NCBI GenBank assembly: GCA_018141785.1
Contig: CP073341.1
Coordinates: forward strand, 879,118-943,117
Length of the DNA stretch: 64,000 nt
DNA from: Candidatus Paraprochloron terpiosi LD05
GTDB taxonomy: Bacteria > Cyanobacteriota > Cyanobacteriia > Cyanobacteriales > Prochloraceae
Direction of reading: 5' to 3'
Part shown: piece by piece, positions 1 to 64,000 of the stretch
Position numbering within the stretch: position 1 is the stretch's first letter
How the letters are laid out: the number at the start of each line of letters is the position of its first letter
Notes under the pieces: generated by a model
Databases searched by the model: none
Seen by the model: only the letters and a program-made list of their open reading frames with translations
What the model was told of the DNA's origin: nothing
Position numbers and translations under genes: made by a program

Positions 1-1
1 A

Positions 2-1045
2 CCGGAAGCGGTAGCTCTGGTGGGAACGGGAGATTATCAGAACATTGTCCAAACCATCCAACGAGTGGAAGCTGGAGAAAGGGTTAAAGAGATTTCTGCC
101 GTACCTACTTATATTGCTGACGAATCCACCCCCCGCTATCGTACCACTAACGAAGCAGTAGCTTACTTGAGGGTAGCTGAGGGCTGCGATTATGGCTGCT
201 CTTTTTGCATTATTCCTAAGCTGAGAGGGAAACAGCGCTCCCGCCCTATTGAGTCTATTGTTGCCGAAGCAGAGCAGCTGGCAGCTCAGGGAGTGGAAGA
301 AATAATTCTCATCTCCCAAATTACTACCAATTACGGTTTGGATTTGTACGGGGAGCCAAAATTAGCAGAATTACTGCTCCAGTTGGGGAAAGTGGATGTG
401 CCTTGGATTCGCATTCACTACGCTTATCCTACTGGATTGACTGACAAAGTTCTAACTGCTATTAGGGAAACCCCTAACATCCTTCCCTATCTGGATTTAC
501 CTCTCCAGCACTCTCACCCGGAAATTCTCAGGAGCATGAATCGTCCGGCGTCGGGGCGGGTTAATGATCAGATTATTGAAAAAATCAAACAAATATTGCC
601 CGGCGCCATTTTGCGCACCACATTTATTGTGGGTTTTCCAGGAGAAACAAACCAACATTTCCAACATCTGTTACAATTTGTAAAGAGGCACGAATTTGAT
701 CATGTAGGAGTCTTTACCTTCTCCTCGGAGGATGAGACAGCTGCATCTAGTCTGCCGAATCCAGTTCCCCAAACTATCATGGATCAACGTCGAGATACCT
801 TGATGGCAGTCCAACAACCAATCGCAGCTCGGAAAAACCAAGCTATGGTGGGAAAAACAGTCCCGGTGCTAATCGAGCAGGGAAATCCCCAAACAGGGGA
901 GGCCATCGGTCGTAGCCATCGCTTTGCCCCTGAGGTAGATGGGTTGGTTTATGTTAAAGGTGGTGCGGAATATTTGGCTTCAATCGTGTCAGTGAAAATT
1001 ACGGCTGCTGACGTTTATGATTTAAAAGGTGAAGTAGTGACGTAA
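2..1045 (+). CDS. rimO: Ribosomal protein S12 methylthiotransferase RimO, 5' end cut by the window edge
   Basis: The frame is open from base 2. It has a radical-SAM CxxxCxxC box ([11 protein letters not shown]), GFPGET, and a C-terminal TRAM-like tail typical of the RimO/MiaB family. Confidence 0.85.
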
Positions 1046-1098
1046 TATTAAGTGTAAAAACTGAAGCAAAGACAAAGTAAAGGAAGAAAAAATAACTA

Positions 1099-2487
1099 AT
1101 GACAATTTCCTTCGACAGCTTAGGACTATCCGAAGAGCGAGTTGCACAACTAGAATCTTTAGGTTTTGAGACTCCCACTTCTATTCAAGCCCAGGCAATT
1201 CCCCATATTTTAGAGGGGCGAGATATAGTAGGTCAATCCCAAACGGGAACTGGGAAAACAGCAGCCTATTCTTTACCCATCTTAGAACAGATAGATATCG
1301 AGAATCGTGGGGTACAAGCACTGATTCTGACCCCAACTCGGGAGTTAGCGCAACAAGTTGCTAAGGCAATTAAGGACTTCTCGTGGAATCGCCGACTCTA
1401 CGTTCTCACTGTTTATGGGGGTCAATCTATTGACAGGCAAATTCGCAGCTTGCACCGGGGTGTTCAATTAGTTGTGGGAACTCCAGGACGAATTATTGAT
1501 CTGTTGGACAGGGGCCAGTTAAATTTAGAGCAGTTGCGTTGGGCAGTGTTGGATGAAGCCGATGAAATGTTGAGCATGGGCTTCATCGACGATGTGAAGA
1601 CAATTCTCTCCCAAACACCTAGCGATCGCCAAACTTCTTGTTTCTCCGCCACTATGCCCTGGGCAATTCGGGAGTTGATTGACCAATTTTTATCGGATCC
1701 GGTTACGGTTAAGGTAGCTCAACAAAAAGCAGCACCAGCAAAAATAGAGCAGCATGTCTATATGGTGCCTCGCGGTTGGTCTAAGTTAAAGGTGCTCCAA
1801 CCCATTTTAGAGGGAGAAAATCTGGAGTCGGCAATTATTTTTGTCCGCACTAAGCAAACCGCTGCTGAATTAACTTCTAAGTTACAGGAAGAGGACCAAA
1901 GTGCAGATGAGTATCACGGTAACCTTTCCCAAATACAACGGGAACGACTGGTACACCGCTTTCGGGAAGGGAAAATTCGGTTGGTAGTAGCTACGGATAT
2001 TGCCGCCCGGGGTCTGGATGTGCAAAACTTGAGCCACGTGATTAACTTCGACCTGCCAGATAATGCGGAAACTTACATCCACCGCATCGGTCGCACAGGT
2101 CGCGCTGGGAAGACGGGAAAGGCAATCTCTTTGATTCAACCCATGGATCGCCGCATGCTGCGGCAAATTGAGCGGCGGGTACGGCAAAGTCTCAAGGTCT
2201 GTAAAATTCCTAGTCGCGCCGAAGTGGAAGCCAAACGACTGGCTAAATTGCAAGCACAAATTCAGGAAACTTTGACGGGAGAAAGGATGGCATCATTTCT
2301 TCCCTTGGTAAATAAGTTAGGTGATGAATATGATGCTCATGCCATTGCAGCTGCTGCTTTACAAATGGTTTATGACCAAAATTGCCCCAGCTGGATGAAA
2401 GGTGATTGGGAAGTTCCCGGCTCCACAGTACCTAAACCAATTAAGCGTAAGTTTAATCGCTCCTCTGAGAGAGCACTGATGTACTGA
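1099..2487 (+). CDS. DEAD-box ATP-dependent RNA helicase
   Basis: The motifs appear in canonical order: SQTGTGKT (Walker A), VLDEADEML (DEAD), FSAT, HRIGRTGRAG. Confidence 0.9.
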   Translation: MTISFDSLGLSEERVAQLESLGFETPTSIQAQAIPHILEGRDIVGQSQTGTGKTAAYSLPILEQIDIENRGVQALILTPTRELAQQVAKAIKDFSWNRRLYVLTVYGGQSIDRQIRSLHRGVQLVVGTPGRIIDLLDRGQLNLEQLRWAVLDEADEMLSMGFIDDVKTILSQTPSDRQTSCFSATMPWAIRELIDQFLSDPVTVKVAQQKAAPAKIEQHVYMVPRGWSKLKVLQPILEGENLESAIIFVRTKQTAAELTSKLQEEDQSADEYHGNLSQIQRERLVHRFREGKIRLVVATDIAARGLDVQNLSHVINFDLPDNAETYIHRIGRTGRAGKTGKAISLIQPMDRRMLRQIERRVRQSLKVCKIPSRAEVEAKRLAKLQAQIQETLTGERMASFLPLVNKLGDEYDAHAIAAAALQMVYDQNCPSWMKGDWEVPGSTVPKPIKRKFNRSSERALMY

Positions 2488-2498
2488 AATAATTGTAG

Positions 2499-2517
2499 GG
2501 GCGGGGTTTTCCCGCCC
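2499..2517 (+). terminator. GC-rich hairpin after the helicase stop (possible terminator)
   Basis: GGGCGGG-gtttt-CCCGCCC lies 12 nt after the stop codon. No clear U-tract follows. Confidence 0.35.
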
Positions 2518-2580
2518 TAGTTGCATTAAACAATGGCAATTACCATAACTAATACAATAAAATAACTTTTATCAATAGAA

Positions 2581-3669
2581 GTGGTTGCAATCTTAACCCC
2601 AAACTTAACCCATAACTACTGGCCTGGTTTAATCGAGGCTTATCGCTCCTTTCTCCCCGTAAGTAGTTCTACCCCAGTGGTGACTCTGCTGGAAGGGAAT
2701 ACTCCTCTCATACCTGTTTCGGCCATCGCAAGTCAAGTGGGTCGGGGAGTTAAGGTGTACGTTAAATTCGACAGTCTCAACCCCACTGGCAGTTTTAAGG
2801 ACAGGGGTATGACTCTGGCGATTTCTAAGGCGAAGGAAGAGGGGGCTGAGGCGGTAATTTGTGCTAGTACGGGGAATACTTCAGCTTCGGCAGCAGCTTA
2901 CGCCAGCCGTGCAGGAATGCAGGCTTTTGTTATTATTCCCGAAGGCTATGTAGCTCTAGGTAAATTAGCTCAGGCTTTGCTTTATGGAGCACAGGTGATT
3001 GCTATTAAGGGTAATTTTGACACTGCTTTACAAATTGTCCGGGATATATCTGCTAATTATCCAGTAACTTTGGTAAATTCCTTAAACCCCTATCGTTTAG
3101 AAGGGCAAAAAACTGGCGCTTTTGAGGTTGTGGATAGTTTGAGGAGTGCACCGGATTGGTTGTGCATTCCTGTGGGCAATGCGGGGAATATTTCTGCCTA
3201 TTGGATGGGATTTTGTCAATACCGAGAGGCAGGGAAGTGCCGTCGCCTCCCCCAAATGATGGGTTTTCAAGCTGCAGGAGCTGCCCCTTTGGTACAGGGA
3301 AAACCTGTTGCTGCACCAGAAACTATTGCTACGGCAATCCGCATTGGTAACCCGGCGAGTTGGGATAAGGCGATCGCAGCAGCTAATGCTAGTAAAGGGG
3401 AATTTAATTCGGTTACGGACGAAGATATTTTAGCAGCTTATCGCTTATTGGCGTCTCAGGAAGGGATTTTCTGCGAACCTGCTAGTGCTATTTCTGTTGC
3501 GGGTTTGTTACAATTGAAGGAGAGGGTTCCCTCTGGTGCTACGGTGGTGTGTGTGGTTACTGGGAATGGACTGAAAGACCCTGATTGTGCTATTAACCAT
3601 AGTAAGAATGGGGTTAAGTCTTCGGTTGCTCCAGATTTGGAGGCGATGGCTAAGGTTATGGGATTTTGA
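2581..3669 (+). CDS. thrC: Threonine synthase
   Basis: It has the PLP-lysine motif [24 protein letters not shown] and a length typical of ThrC. The start is GTG. Confidence 0.9.
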
Positions 3670-3679
3670 TTGTGTTTCA

Positions 3680-3703
3680 CGCAGAGGCGCAGAGACGCAG
3701 AGG
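3680..3703 (+). repeat. CGCAGAG-type short tandem repeat element
   Basis: The sequence is cgcagaggcgcagagacgcagagg. A degenerate second copy (caaaggcgcaaagag, about 3775-3790) follows a duplicated ttgattgtgtttc leader. Confidence 0.8.
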
Positions 3704-3806
3704 GAGGTTTTCATTTTATGATACTATTGTGGTAGACTGGATTTGTGGCAATTTTTTGATTGTGTTTCGCCCACACAAAGGCGCAAAGAGAAGAGGAGGA
3801 GAAAAA

Positions 3807-4334
3807 ATGGTGTTTAGAGCAGGGGATAGGTTGACAAATCGTCCCTATGAAATTAAAAAGGAAATAGGGATGGATTATACTAGGTTGCGGGATTTATTAG
3901 CAGCGGGGAAGTGGAAAAAGGCGAACTGGGAAACAGGTCAGGTCATATTACGTGCTGCTAACCGAGAGGAAGAAGGTTGGTTGAGATATGAAGACATAGA
4001 AAAGTTTCCCAAAACCGACTTTCGCACTATGGACGATTTGTGGGTGGAATATTCCTCTGGGTGCTTCGGTTTTAGCGTTCAGAAGCGTATCTGGGAAAGA
4101 TTGGGTGGAACCTAGGAGTGGGATTATGGAATAGCGAAAAAGTTGGGCGTAGATATTGGGTGGAGACGAGAAGAGTCATGGATAGACTACAAAGATTTCG
4201 TGTTCGATATTAATGCACCACATGGACACCTACCAAGCGTATGTATATTTTTTCATAATAGTAATAATTTTACTAACTATAGTCAATTAGTATGGAAATG
4301 CTATTTTAAGTTATTAATTAAGGATATCGCTTAG
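3807..4334 (+). pseudogene. GUN4-domain protein interrupted by an in-frame TAG
   Basis: The GUN4-like signature (GWLRYEDIEKFP..DDLWVEYSSGCFGFSVQKRIW ... GWRREESWIDYKDFVFDINAPHGHLP) is split by TAG at 4113-4115. ORFs 3666-4115 and 4143-4334 are in the same frame. Confidence 0.55.
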
Positions 4335-4436
4335 TTAACCACAGAGGAACTTAACCGTTTATTAGAAACCGTTTATTTGCAGCGTTCGCCCCCCAACGCT
4401 CGTCGTCTCTTGGAAGCACTAGAGCAGTCTCAATAG
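4335..4436 (+). pseudogene. Phd/YefM-type antitoxin C-terminal fragment
   Basis: It translates to LTTEELNRLLETVYLQRSPPNARRLLEALEQSQ*, matching the YefM tail pattern (ET.YLL.SP.NA.RLL.S). No N-terminal part or start codon is present. Confidence 0.45.
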
Positions 4437-4497
4437 TGGGATAAGGAAGAACCACCTTCCCCTCATACTTTAGAAGAACTGTCCTCGGAGTTGGGTA

Positions 4498-4737
4498 TTG
4501 AAAGATAAGAGAAAAAAAACAAAACCCAATCTTTCCAGGTTACCAAAATTAGAGATACCTTCTCGATATCCTCTTTTCACCAACCGTTTTCGGGAAGATT
4601 GTCGTTGGTGGCACAGAACCGACAAACAAAAAGCCGATAAAGTATTCGATCTCGTCACAGCAGTCATGAAAGACCCCTTCCACAGTGTCGGATACTTTCC
4701 TACTAACTGCTTGTTACAAGGAACGGTAATATGGTAG
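4498..4737 (+). pseudogene. YoeB/Txe-type toxin remnant
   Basis: FREDCRWWHRTDKQKADKVFDLVTAVMKDPFHSVG resembles the YoeB N-terminal half (W.DY.YW...DKK...KI..LI.D..R.PF.G.G). The catalytic C-terminal half is replaced by unrelated sequence. Confidence 0.45.
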
Positions 4738-4804
4738 CAATAATTAGATTGAAAAAAAGAGGTTTACGAGACGTGGGTTTATGCTATAGTAGATTTTTTT
4801 GATT

Positions 4805-4832
4805 AAACCACAGAAGCGCAGAGGTGCAGAGA
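4805..4832 (+). repeat. CGCAGAG-type repeat element abutting a start codon
   Basis: The sequence aaaccacagaagcgcagaggtgcagaga is followed directly by ATG at 4833. Confidence 0.7.
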
Positions 4833-6299
4833 ATGAGAACTACTGAACTAGCTACTCTAGCAACTGATATAATGAGCAAAAGTAGCTGCGAATATGGAGA
4901 TATCAGGTTATGCAACTATCGTACTCAAAACCTGACGGCACGGGATCGCTCCCTAGCTAACCTTTCTGACAACGTCAGTTCCGGTTTCGGGGTGCGAGTA
5001 CTGAAAGACGGGGCTTGGGGTTTTGCAGCTAGTTACAGCTTGACAACAGCTGAGGTAAAGAGAATAGTTGCTTTAGCTATAGAAACCGCCAAAGGTAGTG
5101 GTCTCTCTAACCAAGAACCTGTACGGTTAGTTCCTGTCCCAGCCTATCAAGATAAGTATACCACACCCATAAAAATTAACCCTTTTGAAGTCTCTATAGA
5201 AGAGAAAGCCGAGTTGCTCCTACATATTAACGAGAAGTTGTTGGCTTTTGGGGAACGGGGGATTAAAAAAGCTTATTCCTTCCTGCGGTTAGGGAAGGAA
5301 GACAAGACTTTTGCTTCTACAGAAGGTTCCCTCATAGAACAGATAATATACCGCAGTTATCCCGGGTTTGGTTGCACAGCTTTGGGAAACGGAGACGCTC
5401 AAAGTCGCAGTTACGATCGTCCTCCTTTAAACTTAGGTTACGAACATATTGATAAGTCCGATTTATTAGCTAATGTAAATAGGGTAGCCGAAGAAGCCAT
5501 CGAAAAAGTCCGAGCACCAGACGGTCCTAGTAATATACACAGTAATATTATTCTCCAACCCACGAACCTATGGCTCACGATCCACGAGTCCGTAGGACAC
5601 CCCACAGAACTAGACCGGGTTTACGGTTATGAAGCCAACTTTGCTGGAACTAGCTTTGCCACAACAGAGAAATTGGGTAAATTGCAATATGGAGCACCCT
5701 GGATTAATTTGGTAGCCGATCGCACTCAACCAGGGGGACGAGGAACCACAGGTTATGATGATGAAGGAGTGAAAGCACAACGGTGGTATGTGGTGAAAGA
5801 GGGGATATTAGTAGATTATCTCACTGATAGAGAGACTGCCTATCGTTTAGGTAGAGGAAGTAGCAACGGTAGTGCTTATGCTGATAATTGGGCAAGTCCA
5901 CCTATGGTGCGCATTCCTAATTTGGGGTTAGAACCAGGAGTTCCAGGAGGGAGTCATACTGCGACTTTAGAGGAGATGATTGCGGATACAGAAGAGGGGA
6001 TTTTAATCGACGGTATGGGGAGCTTTTCTATCGACCAACAGCGACGCAACTTCCAGTTTGGCGGGGATGCTTTTTGGCAGGTTAAAAAGGGTAAAGTGGT
6101 GGGGATGTTGAAGAATGTTACTTATCATAGCAATACTGTTGATTTTTGGAACAGTGTCGATGCCATCGGCCCTAGGACAGAGTTGCAACAGTGTGGTACT
6201 AATATGTGTGGTAAAGGGGAACCTATGCAACTAGCCCAAATGACCCATGGTTGTGTACCTGTGCGGGTGAGGGATATTAAAATTGGTCTATTTTCATAA
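4824..6299 (+). CDS. TldD/PmbA family metallopeptidase
   Basis: It has the HESVGHPTELDR metal-binding motif and GGD..F family tail. The GTG at 4824 lies inside a repeat, so ATG at 4833 is the more likely start. Confidence 0.85.
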   Translation: MQRMRTTELATLATDIMSKSSCEYGDIRLCNYRTQNLTARDRSLANLSDNVSSGFGVRVLKDGAWGFAASYSLTTAEVKRIVALAIETAKGSGLSNQEPVRLVPVPAYQDKYTTPIKINPFEVSIEEKAELLLHINEKLLAFGERGIKKAYSFLRLGKEDKTFASTEGSLIEQIIYRSYPGFGCTALGNGDAQSRSYDRPPLNLGYEHIDKSDLLANVNRVAEEAIEKVRAPDGPSNIHSNIILQPTNLWLTIHESVGHPTELDRVYGYEANFAGTSFATTEKLGKLQYGAPWINLVADRTQPGGRGTTGYDDEGVKAQRWYVVKEGILVDYLTDRETAYRLGRGSSNGSAYADNWASPPMVRIPNLGLEPGVPGGSHTATLEEMIADTEEGILIDGMGSFSIDQQRRNFQFGGDAFWQVKKGKVVGMLKNVTYHSNTVDFWNSVDAIGPRTELQQCGTNMCGKGEPMQLAQMTHGCVPVRVRDIKIGLFS

Positions 6300-6366
6300 C
6301 ATAACATAAGTTTTTATACTAGAATTTATTAAGTGCCACTACAGAAACCAACACCCTAAATATTAC

Positions 6367-7227
6367 TTAAAAAGAGTAAACTTTACCATCCATTAGCAGT
6401 CGTGTAATACCCTTACCTTGGAGATGAGAAGAAGTTTTCGCAAACATTCCACCATCGGTGATTTTAATTACCCGTTGGGAACGATTGGAAAAACGTCGGG
6501 CTACCTTGTGGTTCTCAAAAATAGGCAGGGTTTTCTGCTGCACTTCTTGTGGAGGTATTTTTCCCAGATCGCCAAATTCTTTTAGGGGTCGGACGATTAA
6601 CTCTGCCCTGCGGTCAATGACCACATAGCAAATATTGGGAAAAGTTGCTTTTGCTAAGGGCAAAACTTGAAAATCAGAGTTACTAAGTTGGGGGAGGGGT
6701 TCTTCTTCCCAGTCTTCCTCGTCGCTATCTTCTAAATCCTCTTCATCTTCGTTCAAATCTCCCAAATCTTCCCCAAGTAGCTCCTGGAGTGCCGCCACAT
6801 CTACCATAGGTCCATGCTCATCCTCTTTGGTATCTTCGTTCTTTCCAGAAAACAAATTGAGCTGCTTTGCCGCAGTAACTGTATTGACTGGTTGTGGTTT
6901 GGCCTTCTCTTGTAGGATTGGAGTTTCAGTTTTCTTTTTCTGGGAACGAGAGCGACGCCGGGGAGCGGCTGGCAATTTACTCTTCTCAGTTGGCTTATCT
7001 GATTCGTCGGAATCCAGGGATGATTCACTGCGGTTGACTGCGCGATTCATCCGCTTTTGCTGAATTAATTCATCGTACTCCAAATCAGACAAGTTAGTCT
7101 TGAGAAAACGGCTAATAGTAGAGCTACTGACCTGATAAAGTTTTGCTAGAGTGGAGGTTGTTTCTCCTGAGCTGCGATAGAGCTGTATAATCCTTTCTTT
7201 GTCTTCATCAGATAATTTTCTTGGCAT
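6367..7227 (-). CDS. Hypothetical protein with an N-terminal helix-turn-helix and an acidic central tract
   Basis: The N-terminus DKERIIQLYRSSGETTSTLAKLYQVSSSTISRFLK looks like an HTH. This is followed by a basic region and then a D/E-rich linker. Confidence 0.6.
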   Translation of the reverse strand: MPRKLSDEDKERIIQLYRSSGETTSTLAKLYQVSSSTISRFLKTNLSDLEYDELIQQKRMNRAVNRSESSLDSDESDKPTEKSKLPAAPRRRSRSQKKKTETPILQEKAKPQPVNTVTAAKQLNLFSGKNEDTKEDEHGPMVDVAALQELLGEDLGDLNEDEEDLEDSDEEDWEEEPLPQLSNSDFQVLPLAKATFPNICYVVIDRRAELIVRPLKEFGDLGKIPPQEVQQKTLPIFENHKVARRFSNRSQRVIKITDGGMFAKTSSHLQGKGITRLLMDGKVYSF

Positions 7228-7761
7228 GGCTTAATCAATAACCCCCAACTCAGCCCAATCTTAGTTACAAGAACAGCTTCTTCTATTATATAGGATTTTT
7301 GTCATTTTGACACGACCATGGATTCTTAGTTCAATTAGTCAACTTAAAACTTGATACCTCGTGGTTTCGAGCTCAGAGGTAGTTCTCTCCCTAAGCGTTA
7401 CTTTCCCCGGGGCACGGGGTAGTTGGATCACCCCAAAATTTGCAGTTAAAAAGCTGTCGTATCTAGCTCCTAAGCTGCGGTCACTTCGTGAGCGCTTTGC
7501 GGCACGCCGCCGGTTCTATAACCCAGGATAATTTTTCCAGAGCGCGGCTCTCAACTGCGAAATAACCTGGAATATTGGGTTTCATGGCTCATACTTGCCA
7601 ATGCCAGGCCCCAACTGCAACATCAATTCCACCGCTCTAATGAGTCAAAAATGGTATCCTGTGCTCTTTTGATGGGATGAGTGCGTTCTTCAGCCGTCAG
7701 GGAGGTGGTCCGGCTGTTTGTGGGGTAAACGGTGAGTAAAAACCAGCATTAAGGGAGGAGT

Positions 7762-8220
7762 TTAAGGCTTTTGTTGTTGTCTTTGCAGTTGGAGCATTGC
7801 ATCTTGAATCCGCTTAATTAAATTGGGATCGGCTTCCAAGTTACTCATAATAGCGTTGAAACGATCCACAGTCAGACCGCTATTTTCCACAATTTCTTTG
7901 CAGATTCTACAGTAGTCCGCAGCAATAGTGCGAGCTTCTTCGGGAAGGTTATTTAAGCTGTTGAGGTCATTGCAAGGAATATTTGGTGGCGGTGCCCCTA
8001 TAATTTGCTTAATGTCATCATAAGCTTTTTGGCGAGAAGGTTCCATTTGGAGCACTGCGTCGGCAAAGTTGGTGATATCTTCATTGCTGATATTTTGCCC
8101 CTGAGCAGCAGCATTTCCCGATACCATAACCATAGTAGTAAGAAGACTCATAATGAGTACAGGACGGGTGGTTTTCCTCAAGTAGTAGTGAAAGGTGAAC
8201 ATAATTCGTCTTGATGGCAA
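7762..8220 (-). CDS. Secreted DUF4168-like protein
   Basis: A signal-like segment (MSLLTTMVMVSGNAAAQ) is followed by I..EDITNFADAVLQMEP, a pattern resembling DUF4168. The true start is probably internal (M at 8151 or 8202). Confidence 0.55.
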   Translation of the reverse strand: MPSRRIMFTFHYYLRKTTRPVLIMSLLTTMVMVSGNAAAQGQNISNEDITNFADAVLQMEPSRQKAYDDIKQIIGAPPPNIPCNDLNSLNNLPEEARTIAADYCRICKEIVENSGLTVDRFNAIMSNLEADPNLIKRIQDAMLQLQRQQQKP

Positions 8221-8323
8221 ACTAACTCCATCCCCGGCAAAAGTGTTAAAGGAAAAGGGTCTTTTCCAATATTTGACTTATTTGGGCCGAGGAGGCTCTA
8301 GTTTATGAGAATGATATTAGACA

Positions 8324-9361
8324 TTACTTGTTCCAGCTGTTTTGTGGATCAAAGAGCTGACAAAGGCGGATAATGTGAGGAAAGAGGGTTTCTTGGGTTT
8401 GGGCACCTCCCTTGAGGCTAAATTCTAATTCAAGTAGGATTGGGAGAGCCTCCAGAAGCTGTGAAGAGGAGAGGGATTGGAGGGACTTACGCAGGTAGTA
8501 AATGCGGTTAGGATTGCCTATTTCTGCTGCTGTGGCGATGGCTTTGTTGTCTCGCTCTCCTTCTTCCATCATCAATTTGACGATCCCCCAGGTGCGAAAC
8601 TGTCCCACCAGGGTGGCCACAATCTTTAAAGCAGGTTCGTTGCGGTTAATCAGATCTGCTGCTAACCCTAAAGCTGTTGAGCGATTTCCTGCTAAAATTG
8701 CTGTAGCTAATTTAATACTATTGGCACTCTGGGCAGACACCAAGACGCTAATAGCTTTTTCATCCAAAGGTTGGTTGCTATTTGCTCCGTAAAGGCTTAA
8801 TTTGGTAAGTTCGTTCCACAACTGTCGGGTATCGTTACCTACTGCTTCGGCCAGGAGTTTTGTGGCACCTGGGGTAAGGGAAACTTGTAATTCTTGGGCA
8901 ACTTCCGACACTCTTGCTAACAGCAGGTCTTCTTTCCAAGGAGGAATCAAGGCAAATTCCTGCATTTGAGCCAAGTCTTGCAGCAGTTTGGTCGATTTGA
9001 GCCGTTTGTCCGGTTTTTTCCTGCTAGTGAAGAGGAGGTGAGTAGTAGCAGGAAGCTTGGGTAGGGTACGCTCTAATACTGAGAATAAGTCCTGCCCACA
9101 ATGCTGGCAGATGGAGCTATCTACTACTTCTACCAACCTTGCACCAACGCCAAAAACAGGAGTCATAGCCAGATCCAGTGCTCCCATAGTAGCATCTGCT
9201 TTCTCCCCAGACAGGCGATAGTAGTTAAACTGAAACCAGTCTGGATCCAAAATTGATTTTTGTAATTCCTTCACAGCCCGCTCTCGGGCAAAATCGTCTT
9301 CTCCCCAGTAAAAATAAATTGGCATTAAAGTAGTAGATGATAGTAATGATATAATGTCCAA
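8324..9361 (-). CDS. holA: DNA polymerase III delta subunit
   Basis: The N-terminus PIYFYWGEDDFARERAVKEL, the length and the helical C-terminal domain are typical of HolA. Confidence 0.75.
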   Translation of the reverse strand: MDIISLLSSTTLMPIYFYWGEDDFARERAVKELQKSILDPDWFQFNYYRLSGEKADATMGALDLAMTPVFGVGARLVEVVDSSICQHCGQDLFSVLERTLPKLPATTHLLFTSRKKPDKRLKSTKLLQDLAQMQEFALIPPWKEDLLLARVSEVAQELQVSLTPGATKLLAEAVGNDTRQLWNELTKLSLYGANSNQPLDEKAISVLVSAQSANSIKLATAILAGNRSTALGLAADLINRNEPALKIVATLVGQFRTWGIVKLMMEEGERDNKAIATAAEIGNPNRIYYLRKSLQSLSSSQLLEALPILLELEFSLKGGAQTQETLFPHIIRLCQLFDPQNSWNK

Positions 9362-9395
9362 TGACTCTAGTTTAACACCAGGGGGAGGATAGCTT

Positions 9396-10172
9396 GTGGA
9401 CGAAACCTATCAAACTTATATCAATCGGGTAGCACCAATGACGCTACCCACACACCATCAAACTCAACTGCAAAATATCCAACAGTCTGCCAAATTTGCT
9501 TCAGGGAAGCCAGTGTCTTTTCCTGGATATAGCGTCATCACTCCTCCCTGGTGCGACGATCCGGACAACCATGACGTCTACCAGCGCCTTCAGGAGTATC
9601 AAGAGCAGTTGTTAGATCAACTGGAACCGGATTTAGTTATAACGGTACCACCATCCAGTTTTCATTTGACTCTAGCGGATTTAATTTGGGATCGCGCCTA
9701 CAAGGATGCCCTCGCCCAAAATCCTCAATTTGATTCCCAGTTGCGAGAACGGATCAGCGAGAGTTTTGCCCAATATCGCCAGAGCACAACAGGTAAGACG
9801 TCACCGGTTCAGTTACAATTGCTAGGACTTTCCCTTTTTCCTCGGGCGATCGCCGTTTGTTTGGTTCCCCAAGAGGAAGAGGGTTACGAGGTAATTTTGC
9901 AATTGCGGCGCTCTATCTATCAGAATGAAGGTATTGTTGCCCTGGGAATCGAACAGCAATATCATTTTACTGCTCACATTACTTTGGCCTATTTTGGACC
10001 CATTGGCCCCCAGTTAGATCGGGAGGAAGTGGTAACTACCCTAGAAAAAATCAACCAGAGCTGGTTGGATCACCCAACTCCACCCATAACAATCCAGCGG
10101 GCAGAATTGCGTTACTTTGAGGATATGATGGACTATAAGCGGGAATTAGATTGGCCGACGGTAGAAATTTGA
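9396..10172 (+). CDS. 2H-phosphoesterase-like protein (DUF1868-like)
   Basis: It has two H-x-T-x motifs (FHLTLADL and AHITLAYF) spaced as in the 2H phosphoesterase superfamily. Confidence 0.6.
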   Translation: MDETYQTYINRVAPMTLPTHHQTQLQNIQQSAKFASGKPVSFPGYSVITPPWCDDPDNHDVYQRLQEYQEQLLDQLEPDLVITVPPSSFHLTLADLIWDRAYKDALAQNPQFDSQLRERISESFAQYRQSTTGKTSPVQLQLLGLSLFPRAIAVCLVPQEEEGYEVILQLRRSIYQNEGIVALGIEQQYHFTAHITLAYFGPIGPQLDREEVVTTLEKINQSWLDHPTPPITIQRAELRYFEDMMDYKRELDWPTVEI

Positions 10173-10173
10173 A

Positions 10174-10249
10174 CCGCAGATAATTGCGAAGCTTTGCGTA
10201 AGCAACCGCGAAGCGTCCCGCCCTTGGCGTCCGCGAATTAACGCAGATG
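10174..10249 (+). repeat. CGCAGAT-type repeat element with an internal insertion
   Basis: It starts aaccgcagataa and ends ttaacgcagATG. The cobH ATG at 10247 lies inside the last unit. Confidence 0.6.
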
Positions 10250-10915
10250 AGTACAGATAACGTTCTCTTTCCTTTCTCAGCGCCGGAGCGCCTCTGCGCG
10301 ATAAATTTGACAGAGTTAAACCACCCCATTCTCCAGGAAAGTTTTGCTATTATCGACTCTGAAATGGGGCCACACAATTTTACAGAGGAAGAGTACCCTA
10401 TCGTCCGCCGGGTGATTCACGCTACAGCAGATTTTGAGTTTGCTGAACTGTTGCGGTTTAGTCCGGGGGCGATCGCCTCTGGTATTGCCGGTCTTCGTCG
10501 TGGGTTACCGATTATTACTGATACTACTATGGTTAAGCAAGGAATTGTTAGTATGGTCAACAAAACTTATGGTAATACCCTTATTGCCGCAGTGGAAGGA
10601 GTGCTGAGTGCGGAACCTGGTAAAACACGCACTGAAACTGGTATCCTAAAGTGTTTGCAAAAATATAGTAATGGTATTTATGTTATCGGTAATGCCCCTA
10701 CAGCTCTACTAGCTCTTTGTCGTCAATGCAATCCTATTAATTTTAATCCTACTTTAGTTATTGGAGTGCCTGTTGGTTATGTTAATGTAATCGAGTCTAA
10801 ACAAGCTTTGGCAGCAACAGCAGTACCTCAAATTCGGGTGGAAGGTCGTAAGGGGGGTTCCCCTGTAGCAGCAGCAATTTTGAATGCTTTACTGGTATTG
10901 GCTGCTGATAATTAG
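10247..10915 (+). CDS. cobH: Precorrin-8X methylmutase
   Basis: It has HPILQESFAIID, the VIHATADFEF core motif and a GNAPTAL segment. The start is uncertain because the ATG sits in a repeat; TTG near 10303 is an alternative. Confidence 0.85.
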   Translation: MSTDNVLFPFSAPERLCAINLTELNHPILQESFAIIDSEMGPHNFTEEEYPIVRRVIHATADFEFAELLRFSPGAIASGIAGLRRGLPIITDTTMVKQGIVSMVNKTYGNTLIAAVEGVLSAEPGKTRTETGILKCLQKYSNGIYVIGNAPTALLALCRQCNPINFNPTLVIGVPVGYVNVIESKQALAATAVPQIRVEGRKGGSPVAAAILNALLVLAADN

Positions 10916-11149
10916 CTTTGTAGGGTGGGCATTGCCATGGCTTATTCTTAGTGGATCCTCCCAGTTCACCAGAATTCTTCCTTTTAGATAAATAAAATAC
11001 TTTTGGAATACTAAGATGGCTCTAAATTGGCTCATTAATAAGACACTAATCAATGTTTGACAATGAGAACGCAAAACAAGATAGAGATATAACTATGGGT
11101 ATTAAAGCCTCTCTACAGGGATTCAAAAGAGAGAAAAACTGGAATAAAT

Positions 11150-11431
11150 AAGATAAAGCTTGGATTAAAGCAGCTATGAAATAACCTGGAGGTAGCCCTG
11201 GATAAATTGGAGCGCTATGAGGAAGCCCTTGCTTACTATGATAAAGCACTGGAAATTAAGCCAGATGAACGTATTGTCCTCAATAATAAAGGAATAGCGC
11301 TGGACAAATTAGGTCGCCGTGAAGAAGCACGTGCTTGCTATAATAAAGCAGAATTAATATCGATGAACCTAGACATTGATAATCGAGAATCTGGAAGGCC
11401 CGGTAAAGCCTGGGTCGCCCTCTATAGCTAG
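11150..11431 (+). pseudogene. Degenerate TPR-repeat gene fragment
   Basis: LERYEEALAYYDKALEIKPDE..NNKGIALDKLGRREEA are TPR units. The upstream TPR-like sequence (KAWIKAA) is cut off by stop codons. Confidence 0.4.
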
Positions 11432-11549
11432 AATCTATAGAAAACATTAAGATTTATGACAAACAAAAAAATATGATTTGACAGAGTGATCCCCGGTATC
11501 TTATAATAGATGGTGTTGAAACAATAATTCAGCGTAGAGACAGACAAAT

Positions 11550-12269
11550 ATGCGGGATTCCACACTGGCGTCCAGGTCGATTGCTAACCTGGATTTAAAT
11601 GTCCTCAATTGTAAATTCGAGAAGGCAGATCCGAGAAAAATTCTGACTTGGTGTGTAGGTAATTTTATCACTGGACTAGTTCAAACTAGTACTTTTAATA
11701 TCGACGATTTAGTGATAACGGATCTCCTCTACCGAGAGATCCAACCAGATCCACCAGTACCAGTGGTGTTCGTAGATACGCTGCATCATTTTACCCAGAC
11801 TTTAGAACTGGTAGAACGAGCAAAAGCAATCTATAATTTGGACTTAAGAAGTTATCAAATATCCGGTCTTAATTCTCGAAAAGCTTTTGAGGCTAAATAT
11901 GGTGCAGCTTTGTGGGAAAGAGACAGGCAACAGTTCCATTATCTCACCAAAATGGGGCCTTTGCAACGAGGACTAACAGAACTGAAGGCTATGGTTACTA
12001 TCACTGGAAATTCTCCCAACTGCACGACGTCAGTGTTTGAACGAGACAGACAAGGACGCTTACAGGTAAATCCTCTCGCTTTTTGGTCCCGAACGGAAAG
12101 CTGGGCTTATGCTTATGAGTACGATTTGATTTATAATCCCCTTCATGACGAGGGTTACGGTAATATTGAGGATGAACCCCTGACTCTGAAAATGACTGTG
12201 GGGGAAAAAGATAAATATTGGCGATTGTGGGGTATGCTCAAAACTGAATGCGGCATTTATTCCATCTAA
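11550..12269 (+). CDS. cysH: Phosphoadenosine/adenosine phosphosulfate reductase
   Basis: It has the PAPS-reductase fold motif VVFVDTLHHF and a C-terminal ECGIY (ECGLH-like) motif. Confidence 0.8.
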   Translation: MRDSTLASRSIANLDLNVLNCKFEKADPRKILTWCVGNFITGLVQTSTFNIDDLVITDLLYREIQPDPPVPVVFVDTLHHFTQTLELVERAKAIYNLDLRSYQISGLNSRKAFEAKYGAALWERDRQQFHYLTKMGPLQRGLTELKAMVTITGNSPNCTTSVFERDRQGRLQVNPLAFWSRTESWAYAYEYDLIYNPLHDEGYGNIEDEPLTLKMTVGEKDKYWRLWGMLKTECGIYSI

Positions 12270-12280
12270 AGCTGTAAGAA

Positions 12281-13498
12281 ATGATTAAAATTTTGCACCT
12301 TTCAGACATTCACCTGGGTAGTGGTTTCTCCCATGGTAGGATTAATCCGGAAACGGGTTGCAATACTAGGCTGGAAGATTTTGTCAGAACTTTACAGCAA
12401 TGCATTGACAGGGCGATTACCGAACCAGTGGACTTAGTTCTCTTCGGGGGGGACGCTTTTCCAGACAGCACTCCTCCTCCTTATGTCCACCAACATTTTG
12501 CCGCTCAATTCCGTCGTTTAGCAGACGCTAATATTCCTGCTGTTTTGCTGGTTGGGAACCACGACCAGCATTCTCAGGGGCAAGGGGGAGCCAGTCTTTG
12601 TATTTATCGTACCCTGGGAGTACCTGGATTTATCGTGGGGGACAAACCGGAGGTACACCGCATTTCTACCCAAAATGGAGAAGTGCAGGTATTGACTCTC
12701 CCTTGGTTGAACCATTCTTCTCTCTTCACTCGTTCCCAAACGGAAGGTTTGTCTCTGGCTGAGGTGAATGAGTTATTGCTCAAACGCCTGGAACCGATTT
12801 TTGCTGGGGAAATTCGCCGTCTGGAGCCCAACATTCCCACAGTTTTGCTGGGTCACCTCATGGCAGATCGCGCTCAACTGGGTGCGGAGCGCTTTTTAGC
12901 AGTGGGGAAGGGTTTTACTATTCCCATTTCTTTTCTCCTGCGCCCGGAATTTGACTATGTAGCTTTAGGTCATGTTCACAAGCACCAAAACCTCAATCCA
13001 GCTAATAATCCCCCGGTAGTTTACGCTGGTAGTATAGAACGGGTGGATTTTAGCGAGGAGAAGGAAGAAAAGGGTTTTGTGCTGGTGGAGTTGACTAAAG
13101 GGAAGGTGTCCTGGGAGTTTTGTCCTTTACCAGTGCGTCCTTTCTGTACTATTGAGGTGGACGTTTCTAAAAAGGAGCAACCAGAGAAAGCTATTCTGGC
13201 AGCTATTGAGAAGCAAAAGATTGCAGGGGCTGTGGTGCGGTTGATTTACAAAATTCGTTCTGAGCAGTTAGATTTAGTAAGGATGGCTGTCCTGAGGGCA
13301 GCTCTCAAAAAAGCTCATACCTATACTATTCGTCCCGAATTAGTCAGCCAGTTAGCCCGTCCTCGCTTACCCGAATTAGGAGTTGGTCAGACTGTGGATC
13401 CTTTAACTGCCCTGGAAACCTATCTCCAAAATAGGACAGATTTGGTGGATATTGCCCCTGATATGTTGACAGCAGCAGAAAAGCTTCTTCAAGCGTAG
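12281..13498 (+). CDS. SbcD/Mre11-like metallophosphoesterase (DNA repair exonuclease)
   Basis: The calcineurin-like motifs are in order: LHLSDIHLG, GGDAF, GNHD, GHL, GHVH. Confidence 0.8.
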   Translation: MIKILHLSDIHLGSGFSHGRINPETGCNTRLEDFVRTLQQCIDRAITEPVDLVLFGGDAFPDSTPPPYVHQHFAAQFRRLADANIPAVLLVGNHDQHSQGQGGASLCIYRTLGVPGFIVGDKPEVHRISTQNGEVQVLTLPWLNHSSLFTRSQTEGLSLAEVNELLLKRLEPIFAGEIRRLEPNIPTVLLGHLMADRAQLGAERFLAVGKGFTIPISFLLRPEFDYVALGHVHKHQNLNPANNPPVVYAGSIERVDFSEEKEEKGFVLVELTKGKVSWEFCPLPVRPFCTIEVDVSKKEQPEKAILAAIEKQKIAGAVVRLIYKIRSEQLDLVRMAVLRAALKKAHTYTIRPELVSQLARPRLPELGVGQTVDPLTALETYLQNRTDLVDIAPDMLTAAEKLLQA

Positions 13499-13558
13499 GG
13501 TGGGCAATTTGAGGGCGTTTGGTATCCTTTATGAAGAGTAAATTTACTATTGCCCACC
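13499..13558. repeat. Split GGTGGGCAAT/ATTGCCCACC palindrome
   Basis: The two 10-nt arms (13499-13508 and 13549-13558) are separated by 40 nt. Unsplit relatives of the same palindrome occur near 10920 and 17437. Confidence 0.6.
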
Positions 13559-13667
13559 AAACCTGAGAGTTTCTGTTCAGTGAGCACGTACCCTGACAAT
13601 ATCCAAATCGTATGTTAATATTATAAGATAAAATTCAGAACAATAAAACAGGATACTATATTATAAC

Positions 13668-14369
13668 ATGGTCAAAAAAATAATTGGGATTCTTTTTTTT
13701 GCTGGCATAGGAGTGGGGAGCTTTGCCATTAGCTACTACGGCTCTCAGTTGACTGCTTTACCTACTAGATATGAGGGCAATAAAACCAAATCAAAACAAA
13801 GAGTTCTTTATTTTAAAGACGCTGAAACCGAAGAGGTTACAGCTAAAATTCAGCGACAAGTAGAAGAACAGTTAGAAATGCAGCAAGACTTCGTAGAAGT
13901 GCAGTTACAAGAGCAAGAACTGAACGAGTTATTAATTAATAATATCGCCCAGAAGACCAACAGTACAAAAATTTTAGAGGCAGCGACAATTGTTAACCAG
14001 AAAATTAACGCTGATGAAATTGAAATAGGTGTGCTCGTTAATACTTCTCAGTTGAGTTTAGAGCATATGAAAACTCATGAAAATAATTTTATTCAGCGAG
14101 CGATTGCTACTTTTCCTGCCGTTCAAGAACGGGACGTTTATATAGGAGTGGAAGGTAAACTGCGGGCGGAAAATGGTCGGTTGCAGTTCGATAATAATAC
14201 GAAGATTAAACTGGGGAATGTGAAGCTCACTATTCAGGAAATTGCTGACATTTTAGGGGTGCCACCGGAAAAAATTAGACGACGATTGGACTTGGAAATG
14301 AATAAGTTGAATATAAATGAGGTAGAATTGGGAGGTGAAGGGGTTACACTGAAAGTTTCAGTAGATTAA
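13668..14369 (+). CDS. Hypothetical membrane-anchored protein
   Basis: It has a single N-terminal TM helix (IIGILFFAGIGVGSFAISYY) followed by a coiled-coil-like Q/E-rich region. No family was recognised. Confidence 0.5.
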   Translation: MVKKIIGILFFAGIGVGSFAISYYGSQLTALPTRYEGNKTKSKQRVLYFKDAETEEVTAKIQRQVEEQLEMQQDFVEVQLQEQELNELLINNIAQKTNSTKILEAATIVNQKINADEIEIGVLVNTSQLSLEHMKTHENNFIQRAIATFPAVQERDVYIGVEGKLRAENGRLQFDNNTKIKLGNVKLTIQEIADILGVPPEKIRRRLDLEMNKLNINEVELGGEGVTLKVSVD

Positions 14370-14399
14370 GTTGCACAAATTCTTTGGGCTTGCTATACT

Positions 14400-15182
14400 A
14401 TGAAAACTTCAATTCAATCTCCAAAAAAAACCGCTACTTCATCCCCTGTAGAGGCGAACTTACTCCCCACAATGTATGATTTATCTAGCGAAAATCCGGA
14501 GGAGCCTGGTTTGCCAGACGAATTTCATGACTTTCAACCAGAATTATTACGCCGTACTTTCAAACCACCCCATTACCTATCAGAACAGGTTTTTAGTGGT
14601 AGTGATTTGAACTTATATTATGATTTAGCTCATACCCAATGGTATAAGCGCCCCGACTGGTTTGGAGTGGTAGGAGATAGGAGTTTTTATGAGAGTGCTC
14701 AATTACGACTAAGTTACGTAATGTGGCAAGAGAAAGTGCCTCCCATGGTGGTTGTGGAGTTGCTATCTCCAGGAACAGAAGGGGAAGATTTAGGAAAAAC
14801 TACCCGCCAGGAATACAAAGCACCCACCAAATGGGAAGTGTATGAGCAGATTTTGCAAGTGCCTTACTACGTGGTGTTTAATCACTATACAGGTTCATTA
14901 CGAGCATTTTTTCTCCATAACCATGGCTATGAAGAGTTACCTTTAACAGAGTCAAAAATCTGGATGCCAAAACTGGAATTAGGATTAAAATTATGGGAAG
15001 GTGTCTATGAAACAGGTTTGCGAAAGATAGAAGGACTTTGGTTGCGATGGTATGATTTGGAAGATAATTTGATTCTGACAGATACGGAAATTGAACGCCA
15101 AAGGGCTGAAATTGAGCGCCAACGGGCTGAACGATTGGCTGAAAAATTACGGGAGTTGAATATTGATCCTGATAGCATTTAG
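14400..15182 (+). CDS. Uma2 family (DUF820) endonuclease
   Basis: It has the VVELLSPGTEGEDLGKT...KWEVYEQILQVPYYVVFN core and the ERQRAE repeat tail common in cyanobacterial Uma2 proteins. Confidence 0.75.
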   Translation: MKTSIQSPKKTATSSPVEANLLPTMYDLSSENPEEPGLPDEFHDFQPELLRRTFKPPHYLSEQVFSGSDLNLYYDLAHTQWYKRPDWFGVVGDRSFYESAQLRLSYVMWQEKVPPMVVVELLSPGTEGEDLGKTTRQEYKAPTKWEVYEQILQVPYYVVFNHYTGSLRAFFLHNHGYEELPLTESKIWMPKLELGLKLWEGVYETGLRKIEGLWLRWYDLEDNLILTDTEIERQRAEIERQRAERLAEKLRELNIDPDSI

Positions 15183-15211
15183 ACTGTAGAGTAGGCCCCT
15201 AACGCTATATA

Positions 15212-15251
15212 ATAAACCGCAGAGGCGCAGAGGGCGCAGAGAAAGAGGAAG
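15212..15251 (+). repeat. CGCAGAG-type repeat element abutting a start codon
   Basis: The sequence ataaaccgcagaggcgcagagggcgcagagaaagaggaag is followed directly by ATG at 15252. Confidence 0.8.
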
Positions 15252-17399
15252 ATGAAAGCTAGTGCTAGAGAAATTTTACAGAGATACAAAGCGGGAACGC
15301 GGGATTTTCGCCACTTCAATCTTCGCGGACAGTCTTTCAAGGGTGCTCACCTGGAGGGGGCTGATTTTAGAGAGTGTGATATCCGCAGTGCTGATTTTAC
15401 TGGGGCTAACTTAACGGGAGCCAACTTTATCTGTGTCAAAGCTGGGTTGCAAAAACGATGGGCGACCTTTTGGCTTCTGTATTCTTTGGCGTTGTCAGTA
15501 CTTTTGGGATTGTGCTTTGCATTCGTTGTCTATTTGATAACTCTCATATTTGACTCCTCTAGTCTAGAGAATCAAGTGGTGGGGTGGGTTAGTTTAATTA
15601 TTCTTGCTATCCTTTGTTTTGTTTCTGTGACTCGAGGTACAGATGAGGCTTTAAAAGTCGGAGCTCTACCCGTTGGAGTTGGAGCCTTATCCTTAGTCTT
15701 AGGCGTCGCCGGAGCCACAAACGGATTTTTAGTATTAGTTATAGTTGGAGCCCTAACCCTAGTCGAAGTCCAAGTCCTAGCCCAAGCCCTAGCTCTGGCC
15801 AAAGCCGGATTTCAACTTATAGTGGGCGCTGGATTCCTAACTAAAGTTACAGTCATATTAGTTGTTGTAATCCTAACTAAAACCCACGTTGTAATCCTAA
15901 CTGAAATCAAAACCTTCGTAGTCTTAAGCGTAATTGTAGCCCTAGTCCTCACTTTAACAATTGCTTACAGCGCCTGGCGTGCCATGAAGGGATACTCCCA
16001 ATATGGATCGATTCGCAATAATGCCGTCGTTTTTGCAGCTAATGGAGGTACCAGCTTCCGTAAAGCTAATTTAACGGATGCCAAATTTAACCAGGCTACC
16101 CTCAAAGGTACAGATTTCCGAGAAGCCAATCTAACCCGCACAAGTTTCCATAACGTAAACAAGAAGTATAACCTAGAGCGAGTCAAAGTTACCAAGACTA
16201 TCTTAGCTAACCCAGCAGTGAGAGCGCTACTTGTTACTGGGGACGGTAGTTACAAATCCTATGCTGGTGCTAACCTGAAAGGAGCTAATCTCATGGGAGC
16301 TAATCTCATGGGAGCTAATCTGAAAGAAGCAGATATCAGCGACGCTACCTTGGAGAATGCTTCCTTAGAATATGCTAACCTAACTTTAACCAATGCAGTA
16401 GCTACTAACTTCACCAACGCTCAAATGACAGGTGCTACCATAGAAGCTTGGAATATTGAAAGCAGCACTAAGCTAGATAATGTAGATTGTGGCTTCGTTT
16501 ATCTCCTGGAAAAGCCGATTCATGAAACAACAGATAACAGAGAAAGACGTCCTAGTAGTGGGGAGTTTGCCCCCGGGGACTTCACCAAGTTATTTACCGA
16601 AGTTTTGGACACAGTTGATTTAATTTTCCGAGAAGGGGTAGACTGGAAAGCCTTTTTTACTGCCTTTAAAGAAGTACAAGTAGAAAATGAAGATACAAAA
16701 TTAGCTGTCCAGAGTATCGAAAATAAAGGTGATGGCTGCTTTGTGGTAAAAGTAACCGTACCTCCCGATACCGATAAGGAAAAAATTCATCGTGATTTCA
16801 CTGAACAATATGAAATACAGTTAAAACTTATAGAAGAGAAGTATCGAGCACAGTTACAAGGTAAAGAAGAGCTTATCGCAAACTATCGAGAGCAAATTCA
16901 ATATGAGCGCCAAAGAAATACTAAACCGGAAGAAATGATTAATACCTTAGCCTCTCAGCCCAGAAATCCGATTATTATTAATAATAATAATAATAATAAT
17001 AATATACAAGGAAATCAAGACATGAGTAACAACAATAGAGTAAAAGTAGAAGTAGAAAACAAGAGTAAAGTAACTGAAGTAACAGGTGGAAATTCTAGTG
17101 GTAATGTTAATGTGGTCATTAATGAACTACCTTCCTCCCCCAACCCCAACGAATCGGGAATAAAGGAATTGCTGATTGAGTTGCAGAAGGCGATCGCCTC
17201 CTCCTCTCTCTCCGAAGTAGACAAAAGTTACGCCCAAGACGAAGTAGAGAACTTAGAAAAAGCAGTCCAAAATGGAGATGAAAATGAGAAGAAGAAACAA
17301 GCAGGGAAAGCTATGAGGATATTAGGACTTCTGCTACCTCCTATTGCTGCATTTGTAACAATTCTAGATAAACTAGGCCAATTATTTGGGCTAGGATAA
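15252..17399 (+). CDS. Pentapeptide-repeat protein with a central multi-TM block and poly-Asn tract
   Basis: A(D/N)LxG pentapeptide runs occur at the N-terminus and mid-protein (ANLKGANLMGANLMGANLKEADIS). A hydrophobic V/L/A/G-rich region lies between them, followed by a coiled-coil C-terminal part with N8. Confidence 0.8.
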   Translation: MKASAREILQRYKAGTRDFRHFNLRGQSFKGAHLEGADFRECDIRSADFTGANLTGANFICVKAGLQKRWATFWLLYSLALSVLLGLCFAFVVYLITLIFDSSSLENQVVGWVSLIILAILCFVSVTRGTDEALKVGALPVGVGALSLVLGVAGATNGFLVLVIVGALTLVEVQVLAQALALAKAGFQLIVGAGFLTKVTVILVVVILTKTHVVILTEIKTFVVLSVIVALVLTLTIAYSAWRAMKGYSQYGSIRNNAVVFAANGGTSFRKANLTDAKFNQATLKGTDFREANLTRTSFHNVNKKYNLERVKVTKTILANPAVRALLVTGDGSYKSYAGANLKGANLMGANLMGANLKEADISDATLENASLEYANLTLTNAVATNFTNAQMTGATIEAWNIESSTKLDNVDCGFVYLLEKPIHETTDNRERRPSSGEFAPGDFTKLFTEVLDTVDLIFREGVDWKAFFTAFKEVQVENEDTKLAVQSIENKGDGCFVVKVTVPPDTDKEKIHRDFTEQYEIQLKLIEEKYRAQLQGKEELIANYREQIQYERQRNTKPEEMINTLASQPRNPIIINNNNNNNNIQGNQDMSNNNRVKVEVENKSKVTEVTGGNSSGNVNVVINELPSSPNPNESGIKELLIELQKAIASSSLSEVDKSYAQDEVENLEKAVQNGDENEKKKQAGKAMRILGLLLPPIAAFVTILDKLGQLFGLG
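16980..17003 (+). repeat. (AAT)8 microsatellite inside the CDS
   Basis: Eight perfect AAT codons are preceded by (ATT)3. They encode IIINNNNNNNN. Confidence 0.95.
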
Positions 17400-17728
17400 A
17401 GGGTATGGGGTGGTTATTTTGTGTTCTAGGTTTATTGGTGGACAATGCCCACCCTACCACTATTCAAAAGACTGTAACCAGGAGTATAAATCAGCTTCCT
17501 CTCTAAAGTCTAGCAAAGCTTCTCCCAAATCTTCCAGTTTGTTTAAAGGCAGTGTCTCAACTTACTACCCCAAGACGACGGTTGAGCAGTCTTAGAAGGA
17601 GCGATTCCACGGAAAGTTATCAGTAACCAGCTAGCTATGTCCCGGGAAAAGTTTTCCGCAATGAATTTACAAGTGCTATCAAAGGCCATGATGTGTTATA
17701 CTACCAGTAGGGGCCTTTATTCCTTCCT

Positions 17729-19036
17729 TTGAACCCTATGAGCGAACTAGAACGTCTCCTGCCCTCCGACTGCCAACTGGTAAACTGGGAAAGTCTGGAA
17801 CCTGAATGGCAAAAACAGATCAATCGGACAATTATTGCTCCCACTCTCCCTGGTTATTTAGTTTACCCCCCTACTCAAGAAGCTTTGGGTACCGTTATAG
17901 AAGCAGCAGCAAACCATGGTTGGAAGGTTCTTCCTTGTGGTAGGGGCAGCAAGCTCAGTTGGGGGGGTATAATTGAAGATCCAATCCACCTCCTAGTGAG
18001 TACTGCAAGACTGAACCGGGTTGTAGAACACGCTGTGGGTGACTTGACGGTGACCGTGGAAGGAGGAGTGAAATTAGCTGACCTCCAGCAGACCCTATCT
18101 CAGTATGGTCAATTTCTCCCCCTGGACCCTGCCTATCCCGAATTTGCTACTATAGGGGGTATCGTAGCCACAGGGGATACTGGTAGTTGGCGGGTTGGCT
18201 ATGGTGGGGTTCGAGATCTCGTTTTAGGGTTGTCTTTTGTTCGAGCTGACGGTAAAATAGCTAAAGCTGGAGGACGGGTAGTGAAAAATGTGGCTGGCTA
18301 CGATATAATGAAGCTGTTTACTGGTTCCTATGGTACTCTGGGAATCATTACCCAAGTAACTTTTCGCCTTTATCCCCTCCCCTCCACTTCCAAAACTGTT
18401 GTTTTAACGGGAGATAAGGAAGGGATCGCTTCCCTTCGACACACTCTCGTCACTTCTGGTTTAACCCCCACTGCTGGGAATATTCTCTCTCCTAAGTTGG
18501 TGCAGAAGTTATCTTTAGGAGAGGGTATGGGTTTAGTGGTGCGGTTTCAAAGTATCCCAGCTAGTGTTAAAGAACAGGGGGCAAAAGTTGCCTCCTTCGG
18601 GCAAGAGTTGGGGCTAAAAGCTAGTTTATATGAGGATAAGGAGTTAGAGACAAAACTATGGCAAGACTTAGCTCGTAGTTGTCGGATTCCCGCCTCAGAA
18701 ACGGCCATTAGTTGTAATATAGGTATATTGCCCTCTGCTGCCGTGACTTTGCTCGGTCAACTAGATACTCGGGGTCTTGGTATCATTGGGGTGAATAACG
18801 GTTTAGGACAATTTACTCTAGAAGAGGAAATATATAAAGAAGATATTAAAGCAATGCGATCGCTGTGTGAAGCACATAGGGGTTTCCTGACCATTCTGGA
18901 AGCTCCCCCTGCTATCAAGCAAGAATTGGAACCTTGGGGCTATAGAGGGAACGCTTTAGCCCTTATGAGCCGCATTAAAGAACAGTTTGATCCGAAACAA
19001 ATCCTGAGTCCTGGTCGTTTTGTTGGCGCAATTTAG
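17729..19036 (+). CDS. glcE: Glycolate oxidase FAD-binding subunit GlcE
   Basis: It has a PCMH-type FAD-binding domain (GRGSKLSWGG, VKNVAGYD) and lies immediately upstream of glcF. ATG at 17738 is an alternative start. Confidence 0.75.
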   Translation: MNPMSELERLLPSDCQLVNWESLEPEWQKQINRTIIAPTLPGYLVYPPTQEALGTVIEAAANHGWKVLPCGRGSKLSWGGIIEDPIHLLVSTARLNRVVEHAVGDLTVTVEGGVKLADLQQTLSQYGQFLPLDPAYPEFATIGGIVATGDTGSWRVGYGGVRDLVLGLSFVRADGKIAKAGGRVVKNVAGYDIMKLFTGSYGTLGIITQVTFRLYPLPSTSKTVVLTGDKEGIASLRHTLVTSGLTPTAGNILSPKLVQKLSLGEGMGLVVRFQSIPASVKEQGAKVASFGQELGLKASLYEDKELETKLWQDLARSCRIPASETAISCNIGILPSAAVTLLGQLDTRGLGIIGVNNGLGQFTLEEEIYKEDIKAMRSLCEAHRGFLTILEAPPAIKQELEPWGYRGNALALMSRIKEQFDPKQILSPGRFVGAI

Positions 19037-19160
19037 AACCCCGCCCGCGAATAAATTGTAGGCTAATAAGTTATTTGACTTTTTCTAAGTTATAATATAA
19101 CAAACCCCATGGAACAAATCAAATAATAACCCCGAAACTCACACCTTACATCCTAAAGAA

Positions 19161-20438
19161 ATGAAACAAGAATTAATTGATACCTGCGTTCACTGCGGCT
19201 TTTGTCTTGCCACCTGTCCCAGTTACAGAGTAATAGGGAAAGAAACTGACTCTCCCAGAGGTAGAATTTATCTCATGAACGCCATTAATAAAGGTGAAGT
19301 CTCTTTTAAAACAGCTGCTACAGAACATTTCGATTCTTGTTTAGGATGTCTTGCTTGCACCACTATTTGTCCTGCTGGTGTAGAATATGATAAACTAATA
19401 GCAGCCACTCGTCCTCAGGTAGAAAAGAATCAACGTCGCAGTTTGGGTTCTAGATTAATTAGAAGCTTAATCTTCAATCTTTTTCCCTATCCCGATCGCC
19501 TACGGTTCCTACTTCCTTCCTTCTGGTTCTATCAAAAATCAGGTCTGCAAAAGTTGGTTAACTTAACTGGTTTCCTGCCAAAAATTTTTCCTTCTTTAGC
19601 TGCCATGGAGTCTGTTTTACCCACCATTGATTTCAATTCTATCGAGTATAATTTTCCTGAAATTATCCCAGCTCAAGGAACAAAACGCTATGGAGTGGGA
19701 GTAATTTTAGGTTGCGTACAGCGTCTCTTTTTCTCCTCAGTAAACGCAGCCACTGTGCGGGTTTTAACTGCTAATGGCTGTGAAGTTGTCATTCCACCAA
19801 ATCAAGGCTGTTGCTCTGCTTTACCCGCCCACCAGGGACAAGAAGCACAGGCAAAAACATTAGCAAAAAAGATGATTGATAGCTTTGCAGGAAAAAAATT
19901 AGATGCTATAATTATCAATGCAGCTGGTTGTGGTCATACCTTAAAAGAATATGGTGCTATATTAGCTGATGACCCACAATATAGTGATAAAGCAGTAGCA
20001 TTTGCAGCAAAAGTCAAAGATATACAAGAGTTTCTTGTGGAAATAGGCATGAGTGCAGAACTTGCTCCCTTAACAGAGGAGCCACTAACTATAGTATATC
20101 AAGACGCCTGCCATTTACTCCATGGACAAAAGATTAGTTTGCAACCCAGGCAGTTATTGCAGCAAATCCCCCGAGTTAAGCTGAAAGAACCGAGAGATGC
20201 AGCAATATGTTGCGGGAGTGCAGGAGTGTATAATTTGTTGCAACCCAAAGTAGCTGATGAACTGGGTTCGCAAAAGGTAAGTAATTTGTTAGCTACGGGG
20301 GCGGAATTAATTGCTTCCTCCAACCCAGGTTGTACATTGCAAATCAATAAACATTTGGGCTTGCAGGGTAATGTAACCCCCTTATTGCATCCTGTGGAAT
20401 TGTTGGATTATTCTATTAGAGGTATTAAACTTCCGTAG
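19161..20438 (+). CDS. glcF: Glycolate oxidase iron-sulfur subunit GlcF
   Basis: It has two ferredoxin-type clusters (CVHCGFCLATCP, CLGCLACTTICP) and two CCG cysteine-rich domains. Confidence 0.85.
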   Translation: MKQELIDTCVHCGFCLATCPSYRVIGKETDSPRGRIYLMNAINKGEVSFKTAATEHFDSCLGCLACTTICPAGVEYDKLIAATRPQVEKNQRRSLGSRLIRSLIFNLFPYPDRLRFLLPSFWFYQKSGLQKLVNLTGFLPKIFPSLAAMESVLPTIDFNSIEYNFPEIIPAQGTKRYGVGVILGCVQRLFFSSVNAATVRVLTANGCEVVIPPNQGCCSALPAHQGQEAQAKTLAKKMIDSFAGKKLDAIIINAAGCGHTLKEYGAILADDPQYSDKAVAFAAKVKDIQEFLVEIGMSAELAPLTEEPLTIVYQDACHLLHGQKISLQPRQLLQQIPRVKLKEPRDAAICCGSAGVYNLLQPKVADELGSQKVSNLLATGAELIASSNPGCTLQINKHLGLQGNVTPLLHPVELLDYSIRGIKLP

Positions 20439-20482
20439 GGTGCACGCTAAATCCCTAAGTCGCACTATAATTGAATTAATAA

Positions 20483-22153
20483 ATGGAAAGTCACCTTCCG
20501 ACTATGGTTTCTCAATTGTCAGCACCAACGAAAGCGGAAATTATCTATCCTGATAACGACAGCAAACCTATGGGGGCGACTCGTTCTGGGCGAAAAGTCG
20601 CGGCTTAATAGCCAAATGACATAACCCCAGGCTAGGTATTTTGTACCTTGACAACTAAATCAGGAATGTTGGTGAGGAGCTGGTCAGCAATCAGTCTTCC
20701 AAGTCCAACCGCTTAGGGGATAAGCGAATCTCTATCTGCCCACACGCAACTGTGAATTCAAGCAGGCGATAGGGGTTAGTCTCCGGGGCGTGAAGCTGGG
20801 AACAGGGCGGAATCAGACACGAAAGTGACCCTGCCTAATGCCGGAGAATCCATGGTCAACAGGTATCCTAGAAATAGGTACGCACTCACCGGAAAAAGCG
20901 TCTAATTTGTAGGAGTACAGCGTTTAGTTTGGGGGGAGACCTCCTTAATGGGCAACAAGAACCGATAACCAAAACCCTGCTGCGTTTTGCATAGGATAGC
21001 AGCATTCCTAGGGGGTCGGTAGGCGAAGTGGTGAGACCTAAAGATTCGGAACAATTTCTGATTTGGAACGAGGAAAAACGAATGGTTCTTTCTAAGCGGG
21101 GTGGTACCCGGAGAGGGAGGGCAGACATACCTCTATCGAGACCATTCGGATAGGACGCGGGAACGAAAGCCACGATGCTAAACAATTGCCCGCAATGTGT
21201 TGGAGCTAATTTCTATCCAAAAAGGTGACGCCTAGGCTGAAAATATGCTGTATACCACCGTGGAGACACGGATGAGAGGATAACCTAGTTCCGAATTTGA
21301 GGTCTGGGTAAGACGACAGCCGAGTAGGAATCATTTTCAAACTCAGGTTCCTGTAAAACCGAGTAAGAACCAGTAAAACTGATGCTGGATAGGACAGGCA
21401 AAGATTGCCACAACCTGACGCACCAAACTAGATAGAGGCAATCAACGGATTTTATGCCCTTTGCGGTAGGTTTCAATCCACAGGTCATAGGAGCCGTGTG
21501 AGGTGAAAGTCTCATGCACGGTTCTGAAAGGGAGCTGGGGTGGGCGACCACTCCTTCGACCCGAACCGAATAACACCATTCAGTTTCGCTGGATTTTAAT
21601 TATTCAGCAGAATTTAGACTGGCTCTTAGCTGAAAATGCTAATGCATTTGTGGCTGGAGACTTATTTTGGTATCCTATTGAGGGAAAGAATACCATAGTC
21701 AATGCCCCGGATGTGATGGTAGTATTAGGGAGACCAAAAGGGGATCGTCTCTCCTATAAACAGTGGGAAGAAGACGAAATCGCTCCCCAAGTGATGTTTG
21801 AAATCCTTTCACCCAGCAATACCGGCAAAGAGATGGCTCAAAAACTGCTCTTTTATGATCGCCAGGTCGTGAGGGAGTACTATATTTACGATCCCCATCG
21901 CAATGAGTTACAAGGCTGGTTGCAAGGAGAGTACGGCTTAGAGGACATTGAGTCTATGGCAGACTGGGTAAGTCCCCTGTTAGGTATTCGCTTCTCCCTA
22001 TCCAAAGAAGAATTACAGATTTATCGACCCGACGACAAAAAGTTTCTCTCCTACATAGAGATTAGTCAGCGAGCAGAGGAAGCCGAACAACAATTAGAAC
22101 AGGAGCGAAAACAGACTAAAACCATGGAGGAGTTGTTAAATCAATACCGCTAG
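20483..22153 (+). CDS. Uma2 family endonuclease gene split by a group II intron (exons 20483-20573 and 21561-22153)
   Basis: Exon 1 ends ...IIYPDNDSKPM. Exon 2 continues EPNNTIQFRWI...EILSPSN. Joining g(20573) to cc(21561-2) gives an Ala codon and the canonical Uma2 PMAE motif. Confidence 0.75.
20574..21560 (+). mobile_element. ORF-less group II intron
   Basis: Domain V (gagccgtgtgaggtgaaagtctcatgcacggttc, 21491-21524) is followed by a domain VI-like helix, and the 3' end is ...cgac. The 5' end is GGGCG rather than GUGCG. CCATGG at 20850-20855 can pair with the last exon bases CTATGG. Confidence 0.75.
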
Positions 22154-22303
22154 CTTGCAGAGAATTACAGTAAATCCTCTCAAGGTGCGGCTCTGTTTCC
22201 TGCTCGGGAGCGGCGTAAGCCAAACATAAGCAGGAACAAGGTTCCCGGGACAGCGTCTCCGATAATCTAAACCACCGAAAGGGGCAGAAAACGGATAAAC
22301 GTT

Positions 22304-22328
22304 CCCCCAGCATCGCGGATGCCGGGGG
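22304..22328. repeat. 25-nt palindromic mini-element, copy 1
   Basis: The sequence is cccccagcatcgcggatgccggggg, giving an 11-bp stem with one mismatch and a GCG loop. It lies inside intron domain I. Confidence 0.8.
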
Positions 22329-22876
22329 TTACCGAACCTTGATAACTGAATAAACTATGAGAGTGAGGACACAGTCAGAAATTGTGCAACCAAGCCTCTC
22401 CCATGAAGGAATCATGTGAATCCTTATCTGGCCACAGTGAGATTAATCATCAGGCTGAAGCTGGCAGCAGGGCGGAACCGGAGCTATCGAGCGGTTCGAT
22501 GGTAACGCCGCTAATAGGGAGAACACCGGGATAACTTACATGAATCATCTACGAAAAGACCTAAGGATTAACACTGCCAAACCGTGTATCGCAGAAAAGA
22601 CACCGAAAGAAACTCGTAAGGGAAAGCTTGAGGCCACTTACATTCCTGAGTTGGTGATAGGTCAATTGATGAGTCCCAAGGGTTCGTAACAATAGTTCAT
22701 TCGGAACGAGTAAAAACTCGCTCAACTTCCATCAAAACAAGGGATTCCAAGCCCTGATATGTGAGATGGTGGGGTCGCCCGATTAACGGCCTACCGGAAG
22801 AGCGAGGGTAAGAGAAGGCGTAACTGCCTGATGGTTTCTACAGAGAAGATACCCAATGTAATTATCAGAGCGACTA

Positions 22877-24629
22877 ATGAAGGTCAAAACTGTGAATATC
22901 ACTAACCAGACTCCAATCGAATACCGCAGTTTAAAAGCCCTGAGACTCCACCTAGCAGCATTCCTGCTAACGGGGAAGATTGGCCGGAGAACTGACGATG
23001 TCTGGAAAAACCTGCCATGGAAGAAATTCCGGCAACATGTATTTCGGTTACAGCGGAGTATCTTCAAAGCGCAAAAAGAACAAGCAAAAGCTAAGGTCAA
23101 ACGTTTACAACGACTCCTACTACAGAGTCGTGCAGCTCAAGCTCTGGCCGTCAAACAAGTAACACAGCTAAACCAAGGGCGTAAGTCCCCCGGAGTTGAT
23201 GGTAAAACAGCGCTTTCTCCCAAGGAGCGTCTAGTGTTGTGCCAAAGGTTGAACAAGCATTGGTACCTCTGGAAACACCAACAACTGAGAAGGGTAAATA
23301 TCCCCAAGCCAAACGGCAAAACAAGGGGATTAGGCATCCCGACAATGGCCGACAGGGCATGGCAAGCATTGCTCAAATTAGCAGCCGAGCCAGCCTACGA
23401 GGCAACTGCCGGAGAAAGGAGCTACGGCTTCAGACCCGGACGCTGTACTGCGGACGCACAAAAGCTCATTTTTAATAACCTAAACAAGAGCAATAATGGC
23501 AAAGATAAGCAGATTCTGGAAACTGATATCAGCAAATGCTTTGACGAGATAAACCACGAGGTAATACTCGAAAAAGTGGTCTTGCCAAAAGAAGCTTTAA
23601 AGGGGTTAAAGAAAGCCGTAAAAGCTGGCGTCCGTGGTGAATATCCCTCCAGTATGAAGGGTACCCCCCAAGGCGGGGTTATCTCACCCCTACTGGCCAA
23701 TATCGCTCTAGATGGATTTGAGAACCTAGGGTCAGACCAATGGAAAAAGAGTCGCCGAAATGGGACTCTCATAAGGGGTATACGTTACGCAGACGATGCG
23801 GTCTTTATCTGTAAACCCGGAGCTGACACCAAGAGGCTACGGGAAGATATCGACGAATTCCTAAAGTTCAGAGGGCTACGAATTAACGAAACTAAGACTA
23901 AGGTGAGTAAAGCTACGGAAGGATTCAATTTCCTGGGGTGGCGCTTCCGTGTCAACTCCCGTGGGCTCTTTAAGTCCACACCGAGCTCCGAGAATTATGC
24001 GAACATCAAGGCCAAGGTAAAGGCCACTTGGAAGAACGGCACACCCACGGAGGCTCGCCTGAAAAGGATAGAGTCACAAGTCCGAGGGTGGAGGCAATAC
24101 CATAAAAACTGCGATATGAGCAAGCACTCGCTATGGTCGCTCAATCACTGGGTATGGCGTAAGCTGAGGGCTGAAAAACGCAGGATGGCAATTAAGGAAG
24201 CAACTCGAGCAAGACGTCTGGCAATCAAGGGTAAACCCCCCGGCATCGCGGATGGCGGGGGCGGCTAAACGCCAGCTCACATCAGAGCAGATTAAGAAAG
24301 CTTTTCCTACAGTTTCCTGGAAAGTCAATAACCACGTGATGGTTAAAGGTGATGCTTCACCCTTCAATGGGAATATTTCCTATTGGGTCGGTCGCAACTC
24401 TAAACTGTATAGTGGCCCAACCGCTAACGCCATTAAACGACAGAAGAATATATGTCCGCATTGCAACCGTAAGTTCATGGAGATAGATGGTGCCGTGGAG
24501 TTGCACCACATTGACGGCAACCATAACAACTGGAAACGTAAGAATTTAGTTGCTCTCCATCGGGAATGTCACCAAGCGCAAGCAATACATCGCAAGCGCA
24601 TTAAGGACGGACTCGTAAAGCGCCGTTAG
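22877..24629 (+). pseudogene. Intron-encoded reverse transcriptase/maturase/HNH protein, frameshifted
   Basis: The RT block with YADD (IRYADDAVFIC) and the X domain are in ORF 22877-24268. The HNH domain (CPHCNRKF..HHIDGNHNNW..LHRECH) is in the +1 ORF 24252-24629. The frames switch at a 25-nt palindrome. Confidence 0.8.
24236..24260. repeat. 25-nt palindromic mini-element, copy 2 (inside the IEP ORF)
   Basis: The sequence is cccccggcatcgcggatggcggggg, flanked by TAAAC on both sides. Its length (25, or 34 with flank) is 1 mod 3, matching the observed +1 frame change. Confidence 0.8.
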
Positions 24630-24778
24630 GAGCACCTGAGCTGTATGAGGTGAAAGTCTCACGTACAGTTCGTAGGAGAGGGGCGAGGCGGCAACGTCTC
24701 CCTCGACTCTAATAATCGCTACCATAGTGGAGTTAGAGTTAATCAGAGCAGTATAACAAAAAGTTATCTAAGAGATAA

Positions 24779-25669
24779 ATGACAACGGAAAACAGCCGTC
24801 TAAGAACCGAATTCTTAAACACACAGGTCATCACTCGTGACACAGGTAAGCGGTTAGGAGTGGTGAAAGAACTGTTGGTGGATGTTGACCAACGGGAAAT
24901 CGTAGTTTTGGGACTCCGGGACAACTTCCTTTCTTTAACCGGAATGGCGAAATATATGTACCGAGACAGGATCGAAAAAAGTGGTGACGTAGTGCTGGTG
25001 GATTCCGAAGATGTGATTGAAGACATCGACGTGGATGTTTACAGCAAACTCATCAATAGTGAAGTTATCACGGAAACCGGGGAACCTTTAGGTCGGATTA
25101 GGGACTTTGTCTTCAACATTGACGATGGGAAGGTTTATTCTCTGATTATAGCTTCCCTGGGTATTCCCCAAATCCCCGAGCAGTTAATCAGTACCTACGA
25201 GTTGCCCATAGAAGAAATAATCAGCAGTGGTCCGAACCGGGTGATTGTTTTTGAGGGTGCGGAAGACAGACTTACCCAGTTAACGGAGGGTATTTTAGAG
25301 CGATTCGGAATCAGCAGACCCGTTTGGGAACGGGAGCAAGAAGACGAATTTGATTCTCTGAATACTGTTCGACCGGAAAATCAATTACCTACAGGTATCC
25401 CCGTGCGCGCTCCCCAAAAGCAACAACCCGTAAAGACTCCTGTCAGACAATGGGAAGAAGAAGAGTGGGAAGAGGAGGTTCCGGCAGCACCCCAAAAGCG
25501 GAAAGTTCTCTACCAGGATTACGAAGATGAGCGATATGAGGACTACCAGGATGAGAATGTGGATCAGGATGCGTGGGATGATGAGGTAAAATCTGAGCCT
25601 TACAAGGGACCACGTATAAGTATTCCCGAGAAGAAAAAAGCTCCTGAGTATGAGGAGGAAACTCGTTAA
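24779..25669 (+). CDS. PRC-barrel domain protein with an acidic C-terminal tail
   Basis: It has two PRC-barrel-like units (VITRDTGKRLGVVKELLVDVDQREIVVLGL and VITETGEPLGRIRDFVFNIDDGKVYSLII) followed by an E/D/W-rich tail. Confidence 0.65.
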   Translation: MTTENSRLRTEFLNTQVITRDTGKRLGVVKELLVDVDQREIVVLGLRDNFLSLTGMAKYMYRDRIEKSGDVVLVDSEDVIEDIDVDVYSKLINSEVITETGEPLGRIRDFVFNIDDGKVYSLIIASLGIPQIPEQLISTYELPIEEIISSGPNRVIVFEGAEDRLTQLTEGILERFGISRPVWEREQEDEFDSLNTVRPENQLPTGIPVRAPQKQQPVKTPVRQWEEEEWEEEVPAAPQKRKVLYQDYEDERYEDYQDENVDQDAWDDEVKSEPYKGPRISIPEKKKAPEYEEETR

Positions 25670-25853
25670 ACATTGGTAGGGGCGCAAGGCTTGCGCCCTC
25701 CTGTCCTTCCCCAGTAAGGCGATCGCTAATAGCCTCAACAATATTCTCTTAAGATTAAGTTTTGTAACTTTTTTTTGAAAAAGCCTTGACATTTGGAATT
25801 TTTTTATGTTATAGTTTGAGAGTGGGAAAATGTGCTGCCATATATAGGGTTTT

Positions 25854-25899
25854 TATAAACCGCAGAGACGCAGAGAGCGCAGAGGAAGAAAGGAAAGGA
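25854..25899 (+). repeat. CGCAGAG-type repeat element abutting a start codon
   Basis: The sequence tataaaccgcagagacgcagagagcgcagaggaagaaaggaaagga is followed directly by ATG at 25900. Confidence 0.8.
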
Positions 25900-26133
25900 A
25901 TGTTAGCAGGTCGTTATAAAATCGTTAAAAGTCTTGGTAGCGGTGGGTTTGGAGACACCTATCTTGCGCAAGATATTCATTTACCCGGCGATCCCTATTG
26001 TGTGGTGAAGCACTTAAAACCCCAAAATCCCGATAGTTTCGATATTGCGCAGCGTCTCTTTGAAAAAGAAGCAGAAACCCTTTATCGTCTCGGGAACTAT
26101 GACCAAATTCCTCGAAAGGACTTTACATACTAG
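25900..26133 (+). pseudogene. Ser/Thr protein kinase N-terminal stub
   Basis: It has the glycine loop and VAIK-type lysine (LGSGGFGDTYLA...YCVVKHLKP, FEKEAETLYRLG), then a stop after about 78 codons. No catalytic loop is present. Confidence 0.6.
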
Positions 26134-26164
26134 CCCGCGATCGCCCTGTGGTAGGCAATACCCA

Positions 26165-27217
26165 CTACAACTTTGCGCCTTTGCGCGAAACATATGAAGA
26201 CGTTGTTGGTGCGTTCGCAACGCACCCTACGACTTTACCAATATTATAAGCAGCAATATCCTGCGAATGAAACCATTTTAAAGCAGTTTTCTCCTGTTTT
26301 GGAGGCACCACCACCACAAAACCAATGCCCATATTAAAAGTTTGGCTCATAGTTTCGTTTCCCACAGCCCCAGTTTCCTGGATCCACTTAAAAATTGGCG
26401 GAACCTCCCAACTTTGAGGATAGATTTCCACTGACTGCCCTACCTGGAGACAACGAGGCAAGTTCTCAGGTAACCCACCCCCGGTAATATGAGCCATGGC
26501 GCGAATTTCCAGTCCGGAACCAATAGCTTCCAACACTGGTTTCACATATATTTTCGTGGGAGTGAGGAGAGTTTCTCCTAAACTCTGACCTAACAACTCG
26601 GGGACTGCACTCCAGTCCAAACCTTGGGTTGCTACTATTTTCCGCACTAGGGAAAAACCGTTGCTATGAACACCGTTACTAGCTAAACCAATAGCAATAT
26701 CCCCAATTTTAACCTGAGAACCATCTAATAATTTGCTCTTTTCCACTATTCCCACAGCAAAACCAGCTACGTCATATTCTCCTAAGGTATAAAAACCGGG
26801 CATTTCTGCTGTTTCCCCTCCCAAAAGGGAACAACCACTCAATTTACAACCCTGAACTATTCCTTTTACTACTGCTGCTAGTTCTACTTCCTTCAGCTTA
26901 CCTGTGGCTAAATAATCTAAGAAAAATAAAGGTTCAGCACCGGAAGTGAGAATATCATTGACACACATAGCCACTAAGTCTATACCTATGGTATCATGAC
27001 GATGGAGTTCCTGGGCTATTTTAAGTTTTGTTCCCACTCCGTCAGTAGCGGAAACTAATATAGGTTCTTGGTAACCAGTTGGAAGTTGAAAATAACCCCC
27101 AAAACCTCCCAAACCCCCCAAAACTTCCCGACGATAGGTACTTTCTACTTCTTGGCGGATGGTTTGGACAAAAGAGCGCCCTGCTTCTATATCAACTCCA
27201 GCTTCTCGATAATCCAT
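26165..27217 (-). CDS. purM: Phosphoribosylformylglycinamidine cyclo-ligase (AIR synthase)
   Basis: It has [22 protein letters not shown] and DGVGTK motifs. The last codons (SRKGAKL*) are encoded by a repeat copy. Confidence 0.9.
26171..26187 (-). repeat. GCGCAAAG tandem unit, inverted copy at the purM 3' end
   Basis: ctttgcgcctttgcgcg is the reverse complement of cgcgcaaaggcgcaaag at 27260-27276. Confidence 0.85.
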
Positions 27218-27259
27218 AGGAAAATAAAATAACTATTATATACTAAGGTTACATTATCT

Positions 27260-27276
27260 CGCGCAAAGGCGCAAAG
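27260..27276 (+). repeat. GCGCAAAG tandem unit upstream of purM
   Basis: cgcgcaaaggcgcaaag is a perfect 17-nt inverted partner of 26171-26187. Confidence 0.85.
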
Positions 27277-27378
27277 GACAATCGCTATAGTCGTATAATT
27301 TAATTACGCTATTATACTGATGTTTAGCCCCAATTTAGTCTGTTTCAATATAAGGATTGATATATAAGCCATCAATAA

Positions 27379-28155
27379 ATGAATATAAAAGTTATACTTG
27401 GTGTTGGTGTAGCCATATTTTTAACCAGTGCTGTGATAGCATTCAATAGGAGTACAAAAATTAACAACAAAGAGGTCAAATTAGAGAAAATTGCCACAAT
27501 TTATTCTTCTATAAGTAGAAAATCACCGGATGTAACTCTCTATCTTCAGAATAAACCATTTCTGAGATTTCGACCCGAAGAGAACTCAGAACCGGAATAC
27601 AGAGGTAAAATAGTAGCAGATAGTATCAATCAACTCCCTGGAGAGAAAATAGATCCGGAACAAATTACTGTTCGCTGGAACGGTGCTGATGAAACTTATA
27701 CAATTCAGGTTATTGATCGGAAATTATTCCAAATTAATGCTCATACTATCTTAGCAAATGGGAGTGGCAATTTGGCAGAAGATGCCATCGAAGCGACCAA
27801 CAGGTTGAGGAGTTTGCTGGGTGGACCCCCCTTGTCAAATGGTGTCCTTGCCCAAGTCAGGCAACTCAAGGGGATTGCCTCTTGGTATGGTCCGAAGTTT
27901 CACAATCGCTTAACTGCTAACGGGGAAATATTCAACCAAAATACCCTAACAGCAGCTCATAAAACCTTACCGTTCAATACTAAAGTGGAAGTGACTAACC
28001 TGGATAACGGTAAGTCGGTTATCGTCAGGATTAACGACCGGGGTCCATATATCTCAGGGCGCATTATTGACCTCTCTGCTGAAGCTGGTAGAGTCATAGG
28101 TATAGACAAGGTAGGTATTGCACCAGTACAATTGAAAATTCTTGAACCAGAATAA
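27379..28155 (+). CDS. rlpA: RlpA-family septal ring lytic transglycosylase (DPBB domain)
   Basis: It has an N-terminal TM/signal segment and a C-terminal [19 protein letters not shown]...[16 protein letters not shown] double-psi beta-barrel motif. Confidence 0.8.
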
Positions 28156-28166
28156 AGGAGTTTCTG

Positions 28167-29716
28167 TGGATCTATTTAAAATAACTCTGGGGTTGGGTTC
28201 TTATTTAGAGGACCAACGTCAAGGAAAAACCATGGGTTTGGTTCCCACTATGGGTGCTTTACACTTTGCTCACCGCAGTCTGATTGAACGTGCTGTGGCA
28301 GAAAATGATCTAGTAGTTGTGAGTATTTTTGTCAATCCTCTCCAGTTTGCCCCAAATGAAAACTTAAAGTGTTATCCTCGTCAGTTAAAGGAAGATTGTC
28401 GGTTTTGTGAGGAGCTGGGAGTGAATGTAGTTTTTGCCCCTTCTATAGAGGAAATCTACCCCCAAGATAGGGTAACTCAAGTTATACCCCCACCAGCACT
28501 AACTTCTGGGTTATGTGGTAGGTTTCGACCAGGACATTTTGTTGGCGTAGCCACTATTGTCACAAAACTGCTGAATATTGTCCAACCTACCAGAGCTTAT
28601 TTTGGTGAAAAAGATGCTCAACAGTTGGCTATTATCCGCCGTTTGGTCACAGATTTACATTTACCAGTAGTTATTAGAGGTTGTCCTCTTATCAGGGAAG
28701 ATTCTGGTTTAGCTTATAGTTCTCGCAATCAATATCTTACCCCAGAAGAGAAGACACTGGCTTTGGGGTTATCTCGAGGGTTATTCTTAGCCCAAAAAGC
28801 TTTTCACACCAATCCCGAAATTAATGGGGAAACTTTAGTTAACCTAGTGCAGGGGGAACTAGGTGGATTAGAGGTAGAATATGTAGAGTTGGTTCATCCT
28901 AACACCCTTCAGCCTTTAAGTAAAGTTGAAAAGGTGGGATTATTAGCAGCAGCGGTGAAAGTGGGTAGTACCCGTTTGATTGATAATGTTATTTTACGCC
29001 TCAGTTCCCCTATTATAGCTATTGATGGACCTGCTGGGGCAGGGAAATCTACCGTTACCCGTAGGGTTGCCCAAGCCTTGGGGATGTTATATTTAGATAC
29101 AGGAGCCATGTATCGAGCTGTCACCTGGTTAGCCATGGAAAAAGGTGTTCAAATAGAAGATAAAGGAGCCATAGGTGAGTTAGTGAGTCAAGCTCAATTG
29201 GAGTTAATTCCTCAGGAGGATAAAATTCGAGTTAAAATTAATGGAGAAGATGTAACAGAAGCTATTCGCACTCCAGCAGTTACCGCTAAGGTCTCTACCA
29301 TAGCAGCTCAACCTGCTGTGCGATATCAGTTATTAAAACAACAGCAAGAGTGGGGGGAAAAAGGAGTGGGAGTGGTGGCAGAAGGAAGAGATATGGGTAC
29401 CCATGTCTTCCCCAACGCTGCTCTGAAGATTTTCCTCACTGCTTCTGTGGAAGAAAGAGCGAGACGCCGGTGGAAACAGTTGCAAGAGAGAGGAGAGCAA
29501 GGGGTTACTATAGAGGAATTAACTCGTCAAATTCAAGAGCGGGATGATAAGGATAGTAATCGTCAGGAAGCTCCTTTAATCCAAGCACCAGATGCTATTG
29601 TTATTAATACAGATGGAATGACCATTGATGCTGTCACTGCTAAGATTATCCAACTTTATAGCGCCCCGAGGGGCGGGGGTTCGGGGGTGCGGCTCGTTCC
29701 CTGTGAAAGTCGGTAG
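28167..29716 (+). CDS. panC: Bifunctional pantoate--beta-alanine ligase / cytidylate kinase
   Basis: PanC (PTMGALHFAHRSL, FGEKDAQQ) is fused to Cmk (IAIDGPAGAGKST), as is usual in cyanobacteria. GTG at 28167 has AAGGAG upstream. The tail APRGGGSGVRLVPCESR looks non-native. Confidence 0.9.
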
Positions 29717-29754
29717 TGCTGCATTGTAATGATGGTAGCCTGCTGAAACCTTCC

Positions 29755-30372
29755 TTATGACATGAAAAGATTGTGAAGAAACTGCTTAATATCAACAAAG
29801 CAGCTATTTTTAAAATCCCAGTACCCTTTTTGAGCAGCAAGCCCTAGGGAGGATACAAGAGGATTCTGAGTAGCTAAGTAAGCCTGAACTTTGGCTTTGG
29901 CTATATTAATCTTTTTATTTTTTGACATTTGTGGTGAACAGCATTCAAAATATTTATCTACGCATCCATAAAGGGGGTCATTAATTATAGATTGAAGACA
30001 CAAATCTTCTAGCATTCCTTCATCAACATTGTTGGGCATAATAAATACGCCAATTTTTATATTTTGTTGAACAATAACTTGATTAATAGATTTTGGGGCA
30101 GGTAAGTTATTTTTCATTAAAGTACTACAAATACTCGAAAATGCCGCCGGAGCTTTCTTTTCTTCTGCATCCCGTACAAAACCAAAGGTATCAACCTCAG
30201 AAAAGCCATCCATATTAACCAAATTTGGGAGTTCAGTTTTGAATTTATCTTTACCGCCAACAGGAATTACTTGAACACCATTGACATCCTCATGTTTTAG
30301 CAAAGCTGCAAAAAAGTTACGCTCATCTTTACCTTCAACTATCAATAACTTTTTTGATTCAATTCTTTTCAT
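29755..30372 (-). CDS. Small Toprim-like protein (DUF3226/DUF4276/RloB-like), partner of the upstream ATPase
   Basis: It has an N-terminal LLIVEGKDERNFF (acidic EG motif), FVRDAEE and MPNNVDEGMLEDL. Its ATG overlaps the ATPase stop (TAATG). The family assignment is by pattern only. Confidence 0.6.
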   Translation of the reverse strand: MKRIESKKLLIVEGKDERNFFAALLKHEDVNGVQVIPVGGKDKFKTELPNLVNMDGFSEVDTFGFVRDAEEKKAPAAFSSICSTLMKNNLPAPKSINQVIVQQNIKIGVFIMPNNVDEGMLEDLCLQSIINDPLYGCVDKYFECCSPQMSKNKKINIAKAKVQAYLATQNPLVSSLGLAAQKGYWDFKNSCFVDIKQFLHNLFMS

Positions 30373-31451
30373 TACCTAACCTCGAATTCTCCCTCAATCC
30401 CTGCAAGCAAAGTATCTGCTTCATATTGAAAGGCTCGGTGTTTACCTTGATTATTTCCAATTCTAAACAGACTAATAAAATTTTCCCCTATATCTAATTT
30501 TTGTTCTTGATACACCTGGGTAAAAGCTTCTATACACTCATATGAGTGAGTTGTAATAAATAGCTGCACCTTATTATCTAGTGCCATTTTTAAGATAGCT
30601 CTCCACAGTATGGAAAGTGTACGATAGTGCAATCCATTCTCAACTTCATCAATAAGTAATATTCCATTTTTTCTTTCGGATATTGCAGCCAATATAGCTA
30701 ATATTCTTCTAATTCCATCACCCATTACATTGATGGGAACCAATTTATCAATACCAATATCAGCATAAACCATTCCTCTAGCTCCCATCCTGATATCGCT
30801 TAAGTTGGGTTCTATCTCTCTTAAGGCATTAATTATTGTCTTCAAATCTTTTCTAACTACAATTTTATCTAGTCGGCGATCCAGATCCATCATAATTGTA
30901 CTAGGATTTATAAAACTAGCACGCAACTTTTCATTATAGGGTGATAAATTTAAATTTATTTGCCCTTGTTTTAATCTGATTTCAGCCTCAAAATTATTCT
31001 CTCCATTAATATTGAAACTAAATCTTAATCCTTCAATATCAGCCCCATCGACCGTACTAGCGGAAGCATTGGACAAAAACTCATCCTTAGATAATTGCAG
31101 CTTTCCAGAAATCTGCGGAGAAATTTCAGCAAATTGAGGATATATTGCTTTAATTTCAAGCATTCTCTCTTCAGAATCTAATTCGCCGCCTATAGTAAGA
31201 TTCTTGGAAAAGTCCAAGTCTTTGAACAGATACTTAAATTCTTCATCCTCAGTCAACATTAAATTTCGGAATGAGTGAATACTCAATGGAAGCTGTGGAT
31301 TAGACATTCCTATTAATAAGAAGATAGCTTCTAAAACGGATGTCTTCCCACAGTTGTTTCTTCCTGTAATCAAGTTGACCTGTTTGATGTTCTCAATTAC
31401 TAATGATTCAATTAATCTAAAGTTATGTATGTTTATCTTTTTGAATGACAT
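30372..31451 (-). CDS. ABC/AAA_21-like ATPase (OLD-family-like ATPase without a nuclease domain)
   Basis: It has Walker A GRNNCGKTS, Walker B ILLIDEVENGLH and ITTHS. A long insertion lies between the Walker motifs, as in ABC/SMC-type ATPases. ATG at 31451 is preferred over GTG at 31496. Confidence 0.75.
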   Translation of the reverse strand: MSFKKINIHNFRLIESLVIENIKQVNLITGRNNCGKTSVLEAIFLLIGMSNPQLPLSIHSFRNLMLTEDEEFKYLFKDLDFSKNLTIGGELDSEERMLEIKAIYPQFAEISPQISGKLQLSKDEFLSNASASTVDGADIEGLRFSFNINGENNFEAEIRLKQGQINLNLSPYNEKLRASFINPSTIMMDLDRRLDKIVVRKDLKTIINALREIEPNLSDIRMGARGMVYADIGIDKLVPINVMGDGIRRILAILAAISERKNGILLIDEVENGLHYRTLSILWRAILKMALDNKVQLFITTHSYECIEAFTQVYQEQKLDIGENFISLFRIGNNQGKHRAFQYEADTLLAGIEGEFEVR

Positions 31452-31632
31452 AGTTATTGGACTCGCCTGCCATGGAGCTGCTCTTTTAATCCTCACAAGT
31501 AGTCTAGCACATGGTTGAGTATAGTGATTTGCTAAATTTTACAGGGCTCCTGGCACCAACTCACCAAAATCCCTGGCAAGACTTGATTATCCATGGTTTA
31601 GCCTGAAAGAGAAGGAAAAATTAATTGTATAT

Positions 31633-33870
31633 ATGGAAACCCGTCATTTACAACTGGAAGGCATGGGCTGTGCTGCTTGTGCTAGTGCTATTGAAACAGC
31701 TATTCAAAAGGTGTCCGGCGTTGATTATTGTAGCGTAAACTTTGGTGCCGAGCAAGCCACTGTCGCCTATAATCCAGCCCTCACTAGCTTAGAAAAAATT
31801 GAGCAAGCGGTGACACAAGCTGGTTACCGCGCAACCCCTGTGATGGAGTGGGGAGATTGCGAGAGCTACGATGGACAGGATTTGTTGCAGAAAGTCTGGG
31901 TGGGAGGGGCAGTGAGCACTGTTTTGGTGTTTGGTTCCCTTCCCGCTATGACAGGGGTGTACGTGCCTTTCATTCCTACTTGGTTGCACCACCCTTGGCT
32001 CCAATTGGTGCTCACAACCCCCATAGTAGTATGGTGTGGCCAATCCTTTTTCTTGGGGGGTTGGAAAGCGGTGAGGCGGGGTACTGCGGACATGAATACC
32101 CTGGTGGCTTTGGGCACCGGGACGGCATATCTGTACTCCCTGGTGGTAACCCTGTTTCCCGGATTGTTGACAGCCCAGGGACTGGCTGCTCAGGTGTATT
32201 ACGAAGCCGCCGCTGTGGTGATTACCCTGATTTTGTTGGGACGGTGGCTGGAGAGCCGGGCCCGTGGGCAAACAAAAGCTGCGATTCAGAAATTGATGGG
32301 ACTACAGGCTAAAACTGCCCGTGTGATTCGGCAGGGAGAAGAACAGGATTTGCCAATTCAACAGGTGGTGGTGGGTGACGTGATTGTTGTGCGCCCTGGG
32401 GAAAAAATTCCTGTAGATGGAGTAGTTTTAGGAGGAAAGTCTGTAGTAGATGAATCTATGGTGACGGGAGAATCGATTCCCGTAACTAAGCAAGAGGGGG
32501 ATGAAGTAATTGGGGCTACATTGAATAAGACAGGTAGCTTTCAATTCCGTGCTCAAAGAGTGGGTAAGGATACGATGTTGGCACAAATTGTCAAACTAGT
32601 GCAACAAGCCCAAGGCTCAAAAGCTCCCATTCAGAAAGTGGCGGATAGGGTGATCCGCTGGTTTGTCCCGGTGGTGTTGGCGATCGCTCTCCTCACCTTC
32701 TTGCTCTGGTTCAGCTTCACGGGGAATCTCACCCTAGCCCTCATGACTATGGTGGGGGTATTAATCATCGCCTGTCCCTGTGCCTTGGGCTTGGCGACAC
32801 CAACCTCCATTATGGTGGGTACGGGTAAAGGGGCAGAATATGGCATTCTGATTAAAGATGCCACCAGTTTGGAATTGGCTCATGATGTGCAAACTATCGT
32901 CCTAGACAAAACCGGAACCCTGACTCAAGGTAAACCTACGGTGAGGAACTATGTCACGGTGAAAGATAGGGTAGATAAGGAAGAGATTAAACTGTTACAA
33001 CTGGCGGCAGCGGTGGAGCGTCAGTCTGAACATCCCTTAGGGGAAGCCATCGTCAATTACGCCCAAACCCAAGGTGTCTTGATACAAACATTGCCCTCAG
33101 TGAGCCACTTAGAAGCCATTCCCGGTTCTGGAATTCAGGGCTTTGTGGGGTCCAAGTTGGTACAAATTGGCCGACGAGAATGGCTGGCGGAGTTGGGGAT
33201 TGATTGTTTGGGTGAGGACTTTCAACAAGAACGTTGGGAAGAGGCTGGCTTGACCACAGTTTGGATGGCTGTTAATGGTACCTTGCAGGGTGTCTGGGGC
33301 ATTGCTGACCAACTCAAGGAATCCTCGATGCAAGTGGTGAAAACTTTGCAGCGTATGGGGTTAGAAGTAGTGATGCTCACCGGTGACAATGCCAAAACCG
33401 CAGCATCTATTGCTCGTGAAGTGGGTATCCATCGTGTCTTCTCTCAAGTGCATCCCCATGAAAAAGCCCAAATTATTCAAACCTTGCAAGGTGGAAAGGG
33501 CACCAAGACAGTGGCTATGGTGGGAGATGGTATTAACGACGCTCCTGCTTTAGCCCAGGCTGATGTGGGCATTGCCATTGGTACGGGGACAGATGTAGCC
33601 ATGGCAGCCAGCGACATTACCTTAATCACGGGAGACTTGCAGGGCATTGTCACAGCAATTCAACTGAGTAAAGCCACTCTACGGAACATTCGCCAGAACC
33701 TCTTCTTTGCCTTTATCTACAACCTGGCCGCCATTCCCATCGCCGCAGGCATTCTTTACCCCATTGGGGGCTGGCTGCTCAATCCCATCATTGCCGGAGC
33801 AGCGATGGCTTTGAGTTCTGTCTCGGTGGTTACCAATGCCTTACGTTTGCGCCACTTCCACCCTCGATAG
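31633..33870 (+). CDS. Copper-translocating P1B-type ATPase
   Basis: It has an N-terminal HMA domain ([12 protein letters not shown]), a TM CPC motif ([11 protein letters not shown]), DKTGTLT, and a GDGINDAP hinge. Confidence 0.9.
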
Positions 33871-34496
33871 TTATTGGAAGCCAGCGCCAGCGTTCAGTTA
33901 GACCAAAAAACCAGTACTTTTTGCTTTTTGTCCCAAGATGCCGCACAATATATTAACATCCTGAAACGGGGTCTGGAAAACCGGGATGGGGATTTTAAAT
34001 GATTTAGCTCACAAGCTCGAAGATCTGCTTTAAATAATGGCAAAAGGAGAGGTGCAAGATGAGGATCTGGTTTGGCTAATACTGGAGAAGAGAGTAACGG
34101 AAGTGGCTTTTCTCTTGGATTGAGCTGGGGCTGGTCAAAAAATACAAATAAATCCAAAATTCCTCCAAACCTTAGCAGCTTTCCAGCAATCTCAGACATT
34201 AGTTTAGGCTAGGGTTGAGATGGTTAATAGCCCCAACGACTCCTTTATTGTAACTGCTTTACAACAGGATTTAGAAGATTCCTTCGCCACGGTGGAATAA
34301 TTGTCAGCTGCTACTCCAGAAGAAATCTTGATGCCATCGCGAACTTACGAACTGTTAGAGATCAATATTTAACGGTTCAGTTAGTTGAAAATAAGGCAGC
34401 CGCAGACGAGAATGAAACTATCCCAGTTTTAGACTCTGTCAAAGGTGGCTACTATAGTATGATATCAAAATAAAACAAATAATTGAAATTTTGGCG

Positions 34497-35177
34497 ATGA
34501 CAGCTCATATTTTAGTTGTAGAAGATGAACCTCAAGTAGCTCAATTTATTGAGTTAGAACTGAAATACGAAGGCTATCAGGTAACAGTTGCTCATGATGG
34601 CATTTCCGGTTTAGCTGCGGCTAGAGAATTGGAACTAGATTTAATTCTTTTAGATTGGATGCTTCCGGAATTATCAGGACTGGAAATCTGCCGCCGCCTT
34701 CGCGATACTGGGAATAAAGTGCCGATTGTTTTATTGACAGCCAAAGATGAGATTGGGGATCGAGTAGCTGGTTTAGATGCTGGTGCAGATGACTATTTGG
34801 TTAAACCTTTCAGCATTGAAGAATTACGAGCGTGGGTTCGCGCTCATCTAAGAAGGTTTGAAGAAGAAGAAGAAAAGGAATTACTAGAATTTGCGGACTT
34901 GACTTTAAATCGCAAGACTAGGGAAGTTTATCGTGGCGATCGCTGGGTGGAACTCACAGCTAAAGAGTTCGATCTGCTGGAATTTTTTATTTCTCATCCC
35001 CGCCAAGTCCTCAACCGGGAGCAAATTCTTGAGGGGGTTTGGAATTTGGATTTTACAGGGGACTCCAATATTATCGAAGTCTACATCCGTTACTTGCGCA
35101 CCAAGTTGGAAGCAGGGGGGGAAAAACGTTTAATTCAAACCATGCGCGGAGTTGGTTACGTCCTTCGGGAGAATTGA
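34497..35177 (+). CDS. OmpR-family response regulator
   Basis: It has a receiver domain (VVEDE, LDWMLP, KPF) and a winged-helix output (LTAKEFDLLEFF..IEVYIRYLRTK..MRGVGY). No histidine kinase is adjacent. Confidence 0.85.
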   Translation: MTAHILVVEDEPQVAQFIELELKYEGYQVTVAHDGISGLAAARELELDLILLDWMLPELSGLEICRRLRDTGNKVPIVLLTAKDEIGDRVAGLDAGADDYLVKPFSIEELRAWVRAHLRRFEEEEEKELLEFADLTLNRKTREVYRGDRWVELTAKEFDLLEFFISHPRQVLNREQILEGVWNLDFTGDSNIIEVYIRYLRTKLEAGGEKRLIQTMRGVGYVLREN

Positions 35178-35184
35178 TATATAC

Positions 35185-35661
35185 TTATTTTTCATCTCCT
35201 TCGCAAGCTCCGATACTAACCCAATTACTGGAACCATCGAGCCAATGTTCTTTTTTCCAAATGGGGGCATTATGTTTAATGGTGTCGATTGCATAACGAC
35301 AAGCAGCAAATGCTTCGTCTCTGTGGGGACAACCAACTGCTACCACAACACTAATTTCCCCAATCTGCAACCTACCAATGCGATGACGGATTACTATGCG
35401 ATTAGTATCAGGCCAACGTTGGCGGATTGTAGTAGCAATTTGGCGGAAGATGACCATTGCCATAGGTTCGTAAGCCTGGTATTCTAAGGATGATACAGCT
35501 TTGCCATCAGTTTGATTCCGCACTGTACCACTCATAACCACAATAGCACCGTTGGCTCGATCCGAGGCTTCACTATAGACAGAAGCTAGGGAGAGGGGAG
35601 CTAGGGTAATGCCAAAGCTATCTGCTGTTGTTCTTTCTGGTGTGTTTACTAAACTTTTCAT
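35185..35661 (-). CDS. moaE: Molybdopterin synthase catalytic subunit
   Basis: It has the signature GTVRN...LEYQAYEPMA...IRHRIGRLQIGEISVVVAV..PHRDEAF.ACRYAID.IK..APIWKKE. Confidence 0.85.
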   Translation of the reverse strand: MKSLVNTPERTTADSFGITLAPLSLASVYSEASDRANGAIVVMSGTVRNQTDGKAVSSLEYQAYEPMAMVIFRQIATTIRQRWPDTNRIVIRHRIGRLQIGEISVVVAVGCPHRDEAFAACRYAIDTIKHNAPIWKKEHWLDGSSNWVSIGACEGDEK

Positions 35662-35683
35662 TTTAGTTTTAATTATAGAATAA

Positions 35684-36424
35684 ATGCAGAAAGTTCGTCA
35701 ATCTATTTTCTCTCTGGACAATTTTCCCTCTCATGTAATTGGGGGCTGTATTGTACTTTACTTGGCAACTTTGGTGTTTGATTGGCATAATATTGGCACT
35801 GATAGCTTGCAGTACTTTCTCTCCCCTAGCTTGAAGAGCGTCTTTATATTCGGTGCTACAGGAGCTATACCAGTTTTTCAGTTTGGTTGTTGGTGGACTG
35901 TCTTTAGTTCTGGTTGGCTCCACGGTAGTCTGCTTCATATTACTTTTAATATGCTTTGGATTCGGGAATTTGCTCCTAGGGTGGGGCAAATGTACGGCTC
36001 CCGAAGGCTGGTTGTTATCTATACGGTTGCTATTGGCTGTGGTTCCCTTTTAACAAGTATAGCGGGAAGATACTTTGAAGCATTACCCACTTTGCTACAA
36101 GGTTCGGATCTGGCTATAGGAGCGTCAGGAGGTATTTTTGGACTATGTGGAGCATTAACAGCTGGGGGACAAATTACTGGAGATACTAGGGTGAGGCAAA
36201 AATATTTCCGTTATGCAGTTGCTTTTTTTCTTTTTGGTTTGATAGTGCCCAGAGTTGACAACTGGGGACATTTAGGGGGTTTCTTGGGGGGTTACGCTGT
36301 GAGCTATTTGCCTTGGCTGGATCCTCGTAATGAAGAGGGGAAAAGCCACCTCTTGGGGGCGATCGCTTGTTTGATTATTTCTGCTGGAAGTATTGCCCTA
36401 TCCCTCAGACATGGATTATTATGA
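35684..36424 (+). CDS. Rhomboid family intramembrane serine protease
   Basis: It has six predicted TM segments, the catalytic GASGGIFG motif and a downstream WGHLGGFLGG. Confidence 0.8.
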   Translation: MQKVRQSIFSLDNFPSHVIGGCIVLYLATLVFDWHNIGTDSLQYFLSPSLKSVFIFGATGAIPVFQFGCWWTVFSSGWLHGSLLHITFNMLWIREFAPRVGQMYGSRRLVVIYTVAIGCGSLLTSIAGRYFEALPTLLQGSDLAIGASGGIFGLCGALTAGGQITGDTRVRQKYFRYAVAFFLFGLIVPRVDNWGHLGGFLGGYAVSYLPWLDPRNEEGKSHLLGAIACLIISAGSIALSLRHGLL

Positions 36425-36457
36425 CATTAACACTAGGGGAGGAAAATTGAGATAATT

Positions 36458-36874
36458 ATGCGAATGCTACATACCATGCTGCGGGTAGGTAATTTAGAGG
36501 AGTCTCTGGACTTCTACTGCAATGTCTTGGGAATGAAATTGCTGCGTCAGAAAGATTATCCCAGCGGTAAGTTTACTTTAGCTTTTGTGGGTTATGGGGA
36601 TGAGTCGGATCACACGGTGCTGGAACTGACCTATAATTGGGGGGTTGACCAGTATGACCTGGGAAATGCTTACGGTCACGTAGCTTTGGGGGTGGAGGAT
36701 ATTTACCAAACCTGTGAGGATATTAAGGCTAAAGGGGGGAAGGTTTCTAGGGAACCGGGACCGATGAAACATGGTTCTACAGTAATTGCTTTTGTCGAAG
36801 ATCCTAATAATTATAAAATTGAATTAATTCAATTGGGGACTCAAGGTTCTGCTCAACCTTCCTCCCTGGGTTGA
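36458..36874 (+). CDS. gloA: Lactoylglutathione lyase (glyoxalase I)
   Basis: [27 protein letters not shown]...LELTYNWG...GHVALGV is typical of GloA. Confidence 0.9.
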
Positions 36875-36927
36875 CAACTCTGTGACAATAGTCTATTCTT
36901 GTAATATAGAACCATTGGGTATAAAGG

Positions 36928-36964
36928 CGTAGGTTGAGTAGAGTGCAAGCGAAACCCAACCTAC
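36928..36964 (-). repeat. GTTGGGTTTCG...CAACCTAC hairpin repeat family copy
   Basis: The sequence is cgtaggttgagtagagtgcaagcgaaacccaacctac. Relatives occur at 59147-59178 and 62699-62730. Confidence 0.7.
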
Positions 36965-36992
36965 AGGTTCTGCTCAATCTTCCCCACGGGTT

Positions 36993-38387
36993 GAACTGCT
37001 GCTTATGAATTATTAGCTAAAACAGATATTAAGCCAATTATATTGGAAATGAGTAATGAAATCGGCGGAATTTCGAGAACGGTAAATTATAAAGGTTATC
37101 GCATGGATATTGGGGGGCACCGATTTTTTTCCAAGTCTGACGTAGTAATGGATTGGTGGCTGAATATCCTCCCCCTTGAGAATAGGTCAAATGAGGAACT
37201 AACCATCACTTATCAGAATCAATCTAGGGAAATATACCATAGAAATAAGGGAATAAACCCTGAGAATACAGATAGAATCATGTTGAGCCGGAATCGCCAA
37301 TCTAGAATTTTGTTCTTCAGAAAGTTTTTTAACTATCCTCTAACTATCAGCCCGGATACCCTATCTAACCTAGGCTTTTTGAGAGCTGGAAAAATTGTTT
37401 TGAGCTATGTTGTAGCTAGGATTTTACCTATCAAGAAGGAAAGAAATATTTTATATTTTTTTATCAATCGCTTCGGAAAGGTTATTTATAACACTTGTAG
37501 CCCAGAAAAATGTGGAAACATCCTTTATCGAACGGTTCCTCTATCCTAAATAAGGTCCCGGTCAGTTGTGGTAAGAAGTTGCTAGACAGGTTCAGGAAGG
37601 AGGAGGAAAATTACATCTGAATACTGCTGTGAGAAAAATATATACCCAGGGAGAAAGAGTTACTGGTGTAGAAGTATATGAGGGAGAAACTGGGACTTAT
37701 CAGCGGGTAGAGGGAGACTATATCTTTTCCACCATGCCCGTCAAGGAACTCATTAGGAGATTGGAGACGGAAGTACCTGCGGAAGTGAGAAGGGTCAGCG
37801 AAGGACTGATCTATCGAGACTTTATCACTGTGGGTTTGTTAATTTCCGAACTTGTTGTCAAGGATGAGGAGAAGAGGGAGGAATTAATCCAGGACAACTG
37901 GATTTATGTGCAAGAACCGGATGTACTGGTAGGGAGAATTCAAATTTTTAATAACTGGAGTCCTTATTTGATTCAGGATAGTTCTAAAGTTTGGCTGGGA
38001 TTAGAGTATTTTTGTAATGAAGGAGATGATTTATGGGGAAAATCTGCGGCAGAAATGGCTAGTTTAGCTATGGGTGAGTTGGTTAAAATTGGCTTTATTG
38101 CTAAATCAGAGGATGTGTTAGATTATACGGTAGTAAAAGTGCCCAAGACTTATCCAGCCTATTTTGGCACTTATTCTGAGTTTGATAAGGTGAGGGATTA
38201 TTTAGATCGGTATGAGAATTTATATCTCATTGGCAGAAACGGCATGCATCGTTATAATAATCAAGACCACTCTATGCTCACTGCTATAACTGCTGTGGAG
38301 AATATTAGGGGCGGGGTCACAGATAAATCTAATATTTGGGCAGTTAATACTGAAAAAGAGTATCATGAGGAAGGAAAAAAAAGCTAA
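36993..38387 (+). pseudogene. NAD(P)/FAD-dependent oxidoreductase (amine-oxidase/UDP-galactopyranose-mutase-like), degraded
   Basis: Homology begins mid-domain ([27 protein letters not shown]) with no GxGxxG N-terminus. Stops and frameshifts at about 37440-37630 break it into ORFs 37043-37549 and 37629-38387. Confidence 0.6.
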
Positions 38388-38805
38388 ACGTCCGGTGAAA
38401 TCCTCACTACCATTGCCCTTAAGACAATTTCTGAGTTATCTTTTCACTGGGGGTAGTGCTACTATTATTGATATTGGAGTTTTCTCCCTCCTGATCAGTT
38501 TTGATTTGTGGTATGTAGCCGCTTTGGGCATCAGCTTTGTTTTTGGGGTATCCACCAATTTCTTTTTGAGTCGTGGCTTTGTCTTTAAGGTATACTGGGA
38601 TAACTGGTTAACTCAGTACACCGTCTTTACCATCGTCTCTCTCAATACTCTCCTCGCTAACTTGGGTTTGTTAAAGGTTCTTGTGGAGGATTTTGGTTGG
38701 GAGAAGATACCATCTCGTATAGTTAGTGCTGGATTTATTGCTGTTTTGAGTTTCACCACTCACAAGTTATATTCTTTTTCAGGAACCGCTTCGGAACGCG
38801 GATAA
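38365..38805 (+). CDS. GtrA-family membrane protein
   Basis: It has LRQFLSYLFTGGSATIIDIGVFSLL and four TM helices, the GtrA pattern. It overlaps the end of the oxidoreductase remnant. Confidence 0.75.
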   Translation: MRKEKKAKRPVKSSLPLPLRQFLSYLFTGGSATIIDIGVFSLLISFDLWYVAALGISFVFGVSTNFFLSRGFVFKVYWDNWLTQYTVFTIVSLNTLLANLGLLKVLVEDFGWEKIPSRIVSAGFIAVLSFTTHKLYSFSGTASERG

Positions 38806-38956
38806 TGGTTGGGAACAGCTATTTTTGGTATCTGCACCTCCAGTTATCTTCTCCTCTCAAAAACTGTTGACGGGAGGATTTATCTTGCTGTTCTCAGAAG
38901 TTCGGTAAGTAAACAAGCAACCTGGAAGCACCTGTTGTTCTTTTTTAAATATTATC

Positions 38957-40366
38957 ATGAATAAAATTGATTTAGCCTTTACTCCAGCTTTAGAACAAGC
39001 AAGACTAATTAAAAATCGCCAGATATCCCCGATTGAATTAACCCAACTCTACCTGGATCGCATTGAACAGTTCGATCCTCAGTTAGGTAGTTTCTATACT
39101 ATCATCGCAGAACTTGCACTGGATGATGCTAAAATCAAAACAGAACAACTAGCTCAAACCGATCCCCCAAAATCCCCCTTTTTCGGCGTCCCCACAGCCA
39201 TAAAAGATTTATATAGTCTATCTGGAGTGCCTACTAGCTATGGCATGCAAGCATTAAGCAATAACATAAGTCAGTATGACGAAGGGGTAGTAACCCGGAT
39301 GAAAAAAGCCGGATTCATTATATTAGGCAAAACCGCCACCTCCCAATTCGGTTCCCTACCCTATACCGAACCCCCAGGTTTCCCTCCCACCCGCAACCCC
39401 TGGAATCCCCACCACACTTCCGGCGGTTCTAGTGGCGGAGCAGCCACTGCCGTGGCAGCCGGTTTATGCCCCATAGCCCACGGTTCCGACGGCGGAGGCT
39501 CAATTCGCATTCCCGCAGCTTGTTGTGGCTTAGTGGGGCTAAAACCAGCCAGAGGGAGAGTATCCAATGCCCCCCTAGGAGACTATCAAAATGGCATCGC
39601 CACCCACGGTCCCCTGGCTCGTACCGTTGCCGATGCAGCAGCACTCTTAGACGTGATGGCAGGCTATACTCCTGGAGACCCCTATTGGTTACCGAACCCA
39701 GAAACCCCCTTTCTGGAAGCAGCCCAGCAAAAACCACCCCAGTTGCGCATTGCCTTTTCCAGTACAGTTCTACCTACAGGAGCTGCGGTAGAGATTTATC
39801 AGCAGGCAGTAGAACAGACAGCCCAAACTTTAGCAGCTATGGGTCATATTCTAACAGAAGGCTGTCCCGATTTGACCCCTTTGGAGGAACCCTTTAAGGA
39901 AGTTTGGCAAGCAGGAGTGAGTGCAGCAGAAGTGCCTCTAGCAGCCATGAGTCCTATGAACGCTTGGCTTGCTTCTCAAACAGGTTCCGCTGGAGAATAC
40001 TTGCAAGCAGTAGCTAAAATGCAAATAGTATCAAGGCAAATTATTACTTTCTTCGACAAATTTGACCTCCTCCTACTTCCCGTATTAATGCACTCACCCA
40101 TGAAAATTGGGGAGTGGGAGCATCTTTCTCCCCCAGAAACCCTCGCCAAAGTGATTGCTTGGATGATTCCTAACCCCCTGGCAAATGCTACCGGACTACC
40201 AGCGATCGCCCTCCCCACAGGCAATTTCGACCACCATGGTTTACCCATAGCCATCCAACTAATCGGTCGTCCAGCAGCAGAAGCCACTCTAATTGCCATA
40301 GCCGCCCAATTAGAAGCAGCAAATCCTTGGATTCACCGACGTCCGACCTTATTTACATCTTACTAG
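38957..40366 (+). CDS. Amidase (amidase-signature family)
   Basis: It has the amidase signature GGSSGGAATAVAAG and GSDGGGSIRIPA. Confidence 0.85.
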   Translation: MNKIDLAFTPALEQARLIKNRQISPIELTQLYLDRIEQFDPQLGSFYTIIAELALDDAKIKTEQLAQTDPPKSPFFGVPTAIKDLYSLSGVPTSYGMQALSNNISQYDEGVVTRMKKAGFIILGKTATSQFGSLPYTEPPGFPPTRNPWNPHHTSGGSSGGAATAVAAGLCPIAHGSDGGGSIRIPAACCGLVGLKPARGRVSNAPLGDYQNGIATHGPLARTVADAAALLDVMAGYTPGDPYWLPNPETPFLEAAQQKPPQLRIAFSSTVLPTGAAVEIYQQAVEQTAQTLAAMGHILTEGCPDLTPLEEPFKEVWQAGVSAAEVPLAAMSPMNAWLASQTGSAGEYLQAVAKMQIVSRQIITFFDKFDLLLLPVLMHSPMKIGEWEHLSPPETLAKVIAWMIPNPLANATGLPAIALPTGNFDHHGLPIAIQLIGRPAAEATLIAIAAQLEAANPWIHRRPTLFTSY

Positions 40367-40457
40367 GGGCAGCGGGGGAGTAGGGGTGATATGATATAAA
40401 TAATCCCTTAGGAGCAACTAAGGGAGATAGTACTATAATAGAGGAGTATCCTAACAG

Positions 40458-40802
40458 ATGGCGATCGCACAGGAAACAGAAATTGCAGAGCTGAAGCGCC
40501 TCATGGTTGCAATGAATCAGAAAATGGATTCCATGGAGGGGAAAATAGAGGCTGTGGACAAGAAAATAGAGGCTGTAGATAAGAAGCTAGAGATCCACAT
40601 AGCCAAGACAGAAGAGCATTTCAACTCCATCGAAACCCAAATCGACACCGTAAAACAGCAAGTGAGTAAACTAGACGAAAGAACCGAAAAACAGGACAAT
40701 CGTTACTTTGGGTTGTTAGTGAGTGTTATTGGCTTTCTGATTTCCGCTTTTATCGCCGTTTTAGTTGGTTTTGGCAAAGTTATCTTTTTCGCCAATCTCT
40801 AA
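40458..40802 (+). CDS. Hypothetical coiled-coil protein with a C-terminal TM anchor
   Basis: It contains a tandem 21-bp duplication (IEAVDKK x2), a heptad-like sequence and a terminal hydrophobic helix. No family was recognised. Confidence 0.5.
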   Translation: MAIAQETEIAELKRLMVAMNQKMDSMEGKIEAVDKKIEAVDKKLEIHIAKTEEHFNSIETQIDTVKQQVSKLDERTEKQDNRYFGLLVSVIGFLISAFIAVLVGFGKVIFFANL

Positions 40803-40832
40803 AGATTACCCCTATCTCCCCATCACCCTATT

Positions 40833-41888
40833 ATGACTATTCTAATACCAATTATTCTCGCAGGTGGTAAAGGGGAAAGATTTTGGCCCCTCAGTCGTAG
40901 AAAGCGCCCCAAACAGCTCCTTTCCCTCGATGGTAGCGGCAAAAGCTTGCTCCAAACAACAGCAGATCGTCTCTTACCCCTAGCAGGGAATTGGGATAAA
41001 CTATGGGTAGTGACTTCTGCTATAATTGCCCAGGGAGTGAGAGAACAGTTATCAGAATTACCAGCAGAAAACTTATTAATAGAACCAGAAGGGAAAGACA
41101 CAGCTCCTGCGGTAGGTTGGGCTACCTTAGAAGCAGCACAACGTCACGGGAAAACACCCCTAGGCTTTTTTCCAGCGGACCACTGGATAGGGGATACCCA
41201 CGCTTTCGCCCGCACTATTGAAGCAGCTACAGAACTAGCAGTTGCCAAAGAAGCTATAGTTACTCTCGGAATAAAACCCAACTACCCTTCTACAGGCTAT
41301 GGCTATATTGAACAAGGGGAAGAAGAAAGTAATTTTGGTGGTTTACCTGTTTATAAAGTGAGTCGCTTTACGGAAAAGCCCAACCTAGAAACAGCCACAT
41401 CCTTTATAGACACCGGAAACTATAGTTGGAATAGCGGTATGTTTATCTTCCGCCCTGAAGTGATGTTACAGGAACTGGAAATACACGCACCGCAAATTAT
41501 CCAACTTTTGAGAGCAAAAGGGAAAGACGCCTATAAAGAGTTACAGAAGAAAAGCATAGACTATGCTATCATGGAGAAAACCCAATTAGCCTATGTCCTC
41601 CCCGGTAATTTCGGTTGGGACGACTTAGGAGACTGGACTTCCTTGGAAAGATTATTACCCGGAAAGGGAGAAAATATCGCCTTAGCCAACCATGTGGAAA
41701 GAGATACCAAAGGGGCGATTATTTATAGTAGTAATAAAGAGGAGGCGATCGTTACTATTGGTTTAGAGGATGTAGTCATTGTGCGGGATGGAAATGTTAC
41801 TTTAGTCGTGAATAAACACCGCACCCAGGAAATCAAACAAGTCCTCAAACAACTCCAGGGCGATCCCAAATATCAGCAATTACTGTAA
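40833..41888 (+). CDS. Mannose-1-phosphate guanylyltransferase-like nucleotidyltransferase
   Basis: It has the N-terminal PIILAGGKGERFWPLSR..PKQLL motif and the GYGYIE segment of the ManC N-terminal domain. There is no isomerase domain. Confidence 0.8.
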   Translation: MTILIPIILAGGKGERFWPLSRRKRPKQLLSLDGSGKSLLQTTADRLLPLAGNWDKLWVVTSAIIAQGVREQLSELPAENLLIEPEGKDTAPAVGWATLEAAQRHGKTPLGFFPADHWIGDTHAFARTIEAATELAVAKEAIVTLGIKPNYPSTGYGYIEQGEEESNFGGLPVYKVSRFTEKPNLETATSFIDTGNYSWNSGMFIFRPEVMLQELEIHAPQIIQLLRAKGKDAYKELQKKSIDYAIMEKTQLAYVLPGNFGWDDLGDWTSLERLLPGKGENIALANHVERDTKGAIIYSSNKEEAIVTIGLEDVVIVRDGNVTLVVNKHRTQEIKQVLKQLQGDPKYQQLL

Positions 41889-41973
41889 GTTTCGCGCCAA
41901 GGGGGGAAGGGAAAAAATGCTCCAAATATATAGTTGTGGCGGGCAATCAAATATTTGATATTAGTAATATATC

Positions 41974-42270
41974 ATGACTGTACCAACCGACGAATATGAT
42001 AGTCCTTGGAAAGAGACAATTGAAACTTATTTTCGAGAATGTCTCTCAAGCAGTCAATGACATAGACTGGAGTTTTAGATAAAGAATTACAGAAAATCGT
42101 CCGAGATTCCTCTTGAGGGAGAAAATATGCAGATAAATTGGTGAAAGTCTGGCTAAAAAACAGTGGCAATGGGTATTAATTCATTGAGAAGTGCAGGGCG
42201 ATCCGGAAACCAACTTTCAAAGGCGGATGTAGGAGTACCACTCCCTTCTTTTCCTGAGCTATAATTGTTC
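41974..42270 (+). pseudogene. Rpn/PD-(D/E)XK transposase-like gene remnant
   Basis: DSPWKETIETYF...DWS..LDKELQKIVRDS..G..YADKLVKVW...WVLIH is readable only by hopping across stops and frameshifts. Confidence 0.5.
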
Positions 42271-42360
42271 TGAGGTAGGGGCACGGCATTGGTTGGGCCG
42301 ATACAAAAGGCGTAGTGCTGTACCTAGCTTTAGCATAATTTATGCATAAATTTTATTGAT

Positions 42361-42390
42361 TAAATTAAATTAAATTAAATTAAATTAAAA
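42361..42390. repeat. (TAAAT)n pentanucleotide microsatellite
   Basis: There are five perfect TAAAT units plus one TAAAA. Confidence 0.95.
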
Positions 42391-42403
42391 AACCACTTTT
42401 GAA

Positions 42404-42432
42404 TTGACAAATAGTAATTTCATGGATATACT
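42404..42432 (+). promoter_or_regulatory. Consensus-like sigma-70 promoter
   Basis: TTGACA (42404-42409), a 17-nt spacer, then TATACT (42427-42432). Confidence 0.5.
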
Positions 42433-42439
42433 CTTAGCT

Positions 42440-42656
42440 GACATCAGCTTTTACGAAAAACAGAGAGAATATATCATCCAATTGTTGAAAAACTGGTCTT
42501 GTTAATTAAAAGGAATCGCTGGCAGTCCGACTTTCAGAAAGCGATCGATAACGCCTAGGCCAAGAATGTACCCGGCATCAAGCGGATCCAAACACTAAGC
42601 GAAATAGTTAAATATACTTAGTGCGAAGAGCGATCTCGAAGAGATCGCTTTTTTTG
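42440..42656 (+). ncRNA. Candidate small RNA (promoter-to-terminator unit without an ORF)
   Basis: It is bounded by the promoter above and an intrinsic terminator. It has internal hairpins AGCTG/CAGCT (about 42437-42450) and CACTAAG/CTTAGTG (42593-42623). No ATG-initiated ORF of meaningful length is present. Confidence 0.3.
42629..42656 (+). terminator. Rho-independent terminator
   Basis: AGCGATCTC-gaa-GAGATCGCT is a perfect 9-bp stem followed by a T7 run. Confidence 0.8.
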
Positions 42657-42962
42657 AGATTGGAGGGAAGAGTTAAAAACTTTGGTAAGAAAGAGTTCTG
42701 CCGCTTGAGGAGGTGCATTGAGCCAGAAAAAAGCCTCTAACTCAAAAAAAATTCAGAAATTGCTCGCCAGAATCGTCTTTACAGCGCAGCTCAAGCAAAA
42801 GCCATTCTCTTCGGAGGCGTGCAAGATTAACTTCGGTGGGACTGCGAAGTCTGAAAGGCTTACACAGAGCCAAGGTGTGAAGTTATTTCCCCAGCGCCCC
42901 CAGGGAGAAGGGAAAAGCTTAAACCTACAACTGTGTTATTCGATTCTTTACGGAGGACGAAA

Positions 42963-43661
42963 GTGAAAAAACTCTTTGGAGCTTTAGCTCTAATTTTAGC
43001 AGCAATGATGTTCATTATCTCCCCTGCTCAAGCAGGCGGGGACGGAAATGAGGCTTTGGAGGCGACTACAAAAAGTCTCACAATCGAAATTGCTTCCGGC
43101 GATCTGGAAAACCTAAAGGAAAATAAATACAAACTGTGTTTTGCGAAAAAAGTTGGAAACAATGACTACAACGTGGTCTGGCAGTCTTCAGATGAATACC
43201 TGGTAAACAACAAGTTCTCCTGGACTCCCCAGTACCAAATTTTCGGCAGTAATACCTTCGAGGACAATGTTACAGTACAGGTGTCAACCAATGCGGTGGG
43301 AATCGGATTGGGAGAACAAATCACACCGGATAAAGAGGGGGTTTCCGGCAAACCCAGCACAGGAGAACCAAATAATTCAATAACGATGCATAACGAGTAT
43401 GGAAGCATTCACCCTGGTGTGAACCAGCTATCCACTATTAATGGCACCCAGAAAAGCACCCCTATTTACGTAGCTCAAAAACCAGTGGTTAAAGGAGATA
43501 CGGAGCTCACACCGATTGACAAAATCTTGGTTTGGTTCGAGCAAGACATTGAGACCAGCACCATGTTTAGTGAATCACGCTCTAATTCGACAGAGGTGGA
43601 TTTGACTAGCTCAGACTCCGCAACCCGCAAATACGAAGACCAGCAGTGGATAATTCCATAG
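42963..43661 (+). CDS. Secreted protein of unknown function, paralog 1
   Basis: GTG is preceded by GGAGGA. It has a signal peptide (LALILAAMMFIISPAQA) and shares long identical blocks with the downstream paralog. Confidence 0.7.
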   Translation: MKKLFGALALILAAMMFIISPAQAGGDGNEALEATTKSLTIEIASGDLENLKENKYKLCFAKKVGNNDYNVVWQSSDEYLVNNKFSWTPQYQIFGSNTFEDNVTVQVSTNAVGIGLGEQITPDKEGVSGKPSTGEPNNSITMHNEYGSIHPGVNQLSTINGTQKSTPIYVAQKPVVKGDTELTPIDKILVWFEQDIETSTMFSESRSNSTEVDLTSSDSATRKYEDQQWIIP

Positions 43662-43698
43662 TCTTGAAGGCAATTTTAGGTTAATTAGCCTAACGAAA

Positions 43699-43746
43699 CC
43701 ATCGCTCTTCTTCAACAGAAGGAGAGCGATGGTGTTTTATTTTGGC
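43699..43746 (+). terminator. Rho-independent terminator between the paralogs
   Basis: A 15-bp stem CCATCGCTCTTCTTC / GAAGGAGAGCGATGG is followed by TGTTTTATTTT. Confidence 0.8.
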
Positions 43747-43762
43747 TAACTGCAAAAATCCA

Positions 43763-44509
43763 ATGAAAAGAATCTGGATAAATTTAGCTACAATCTTAGC
43801 AGCAATGATATTAATCATCTCCCCTAGTCAAGCAGACGAAGAGCAATCGAGTGTTCCAAGCTCCCTCAAACAAGTGCAAATCCTCAATAATACCTTGGAG
43901 GAGACTAAAAAAACTGTTATCATTAAAATTGCTGAAGAGGATCTCATGACTCTAAAGACTGGAGAATACAAACTGTGTTTTGCCAAAAAAGTTGAAAACA
44001 ATGACTACAACGTAGTCTGGCAGTCTTATGAGGAATATCTATCAAATAACCAATTTTCATGGACTCCCCAGTATCAAATTTTCGGCAGTAACACCTTCCA
44101 AGAAGGTGAGCAAGTATTTGAGTCAATTAATCCCAAGAACATCAGAATGGGAGGACAAATCACACTGGATGAATTTGGGCTTTTTGGCGAACCCAGCACA
44201 GGAGGACCAGATGATTCAATAACGATGCATAACGAGTATGGAAGCATTCACCCTGGTCTTAATCAGCTATCGACAGGTATTCATGGCACACAGGAAAGCA
44301 CCCCTATTTACGTAGCTGTAAACTCAGCGGTTAAGGGAGACATTATCCTAACACCTGTTGATAAAGTCCTGGTTTGGTTCGAGCAAAACGTTGAAACAAG
44401 TACCATGACCATGTTTAACAGCTCACATTCTAAATTAATAGACATCGATTTGACTAACTCTTCCTCCGCAACCCGTAAATACGAAAACCAGGAGTGGATA
44501 ATTCCATAA
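43763..44509 (+). CDS. Secreted protein of unknown function, paralog 2
   Basis: It has a signal peptide (LATILAAMILIISPSQA). Shared blocks are YKLCFAKKV, DYNVVWQS, FSWTPQYQIFGSNTF, SITMHNEYGSIHPG, STPIYVA, LVWFEQ, SATRKYE and WIIP. Confidence 0.7.
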   Translation: MKRIWINLATILAAMILIISPSQADEEQSSVPSSLKQVQILNNTLEETKKTVIIKIAEEDLMTLKTGEYKLCFAKKVENNDYNVVWQSYEEYLSNNQFSWTPQYQIFGSNTFQEGEQVFESINPKNIRMGGQITLDEFGLFGEPSTGGPDDSITMHNEYGSIHPGLNQLSTGIHGTQESTPIYVAVNSAVKGDIILTPVDKVLVWFEQNVETSTMTMFNSSHSKLIDIDLTNSSSATRKYENQEWIIP

Positions 44510-44711
44510 CCCATTCAGCTGCGTAGGGTGTGTTAGGCGCTTCTTTATTTAAATAAAATGAAATGGGAAAAAGGGGGAGGGTCTTCCCGCTCCCGCATCG
44601 TTTTTCTAGGTGCTGGAGCCAACCGAAACTAATACCTTCACAAATGGTCTCTTGGTATATAATATTAGAGTGTGGAAAGATGAAATTGATAATTTTTGAG
44701 GAAAACACAAA

Positions 44712-45014
44712 ATGACTCAAACAAAACCAATTACCAAAGTGCGTAGAGCAAGGGTAGTGGTCTCCAGAAAAAAAGCCAAGAGTAGAGCTGAACAGGAAGC
44801 ATTTTATCAACGGTGCAAGCCAATTTTTGAAAGCGTAAAATTGGAGTTGATGCAAACTTGCTACAATTGGTATATGACAGTAGAACCAGAAACTGGGGAT
44901 TATTTTATTGCTGAAGATGAATTAACCGCTATCAATATGTCCCGTCAGAAACACCCCAATGCTCCTTTCTATCTTTTCCAGATTAACGAAACAGGAGTAT
45001 CGGGAACCATATGA
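44712..45014 (+). CDS. Hypothetical small protein
   Basis: It is a 100-codon ORF with a basic N-terminus. No family was confidently recognised. Confidence 0.45.
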   Translation: MTQTKPITKVRRARVVVSRKKAKSRAEQEAFYQRCKPIFESVKLELMQTCYNWYMTVEPETGDYFIAEDELTAINMSRQKHPNAPFYLFQINETGVSGTI

Positions 45015-45065
45015 TTCAGCGATCGCCCTAAAGAAAGCGGTGCGCGTAACGCACCATTAAACCAA

Positions 45066-45551
45066 TCAAAAACAAAACAAAGTATCCCGAGTATCCCTTC
45101 CTGTAGTAGGATTGGTTCCCGTCGCTCTTTCACAGAGCTTTCCTTCCTGATTCACATTCAACAAAACATTGGTAAAATCGGCTCCGTCAATAATAGCTCC
45201 ATCGAACCTAGCACTAGCGGCAAAAGCACCCTCTAACACTGCATTAGTCAAATTAGTCCCCTTAAAATTAGCGGAGTCTAGTATAGCATAGGAAAGATCC
45301 GCCCCCTCCAAATTAGCTTTTTCCAGATTAGCACCAAAAAGACGTACCCCTCGCAAATTGGCGTTTTTTAAATTACAATCCCGTAAAATAGTGTGGTCGA
45401 AACTATCCCCAGTCAAATCTTGACCCGATAAATCGCTATTCATCAAGTTCCTTTTATTGTAATCTACCGCTTGCACTGGTGCTACCAATATATTTAAAGC
45501 TATGATAGCACCTAAGACAAAAGCAAATAACCCGAATACTTTTTTCATCAT
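45066..45551 (-). CDS. Secreted/lumenal pentapeptide-repeat protein
   Basis: A signal peptide (MMKKVFGLFAFVLGAIIALNILVAPVQA) is followed by contiguous A(D/N)LxG-type pentapeptide repeats. The longer ORF to 45668 is unlikely to be used. Confidence 0.8.
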   Translation of the reverse strand: MMKKVFGLFAFVLGAIIALNILVAPVQAVDYNKRNLMNSDLSGQDLTGDSFDHTILRDCNLKNANLRGVRLFGANLEKANLEGADLSYAILDSANFKGTNLTNAVLEGAFAASARFDGAIIDGADFTNVLLNVNQEGKLCERATGTNPTTGRDTRDTLFCF

Positions 45552-45584
45552 GTTTTCAAAACCATTTCTATTACCCGTCTTACC

Positions 45585-46034
45585 ATGAAAACCACAAATA
45601 AGCAAGAAAATATTACCAAAATTGGCGAGATAGGGGAAAAGTTGGTAGCGCAATGGTTGGTAGCACAAGGTTGGTCAATTCTTCATCATCGTTGGCATTG
45701 TCGGTGGGGAGAAATAGACCTCATTACCCAACAACCCGGAACTATGATTAGTTTTGTGGAGGTAAAAACCCGCAGTCAGCGTAATTTGGACGCTAATGGA
45801 ATGTTGGCTATTACAGAGGAAAAACAAACTAAACTTTGGCAAACAGCAGAAATATTTCTCGCTGAACATCCCCATTTAGTTCATCTTCCTTGTCGATTTG
45901 ATGTCGCTCTTGTTAGTTATAGCGATCGCCCTATAGAGGCTACTCCTAATGATACCATTATAATAGGAAAACAGATATTTTATCAAGGATATTACTTGAC
46001 CATTCAAAATTACATTGAGTCTGCTTTTGACTAA
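45585..46034 (+). CDS. yraN: YraN family (UPF0102) endonuclease
   Basis: It has the motif GE.LVAQWL..QGW.IL..RW.CRWGEIDLI....FVEVKTRS. Confidence 0.8.
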   Translation: MKTTNKQENITKIGEIGEKLVAQWLVAQGWSILHHRWHCRWGEIDLITQQPGTMISFVEVKTRSQRNLDANGMLAITEEKQTKLWQTAEIFLAEHPHLVHLPCRFDVALVSYSDRPIEATPNDTIIIGKQIFYQGYYLTIQNYIESAFD

Positions 46035-46200
46035 AATAAATTTTCTCCTTAAGCTGTTATGATAGATACATCATATTTTCTGACAATGTCAACCATCGGG
46101 ACATATTTTAGCTGCAAAATGTCAGATATAACCCTGGGCGCGGGTTAGGAATTCGTGCTATAGCGTGTTCCCGCCCGAATCGGGATAGCCTGGTAAGTCT

Positions 46201-46257
46201 ATAATAAACCGCAGAGACGCAGAGAACGCAGAGAAAGAGAAAGAGAAAGAGAGAGGA
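46201..46257 (+). repeat. CGCAGAG-type repeat element with an (AAGAG)n tail
   Basis: The sequence is ataataaaccgcagagacgcagagaacgcagagaaagagaaagagaaagagagagg. Confidence 0.8.
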
Positions 46258-46518
46258 TGCTGTTGGGGAAAGTGCCTTCAAATTCATCCAACGGCAAAAT
46301 CAGCCGATAACCTCGATGAGGCACCTTCTCCGGCCCATCTTCCACCGCAAAACCGGGCTTTTCCCCTGTCGGCGGTACCCCACCCCGTTACAAAATTTCC
46401 TACCTTTAATGGTTGGCGTAGGAGCGTCACATATGGATGAATGCAGTTGACTGGATAATATTCAAACCCTGAAGGGGTTTTAGCAAGGTAGCCCGCAATT
46501 TATTCGCGGGCGATCGCC

Positions 46519-47841
46519 TTATGGAGATAATGGTGGTTTCTCTTCAATAGATTCCACCACAGGAGTTTCTTCCTCTTCAACAACAGGAAAATCCTCCTCT
46601 TCTACAGTAGTTTCCTCTTCCATAGATTCTCCCACAGGAGTTTCTTCCTCTTCTGTAACAGGAACTTCCTCTACCACAACTGGTTCTACTACACTCGGTT
46701 CCTCTGTAACAGGAATTTCCTCTCCTAAAGTAGCTTCCTCTTCAAGAGATTCTCCCACAGGAGTTTCTTCCTCTTCAGCAACAGGAACTTCCTCCTCTAC
46801 AGGTATTTCTTCTACAGTAGGTTTCTCTGTCAAGATATCTTCTTCCGTCGGTTCTACTACCGTCGTTTCTACTTCAACACCAGGTATTTCCTCTTGATCA
46901 GTTATTGGTGGGGAAGGGGGAACTTGATAATTTTGGTCTACAATACCCCGTACAGCTTCCAACTCAAATTCGCCCCGGACTATTTTCGCGAGAGTATCCT
47001 GACCATTAGGTTCATATGTAATCAGTCTTGCGGTATTATTAAATACATTAGGGATATTATTCCCCGCTCCATCGATAAATTCCAACTGCACCCAATTCTT
47101 TCCTGGTTTAAAGCCCTGGAGATAAATAGGCTGCCAACTATCTAACAGAAAGCTTTGACCATTTACCGTCACTCGAATGCGCCAGTCAGCAATCTCCTCA
47201 GGAGCAACTAGGTGTAAAGGAGCATTAGTTAAATAGAAGTCCAGCATAATTGGCTCTGCTCCGTAAGTACCCTGGGGACGACTATAAGTCAACAGGGGTA
47301 AAGAGGGATCTGGGTTATTCTCGTTCGTTTTCGTTAAGACATGAAAAGTTGTTTGAGCATAAGCACCTTCGTTTTTAAAGCTTTCGTACCAAGGGCGAGA
47401 AGCAAATAGCCGCAGGGTATGAGTTCCTGGAGTTAAATCAGTCAAAACGATGGGTTGGGACACATCGTATATTGCCCCATAGGGTTCATTATCCACAATG
47501 AGGTGCAAATGTGGTCCCAATTTCAGTTCGGGATTTTGAAAAATAGGTAAGTCTCCCACTTGCACTTGGACGTTTACTGTTGTGGAGGGGAGAATTTCAT
47601 CCGTTTTGGGGCTGAGAATGGTAACTTGAGACTGATATTGTTCCAAACTCTGACGCAGTTGTTCAATGAGAATTGGCGGCGCTACTTCTGTCAGCTTCTC
47701 GGACTGCGCTGGAACGGAAGACTGTTCTATTGCTGACTTATCAATGGTTTCCAGGGGATTCCCGCAACTAACCAAACTCCAACTTAAGGCTATTAAGAGT
47801 AACCATGAACAAATTTTACTTATCAATTTAACATCCAACAC
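46519..47841 (-). CDS. Secreted/lipoprotein-like protein with an acidic E/P/V-rich repeat tail
   Basis: An N-terminal signal with LVSCG (lipobox-like) is followed by a conserved-looking beta-rich body. The C-terminal third is built from repeated EEEETPVGES..EE units. Confidence 0.65.
   Translation of the reverse strand: MLDVKLISKICSWLLLIALSWSLVSCGNPLETIDKSAIEQSSVPAQSEKLTEVAPPILIEQLRQSLEQYQSQVTILSPKTDEILPSTTVNVQVQVGDLPIFQNPELKLGPHLHLIVDNEPYGAIYDVSQPIVLTDLTPGTHTLRLFASRPWYESFKNEGAYAQTTFHVLTKTNENNPDPSLPLLTYSRPQGTYGAEPIMLDFYLTNAPLHLVAPEEIADWRIRVTVNGQSFLLDSWQPIYLQGFKPGKNWVQLEFIDGAGNNIPNVFNNTARLITYEPNGQDTLAKIVRGEFELEAVRGIVDQNYQVPPSPPITDQEEIPGVEVETTVVEPTEEDILTEKPTVEEIPVEEEVPVAEEEETPVGESLEEEATLGEEIPVTEEPSVVEPVVVEEVPVTEEEETPVGESMEEETTVEEEDFPVVEEEETPVVESIEEKPPLSP
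46545..46860 (-). repeat. Intragenic imperfect tandem repeats
   Basis: The block ccacaggagtttcttcctcttc starts at 46557, 46632 and 46755 with similar flanks. Confidence 0.8.
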
Positions 47842-48480
47842 GCTTTCCCTTCCTCTACGTGACTTACATAGGCAATATAGCGCTCCAGGGTGAATCGAGA
47901 ATTTGTCCCCAGGAATCTGGGTTCTTCAATTTAATGTAAAGTTTTGTCACTTATTGTAAATAAAGATGAAAAAAGCTTGACTTTGGAGATGTTTAGTTAA
48001 ATCGATAACCTTTTGTAAATAAAATTGAGCTAATTTTACATTATGTTAAGCGCTGCTAAAAAAAGACAAGAAAGCTGTACCATCTCCCATGAGTGATAAA
48101 ATTATCCTCCAGCAGAAGTAGGAGTGGGAGCACCGAACTGCACCAAAATCCCAGACCATCCCATTGAACGTAAGTGCGACATTCCCTAGTCTCAGCGTAG
48201 CGGACTAGAGAAGGATAGCACGGCGATAACGACTTGCATCGAGCTTGCGAGATGTATTCCGAATTGCCAAACATGGTACAATTTTTTTTGGCGAGGTACA
48301 GATGTAACCCGCTTGCTGTAGGGACGACTACCCGTAGCATAAAAGCAACTGGGCAACCAGTCGGCAATAGTCCACCCTCAATCGATACAGCTAACAGCAG
48401 TATCCCGAAAATAGCTTGTTTGGTTTTCCAAACCAATTTCCGTAAAAATATAAGTTCATTGTCTAGAGAGGAGAACCCTC

Positions 48481-50703
48481 ATGGCAATCAGGGTTGATAA
48501 AGACCCCGTACCTACTTCCACAGAGAAGTGGGGAAAGCCTGGTCATTTTGATCGCACTCTAGCTAAAGGTCCAAAAACCACCACCTGGATTTGGAACCTT
48601 CACGCTAATGCACACGATTTCGATAGTCAAACTAACGATCTAGAAGAAGTTTCGCGCCGAATTTTCAGCGCTCACTTCGGTCACCTAGCTGTAGTTTTCG
48701 TCTGGCTGAGCGGCATGTATTTTCATGGCGCTAAATTCTCTAACTACACAGCTTGGCTGGCAGATCCCACCAACATTAAGCCTTCCGCCCAAGTAGTTTG
48801 GCCAGTTGTAGGTCAAGGCATTCTTAATGCCGATGTGGGAGGCGGCTTCAGCGGTATTCAGATCACCTCTGGTCTGTTCTATATGTGGCGAGCCGCTGGA
48901 TTCACCAATGAGTTCCAATTGTACTGCACGGCAATTGGTGGATTGGTAATGGCAGCACTGATGCTGTTTGCTGGCTGGTTCCACTATCATAAGAGCGCTC
49001 CCAAACTGGAATGGTTCCAGAGCGTGGAGTCTATGATGAACCACCACTTAGCTGTGCTCCTGGGTTGCGGCTCCCTTGGTTGGGCAGGTCACCTGATCCA
49101 CGTCTCTCTGCCAGTTAACAAACTGCTAGATTCTGGGGTTGCTGCGGACAAGATTCCCTTACCCCACGAATTTATTTTGAATAGCGACTTGATGGCAGAG
49201 CTTTATCCCAGTTTTGCACAAGGAATCCAACCCTTCTTCAGTTTGAACTGGGGCGTCTACTCAGACTTCCTGACCTTCAATGGGGGCTTGAACCCCACCA
49301 CAGGGAGCTTGTGGTTGACGGATATAGCCCACCACCACCTAGCCATCGCAGTTCTGTTCATCATTGCTGGCCACATGTACCGGAATACCTTCGGTATTGG
49401 TCACAGCATGAAGGAAATTCTGGAGGCTCATAAAGGTCCATTTACTGGCGAAGGTCACAAAGGTCTTTACGAAATCCTCACCACTTCCTGGCATGCTCAA
49501 TTGGCAGTTAACCTGGCTATGGTCGGTTCTCTGAGCATCATCGTCGCCCACCACATGTACGCCATGCCTCCGTATCCCTATATGGCTACGGATTACGGCA
49601 CCATGTTGTCTCTGTTTACCCACCACGTCTGGATTGGCGGCTTCCTCATTGTTGGAGCTGGCGCTCACGGCGCTATCTTCATGGTGCGGGACTACGACCC
49701 TGCTAAGAATGTTAACAATCTGCTGGATCGGGTAATTCGCCACCGGGATGCAATTATTTCTCACCTCAACTGGGTTTGTATCTGGTTAGGCTTCCACAGT
49801 TTTGGCTTGTACGTTCACAACGATACAATGCGCGCTCTGGGTCGTCCTCAAGATATGTTCTCAGATAGCGCTATCCAGTTGCAGCCAATTTTTGCCCAGT
49901 GGATTCAAGGCATTCATAATGCCGCTCCTGGGGGTACCGCTCCCTTCGCTCTGGATAGTGTTAGTCCAGTGTTCGGCGGCGAGGTTGTAGCTGTGGCAGG
50001 TAAAGTGGCCATGGCACCCATCACCCTGGGTACAGCGGACTTTATGGTCCACCACATCCACGCTTTCACCATCCACGTGACGGCACTGATTCTCCTCAAG
50101 GGTCTGCTCTACTCTCGCAGCTCCCGTCTGATTCCCGATAAATCTAATCTCGGCTTCCGCTTCCCTTGCGACGGTCCTGGTCGTGGCGGCACTTGTCAGG
50201 TATCAGGTTGGGATCACGTCTTCTTGGGCTTATTCTGGATGTACAATTCCCTCTCCATCGTTATTTTCCACTTCAGTTGGAAAATGCAATCCGATGTTTG
50301 GGGTACCGTAACTCCCGATGGGGATGTTTACAACATTACCTTTGGTAACTTTGCCGAAAGTGCAATTACTATCAACGGTTGGTTAAGGGACTTCCTCTGG
50401 GCCCAAGCAGCTAATGTGATTAATTCTTATGGTACGGCTCTGTCTGCCTACGGAATTATGTTCTTAGCTGGTCACTTTATCTTTGCCTTTAGTCTGATGT
50501 TCCTCTTTAGCGGTCGCGGCTACTGGCAAGAATTAATTGAGTCCATTGTTTGGGCTCATAATAAGCTGAAAGTGGCTCCTTCCATTCAGCCTCGCGCTTT
50601 GAGCATTATTCAGGGTCGGGCTGTAGGGGTGGCTCACTACCTCTTGGGAGGAATTGTCACAACCTGGGCATTCTTCCTCGCCCGAACACTTTCAGTGGGT
50701 TAG
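48481..50703 (+). CDS. psaA: Photosystem I P700 apoprotein A1
   Basis: It is near-colinear with known PsaA ([27 protein letters not shown]) and has the FX loop [23 protein letters not shown] lies upstream of the ATG. Confidence 0.97.
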
Positions 50704-50953
50704 ACGGCTCATCAGATGCTTTGCCTTTCGCCCTTGGGGGATAGTTTTAGTCTCTCACTGGAATAAATCCTCCAGGCATTGGCAAGCTACTTCCCAAAAA
50801 AGAGTAAGATGAGTGTTTGAAGAAAAACGGCAAAATTAGGGCAAATAAACCCACTTAGAAACCGTTTTTAGTCCTTGAAGTACAAAAAAAAAAGAAGTGA
50901 GCAGCAATTTTGCATTAGTCTCATTTATTAGAGGAATAAATTCCTAAAGACCT

Positions 50954-53176
50954 ATGGCAACTAAATTTCCAAAATTTAGCCAGGATCTCGCTCAAGATCC
51001 GACTACTCGTCGGATTTGGTACGGGATTGCCACAGCCCACGATTTTGAAACCCATGATGGGATGACAGAGGAGAATCTTTACCAAAAGATTTTTGCCTCT
51101 CACTTCGGTCATCTCGCCATCATTTTCCTGTGGACTTCCGGCACCCTATTCCATGTAGCCTGGCAAGGTAACTTCGAGCAGTGGGTCAAAGACCCCCTGA
51201 ATGTCCGTCCCATCGCCCATGCAATTTGGGACCCTCACTTCGGTTCCGGGGCAATAGATGCTTTTACCCAAGCCGGTGCAACTAACCCGGTAAACATTGC
51301 CTACTCCGGCGTTTACCACTGGTTCTACACCATTGGCATGAGAACCAACAATGAATTGTTCAGCGGGTCTGTGTTCCTGTTAATTCTCGCTTCATTGTTG
51401 CTGTTCGCAGGCTGGCTCCATTTACAGCCTAAGTACCGTCCCAGCTTGGGTTGGTTCAAGAATGCTGAGTCTCGCCTGAACCACCACTTGGCTGGTTTAT
51501 TTGGTGTCAGCTCCTTGGCTTGGACAGGTCACCTGGTTCACGTGGCAATCCCTGCATCAAGAGGTCAACATGTGGGTTGGGATAACTTCCTCTCCACCAT
51601 GCCTCACCCTGCTGGCTTGGGCCCCTTCTTTACGGGTAATTGGGGCGTATACGCACAGAACCCTGATTCTACGGCTCACCTGTTCGGTACTTCCGAAGGA
51701 GCGGGAACGGCAATTCTCACCTTCTTAGGTGGTTTCCATCCCCACAGTGAGGCTCTCTGGCTGACGGATATTGCCCATCACCACCTGGCGATCGCCGTTA
51801 TCTTCATCATTGCTGGTCACATGTACCGCACCAACTTCGGTATCGGTCACAGCATCAAGGAGATTCTCGGCGCTCACAACCCACCCAAGGGAACTCCCTT
51901 TGGCGGTGCTTTAGGTGAGGGTCACAAGGGGTTATACGACACCATTAACAATTCTCTCCACTTCCAGCTGGGGTTAGCTTTGGCTTCCCTAGGTGTGGTC
52001 ACCTCCTTGGTGGCGCAGCACATGTACTCCATGCCTTCCTATGCTTTCATAGCGAGGGATTACACCACCCAGGCGGCTCTGTATACTCATCACCAGTACA
52101 TTGCCGGCTTCTTAATGGTGGGGGCATTTGCCCACGGCGCTATCTTCTTCGTGCGGGATTACGATCCAGAAGCGAACAAGAACAACGTTTTAGCTCGGAT
52201 GCTGGAGCATAAAGAAGCCCTGATTTCTCACTTGAGCTGGGTATCTCTCTTCTTAGGCTTCCACACCCTCAGCTTATACGTCCATAACGACGTAGTGGTT
52301 GCTTTCGGTACTCCTGAGAAGCAAATCCTCATTGAGCCAGTATTTGCTCAGTTCATCCAAGCTGCTTCCGGTAAAGCTCTCTACGGCTTTGACGTCCTGC
52401 TCTCTAACCCAGACAGCATGGCAACCGTAGCCAGCGCTAACATTCCTGGAGCACATTATTGGATGGATGCCATTAACAGCGGAGCTAACTCCCTGTTCTT
52501 GACCATCGGTCCTGGGGACTTCTTAGTTCACCACGCCATCGCTCTCGGTCTCCACACCACCACCTTGATTCTGGTTAAAGGCGCTCTGGATGCTCGGGGT
52601 TCCAAGTTAATGCCAGACAAGAAAGACTTCGGTTTCTCCTTCCCTTGCGACGGTCCCGGTCGTGGCGGTACTTGCGACATCTCTGCTTGGGATGCCTTCT
52701 ATCTGGCTATGTTCTGGATGCTGAATACCTTGGGTTGGTTAACCTTCTACTGGCACTGGAAGCACCTCAGCCTCTGGCAAGGTAATATGGCTCAGTTCAA
52801 TGAGAACTCTACTTACCTCATGGGCTGGTTCCGGGATTATCTCTGGGCCAACTCCGCACAGTTGATTAACGGTTACAACCCCTACGGCACGAATAACCTG
52901 TCTGTCTGGGCTTGGATGTTCCTCTTGGCACACCTAGCTTGGGCAACTGGTTTCATGTTCCTCATCTCTTGGCGCGGTTACTGGCAAGAGTTGATTGAAA
53001 CCATTGTTTGGGCCCACGAGCGCACTCCTCTGGCTAACTTGGTTCGCTGGAAGGATAAGCCTGTTGCTCTCTCTATCGTTCAGGCTCGCTTGGTGGGTTT
53101 GACTCACTTTACGGTGGGTTACTTCTTAACCTACGCGGCATTCCTCATAGCCTCGACGGCGGGTAAGTTCGGCTAA
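50954..53176 (+). CDS. psaB: Photosystem I P700 apoprotein A2
   Basis: It has [32 protein letters not shown], the FX loop [15 protein letters not shown], and a C-terminal ...STAGKFG. Confidence 0.97.
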
Positions 53177-53206
53177 CTGCTGTTTTTACTTAGCTTTTGA
53201 GGAAAC

Positions 53207-53241
53207 AATCCCCTGCTCTTTTGAGTGGGGGATTTTTTTTT
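53207..53241 (+). terminator. Rho-independent terminator of psaAB
   Basis: The AATCCCC / GGGGATT stem is followed by a T9 run, about 30 nt after the psaB stop. Confidence 0.8.
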
Positions 53242-53278
53242 AACCGCAGATAAACGCAGATGAACGCGGATGGATAGA
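53241..53278 (+). repeat. CGCAGAT-type repeat element
   Basis: The sequence is taaccgcagataaacgcagatgaacgcggatggataga. Confidence 0.8.
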
Positions 53279-53338
53279 GATTATTTTGTGGCAATTGCCG
53301 ATGTTATTGCTATACAATGAAGAATCAAAGAGGTTTTT

Positions 53339-53554
53339 ATGACACAATTACTTGAGAAAGCTTTTGCGAAAGCTTCAGAATTGTCAGAACAAAACCAGAA
53401 TGCAATAGCCGAAATTGTCTTGGCTGAACTTGCCTCAGAAGAGCGTTGGAATGATTTGTTTGCCAAGTCTCAAGATTTACTGGCTGAACTTGCCCAAGAG
53501 GCTCTTGCTGAGCATCGAGCGGGTAAAACGCAACCTCTTGAATGTGACGACTAA
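53339..53554 (+). CDS. Type II antitoxin (partner of a ParE/RelE-like toxin)
   Basis: It is a 71-aa helical acidic protein (LLEKAFAKASELSEQNQNAIAEIVL...) whose stop overlaps the start of the next gene (TAATG). Confidence 0.6.
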   Translation: MTQLLEKAFAKASELSEQNQNAIAEIVLAELASEERWNDLFAKSQDLLAELAQEALAEHRAGKTQPLECDD

Positions 53555-53793
53555 TGGTTGCCAGAACAACCAAAAAGTTTTGGAAAGCTTATGCAAAGCT
53601 TGATGAGACAGTTCAGCAGCAAGCTCGATCTTCCTATCGGATTTTTCGTGAAAATCCACAACACCCTAGCCTCAATTTCAAAAAGGTGCATGACAGCTTG
53701 CCTATCTACTTTGCTAGAGTAAATCTGAGTTATCGTGCAGTTGGCATTATTGAAAAGAATGAAATCATCGAAAAACTGCTTTCTCGACTTTGA
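53554..53793 (+). CDS. ParE/RelE-superfamily toxin, apparently with an internal C-terminal deletion
   Basis: It has the pattern F.KAY.KL...VQ..A...Y.IF..NP.HPSL.FKK......IY.ARV...YRAVG. The usual WFWIGSH.EY segment expected before KLL is missing. Confidence 0.5.
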   Translation: MVARTTKKFWKAYAKLDETVQQQARSSYRIFRENPQHPSLNFKKVHDSLPIYFARVNLSYRAVGIIEKNEIIEKLLSRL

Positions 53794-53866
53794 GCAAAGG
53801 GTTTGCAGATTTTTACCAATAACAATTATAGGTTCTAAGCACAAATAAATCGGTGACTGTTTATTA

Positions 53867-54223
53867 TCAAAAGGTAGCGTATTCTGTATACTGTCGTAAT
53901 TCTGAAGGATGAAAGCCAATGACAATTTGGTCTTTGGGTACGCCTCGTTTGACTAAAACTTCAGCGATGTCAATTTCCGTCCCATTCCACTGAATCCAAA
54001 TTTTGCCATCTTGTTTGATGTCTAAATGGAGGACTGGACCAAACACTCGCTTTTCCTTGAACCAACCAATAAAGATGAGTTGGTAGTGGTCTTGTTGGGT
54101 GTCGAAGAGAGTTTGGGCTTCCACGTCATCCCCCACAGAGTTGCGAATATTAGCCCGTTGGGTGAGTAGATCTTTAATATATTGACGGTAATTTTCTCGT
54201 TGACTAGGGGTTAGTTCAGCCAT
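53867..54223 (-). CDS. xisI: XisI (element excision controlling factor)
   Basis: It has the XisI pattern DTQQDHYQLIFIGWFKEKRVFGPVLHLDIKQDGKIWIQWNGTE and overlaps xisH. Confidence 0.85.
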   Translation of the reverse strand: MAELTPSQRENYRQYIKDLLTQRANIRNSVGDDVEAQTLFDTQQDHYQLIFIGWFKEKRVFGPVLHLDIKQDGKIWIQWNGTEIDIAEVLVKRGVPKDQIVIGFHPSELRQYTEYATF

Positions 54224-54627
54224 TGGGTAATGACCTCCTTACTAATATGGTAAACGATGAGTTTAACTTGACTGCGTTGAATTACAGATTGGATGAAAGG
54301 ACGTTGAAAAAAGGTGTCATAGATTTGAGTTGAAATGGAAAGATAAAGGGTGCGATCGGGTTCTTGATCTTCAAGGGCGTAACGATAGTTGATGAATTGA
54401 CCCATTGCGGTATGAAATTGGGAGATAGCAGAAATCCCTAGGAAACTTTTGATTTCTACAGCAATTTTTTCCTCTTTTCGTTCAGCGGCAATGAGGTGTT
54501 CTGCACCAAGGTCAATGTACATTTCTGTGAAGAGGTCTGCCTGGATAGGAAGCGGATCGTGGGTAATCTGCCAGTTTTCTTTCTGGAGAGCAATTTTGAC
54601 AGTTTGATGAAATCGGTCTTTGCTCAT
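54211..54627 (-). CDS. xisH: XisH
   Basis: It has the XisH pattern KDRFHQTVKIALQKENWQITHDPL...DLGAE.LIAAE...KIAVEIKSF. Confidence 0.85.
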   Translation of the reverse strand: MSKDRFHQTVKIALQKENWQITHDPLPIQADLFTEMYIDLGAEHLIAAERKEEKIAVEIKSFLGISAISQFHTAMGQFINYRYALEDQEPDRTLYLSISTQIYDTFFQRPFIQSVIQRSQVKLIVYHISKEVITQWLN

Positions 54628-54670
54628 TATAGCCTCTCCTAGGATTATGCAAGAATTCCATGCAAGGGTT

Positions 54671-54901
54671 TCAAAAGCTTACCCGCACTTGATCACCAGG
54701 GCTTGGAATTTTTATGCCTGCTTCTCCACAAGCCTCAATCCAACACCGCACTGCATCTTTTCCATTTTCCAATGCCTCCTCAGGGGTTTCACCATCGGAC
54801 ATACAACCCGGCAGATCGGGAAACGTAATTAACCATCCCCCCCCTTCCTCTGGAGATAAAGGTCTCATTACAAAAGGATATTCCAAAAAATTCATGGTCA
54901 T
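54671..54901 (-). CDS. hicB: HicB-family antitoxin
   Basis: The GGGWLITFPDLPGCMSDGETPEEALENGKDAVRCWIE pattern is typical of HicB/UPF0150. Confidence 0.75.
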   Translation of the reverse strand: MTMNFLEYPFVMRPLSPEEGGGWLITFPDLPGCMSDGETPEEALENGKDAVRCWIEACGEAGIKIPSPGDQVRVSF

Positions 54902-55032
54902 ACTCCAATGTCGTCAACTAAAGCTAGAAACTGTTGGATATAAATGGGTTTAATAGGTCTTTTACCAGGCACTGTCACCACTAGAGATGAATTTTCATCT
55001 GCATATTGAGTTTGGTAGCGACATTTATCGCC
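54898..55032 (-). pseudogene. HicA-like toxin remnant (no start codon; N-terminus in another frame)
   Basis: It reads ...GDKCRYQTQYADENSSLVVTVPGKRPIKPIYIQQFLALVDDIGV*, with its TGA overlapping the hicB ATG (ATGA). The upstream LINAGGHFVR-like part is in a different frame. Confidence 0.4.
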
Positions 55033-55187
55033 CTCACGAAGTGACCTCCGGCATTGATTAATGGCGGAGGCGCGGTGGCATTTTGAAGTTTAGGGGTTGG
55101 TATCACTAATAAGTGAAAGGCGAGCACTAACTGTAAATCTAACCTAGCTTATTACCAGTCCCAGACTACTTCCCCAAAAAAGCAATA

Positions 55188-56843
55188 TCAAGAAGGACAG
55201 TCCTTAGCAAACTGATTGTGTAAATATCCTGTTGTTGCAGGGCAGTAAGTATAGCGACTAGTAAATTTAGGATTTTTGGTTAAATCATCCTCTCCCCACT
55301 TAGCATGTTGAATCCATGCTGGGTCATAGGTGCTGAGAGTCCACTCTAAATCGTATTTATTATGCCCAGGCACAGTCAGCATTCCAAACCGTGAGACACC
55401 ACTTCTTGCCTGCATTTTGGCGATTTTAGCGTCTGATTTTCCCAGAAAGTCAGCAGCATAGTAATTAGGCATATAAGCGGGAATGGTACCAGCCCAAAAT
55501 ACACCAATGGTAGAGCCAGCTGGTAATATTTTCCTCAAAGCTAGAGCGGTAGAGATATTATTGTGATTTGCGTTGACTTGGTACAATCTTGTAGTGTTGC
55601 CTTGCAGAAGTTGTCTGACGGAAGGAACGAAATCTCTCCTAAGCAATTTGTAATTTAGGAGTAGACATCCTAGCAAAAATACTATAATTAACTTGGTAGT
55701 AAGTGATTTTTCCTTTCCTACTAATCTAAATGAATAATTTTCACTAGTTTTTACCATAGTCAGGGCAATAGCATAGATTAGAACTACCATGGCTCCAGTG
55801 AACATCCGCCAATAAGGCCAAGGATCGCCTCCAACTCTAATTTGATACAGCAAAACTAAAATGAAGTAAGCACCCGATGAGAATACTAATCTAGACTCCC
55901 TGTCACGCTCTGCAACTCCTAGTATAATTCCAATGAGTAAGATTATTGAAGAAGATACAATAAACTGGACGACAAACCCTATTCCTGATCGTACCTGAAT
56001 GTCCAAAGGCAATCCGGTTATCTTTAACACATAGGTATTAGGCAGGGTAGATTCAAAATAAAATGATCTCCAGACAAGGGTCGTAATTCCGGCAACAGCC
56101 AATGCTAAATAGCTAGCACAAAGATTGACCGAAAACAAGTTTTTGAGACTATTTTTATGCAACAAAAGAAAATAGCTAGCAGAGAATGCAACGGGAGCGA
56201 GCATAAAATCAGGTCTCGATAACTGACCAATCAACACACAGGTAAAAATTATCCAAAATCTTACTGGCTTCTTATTAGATGAGGTTGGCATATAATCCTG
56301 TAGGAAAAACATTGAAAACAAGACACACAAGATTGGCGTAATCAGAGCATTTTCCATGCCCATAATTGTCCAGTAAATATTTGGATAGAAGAGCAATGGA
56401 CTTATGGAAGCCAAAAGAGTCCAGCCTTTTTTTTTCTCTTGAGGAATGCTGCCATTCACCTGATAGGCTATAAATGAGCAAAAGGCAACATTGATAGAAA
56501 TCAAAAAAGCGCAAAAAATTTGAATTATAAATGGTGTAATGGAAATATTCTTACCGGAAATAAAAAAGAAAAACGACATTATGTAAGTCCATAATGGATT
56601 CGTAAATCCTTCTACTTTATCTCCAGCATTCCAATAAGGTCCTATCCCATAGACAATATTCTGAGCATATCTGTAGGATATCATGGCATCATCAAAGAGA
56701 GATGCATGTAATCCATTATCGTCAAAATATAAAGTTGTTGTAGCTAGTGCAACAGTTAGAACAAAAGTGACTCCAAAAAGCAAACTAATATAGTTAATAG
56801 ATCGCTTCATATTGGGAGTAAGCCTTGCTGATTTTATTGTCAT
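55188..56843 (-). CDS. Polytopic GT-C-like glycosyltransferase (putative arabinosyltransferase) 1
   Basis: It has many TM helices and a first-loop acidic motif LFDDAMISYRYAQN, analogous to the DDx motif of GT-C enzymes. It is the last gene of the DPA-like cluster. Confidence 0.6.
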   Translation of the reverse strand: MTIKSARLTPNMKRSINYISLLFGVTFVLTVALATTTLYFDDNGLHASLFDDAMISYRYAQNIVYGIGPYWNAGDKVEGFTNPLWTYIMSFFFFISGKNISITPFIIQIFCAFLISINVAFCSFIAYQVNGSIPQEKKKGWTLLASISPLLFYPNIYWTIMGMENALITPILCVLFSMFFLQDYMPTSSNKKPVRFWIIFTCVLIGQLSRPDFMLAPVAFSASYFLLLHKNSLKNLFSVNLCASYLALAVAGITTLVWRSFYFESTLPNTYVLKITGLPLDIQVRSGIGFVVQFIVSSSIILLIGIILGVAERDRESRLVFSSGAYFILVLLYQIRVGGDPWPYWRMFTGAMVVLIYAIALTMVKTSENYSFRLVGKEKSLTTKLIIVFLLGCLLLNYKLLRRDFVPSVRQLLQGNTTRLYQVNANHNNISTALALRKILPAGSTIGVFWAGTIPAYMPNYYAADFLGKSDAKIAKMQARSGVSRFGMLTVPGHNKYDLEWTLSTYDPAWIQHAKWGEDDLTKNPKFTSRYTYCPATTGYLHNQFAKDCPS

Positions 56844-56912
56844 AGCGTTATTTGCTCATCGGCAGTACAGTTTAGCGTCTCTTAGTGCATTGAAGCAGAA
56901 GCAAAAAGACTC

Positions 56913-57656
56913 TTAAAGCTTCAATTGTTTAAAAAGCCACTCAGGAATCACACGAATAATCAACATAATCCAAAACCAGAACCAGGGAACATAGACTATA
57001 TCCTTTTTCGAGTGCAAAGCCTTCATGATAGCAGCTGCTACCTGCTGGGGGCTGGCTACTAAAAACATCCCCGGTTTACCAAAAGTCATTTTGGTATCCA
57101 CAAAACCAGGTTTCACTGTCATTACATGGACGCCAGATTTGAATAAGCGATTTCGTAACCCTTGCAAAAACAGACTGAGAGCGCCTTTAGCGGACCCATA
57201 GGTATAATTGCTCTGGCGACCTCTATCCCCTGCCACAGAGGAAATACCAACGATAAAACCATGTCCCTGTTGTTCCAGGTAGTTAGCTGTATGAGTCAGG
57301 ATAGATAGAACTCCTGTATAATTGGAGTGAATTATGCGCTGTGCGTGGTTAAAGTCCATTTGGGCTGTTTTCTGGTCCCCCAATTCTCCCAGAGATACTA
57401 CTATACCATCTAAGGTACCTAAATTATCCACAGCTTTTTGCAGCAGTTTTGGGTGAGTTTCATAATCCAGTGCCTCGAAAGTACTCCAAGATATGGGAAC
57501 TTGATACCGAATCCCTATATCTTGGGCAACTCGTTCCACTTCAAATCCATCCCGCGCCCCTAGGTGTAAGGCTGCTCCTTGCTGTGCCATTTCATGGGCT
57601 AATGCTCGCCCTATACTGGAAGTGGCTCCTATGAGTAAAACAGCTTTTCCTTTCAT
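56913..57656 (-). CDS. Short-chain dehydrogenase, DprE2-like
   Basis: It has the Rossmann motif LIGATSSIGRA and catalytic YxxxK (YGSAKGAL). ATG at 57656 overlaps the DprE1-like stop (ATGA). The longer ORF to 57734 is unlikely to be used. Confidence 0.75.
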   Translation of the reverse strand: MKGKAVLLIGATSSIGRALAHEMAQQGAALHLGARDGFEVERVAQDIGIRYQVPISWSTFEALDYETHPKLLQKAVDNLGTLDGIVVSLGELGDQKTAQMDFNHAQRIIHSNYTGVLSILTHTANYLEQQGHGFIVGISSVAGDRGRQSNYTYGSAKGALSLFLQGLRNRLFKSGVHVMTVKPGFVDTKMTFGKPGMFLVASPQQVAAAIMKALHSKKDIVYVPWFWFWIMLIIRVIPEWLFKQLKL

Positions 57657-59026
57657 CTCTCTACCCCCAAGCGCTGGGATAGGGCAGAAGAGAAGCGGTT
57701 GTGGGGATCTACTCTCTCTTTCACCGACAACCACTGGGGGAAATTAGGATACATGCTGCGGAACGCTTCTGCACTCAACCGAGCATCTTTGGCAAGATAC
57801 ACACGCCCTCCATATTCAATCACCAATTTATCCAGCTTACGGAGAAATTCCCACAACCCCTTGCGTATTGGCATATCCAGGGCTAAGGTGTAACCAGCCA
57901 TGGGAAAAGATAACCATCCTTCTTGAGAACCTAGACGCTTGAGCACAGCGAGAAAAGAACCCCAACCTGTTTGACTGCATAGCTGAAGCATCCGGTACAG
58001 AGCTTCCCTGCTGACTTCGGTGGGTAATACCCATTGATATTGGACAAATCCCTGTTTGCCATAGAGTCGATTCCAGTTTTGGATAAAATCCAGGGGGTAG
58101 AAGAAGGAATCATAATCTATCACCGACTTCACTTCTTTTGAGCGCATTTTACCGTAGTAGAGGGTATTAAAGATACTCATGGTGTAGCGGTTGAGGAGCC
58201 CTGCTGGTAAGTCAAAGGGCACTTTGAGGTTGGGTTTTGGCTTGAGGTGTAAGGGTTCTGGTTGCTGCTGTAAGGGAATGTCTTCCCGGGCTGCATGATT
58301 TCCGAACATCAAAATACTGCGCCCCAGGGACTTGCCAGAGGCAAGACAGTCAATCCAAGCTACAGAATACTGGTATTGGGGTTCGTATTCATCAAAGAGA
58401 GCAAAGGCTTCATCTAAATTCTTCGCTTTAATATGGTGGCTTTTAATATAAGCGGTTTGGATGGGGTGCAGGGCAAATTCTGCTTCCGTAATGATTCCCG
58501 TCAGCCCCATGCCTCCTACTGTTGCCCAAAACAGTTCCCTATTCTCCTGGCGGGAGCACTGTACTGTTTCTCCTGAGGCAAGTATGAGCTCCAGGGAGCG
58601 AAGGTGACGAGAAAAGGAACCATCTCGATGGTGGTTTTTGCCGTGAACATCAAAGGCAACTGCACCACCAACTGTGACAAATTTGGTTCCGGGGGTAACT
58701 GCTGGAAACCAGCCTCGGGGAACGAAGGTTGCTAAAATTTCCTTCATGGTAACCCCAGCTTCACAGCGTAAAATGCCTGTCTTTTTGTCGAAGGCGAGGA
58801 TGCGGTTTAACCGTTGGGTGAGTACGGTGTAACCTTTGGCGTTGAGTGCTGCATCCCCATAGCTACGACCTAAACCTCTAGCTATCACAGGACTTTTGCC
58901 ACATTCTTCCAGGATTTTCCTGAAGGAGGAAACCTTTTCTGGGCGCTGAAGGTAACTTTTGACTACCGGGTATCTACCCCATCCTGAGAGGGGAGTTTCC
59001 AGATTTGAAGGATGTTTTAACTTCAT
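57653..59026 (-). CDS. FAD-dependent oxidase, DprE1-like (decaprenylphosphoryl-beta-D-ribose oxidase family)
   Basis: LSGWGRYP..ARGLGRSYGD...PGT..VTVGGA.A.DVHGKNHH.DGSF..H...L.L......ELFWATVGGMGLTGII is colinear with the mycobacterial DprE1 motifs as I recall them. Confidence 0.8.
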   Translation of the reverse strand: MKLKHPSNLETPLSGWGRYPVVKSYLQRPEKVSSFRKILEECGKSPVIARGLGRSYGDAALNAKGYTVLTQRLNRILAFDKKTGILRCEAGVTMKEILATFVPRGWFPAVTPGTKFVTVGGAVAFDVHGKNHHRDGSFSRHLRSLELILASGETVQCSRQENRELFWATVGGMGLTGIITEAEFALHPIQTAYIKSHHIKAKNLDEAFALFDEYEPQYQYSVAWIDCLASGKSLGRSILMFGNHAAREDIPLQQQPEPLHLKPKPNLKVPFDLPAGLLNRYTMSIFNTLYYGKMRSKEVKSVIDYDSFFYPLDFIQNWNRLYGKQGFVQYQWVLPTEVSREALYRMLQLCSQTGWGSFLAVLKRLGSQEGWLSFPMAGYTLALDMPIRKGLWEFLRKLDKLVIEYGGRVYLAKDARLSAEAFRSMYPNFPQWLSVKERVDPHNRFSSALSQRLGVER

Positions 59027-59146
59027 GTTAGTGATTAGCCTAGTATATACGTTGCTCAACCTCTAGTGGAAGTGCTGATGAAAAATTTTCAAGTAATATC
59101 AAATCCGGTTGGGCAATGCCCATAATCAAAAATTCGGCAACTGATT

Positions 59147-59178
59147 TGTTGGGTTTCGTGCCTCAACCCAACCTACGG
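59147..59178 (+). repeat. GTTGGGTTTCG...CAACCCAACCTAC hairpin repeat
   Basis: In tgttgggtttcgtgcctcaacccaacctacgg, GTTGGGTT pairs with AACCCAAC. Confidence 0.8.
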
Positions 59179-59292
59179 CTAACATCCTCCAAACAGCCAG
59201 CCTTCTCAACTTCGATAATGACAACTTTAATTCAGCATCTCGCAGTTTATTCAAGTCTTTGGCAAAACTATTTTTTAACTGAACTTTCACAA

Positions 59293-59511
59293 TTAAGGCT
59301 CCAGAATCTTGAAAATAGTTTCACGGCTGACTAATTCGGTGGTTTCTCCTTCGGCGATCGCCCGTTCCATTGCCATATCTTCAATAATCTCTGCAAACAA
59401 CTCCTCTAATTCATCTTTGTTCTCTCGCAAAACCTCAAGGAGGGCACTTTTCAATCCTTCTTTGACTTGCTCTGAGTTTAGTGTAATTTCAGCCATTATA
59501 CCTACCTGCAT
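59293..59511 (-). CDS. Small acidic helical protein (orphan antitoxin-like)
   Basis: It has 72 codons, MAEITLNSEQVKEGLKSALLEVLRENKDELEELFAEIIEDMAMERAIAEGE... It sits inside the insertion that splits the glycosylation operon. No partner gene is present. Confidence 0.5.
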   Translation of the reverse strand: MQVGIMAEITLNSEQVKEGLKSALLEVLRENKDELEELFAEIIEDMAMERAIAEGETTELVSRETIFKILEP

Positions 59512-59671
59512 TTAATGAGTGTTGTACCTTTCAGTGACTATTTTTAAAAAATGGGTTTGGTATAATTATAGCCTTTTTGCTCCGCGCCGTCAAGTCCGTT
59601 TTGTTTGGTTGGCGTAACACACCCTACATGTTAATTTTACCCTATGTACCTCCCCCAAATTTTGCCCAGCG

Positions 59672-59860
59672 ACGGTGTAACCTTTGGCGTTGAGTGCTGC
59701 ATCCTCAACCTCTAGCTATCACAGGATTTTTGCCACATTCTTCCAGGATTTTCCTGAAGGAGGAAACCTTTTCTGGGCGCTGAAGGTAACTTTTGACTAC
59801 CGGGTATCTACCCCATCCTGAGAGGGGAAGTTCTACAACCGGAGAAGATTTGGTTCTCAT
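59672..59860 (-). pseudogene. Duplicated 5' fragment of the DprE1-like gene
   Basis: 59672-59828 is near-identical to 58824-58994 apart from a short deletion. The remnant ORF MRTKSSPVVELPLSGWGRYPVVKSYLQRPEKV... starts with an ATG overlapping the upstream GT-C stop (ATGA). Confidence 0.85.
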
Positions 59861-61533
59861 GTTTTGACCTTTGTATCTAATGGTTCAGCTTTGTAATCAG
59901 ACAGCACAAGTCCGGGGTAGATACGCTCAAACTCCTTTGCTAAATTTCTATTGATATCCTCTGAAGCTGGAGAATTTTTGATAACCGCAAGTCCATAGTC
60001 GTATAGGTTAGGATAAAAGTCGTATTTGTCCCAAAATTCCTTGTGGTCAATTATCTCTTTTGCTATATAAGTATAATTAGGGTGAATCCAAATGATATCC
60101 GGCATTCTTGCAAACAAGTAATCAGCGGTGAAGCCATTATGAGCGATGTGCCTATCATGGAGACCCACTACATCAATCATTGGTGTGCTAGGATTTTCAG
60201 ATCCAATGTAGCCATATTCTGTACATGCCAGTGCCACATCTGGTGGCAGATGTTGCAAAAGGGAATCTATTTCTTTCATAGATTCATGCCAGCCGATGTT
60301 TGGTAGTTTTTCTGTTGCACGGATTCTGTACTGTGTCTCCACCTTGAAGTGTGTTGGTTGTCCAATTATCCAGTTTTGCCATGCCCTTGCAACACCCTTT
60401 TCTGCTTGGGGAGATGTCAATATTATTAGCAAGACTAGAGCAATGACTGGCCCGAGGATTGGCAAGCTGAATTTACTATGGGGCACAAGGTCGGATTTAT
60501 CTAGGTAAGAATTTACTGCCACGAAGGCAGCAAGGATCAGAAATGGGAGGGCTGGATAATAGTATCTCCCTTGATTACCCATGATTTGAACCACCCTGGT
60601 GAAGTAACCGAAGGTTAACAAAACCGGCAGAAGGATAGCAATAAGCCGAGACAAGGTTTCTCGTGACGCAAAACAAACAATCGCGAGAATATAAAGAAGT
60701 GATTCACGAAAGAAAATGAAGGTATACTCTGCGGCGTTCCAGATGTATGCGTCTATGTAACCGAGATAGAAGCCAGAAGACTTGGCGAAAAATGGTAGAG
60801 GGATAAAGTCTCCGAACATAGCCTTCTTAAAGAGAAGGTCGATGCACAGGAGTGCTAGAAAGGCAAGGACATAGCGCAAACTCACTTTCCAATGTCGCCG
60901 ATCATTAGCGATGAGTAACAGGGGTGGCAATAAAAGACAATACAGTCCGCTATCAGGTCTTGTGAGAAACGAAGCATAAGCTGCAATGAGGCATAGGATG
61001 AGGTACTTTGTGGACCTTGTCTCAGCCAGGAGATACGCCATGGCAGCAAGGACAGAGTTGAAAAGAAGAGCTAAAGTGGTCTCCATGCCCATTCTACTAT
61101 GGTAAGCAAAAACTTCGCTAAAAACCATAAAGGGGATGACCAATAAAGGAAGGTAATATCTTCTGAGCTGTTTGAATAAGGCAAACCCCATTATGGTTAG
61201 GCAAGCGACGGAGGCTAACCCTGCCACAAACGATATGGTGGTCAAAACCAAAGCGTCTGGCAGATTTGTCAAACCACGAACAGCAGTAACTACTAGAAGA
61301 TAAGAAACACTAGTTATGCCGTAAACAGGACCTTCGTCTGGATTCCAAGAAAAACCCATCCCCGACAACCAGTGCTTTGCGTAGCGGAGGAACATGTAGG
61401 CATCATCAAACGAGAGAAAGTCACTTATGGGTTTGATGAACCGCAAATAAAAAATCAAGCAGCAGGTGGCAAATCCAATCAGCATCATCCGAATAACTTT
61501 TGGATTTTTCATGTCTAATGTTCTAGATGTCAT
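59857..61533 (-). CDS. Polytopic GT-C-like glycosyltransferase (putative arabinosyltransferase) 2
   Basis: It is a multi-TM protein with the first-loop motif FDDAYMFLRYAKH, parallel to that of the 55188-56843 protein. Confidence 0.6.
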   Translation of the reverse strand: MTSRTLDMKNPKVIRMMLIGFATCCLIFYLRFIKPISDFLSFDDAYMFLRYAKHWLSGMGFSWNPDEGPVYGITSVSYLLVVTAVRGLTNLPDALVLTTISFVAGLASVACLTIMGFALFKQLRRYYLPLLVIPFMVFSEVFAYHSRMGMETTLALLFNSVLAAMAYLLAETRSTKYLILCLIAAYASFLTRPDSGLYCLLLPPLLLIANDRRHWKVSLRYVLAFLALLCIDLLFKKAMFGDFIPLPFFAKSSGFYLGYIDAYIWNAAEYTFIFFRESLLYILAIVCFASRETLSRLIAILLPVLLTFGYFTRVVQIMGNQGRYYYPALPFLILAAFVAVNSYLDKSDLVPHSKFSLPILGPVIALVLLIILTSPQAEKGVARAWQNWIIGQPTHFKVETQYRIRATEKLPNIGWHESMKEIDSLLQHLPPDVALACTEYGYIGSENPSTPMIDVVGLHDRHIAHNGFTADYLFARMPDIIWIHPNYTYIAKEIIDHKEFWDKYDFYPNLYDYGLAVIKNSPASEDINRNLAKEFERIYPGLVLSDYKAEPLDTKVKT

Positions 61534-61641
61534 AATATCCTGATTTATAACAAGTTTACTTTTATGTGAAGTTTTGGGTTAATTTTAAGAGATAAAAGTA
61601 CTGAATATCATTTTTTAATACCCGGTATATTACTCATTTTT

Positions 61642-62511
61642 TTAGAAAATTACTCCCTGATGTTTCAGCCAAAGAATCGCAAAACATGTGATAACCCAAT
61701 TTACCACGGTTAGGAGGATAGGTAAATCCTTTAACAAAACTTCCTCGGGGCGCTCAGTTTTCCCTCCCTGCTCTCCCCCGCTGCCATTCCTACGCCCCAT
61801 TGGGGATGGATCGCTAAGTAACTGGTAGCGAAAAATGCCGTACAAAACAAATGGCAGGGTTAACAGCATCCAGGGAGTTGATGCTCCGCCGAAAGCAGGA
61901 CCAGAACTCCAAAGGGCGTAACTCATGACTGCACCAGTGGTAACAGTGCTTTCCATACGAGTCAGCAGGGGTAAAGAGTAGTACTTGAGCACGGAACGAC
62001 GCTTAATATCTTGAATTTCCGCTAATCGCAGTTCCGCTTTGCGCTTCTCAATACCCAAAAACAGAGCTAACATGGCGGTACAAAGCAAAAACCAGGAAGA
62101 CACCATCAAACCTGTAGCTGCTGCACCAGCACAAGTTCGCAAAACAAAACCTGTGGCGATGGCCAAAATATCCAAAATAACAGTGCGCTTTAGTTTTAAG
62201 TTATAAGCTACTTGCAGCATAGCGTAGCTCATGAGGATAGCTCCCAAGGTGGGCGATTGTTGCCAACCCATAATTAGAGCACCGTTTAACAGAACTACTG
62301 CCATTACTAATGCTGCTGGGATACTCACTAATCCAGCAGCGATAGGGCGCTTGCACTTCACAGGATGCCTTTGGTCTGATTTGACATCTGCTATGTCATT
62401 CAGCAGATAGAAGGCACTAGAAGTACAGCAGAACAAGACGAACGCCAGGGAACCACCCAGAAAGGATTGCCTATTGATGCTAAAAGCAAACAAGGGGACG
62501 GCAAAGACCAC
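61642..62511 (-). CDS. UbiA-family prenyl-phosphate phosphoribosyltransferase (Rv3806c-like)
   Basis: It has NDIADVKSDQRHPVKCKRPIAAG (NDxxDxxxD...RP) and multiple TM helices. The frame stays open upstream to 62652 and encodes the conserved LRPRQWTKNL segment, but without a canonical start codon. Confidence 0.75.
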   Translation of the reverse strand: MVFAVPLFAFSINRQSFLGGSLAFVLFCCTSSAFYLLNDIADVKSDQRHPVKCKRPIAAGLVSIPAALVMAVVLLNGALIMGWQQSPTLGAILMSYAMLQVAYNLKLKRTVILDILAIATGFVLRTCAGAAATGLMVSSWFLLCTAMLALFLGIEKRKAELRLAEIQDIKRRSVLKYYSLPLLTRMESTVTTGAVMSYALWSSGPAFGGASTPWMLLTLPFVLYGIFRYQLLSDPSPMGRRNGSGGEQGGKTERPEEVLLKDLPILLTVVNWVITCFAILWLKHQGVIF

Positions 62512-62698
62512 CAGATTTTTCGTCCACTGGCGAGGTCTTAGAGCAGCTACAGCAGCTCCAGAGGGACTTTTTTTACTCCTAACTGCTGCCTTTTTTGGAG
62601 ATTGTTGTGTGATAGGTTTTCCCCCTTGGCTAAAAACTATATCTAGTCTATATTACACATTTTTCCTGTCAAAGTCTACCCAACACAAATATCTTTGG

Positions 62699-62730
62699 CT
62701 GTTGGGTTTCGTTTCCTCAGACCAACCTAC
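62699..62730 (+). repeat. GTTGGGTTTCG...CCAACCTAC hairpin repeat, degenerate copy
   Basis: The sequence is ctgttgggtttcgtttcctcagaccaacctac. Confidence 0.7.
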
Positions 62731-62735
62731 AATCT

Positions 62736-62780
62736 GGCGATGAGTGGCATTTTTATATTTAGGAATTATAAACCGCAGGA
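62736..62780 (+). repeat. Direct repeat flanking the MntA/HepT-like cassette (downstream copy)
   Basis: ggcgatgagtggcatttttatatttaggaattataaaccgcagga matches 63620-63664 with a few substitutions. The mntA start codon equivalent is mutated (ATA). Confidence 0.85.
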
Positions 62781-63263
62781 TTAAATGACTGTGCCCTCAA
62801 GTCCCAGAGTTAGGAAATGTTGAATTTCGGAAGTAAATCTAGAAAAATAAGCAAATCCACGTTTGGCAATATCCAACACGCGCTCTCGGTCTAGTTGATA
62901 GGCATAGATACTTCTGACGACATGACGAAAGCGCCGCAGTTCGTCGAAGAGGAAGCGAGTGTCTTCTGAAATTAGGGCTGGGCGAAGTTGGGGAATCTCT
63001 ACGGTCATTTGTTCTAGCAGTTGGCGATGCCAATTTTGTCCAGTGGGGACAGATCGATCAATTTCCTTGGCTATGGCTTCAAAAATGCGTTCCGCTCCAG
63101 TGTAGAAACTATGCAAGTTCAAGGCGATGGCACTAATGAGGGCAGTTTCAATGGTCGATTCTAGGGGTTTGTCCAGTTGGGTCAAAAATTGCTCGGTTTG
63201 CTTGATGATTTGAATCATTTCTTTGAGTTCTTGTTGGATGCGCTGTTTGAGTTCTGGGTTCAT
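62781..63263 (-). CDS. HEPN-like (HepT-like) protein, partner of the upstream nucleotidyltransferase
   Basis: It is a four-helix-type protein with an RRFRHVVRSIYAY motif near the C-terminus. Its start overlaps the upstream gene by 4 nt. Confidence 0.6.
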   Translation of the reverse strand: MNPELKQRIQQELKEMIQIIKQTEQFLTQLDKPLESTIETALISAIALNLHSFYTGAERIFEAIAKEIDRSVPTGQNWHRQLLEQMTVEIPQLRPALISEDTRFLFDELRRFRHVVRSIYAYQLDRERVLDIAKRGFAYFSRFTSEIQHFLTLGLEGTVI

Positions 63264-63640
63264 AGCTCCACTCCTCGGGCGATGGCATCTCGAATATGGG
63301 GCTTGGTTGATTCTGCTTCGATTAAATCCATGGCGAAATCATGACCCCGTTCAACAGTTGCTCCAGCGCGGTACAGTTCGTTTTTGGGGAGTCCCCATAC
63401 GGCGAGGTCGATGTCGGAGTGCCAAGTCATTTTTTCTGGGGTAAGTAGGGAACCAAACAATACCACCCGATGTACACCGAATTGGGTTTTGAGTTGTTGG
63501 GCGGCAAGGCGTGCCACCTGCCATCCCTGTTGTTGCCGATGGCGCATTTGCTGCACAAATTCTGTGCGTTGGGCGTGGCTCTGTTGCACTCGTTCGATGA
63601 TTTGTTTTTGGGTTTCTAGGGCGATGAGTGGCATTTTCAT
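63260..63640 (-). CDS. mntA: MntA-type minimal nucleotidyltransferase
   Basis: It has the pol-beta NTase motif VVLFGSLL....W.SDIDLAVWG. Confidence 0.8.
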   Translation of the reverse strand: MKMPLIALETQKQIIERVQQSHAQRTEFVQQMRHRQQQGWQVARLAAQQLKTQFGVHRVVLFGSLLTPEKMTWHSDIDLAVWGLPKNELYRAGATVERGHDFAMDLIEAESTKPHIRDAIARGVEL

Positions 63641-63664
63641 GTTTAGGGATTATAAACCGCAGAT
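63620..63664 (+). repeat. Direct repeat flanking the MntA/HepT-like cassette (upstream copy, includes the mntA start)
   Basis: The sequence is ggcgatgagtggcattttcatgtttagggattataaaccgcagat. Its reverse complement encodes the MKMPLIA start of mntA. Confidence 0.85.
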
Positions 63665-63686
63665 GAACGCAGATGGATAGGGATGA

Positions 63687-64000
63687 TTACTCTTTTGTAG
63701 CTATTTTATCTAAGAGTTGGTAAAATGGCTCCCAGTTATCTTCCTGCATAATGGGTTCCCAGATTGATTCAATGACGGGTTTTAGTAATGCGGTTTTGGG
63801 GTTATAATGGTGGAGGCGATCGCCTATTTTACCCATTTCTTCTTTCGGAAATTGATTGAGTATTTTATGATATAATATTCTCCACTTAGTTAAAAGTTCG
63901 TTTTCTTGTTTCAATTCCGGTAATAGGCTATTCTCCAGAATGGTGGCACTATCTTCTCGCCAACCGTAATTAAATCCTTGGGCTAACTTAGCAAAGAAAC
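63687..64000 (-). CDS. Hypothetical protein, 5' end beyond the window
   Basis: The minus-strand frame is open from the stop at 63687 to the window edge (...FFAKLAQGFNYGWREDSATILENSLLPELKQENELLTKW...). No family was recognised. Confidence 0.5.
   Translation of the reverse strand, partial: FFAKLAQGFNYGWREDSATILENSLLPELKQENELLTKWRILYHKILNQFPKEEMGKIGDRLHHYNPKTALLKPVIESIWEPIMQEDNWEPFYQLLDKIATKE

Follow-up and report, generated by a model that had tools for sequence, protein, structure and literature searches.

The ORF-less TeI3 introns of Thermosynechococcus elongatus represent the closest precedent for the intron family described here. These introns arose by deletion of the ORF, diversified their exon-binding sites (EBS), formed twintrons, and use "driver" intron-encoded proteins (IEPs) of other copies for splicing and mobility in trans (Mohr, Ghanem and Lambowitz 2010, PMC2882425). 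ORF-less bacterial introns are rare and are found nearly always alongside IEP-encoding relatives, and in cyanobacteria, members of the chloroplast-like intron lineage insert into host genes (PMC4424553). C.te.I1 from Clostridium tetani, an ORF-less bacterial intron that occurs as a single copy in a genome without any IEP, has an unusual arrangement at its 5' splice site, with splicing 8 nt upstream from the GUGYG motif (PMC4424553). The marine cyanobacterium Trichodesmium harbors many group II introns, some of them nested or located in protein-coding genes whose expression needs splicing, and this splicing was shown by RNA data (PMC4649490). The circularly permuted group II ribozymes, in which D6 precedes D1 and which release circles, are catalytically active and carry GGGCG as a conserved 5' splice motif instead of GUGYG (Roth et al. 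2021, PMC8637638).

The window examined here is a stretch of 64,000 nt from contig CP073341.1 of Candidatus Paraprochloron terpiosi LD05; coordinates refer to its forward (+) strand, on which all features described below lie unless stated otherwise. Its segment 20574 to 21566 (intron 1) is an ORF-less group II intron, probably a IIB-like, non-autonomous retroelement that is assisted in trans and whose splicing would restore a gene of the Uma2 family. The original prediction had already recognized an ORF-less group II intron interrupting this gene on the sense strand, and this identification is upheld because an intron-free syntenic orthologue, a match of domains V and VI to the Rfam model RF00029, and family-wide covariation between the EBS and the exons all lead to it.

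An ORF scan of the window gives two + strand reading frames, one of 41 aa at 20483 to 20608 and one of 216 aa at 21503 to 22153. Joined, the two parts yield a Uma2-family protein (Pfam PF05685, E = 3.7e-16), whose nearest homologue, with 91% identity, is a Uma2 protein of 225 aa from Prochloron sp. SP5CPC1. The SP5CPC1 gene (locus L002) is uninterrupted and encodes the 225 aa contiguously, and both genomes share the gene order of a FAD-binding GlcE-like protein, a GlcF-like protein, Uma2, a PRC-barrel protein and, on the opposite strand, purM. The intron-free site in L002 reads CCTATGG followed directly by CGAATAAC. At this junction the SP5CPC1 DNA shows ...CAACCTATGG joined to CGAATAACACC..., compared to ...CAAACCTATGG, the insert (GGGCGACTCG ... 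CGACCCGAAC), and again CGAATAACACC... in the window. Insert bounds of 20574 and 21566 are the only register that reproduces this empty site. The 3' boundary had been predicted at 21560/21561, for an intron of 987 nt; it shifts to 21566/21567 and the length to 993 nt on the evidence of both the empty site and the end of the Rfam alignment. The earlier end seemed plausible because the frame stays intact. Removal of 20574 to 21560 does keep the frame, but the resulting junction, PMAEPNN, contains an "EP" that is missing from all 15 aligned homologues. These homologues read PMA-NNT, as would the protein spliced at the revised boundary.

The insertion point corresponds to codon 31 of Uma2. Exon 1 spans 20483 to 20573, with its extent derived from the alignment with the 15 homologues and its end set by the empty site; the true start is probably the Met at 20504, where the homologues begin. 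For the RNA, the ligated-exon junction is predicted as CCUAUGG followed by CGAAUAAC, in its longer form ...GCAAACCUAUGG followed by CGAAUAACACC... Exon 2 (21567 to 22153) ends earlier than its counterpart in the orthologue, because 1 nt is deleted close to the 3' end of the gene, with the loss of the last 7 residues (DRFGELQ) that are kept in many homologues. The deletion could mark the beginning of decay. The dN/dS ratio of Uma2 against the intron-free orthologue is 0.255, compared to 0.12 to 0.22 for the neighboring genes, and because these values lie near each other, no clear sign of pseudogene decay is apparent. A second Uma2 paralogue is found close by in the related locus L001.

The 3' part of intron 1 matches RF00029 at 21489 to 21566 with 58.8 bits, compared to a gathering score of 40, and the alignment ends at 21566. 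Domain V (21491 to 21524), set by the RF00029 alignment and identical in all family copies, forms a 34-nt hairpin with an AGC-type triad and a GNRA loop (GAGC...GAAA...GUUC). The same domain V sequence is present in IEP-encoding introns of Microcystis, Crocosphaera, and Trichodesmium, whose remaining RNA is dissimilar. Domain VI (21529 to 21563) comprises a basal GGG/CCC pairing, a predicted distal 7-bp stem with a GCGA loop, and a bulged branch-point A at 21559, which the alignment places in the RF00029 bulge, 7 nt from the 3' end. The mid-part of the domain VI stem pairs poorly. The intron terminates in ...CCGAAC, that is, in AAC. Domains V and VI thus stand as originally assigned, but the "CGAC" formerly taken for the 3' end does not, as its A is the branch-point 21559 itself.

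The 5' domains are described by pairing and folding predictions. Rfam models for domains I to IV give no match in 20400 to 24800 at permissive thresholds, either for intron 1 or for the neighboring IEP-encoding intron 2. The covariance-model check suggested earlier therefore succeeds for domains V and VI and allows no judgement on the others; the missing match to domains I to IV says little because intron 2, the control, is also unmatched. The segment CUCGUUC (20580 to 20586) pairs with GAACGAG (21066 to 21072) in 7/7 bases and may form the helix closing domain I; both strands are invariant in the family and hence show no covariation. A putative half of a tetraloop-receptor-like motif, CAUGG (20851 to 20855), finds its partner in CCUAAAG (21037 to 21043) next to a fully paired flanking helix (GAAUC at 20846 to 20850 with GAUUC at 21043 to 21047, 5/5), a designation suggested by the resemblance to the 11-nt GAAA receptor. 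This region overlaps the CCATGG (20850 to 20855) that had been put forward as EBS1, an assignment that fails since the sequence is invariant in copies with entirely different 5' exons. The hairpin CGAAUGGU.../...ACCAUUCG at 21079 to 21148, found in both the minimum-free-energy and the centroid fold, is probably domain II. RNAalifold detects 14 predicted pairs with compensatory changes in the family alignment. The RNAfold z-score for the region of domains II to IV is only -1.5, and the boundaries of domains III and IV are approximate. A global RNAalifold structure in which the 5' GGGCGA pairs with the 3' strand of domain VI was rejected as an energy-minimisation artefact and not a correct group II fold. 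As predicted, the intron shows no RT/IEP similarity, and tblastn with two IEPs returns only chance-level matches to a possible RT/IEP remnant in domain IV. Intron 1 is regarded as non-autonomous because an RT/maturase is absent from this domain.

The exon-binding sites are located in variable segments of the intron because these segments covary with the flanking exons. EBS1 (GCAUAG, 20989 to 20994) is a six-base loop segment of the hairpin CCCUGCUGC...GAUAGCAGC, immediately preceding GAUAGCAGC, and pairs with IBS1 (CUAUGG, 20568 to 20573) at 5/6 positions. When 7 sites are compared, EBS1 and the last six exon bases of the respective copy pair at 40 of 42 positions, compared to a mean of 24.9 with permuted exons; the real assignment is equalled only if exons are exchanged among three copies that share the same EBS1. 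EBS2 (UUUGU, 20906 to 20910), another variable segment of the family, shows 5-bp complementarity with IBS2 (GCAAA, 20562 to 20566), and its counterpart changes together with the exon in 5 other copies. Among the copies listed, 6 of 8 have an EBS2 segment complementary over 5 to 6 bp to their own exon, 6 to 13 nt upstream of the splice site. Without the window copy, 5 of the 7 copies listed match (4 of 6 sites), with no complementarity in L068 and only 4 bp in L029. EBS3 (G21028), 34 nt after EBS1, pairs with C21567, the first base of exon 2, and the equivalent pairing is found in 7/7 copies with three pair types (G-C, U-A, and A-U). IIB introns, for example RmInt1, typically have EBS3 in such a position. 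The architecture of intron 1 thus appears IIB-like (chloroplast-like), with EBS3-IBS3 pairing rather than the IIA-type delta-delta' interaction. The single unpaired EBS1 position of the window copy lies at -1, where G20573 faces G20989, and the window copy is the only one among the 7 sites with a mismatch there. Since the Ala codon of the invariant PMA motif needs G20573, the mismatch points to a near-cognate entry site or a later change in EBS1. It could weaken or shift the choice of the 5' splice site.

Intron 1 begins with GGGCG (20574 to 20578), which agrees with the consensus GUGYG at 4/5 positions, the exception being position 2, where G replaces U. This 5' end was correctly called in the original prediction, as the empty site, the family copies, and two SRA assemblies show. 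The junction of exon 1 and the intron, including GGGCG, is recovered in two independent SRA assemblies that are 100% (L118) and 99.3% (L117) identical to the window, so it is not a sequencing error. Both contigs end 24 nt into the intron, which may reflect assembler behavior at a repeat. A shifted 5' boundary (GGGGCG or GGCGA) is excluded by the empty site and by other copies with six different upstream flanks, all of which place the boundary exactly before GGGCG.

A scan with the domain V sequence, covering one genome per species, returns 111 stretches, most of which hold unrelated introns with the same domain V. Nine of them come from the chromosome OZ240666.1 of Prochloron sp., and all of these except L114 (8/9) hold whole-intron relatives of intron 1. 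The family survey covers one related genome, sampled in a few stretches of 8 kb, and 64 kb of the window's own genome. OZ240666.1 contains 5 full-length ORF-less copies of 962 to 970 nt with 81 to 83% identity to the window copy, as well as diverged, partial, and nested family copies. Five copies are 99.8 to 100% identical to each other, four of them over the full length and L055 over the 470 nt of its 3' half that fall within the fetched stretch. Near-identical copies occupy at least 3 different sites (L068, L019, and L107/L094). Every relative with a recovered 5' end (7 copies at 6 sites) starts with GGGCGACUCG, and the copies with recovered 3' ends terminate, like the window copy, in ...CGACCCGAAC, except for the nested copies of L109, which terminate in ...CGACCCCGAAC. 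The exon base preceding the intron differs among the copies (T, C, or G). The canonical GUGCGAC is found at the start of other introns with the same domain V and of IEP-encoding copies of the intron 2 type.

Movement of a group II intron requires excised, catalytically active RNA. Because GGGCG is fixed in a recently moved family and such movement depends on active excised RNA, the motif should be compatible with both splicing and reverse splicing. The G at position 2 would therefore be a working family variant. The reading of GGGCG as a lesion of the window copy gives way to that of an inherited trait shared by a mobile family. The variant also fits group II chemistry because the permuted GGGCG ribozymes are active (PMC8637638), although the Prochloron element differs from these in its D1 to D6 order, its flanking exons, and its retroelement-like spread.

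So far the GGGCG family is found only in Prochloron genomes, in which it appears recently mobile; two metagenome scans, one with the family 5' end and one with the 3' end, gave zero matches to further copies. Several copies lie on the sense strand of ORFs in OZ240666.1, and their excision restores an RHS/YD-repeat ORF of >1,170 aa (L019) and a 283-aa IS transposase ORF (L107 and L094). The expectation that group II introns are rarely found inside host ORFs, expressed in the original prediction, applies to bacteria in general, but much less so to cyanobacteria (PMC4424553). The fetched loci yielded no ORF-containing intron from which the family could derive. Two candidates with the same domain V were rejected as parents: L008, which starts with GUGCGACUCGUUCUG and shows no other similarity, and L114 from Prochloron, which lacks an RT. 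A full-text literature search returned no description of group II introns from Prochloron.

The similarity of this family to TeI3 extends over several features. Both are cyanobacterial, IIB/chloroplast-like, and ORF-less with a length of roughly 0.8 to 1 kb, and both have proliferated in the genome. Both show diverged EBS fitting their own exons, intron-in-intron nests, and intact IEPs in other introns of the genome. As in the case of TeI3, OZ240666.1 holds many near-identical copies at different sites with matching EBS and IBS, alongside intact IEPs. The two families differ in that TeI3 retains remnants of the ORF termini and has a close ORF-containing parent, TeI4, neither of which was found for the Prochloron family. 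The T. elongatus copies are mostly intergenic, whereas the window copy and at least 2 other Prochloron copies are placed in the sense strand of ORFs. The Prochloron family further differs from TeI3 by its GGGCG 5' end. The trans action of IEPs has been shown in T. elongatus, in contrast to the Prochloron family, which is known from sequence alone. Trichodesmium offers a comparable setting, a marine cyanobacterium in which host genes depend on the splicing of group II introns, but its introns belong to a different family (PMC4649490). C.te.I1 resembles intron 1 in being ORF-less with an unusual 5' splice-site arrangement; the Prochloron family differs from C.te.I1 in that each of its copies has the boundary exactly at GGGCG and in that its host genomes are IEP-rich.

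A second group II intron, intron 2, is located at 22186 to 24713 (GUGCGG...CUCUAAU). This element of 2.5 kb is inserted 13 nt past the ancestral Uma2 stop, 620 bp downstream of intron 1, and is defined by the empty site in L002, an RF00029 match at 24636 to 24713 (59.5 bits), and the Pfam domains RVT_N, RVT_1, and GIIM. Its IEP (22877 to 24629) contains these three domains followed by an HNH-like C-terminus and is colinear with the intact 582-aa protein P0121, with 89 to 90% identity in both halves save for one frame change. The frame is shifted by 13 extra nt at 24239 to 24251, which confirms the earlier statement that the only RT/maturase in the window is frameshifted. The 13-nt insertion lies within a 25-nt palindrome that is also found in domain I of intron 2. 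No intact IEP is contained in the 64-kb window, where the frameshifted one in intron 2 is the sole RT. Intact IEPs of 574 to 589 aa with 76 to 89% identity to the broken IEP of the window are numerous in related genomes, and at least 3 identical intact copies are present in the genome holding the GGGCG family. The RNAs of introns 1 and 2 align only in short patches with 74 to 91% identity. For this reason, intron 1 is ruled out as a deletion derivative of intron 2, and the RNA of intron 2 does not appear to be an obvious cognate partner of intron 1.

These observations suggest the following course. Intron 1 would have entered Uma2 by reverse splicing in sense orientation after the split from the Prochloron SP5CPC1 lineage. 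In the pre-mRNA, the element would fold as a ribozyme in which IBS2, IBS1, and IBS3 pair with EBS2, EBS1, and EBS3, upon which A21559 would attack the 20573/20574 junction. Exon joining would then produce ...PMA-NNT... within a Uma2 protein of 218 to 225 aa. Help in trans would come from the maturase/RT of an intron located elsewhere in the genome; such a helper is proposed because intron 1 encodes none and the adjacent IEP is frameshifted. A more far-reaching version is put forward tentatively and is, on balance, doubtful: the GGGCG introns would be a Prochloron-specific group that has lost all trace of its ORF and is driven by an intron-2-type RT/maturase of a different family, with the change from U2 to G as an adaptation altering the handling of the 5' splice site rather than a neutral peculiarity.

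The window copy likely still splices, a view that the recent spread of the family supports indirectly. It could alternatively be a genuine intron that has died at a near-cognate site where splicing is inefficient, leaving Uma2 as a young pseudogene tolerated as a member of a dispensable multi-copy family. This explanation is rather unlikely. It draws on the G-G mismatch at position -1 of IBS1, which none of the other sites compared (7 in all) shows, on the lack of an own IEP next to a frameshifted neighboring one, and on the Uma2 C-terminus shortened by the 1-nt deletion, while the second paralogue in L001 makes redundancy plausible. The 74 private substitutions of the window copy could be seen in the same light, but a high number is expected because this copy alone comes from a different genome, and the substitutions spare the first 40 nt, domain V, and domain VI (0 in each), with many in the region of domains III and IV. 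Both exons are furthermore open in frame with a dN/dS like that of the neighboring genes, and EBS2, 5/6 positions of EBS1, and EBS3 still fit the exons, all of which argues against a dead copy.

A different question is whether any intron-encoded maturase is needed. The intron could be self-splicing or rely on host factors, which has been suggested for C.te.I1, an ORF-less intron that provides the precedent for independence (PMC4424553); the lack of an IEP-encoding parent of the GGGCG family among the fetched loci and of an ORF remnant in domain IV is in line with this. The recent spread of the family to new sites, however, requires a reverse transcriptase, the family-bearing genomes also carry many intact group II IEPs, and a parent is easily missed when one related genome is sampled in a few stretches of 8 kb, making maturase-free splicing quite improbable. 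Almost no credence is left for the two Uma2 parts being independent genes or the insert being an assembly artefact. The ORF finder does report 20483 to 20608 and 21503 to 22153 separately, and the original prediction had named separate genes in relatives as a finding that would speak against it. The relative instead holds one contiguous orthologue in the same gene neighborhood, the junction is repeated in two independent SRA assemblies, and the insert bears the hallmarks of a group II intron. The trans-assisted intron that restores Uma2 thus remains the preferred explanation.

For annotation, the ORFs at 20483 to 20608 and 21503 to 22153 belong to one Uma2 gene with an intron at 20574 to 21566, and gene callers will overlook such split genes in Prochloron, as in the RHS-repeat gene and the transposase. 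The understanding of group II intron function is unchanged by this locus, which presents a real but fairly ordinary cyanobacterial case of a known kind of element. Prochloron represents a second cyanobacterial lineage, after Thermosynechococcus, with an ORF-less family that has spread into host ORFs. The family further provides a natural test of the near-universal U at intron position 2, since all of its members carry G and have nevertheless spread recently. If the reading of foreign drivers and of U2-to-G as an adaptation were true, the genome of an obligate symbiont would contain many degenerate introns within ORFs that rely on a shared trans-acting splicing factor.

The intron-encoded RT/maturase (IEP) ORF of intron 2, the group II intron downstream of Uma2, differs from its intact relatives by a sole frameshift, which results from 13 extra nucleotides (window 24239-24251) located at a palindrome. 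This 25-nt palindrome, CCCCC(A/G)GCATCGCGGATG(C/G)CGGGGG, occurs twice within intron 2, with one copy in domain I (window 22304-22328) and the other in the IEP ORF (window 24237-24261), compared to 0.07 matches expected by chance. The 3' end of Uma2 itself (window 22140-22160, GTGATCGCTTCGGAG) carries a 1-nt deletion and several substitutions relative to the intron-free orthologue of Prochloron sp. SP5CPC1 (L002:5500-5525, GCTAGCTTGCAGAG), leading to an earlier TAG and the loss of the conserved DRFGELQ tail.

The first six bases of intron 1, the ORF-less intron inside Uma2, read GGGCGA (20574-20579) and form the complement of UCG-A-CCC (21557-21562), the domain VI 3' strand, when its branch A is left as a bulge; RNAalifold pairs the two segments. 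The extension of this complementarity comes from the G at position 2, and the match is probably fortuitous.

Relatives of intron 1 with the GGGCG 5' end are also found inside ORFs of Prochloron OZ240666.1. One copy interrupts, in sense orientation, an RHS/YD-repeat ORF (L019:3047-4016) that encodes >1,170 amino acids after intron removal. Two more lie in the same orientation in an IS transposase ORF that is present twice (L107:2231-3199 and L094:2586-3554) and encodes 283 amino acids after removal. An intron-within-intron arrangement is present at L109:2299-6013 (OZ240666.1, 3,696,001-3,704,000), where a full GGGCG-family copy (4576-5883) splits another at position 840 of the latter and further partial copies abut upstream. 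EBS1 of the inner copy, CCUCUA, is a perfect match to UAGAGG of the host intron. Domain I of some family members, including this inner copy and L029:6281-7420, contains short inserted repeats with inverted repeats of the GTAGGATGCGTTA...TAACGCATC type, which look like miniature insertion elements tolerating, or targeting, intron loops.

The same Prochloron sequence harbors two IEP-encoding copies of the intron 2 type arranged head to tail with zero spacer (L121:1-4354; junction ...CUCGACUCUAAU|GUGCGGCUCG...), and the 589-amino-acid IEP is identical in both. A further element at 1,960,001-1,968,000 (L114) shows a domain V identical to that of intron 1 and a 3' end resembling that of intron 2 (...GUCGACUCUAAU). 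No RT is found near this element, which may be another ORF-less intron type.

Two Logan contigs, L117 and L118, assembled from the sequencing runs SRR18788998 and SRR14292612, stop exactly at window position 20597, 24 nt inside intron 1, and two other contigs (L004 and L005) begin 26-28 nt ahead of the end of intron 2. These contig ends fit the idea that both introns are repeats in that genome.

Follow-up and report, generated by a model that had tools for sequence, protein, structure and literature searches.

What is new here is that the palindromic hairpin found at the frame break of a group II intron-encoded protein (IEP) belongs to a family of nine sites, eight of which lie in introns and three of which stand in place of the domain V 5' strand. 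The hairpins are a small family of ~25-nt imperfect GC-rich palindromes that occur almost only in group II introns of this lineage, and the frameshift, as read from the sequence, is one extra C in a homopolymer run, by replication slippage or by a base-calling error. Taking the account as a whole, we consider it probable that the hairpins form an intron-associated family, that the copy in the IEP is an in-frame passenger of a protein linker, and that the frame was lost secondarily by the extra C.

The intron in question is the second of two in the stretch of DNA that we analyzed (the window, 64 kb in length), occupying 2529 nt at 22185..24713 on the forward strand. Its 5' GTGCG at 22185 lines up in the alignment with the 5' ends of two related introns, L081 and L102, in keeping with the start proposed in the initial annotation. 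Domains V and VI were matched by Rfam RF00029 at 24636..24713 on the same strand (59.5 bits); the presence of domain V-VI was thus borne out, but the 3' end had been placed at 24707, and since the RF00029 match reaches 24713, we take the latter as the end of the intron. The 22185-24713 element accordingly displays both marks of a group II intron, namely the 5' GUGYG and the domain V-VI match, with self-splicing and retrohoming as putative capacities. With the repaired protein as query, dozens of paralogues encoded by introns were retrieved from a single NCBI contig of 3,839,796 bp, and the intron is one among dozens of group II intron family copies in this 3.84-Mb cyanobacterial chromosome. 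The first intron in the window has diverged too far to act as a hairpin-less comparator.

The IEP of this intron is divided between two frames. The truncated ORF of 463 aa (22877..24268, forward strand) carries the Pfam domains RVT_N, RVT_1 with its YADD motif and GIIM/X, and is exactly the protein recorded as P0130, on the same 3,839,796-bp contig as its sibling P0121. The C-terminal DNA-binding/HNH part, recognized from the ORF list and from alignment with PDB 6me0_C (the solved Thermosynechococcus maturase), lies in the +1 frame at 24252..24629 on the forward strand, with its ATG within the second hairpin copy. The IEP aligns with 6me0_C over residues 27-567 (E = 2.7e-86), and although the Pfam match to HNH is weak (E = 0.046), the motif of this region, CPHC...HH...N...H, aligns with the C-terminus of the same structure. 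The RT, maturase (X) and DNA-binding/HNH regions are therefore all present, with the coding potential split by the frameshift, and on both of these points, the complete RT(YADD)/X/HNH potential and the +1 frame of the HNH part, the initial annotation was right.

The hairpin does sit at the frame break, but it starts at 24237 rather than at 24236 as first given, being preceded by one more C that makes up a run of six (C6, 24236..24241, forward strand), and this run, for which the siblings imply five C (C5), is the actual site of the frameshift. The break had previously been ascribed to the length of the insert, in that a mobile hairpin of 25 nt, or of 34 nt with one copy of a TAAAC target duplication, is 1 mod 3 and would have shifted the frame and inactivated the IEP. 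The arithmetic holds, as deletion of 25 or 34 nt also restores the frame with an ORF of 572-575 aa, and TAAAC is found on both sides of the second hairpin copy. However, taking one C out of the C6 run yields a translation of 583 aa that is identical at 583/583 residues to P0121, an intact sibling from the same genome in which the hairpin is read in frame as KGK-PPASRMAG-AAKRQ (...RRLAIKGKPPASRMAGAAKRQLTSEQ... around the hairpin-encoded stretch). P0133, P0124 and P0021, which differ by ~8-10% elsewhere, likewise carry PPASRMAG in frame. Intact homologous IEPs with the same 25 nt in frame had been named at the outset as the observation that would speak against the claim, and these four proteins are such homologues, so the idea that insertion of the hairpin inactivated the IEP is not supported. 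In hairpin-less sibling proteins the linker reads KGK-PLG-AAKRQ or KGK-PLVG-AAKRQ, indicating a net difference of only 5 codons (15 nt) with the frame kept; this gain, the C5 state and the condition of the domain I site in siblings were deduced from the protein sequences of same-genome sibling introns, and the hairpin-less linker DNA is predicted to be CCCCTNGGGG. As for TAAAC, it flanks copy 2 only, and not directly, with CGGC standing before the downstream TAAAC; both occurrences are parts of the KGK and AAKRQ codons, which are kept in hairpin-less Prochloron and sponge-metagenome introns, and for this reason we reject TAAAC as a target-site duplication. With P0121 regained by deletion of one C and the siblings in frame through the hairpin, we conclude that the frameshift is a one-base homopolymer change and that its attribution to the length of the insert is almost certainly incorrect.

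Because its C run numbers six instead of five, the 22185-24713 copy encodes the RT and maturase only (463 aa), parted from the DNA-binding/endonuclease region. For annotation purposes, the intron gene is broken by a change of one base in a homopolymer, an identical intact copy being present elsewhere in the genome, and it is not a case of gene inactivation by insertion. The frameshift was probably a secondary event that followed gain of the hairpin in frame within the linker. We surmise that the homopolymer arms may render the hairpin a hot spot for slippage, and that the truncated copy may rely in trans on the protein of its identical intact sibling.

Could the extra C be an artefact of assembly or polishing, introduced in a homopolymer of a multi-copy repeat at a locus that truly encodes the intact 583-aa protein? 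A single base of the C run is all that sets this locus apart from one encoding the intact sibling protein, polishing is difficult in near-identical repeats, and the short-read Logan contigs end at the intron edge, all of which would fit with such an error. We nevertheless think it unlikely, given that among the 385 homopolymer runs of at least 5 nt in the window, only the C6 run splits a gene, the two further candidate splits being adjacent, distinct genes; the assembly thus shows no general tendency to error, and widespread homopolymer errors are ruled out for the window. In addition, at least 10 diverged sibling proteins have in common another frame break within this linker (KGKPLGARLARSHQSR*), which argues against an artefact and indicates that real frameshifts removing the DNA-binding/HNH part arise and persist in this family. 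A genuine break might also be put to use by the cell, either if the ribosome slips by +1 on CCC-CCC-G or if termination is followed by reinitiation, giving the RT-maturase together with a full-length or a separate DNA-binding/HNH product. CCC-C runs are known +1 slippery sites, and the ATG of the downstream ORF (24252) lies 14 nt upstream of the TAA stop of the upstream ORF (24266-24268). However, no Shine-Dalgarno sequence precedes the ATG at 24252, the slippery run is followed neither by a rare codon nor by a stop, and the arrangement is not conserved, the hairpin-bearing siblings being plainly in frame. On this lack of conservation we reject a programmed ribosomal frameshift, and use of the break by the cell appears to us very improbable.

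The intron carries the hairpin twice. Copy 1 (CCCCCAGCATCGCGGATGCCGGGGG, 22304..22328, forward strand; predicted -16.3 kcal/mol) closes the tip of a truncated peripheral arm in domain I, and copy 2 (CCCCCGGCATCGCGGATGGCGGGGG, 24237..24261, forward strand; predicted -18.1 kcal/mol) lies in the linker between the maturase/thumb and the DNA-binding/HNH region, where the siblings encode PPASRMAG. As had been noted, the two 25-mers are near-identical (23/25 bases); no such pair was seen in 100 shuffles, and the strict 25-mer has no further copy in the 64-kb window. Neither arm pair is perfect as had been thought, with an A.C mismatch in copy 1 and a G.G mismatch in copy 2. The Pfam domain limits and the alignment with 6me0_C place the residues of copy 2 in a poorly aligned linker, and we believe that the insertion was tolerated because the hairpin-encoded residues fall in this poorly conserved passage from thumb/maturase to DNA-binding region, which marks the thumb/DNA-binding linker as a place of the IEP that accepts insertions. 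In domain I, the conserved flanks ...GAAAACGGATA and TTACCGAACC... enclose a variable arm of ~85-90 nt in relatives L081, L004 and L102, and only AACGTT and the 25-mer in the window intron, where the hairpin is predicted to fold independently. With the arm absent and the hairpin present, copy 1 replaces a peripheral arm and does not interrupt conserved sequence; the earlier notion of a simple insertion in domain I therefore does not stand, as the hairpin occupies the place of a ~90-nt arm. A census of domain I hairpins by way of the antisense small ORF gave no further examples.

With a relaxed pattern (arms CC.CCG.CAT / ATG.CGG.GG with a loop of 3-4 nt; in full, C2-3[CT]?CC[GA][GC]CAT[CT]N3-4[GA]ATG[GC]CGGA?G2-3), the family comprises nine distinct sites, located in the window and in cyanobacterial contigs from sponge metagenomes, from two sources and over at least five intron copies or lineages, with differing loop orientations and arm variants. 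The proposal that the hairpin is a small repeat which came into introns more than once was thus sustained, but not that its length explains the frameshift. In contig L105, one member (1175-1199) has the arms of copy 2 with loop CGC vs. GCG and lies in an ORF-less intron nested in the protein gene of another intron, and a second (1455-1482, the same as L103:37-64), with CCCTCCGGCATT as arms and a GATT loop, makes up the upper portion of domain VI in this inner ORF-less intron. The 5' strand of domain V is replaced at L103:1737-1762, at L107:2251-2276 and, in a second intron lineage, at L107:6265-6290, and Rfam does not detect domain V at any of these three sites. A further member with tripled arms (L107:6091-6117) is situated in domain I of an ORF-less intron. 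The ninth site, which is the third in the window (CCTCCGGCATTGATTAATGGCGGAGG, 55045..55070), lies outside any recognizable intron in a degraded hicA gene beside hicB, the latter supported by a Pfam match. It matches L105:1456-1481 at 26/26 positions with unrelated flanks, and Rfam gave no match nearby. Intact HicA homologues are 78-84 aa in length; at this site only about the last 34-48 codons are recognizable, with the frame broken around the hairpin.

The association with introns is striking in that eight of the nine sites lie within them, while the 97.8 kb analyzed from hairpin-positive sources contain 19% intron DNA (binomial P = 1.4e-5; with the domain V site counted once, 3e-4). The family is nevertheless sparse, with 3 copies in 64 kb; no members came to light in two Prochloron loci or in ~1 Mb of further intron loci from cyanobacteria, and the strict 25-mer was absent from 80 other cyanobacterial intron loci. 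In metagenome contigs, the strict 25-mer gave 18 single matches, all in non-cyanobacterial sequences of 52-70% GC, which we discounted as chance matches in GC-rich bacteria. Viral contigs yielded no match to the hairpin, and plasmids only weak ones in Sinorhizobium and Streptomyces. We also rejected a general REP-like population of hairpins in the window, as other GC-rich hairpins occur there at the level of shuffled sequence only. A 25-nt palindrome family found almost only in group II introns would represent an unusual parasite of a parasite or else a signature of intron decay; the hairpin is tolerated in frame in the IEP linker, it caps or replaces ribozyme arms, and three times it has taken the place of a piece of the catalytic domain. 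The value of the finding lies in the association with introns and in the repeated replacement of domain V, and the full genome is needed to confirm both.

The structural details of the copies bear on how they arose. Eight of the nine copies have a G.G or C.C mismatch at one and the same position of the stem; the exception is the 22304 copy in domain I, which has the A.C mismatch at the neighboring pair instead. A mismatch shared in position by 8/9 copies points to copying from a common source, as opposed to snap-back synthesis at each site, from which perfect palindromes would be expected. The loops occur both ways round relative to this stem mismatch, and the run lengths of the arms vary among copies (C5/G5, C6/G5, C5/G6 and tripled arms). 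Among the nine sites, we found no target-site duplication and no common flank, and resident sequence was replaced at several of them (the domain I arm, and the 5' strand of domain V once in L103 and twice in L107). The hairpin-bearing IEPs are not mutual closest relatives, which fits with short-tract exchange between intron copies. We therefore postulate, within the intron-associated account given at the outset, that the hairpins may spread between intron copies by short-patch gene conversion at conserved flanks such as those in domain V and in the linker, and that new sites would be reached by rare illegitimate events, often at the expense of resident sequence. A role for the intron reverse transcriptase, by template switching, is possible. 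No transposase or RAYT gene was found among the 50 ORFs of the window, to which this search was confined. Apart from its introns, the window holds ordinary cyanobacterial genes, e.g. psaA, psaB and GUN4.

A more specific reading would make the hairpins a hyperparasite, or scar, particular to group II introns, copied in, perhaps by template switching of the intron RT or by repair at breaks that the intron induces, and repeatedly replacing the 5' strand of domain V, so that the introns are disabled; we deem this a doubtful, minority reading. Relatedly, an inverted duplication of domain V itself could have given rise to the palindrome. The best match to the hairpin in L081 and L102 is CGGATGCGGGG in domain V, with 14-37 of 200 shuffles scoring equally; the likeness between the 3' arm of the hairpin and the 5' strand of domain V in these two introns, having no statistical support, may serve only as a lead. 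Conversely, the hairpins could be selected RNA modules with a function, acting as a stabilizing cap or a protein-binding site, and not selfish or accidental insertions. Their predicted stability (-12 to -18 kcal/mol), the conserved internal mismatch and the location of the domain I and domain VI copies at helix tips, where the fold is undisturbed, would be compatible with such a role. This is difficult to reconcile with the three copies that destroy the 5' strand of the catalytic domain V, with one copy in the linker of a protein and another in the remnant of a toxin gene, or with the close relatives L081, L102 and L004, which lack the hairpin at every site, and we judge a selected function to be improbable. 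We thus return to the intron-associated, passenger account in comparing the family with known repeats.

Small dispersed repeats (SDRs; mentioned in PMC3116915), which Elhai et al. reportedly described in 2008 (Genome Res) from Nostoc punctiforme and relatives, resemble the present family in size and habit, on which alone the two were compared: they are cyanobacterial, measure 21-27 nt (vs. 25-28 nt here), are in some cases predicted hairpins, occur as insertions within further mobile elements and within the variable arms of an intron, and have no known transposase. In contrast, SDRs are reported from heterocyst-forming cyanobacteria at high copy number, whereas the family here has few copies, is nearly confined to group II introns and comes from a lineage that has Prochloron as its nearest named relatives. 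REP and REPIN sequences, which RAYT transposases mobilize, are likewise imperfect GC-rich palindromes of small size that recur in one genome; REPs lie outside genes in hundreds of copies, are usually arranged as inverted doublets with a conserved GTAG-type head, and are found beside a RAYT gene (PMC3116915). We rejected a REP/REPIN-RAYT system for our hairpins on three counts: they number 3 per 64 kb, with 8/9 sites intronic and one of these inside an ORF, and so are not extragenic and high-copy; no RAYT (Y1 transposase) is encoded by the 50 window ORFs; and they are single hairpins beginning with a C run and have no solo arms, inverted doublets or GTAG-type head. A MITE was also rejected, there being no pattern of terminal repeats and target duplications, with nine sites devoid of shared flanks or duplications and with TAAAC explained by conserved codons.

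By analogy, the behavior of the family appears closest to that of two other groups of elements. The GC clusters of yeast mitochondria and the double-hairpin elements of fungal mitochondria are small GC-rich palindromes in an AT-richer genome. They land in introns and in coding sequence, sometimes in frame, as in var1, and sometimes shifting intron ORFs; their spread is thought to involve gene conversion, and characteristic flanking target repeats have been reported. These elements are organellar, unrelated in sequence and reportedly flanked by target repeats, whereas the hairpins described here are bacterial and have no target duplication. The Rickettsia palindromic elements (RPEs) are palindromic selfish DNA of 100-150 nt that enters genes in frame and does not destroy them; RPEs are longer and widespread in genes, in contrast to the 25-nt element here, which resides mainly in introns.

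The hairpin was also found in catalytic domain V of other introns, where it stands in place of the 5' strand at three sites in sponge-metagenome contigs (L103:1737-1762, L107:2251-2276 and L107:6265-6290). The replacement occupies the identical position, with GAGCC before it and TGAAAG after it, across two intron lineages, and the arms at these sites occur as the variants CCCCC/GGGGG and CCTCC/GGAGG; domain V is no longer found by Rfam at any of the three. On contig L107, a further hairpin (6077-6133) has its arm units tripled (CCCCCG three times, followed by three CGGGGG-like units) to give an imperfect palindrome of ~56 nt, which suggests arm expansion or nested insertion. Two more hairpin copies are carried by the inner intron of a twintron (L105:669-1490, also L103:1-72), this inner element being an ORF-less group II intron of ~820 nt that interrupts the protein gene of the outer intron within the part coding for the N-terminus.

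The linker between the maturase/thumb and DNA-binding/HNH parts, in which the IEP of the second intron is broken, is also the place of a second class of frameshift, recognizable by the endings KGKPLGARLARSHQSR or ...REARSHQSR and common to many diverged intron copies. Among the sibling IEPs on the 3.84-Mb contig, it is found in P0017, P0018, P0019, P0024, P0126, P0128, P0134, P0135, P0139, P0141 and P0146. Apparently, intron lineages without the DNA-binding/HNH part have multiplied.

Other repeats were also present in the comparison loci. A palindrome of another kind, bounded by GTAG...CTAC (GTAGGGGC...GCCCCTAC), occurs in Prochloron (L004:18862-18890) and on a sponge-metagenome contig (L103:3874-3901), its GTAG head being typical of REP elements. 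Ahead of two 5'-truncated intron copies lies one and the same sequence, ccgtgctatcctctgcgcctctgtgcctctgt... (L105:75-110 and L107:1-35), which could represent the terminus of some other repeated element that was inserted into domain I.

Within the window, the first group II intron (20440-21566; ~1.1 kb, ORF-less, with domains V-VI at 21489-21566 scoring 58.8 bits) contains no copy of the hairpin family and begins directly behind the stop codon that closes the Fe-S/CCG-domain gene upstream of it. A Uma2-family gene for a putative restriction endonuclease (21503-22153) sits exactly between this intron and the second one; in L081 (12069-15251), tandem Uma2 genes likewise adjoin the related intron of Prochloron. 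Directly downstream of the second intron, the PRC-barrel gene (24779-25669) has an exact match on short Logan contigs of runs SRR14292612 and SRR18788998, and these contigs end at the intron edge. Small accessory modules are abundant around the hicB/hicA remnant, a degraded hicA beside hicB; nearby are a pair of genes for XisH and XisI and a toxin-antitoxin pair of the HepT-like/nucleotidyltransferase type (53867-54627 and 62781-63640).
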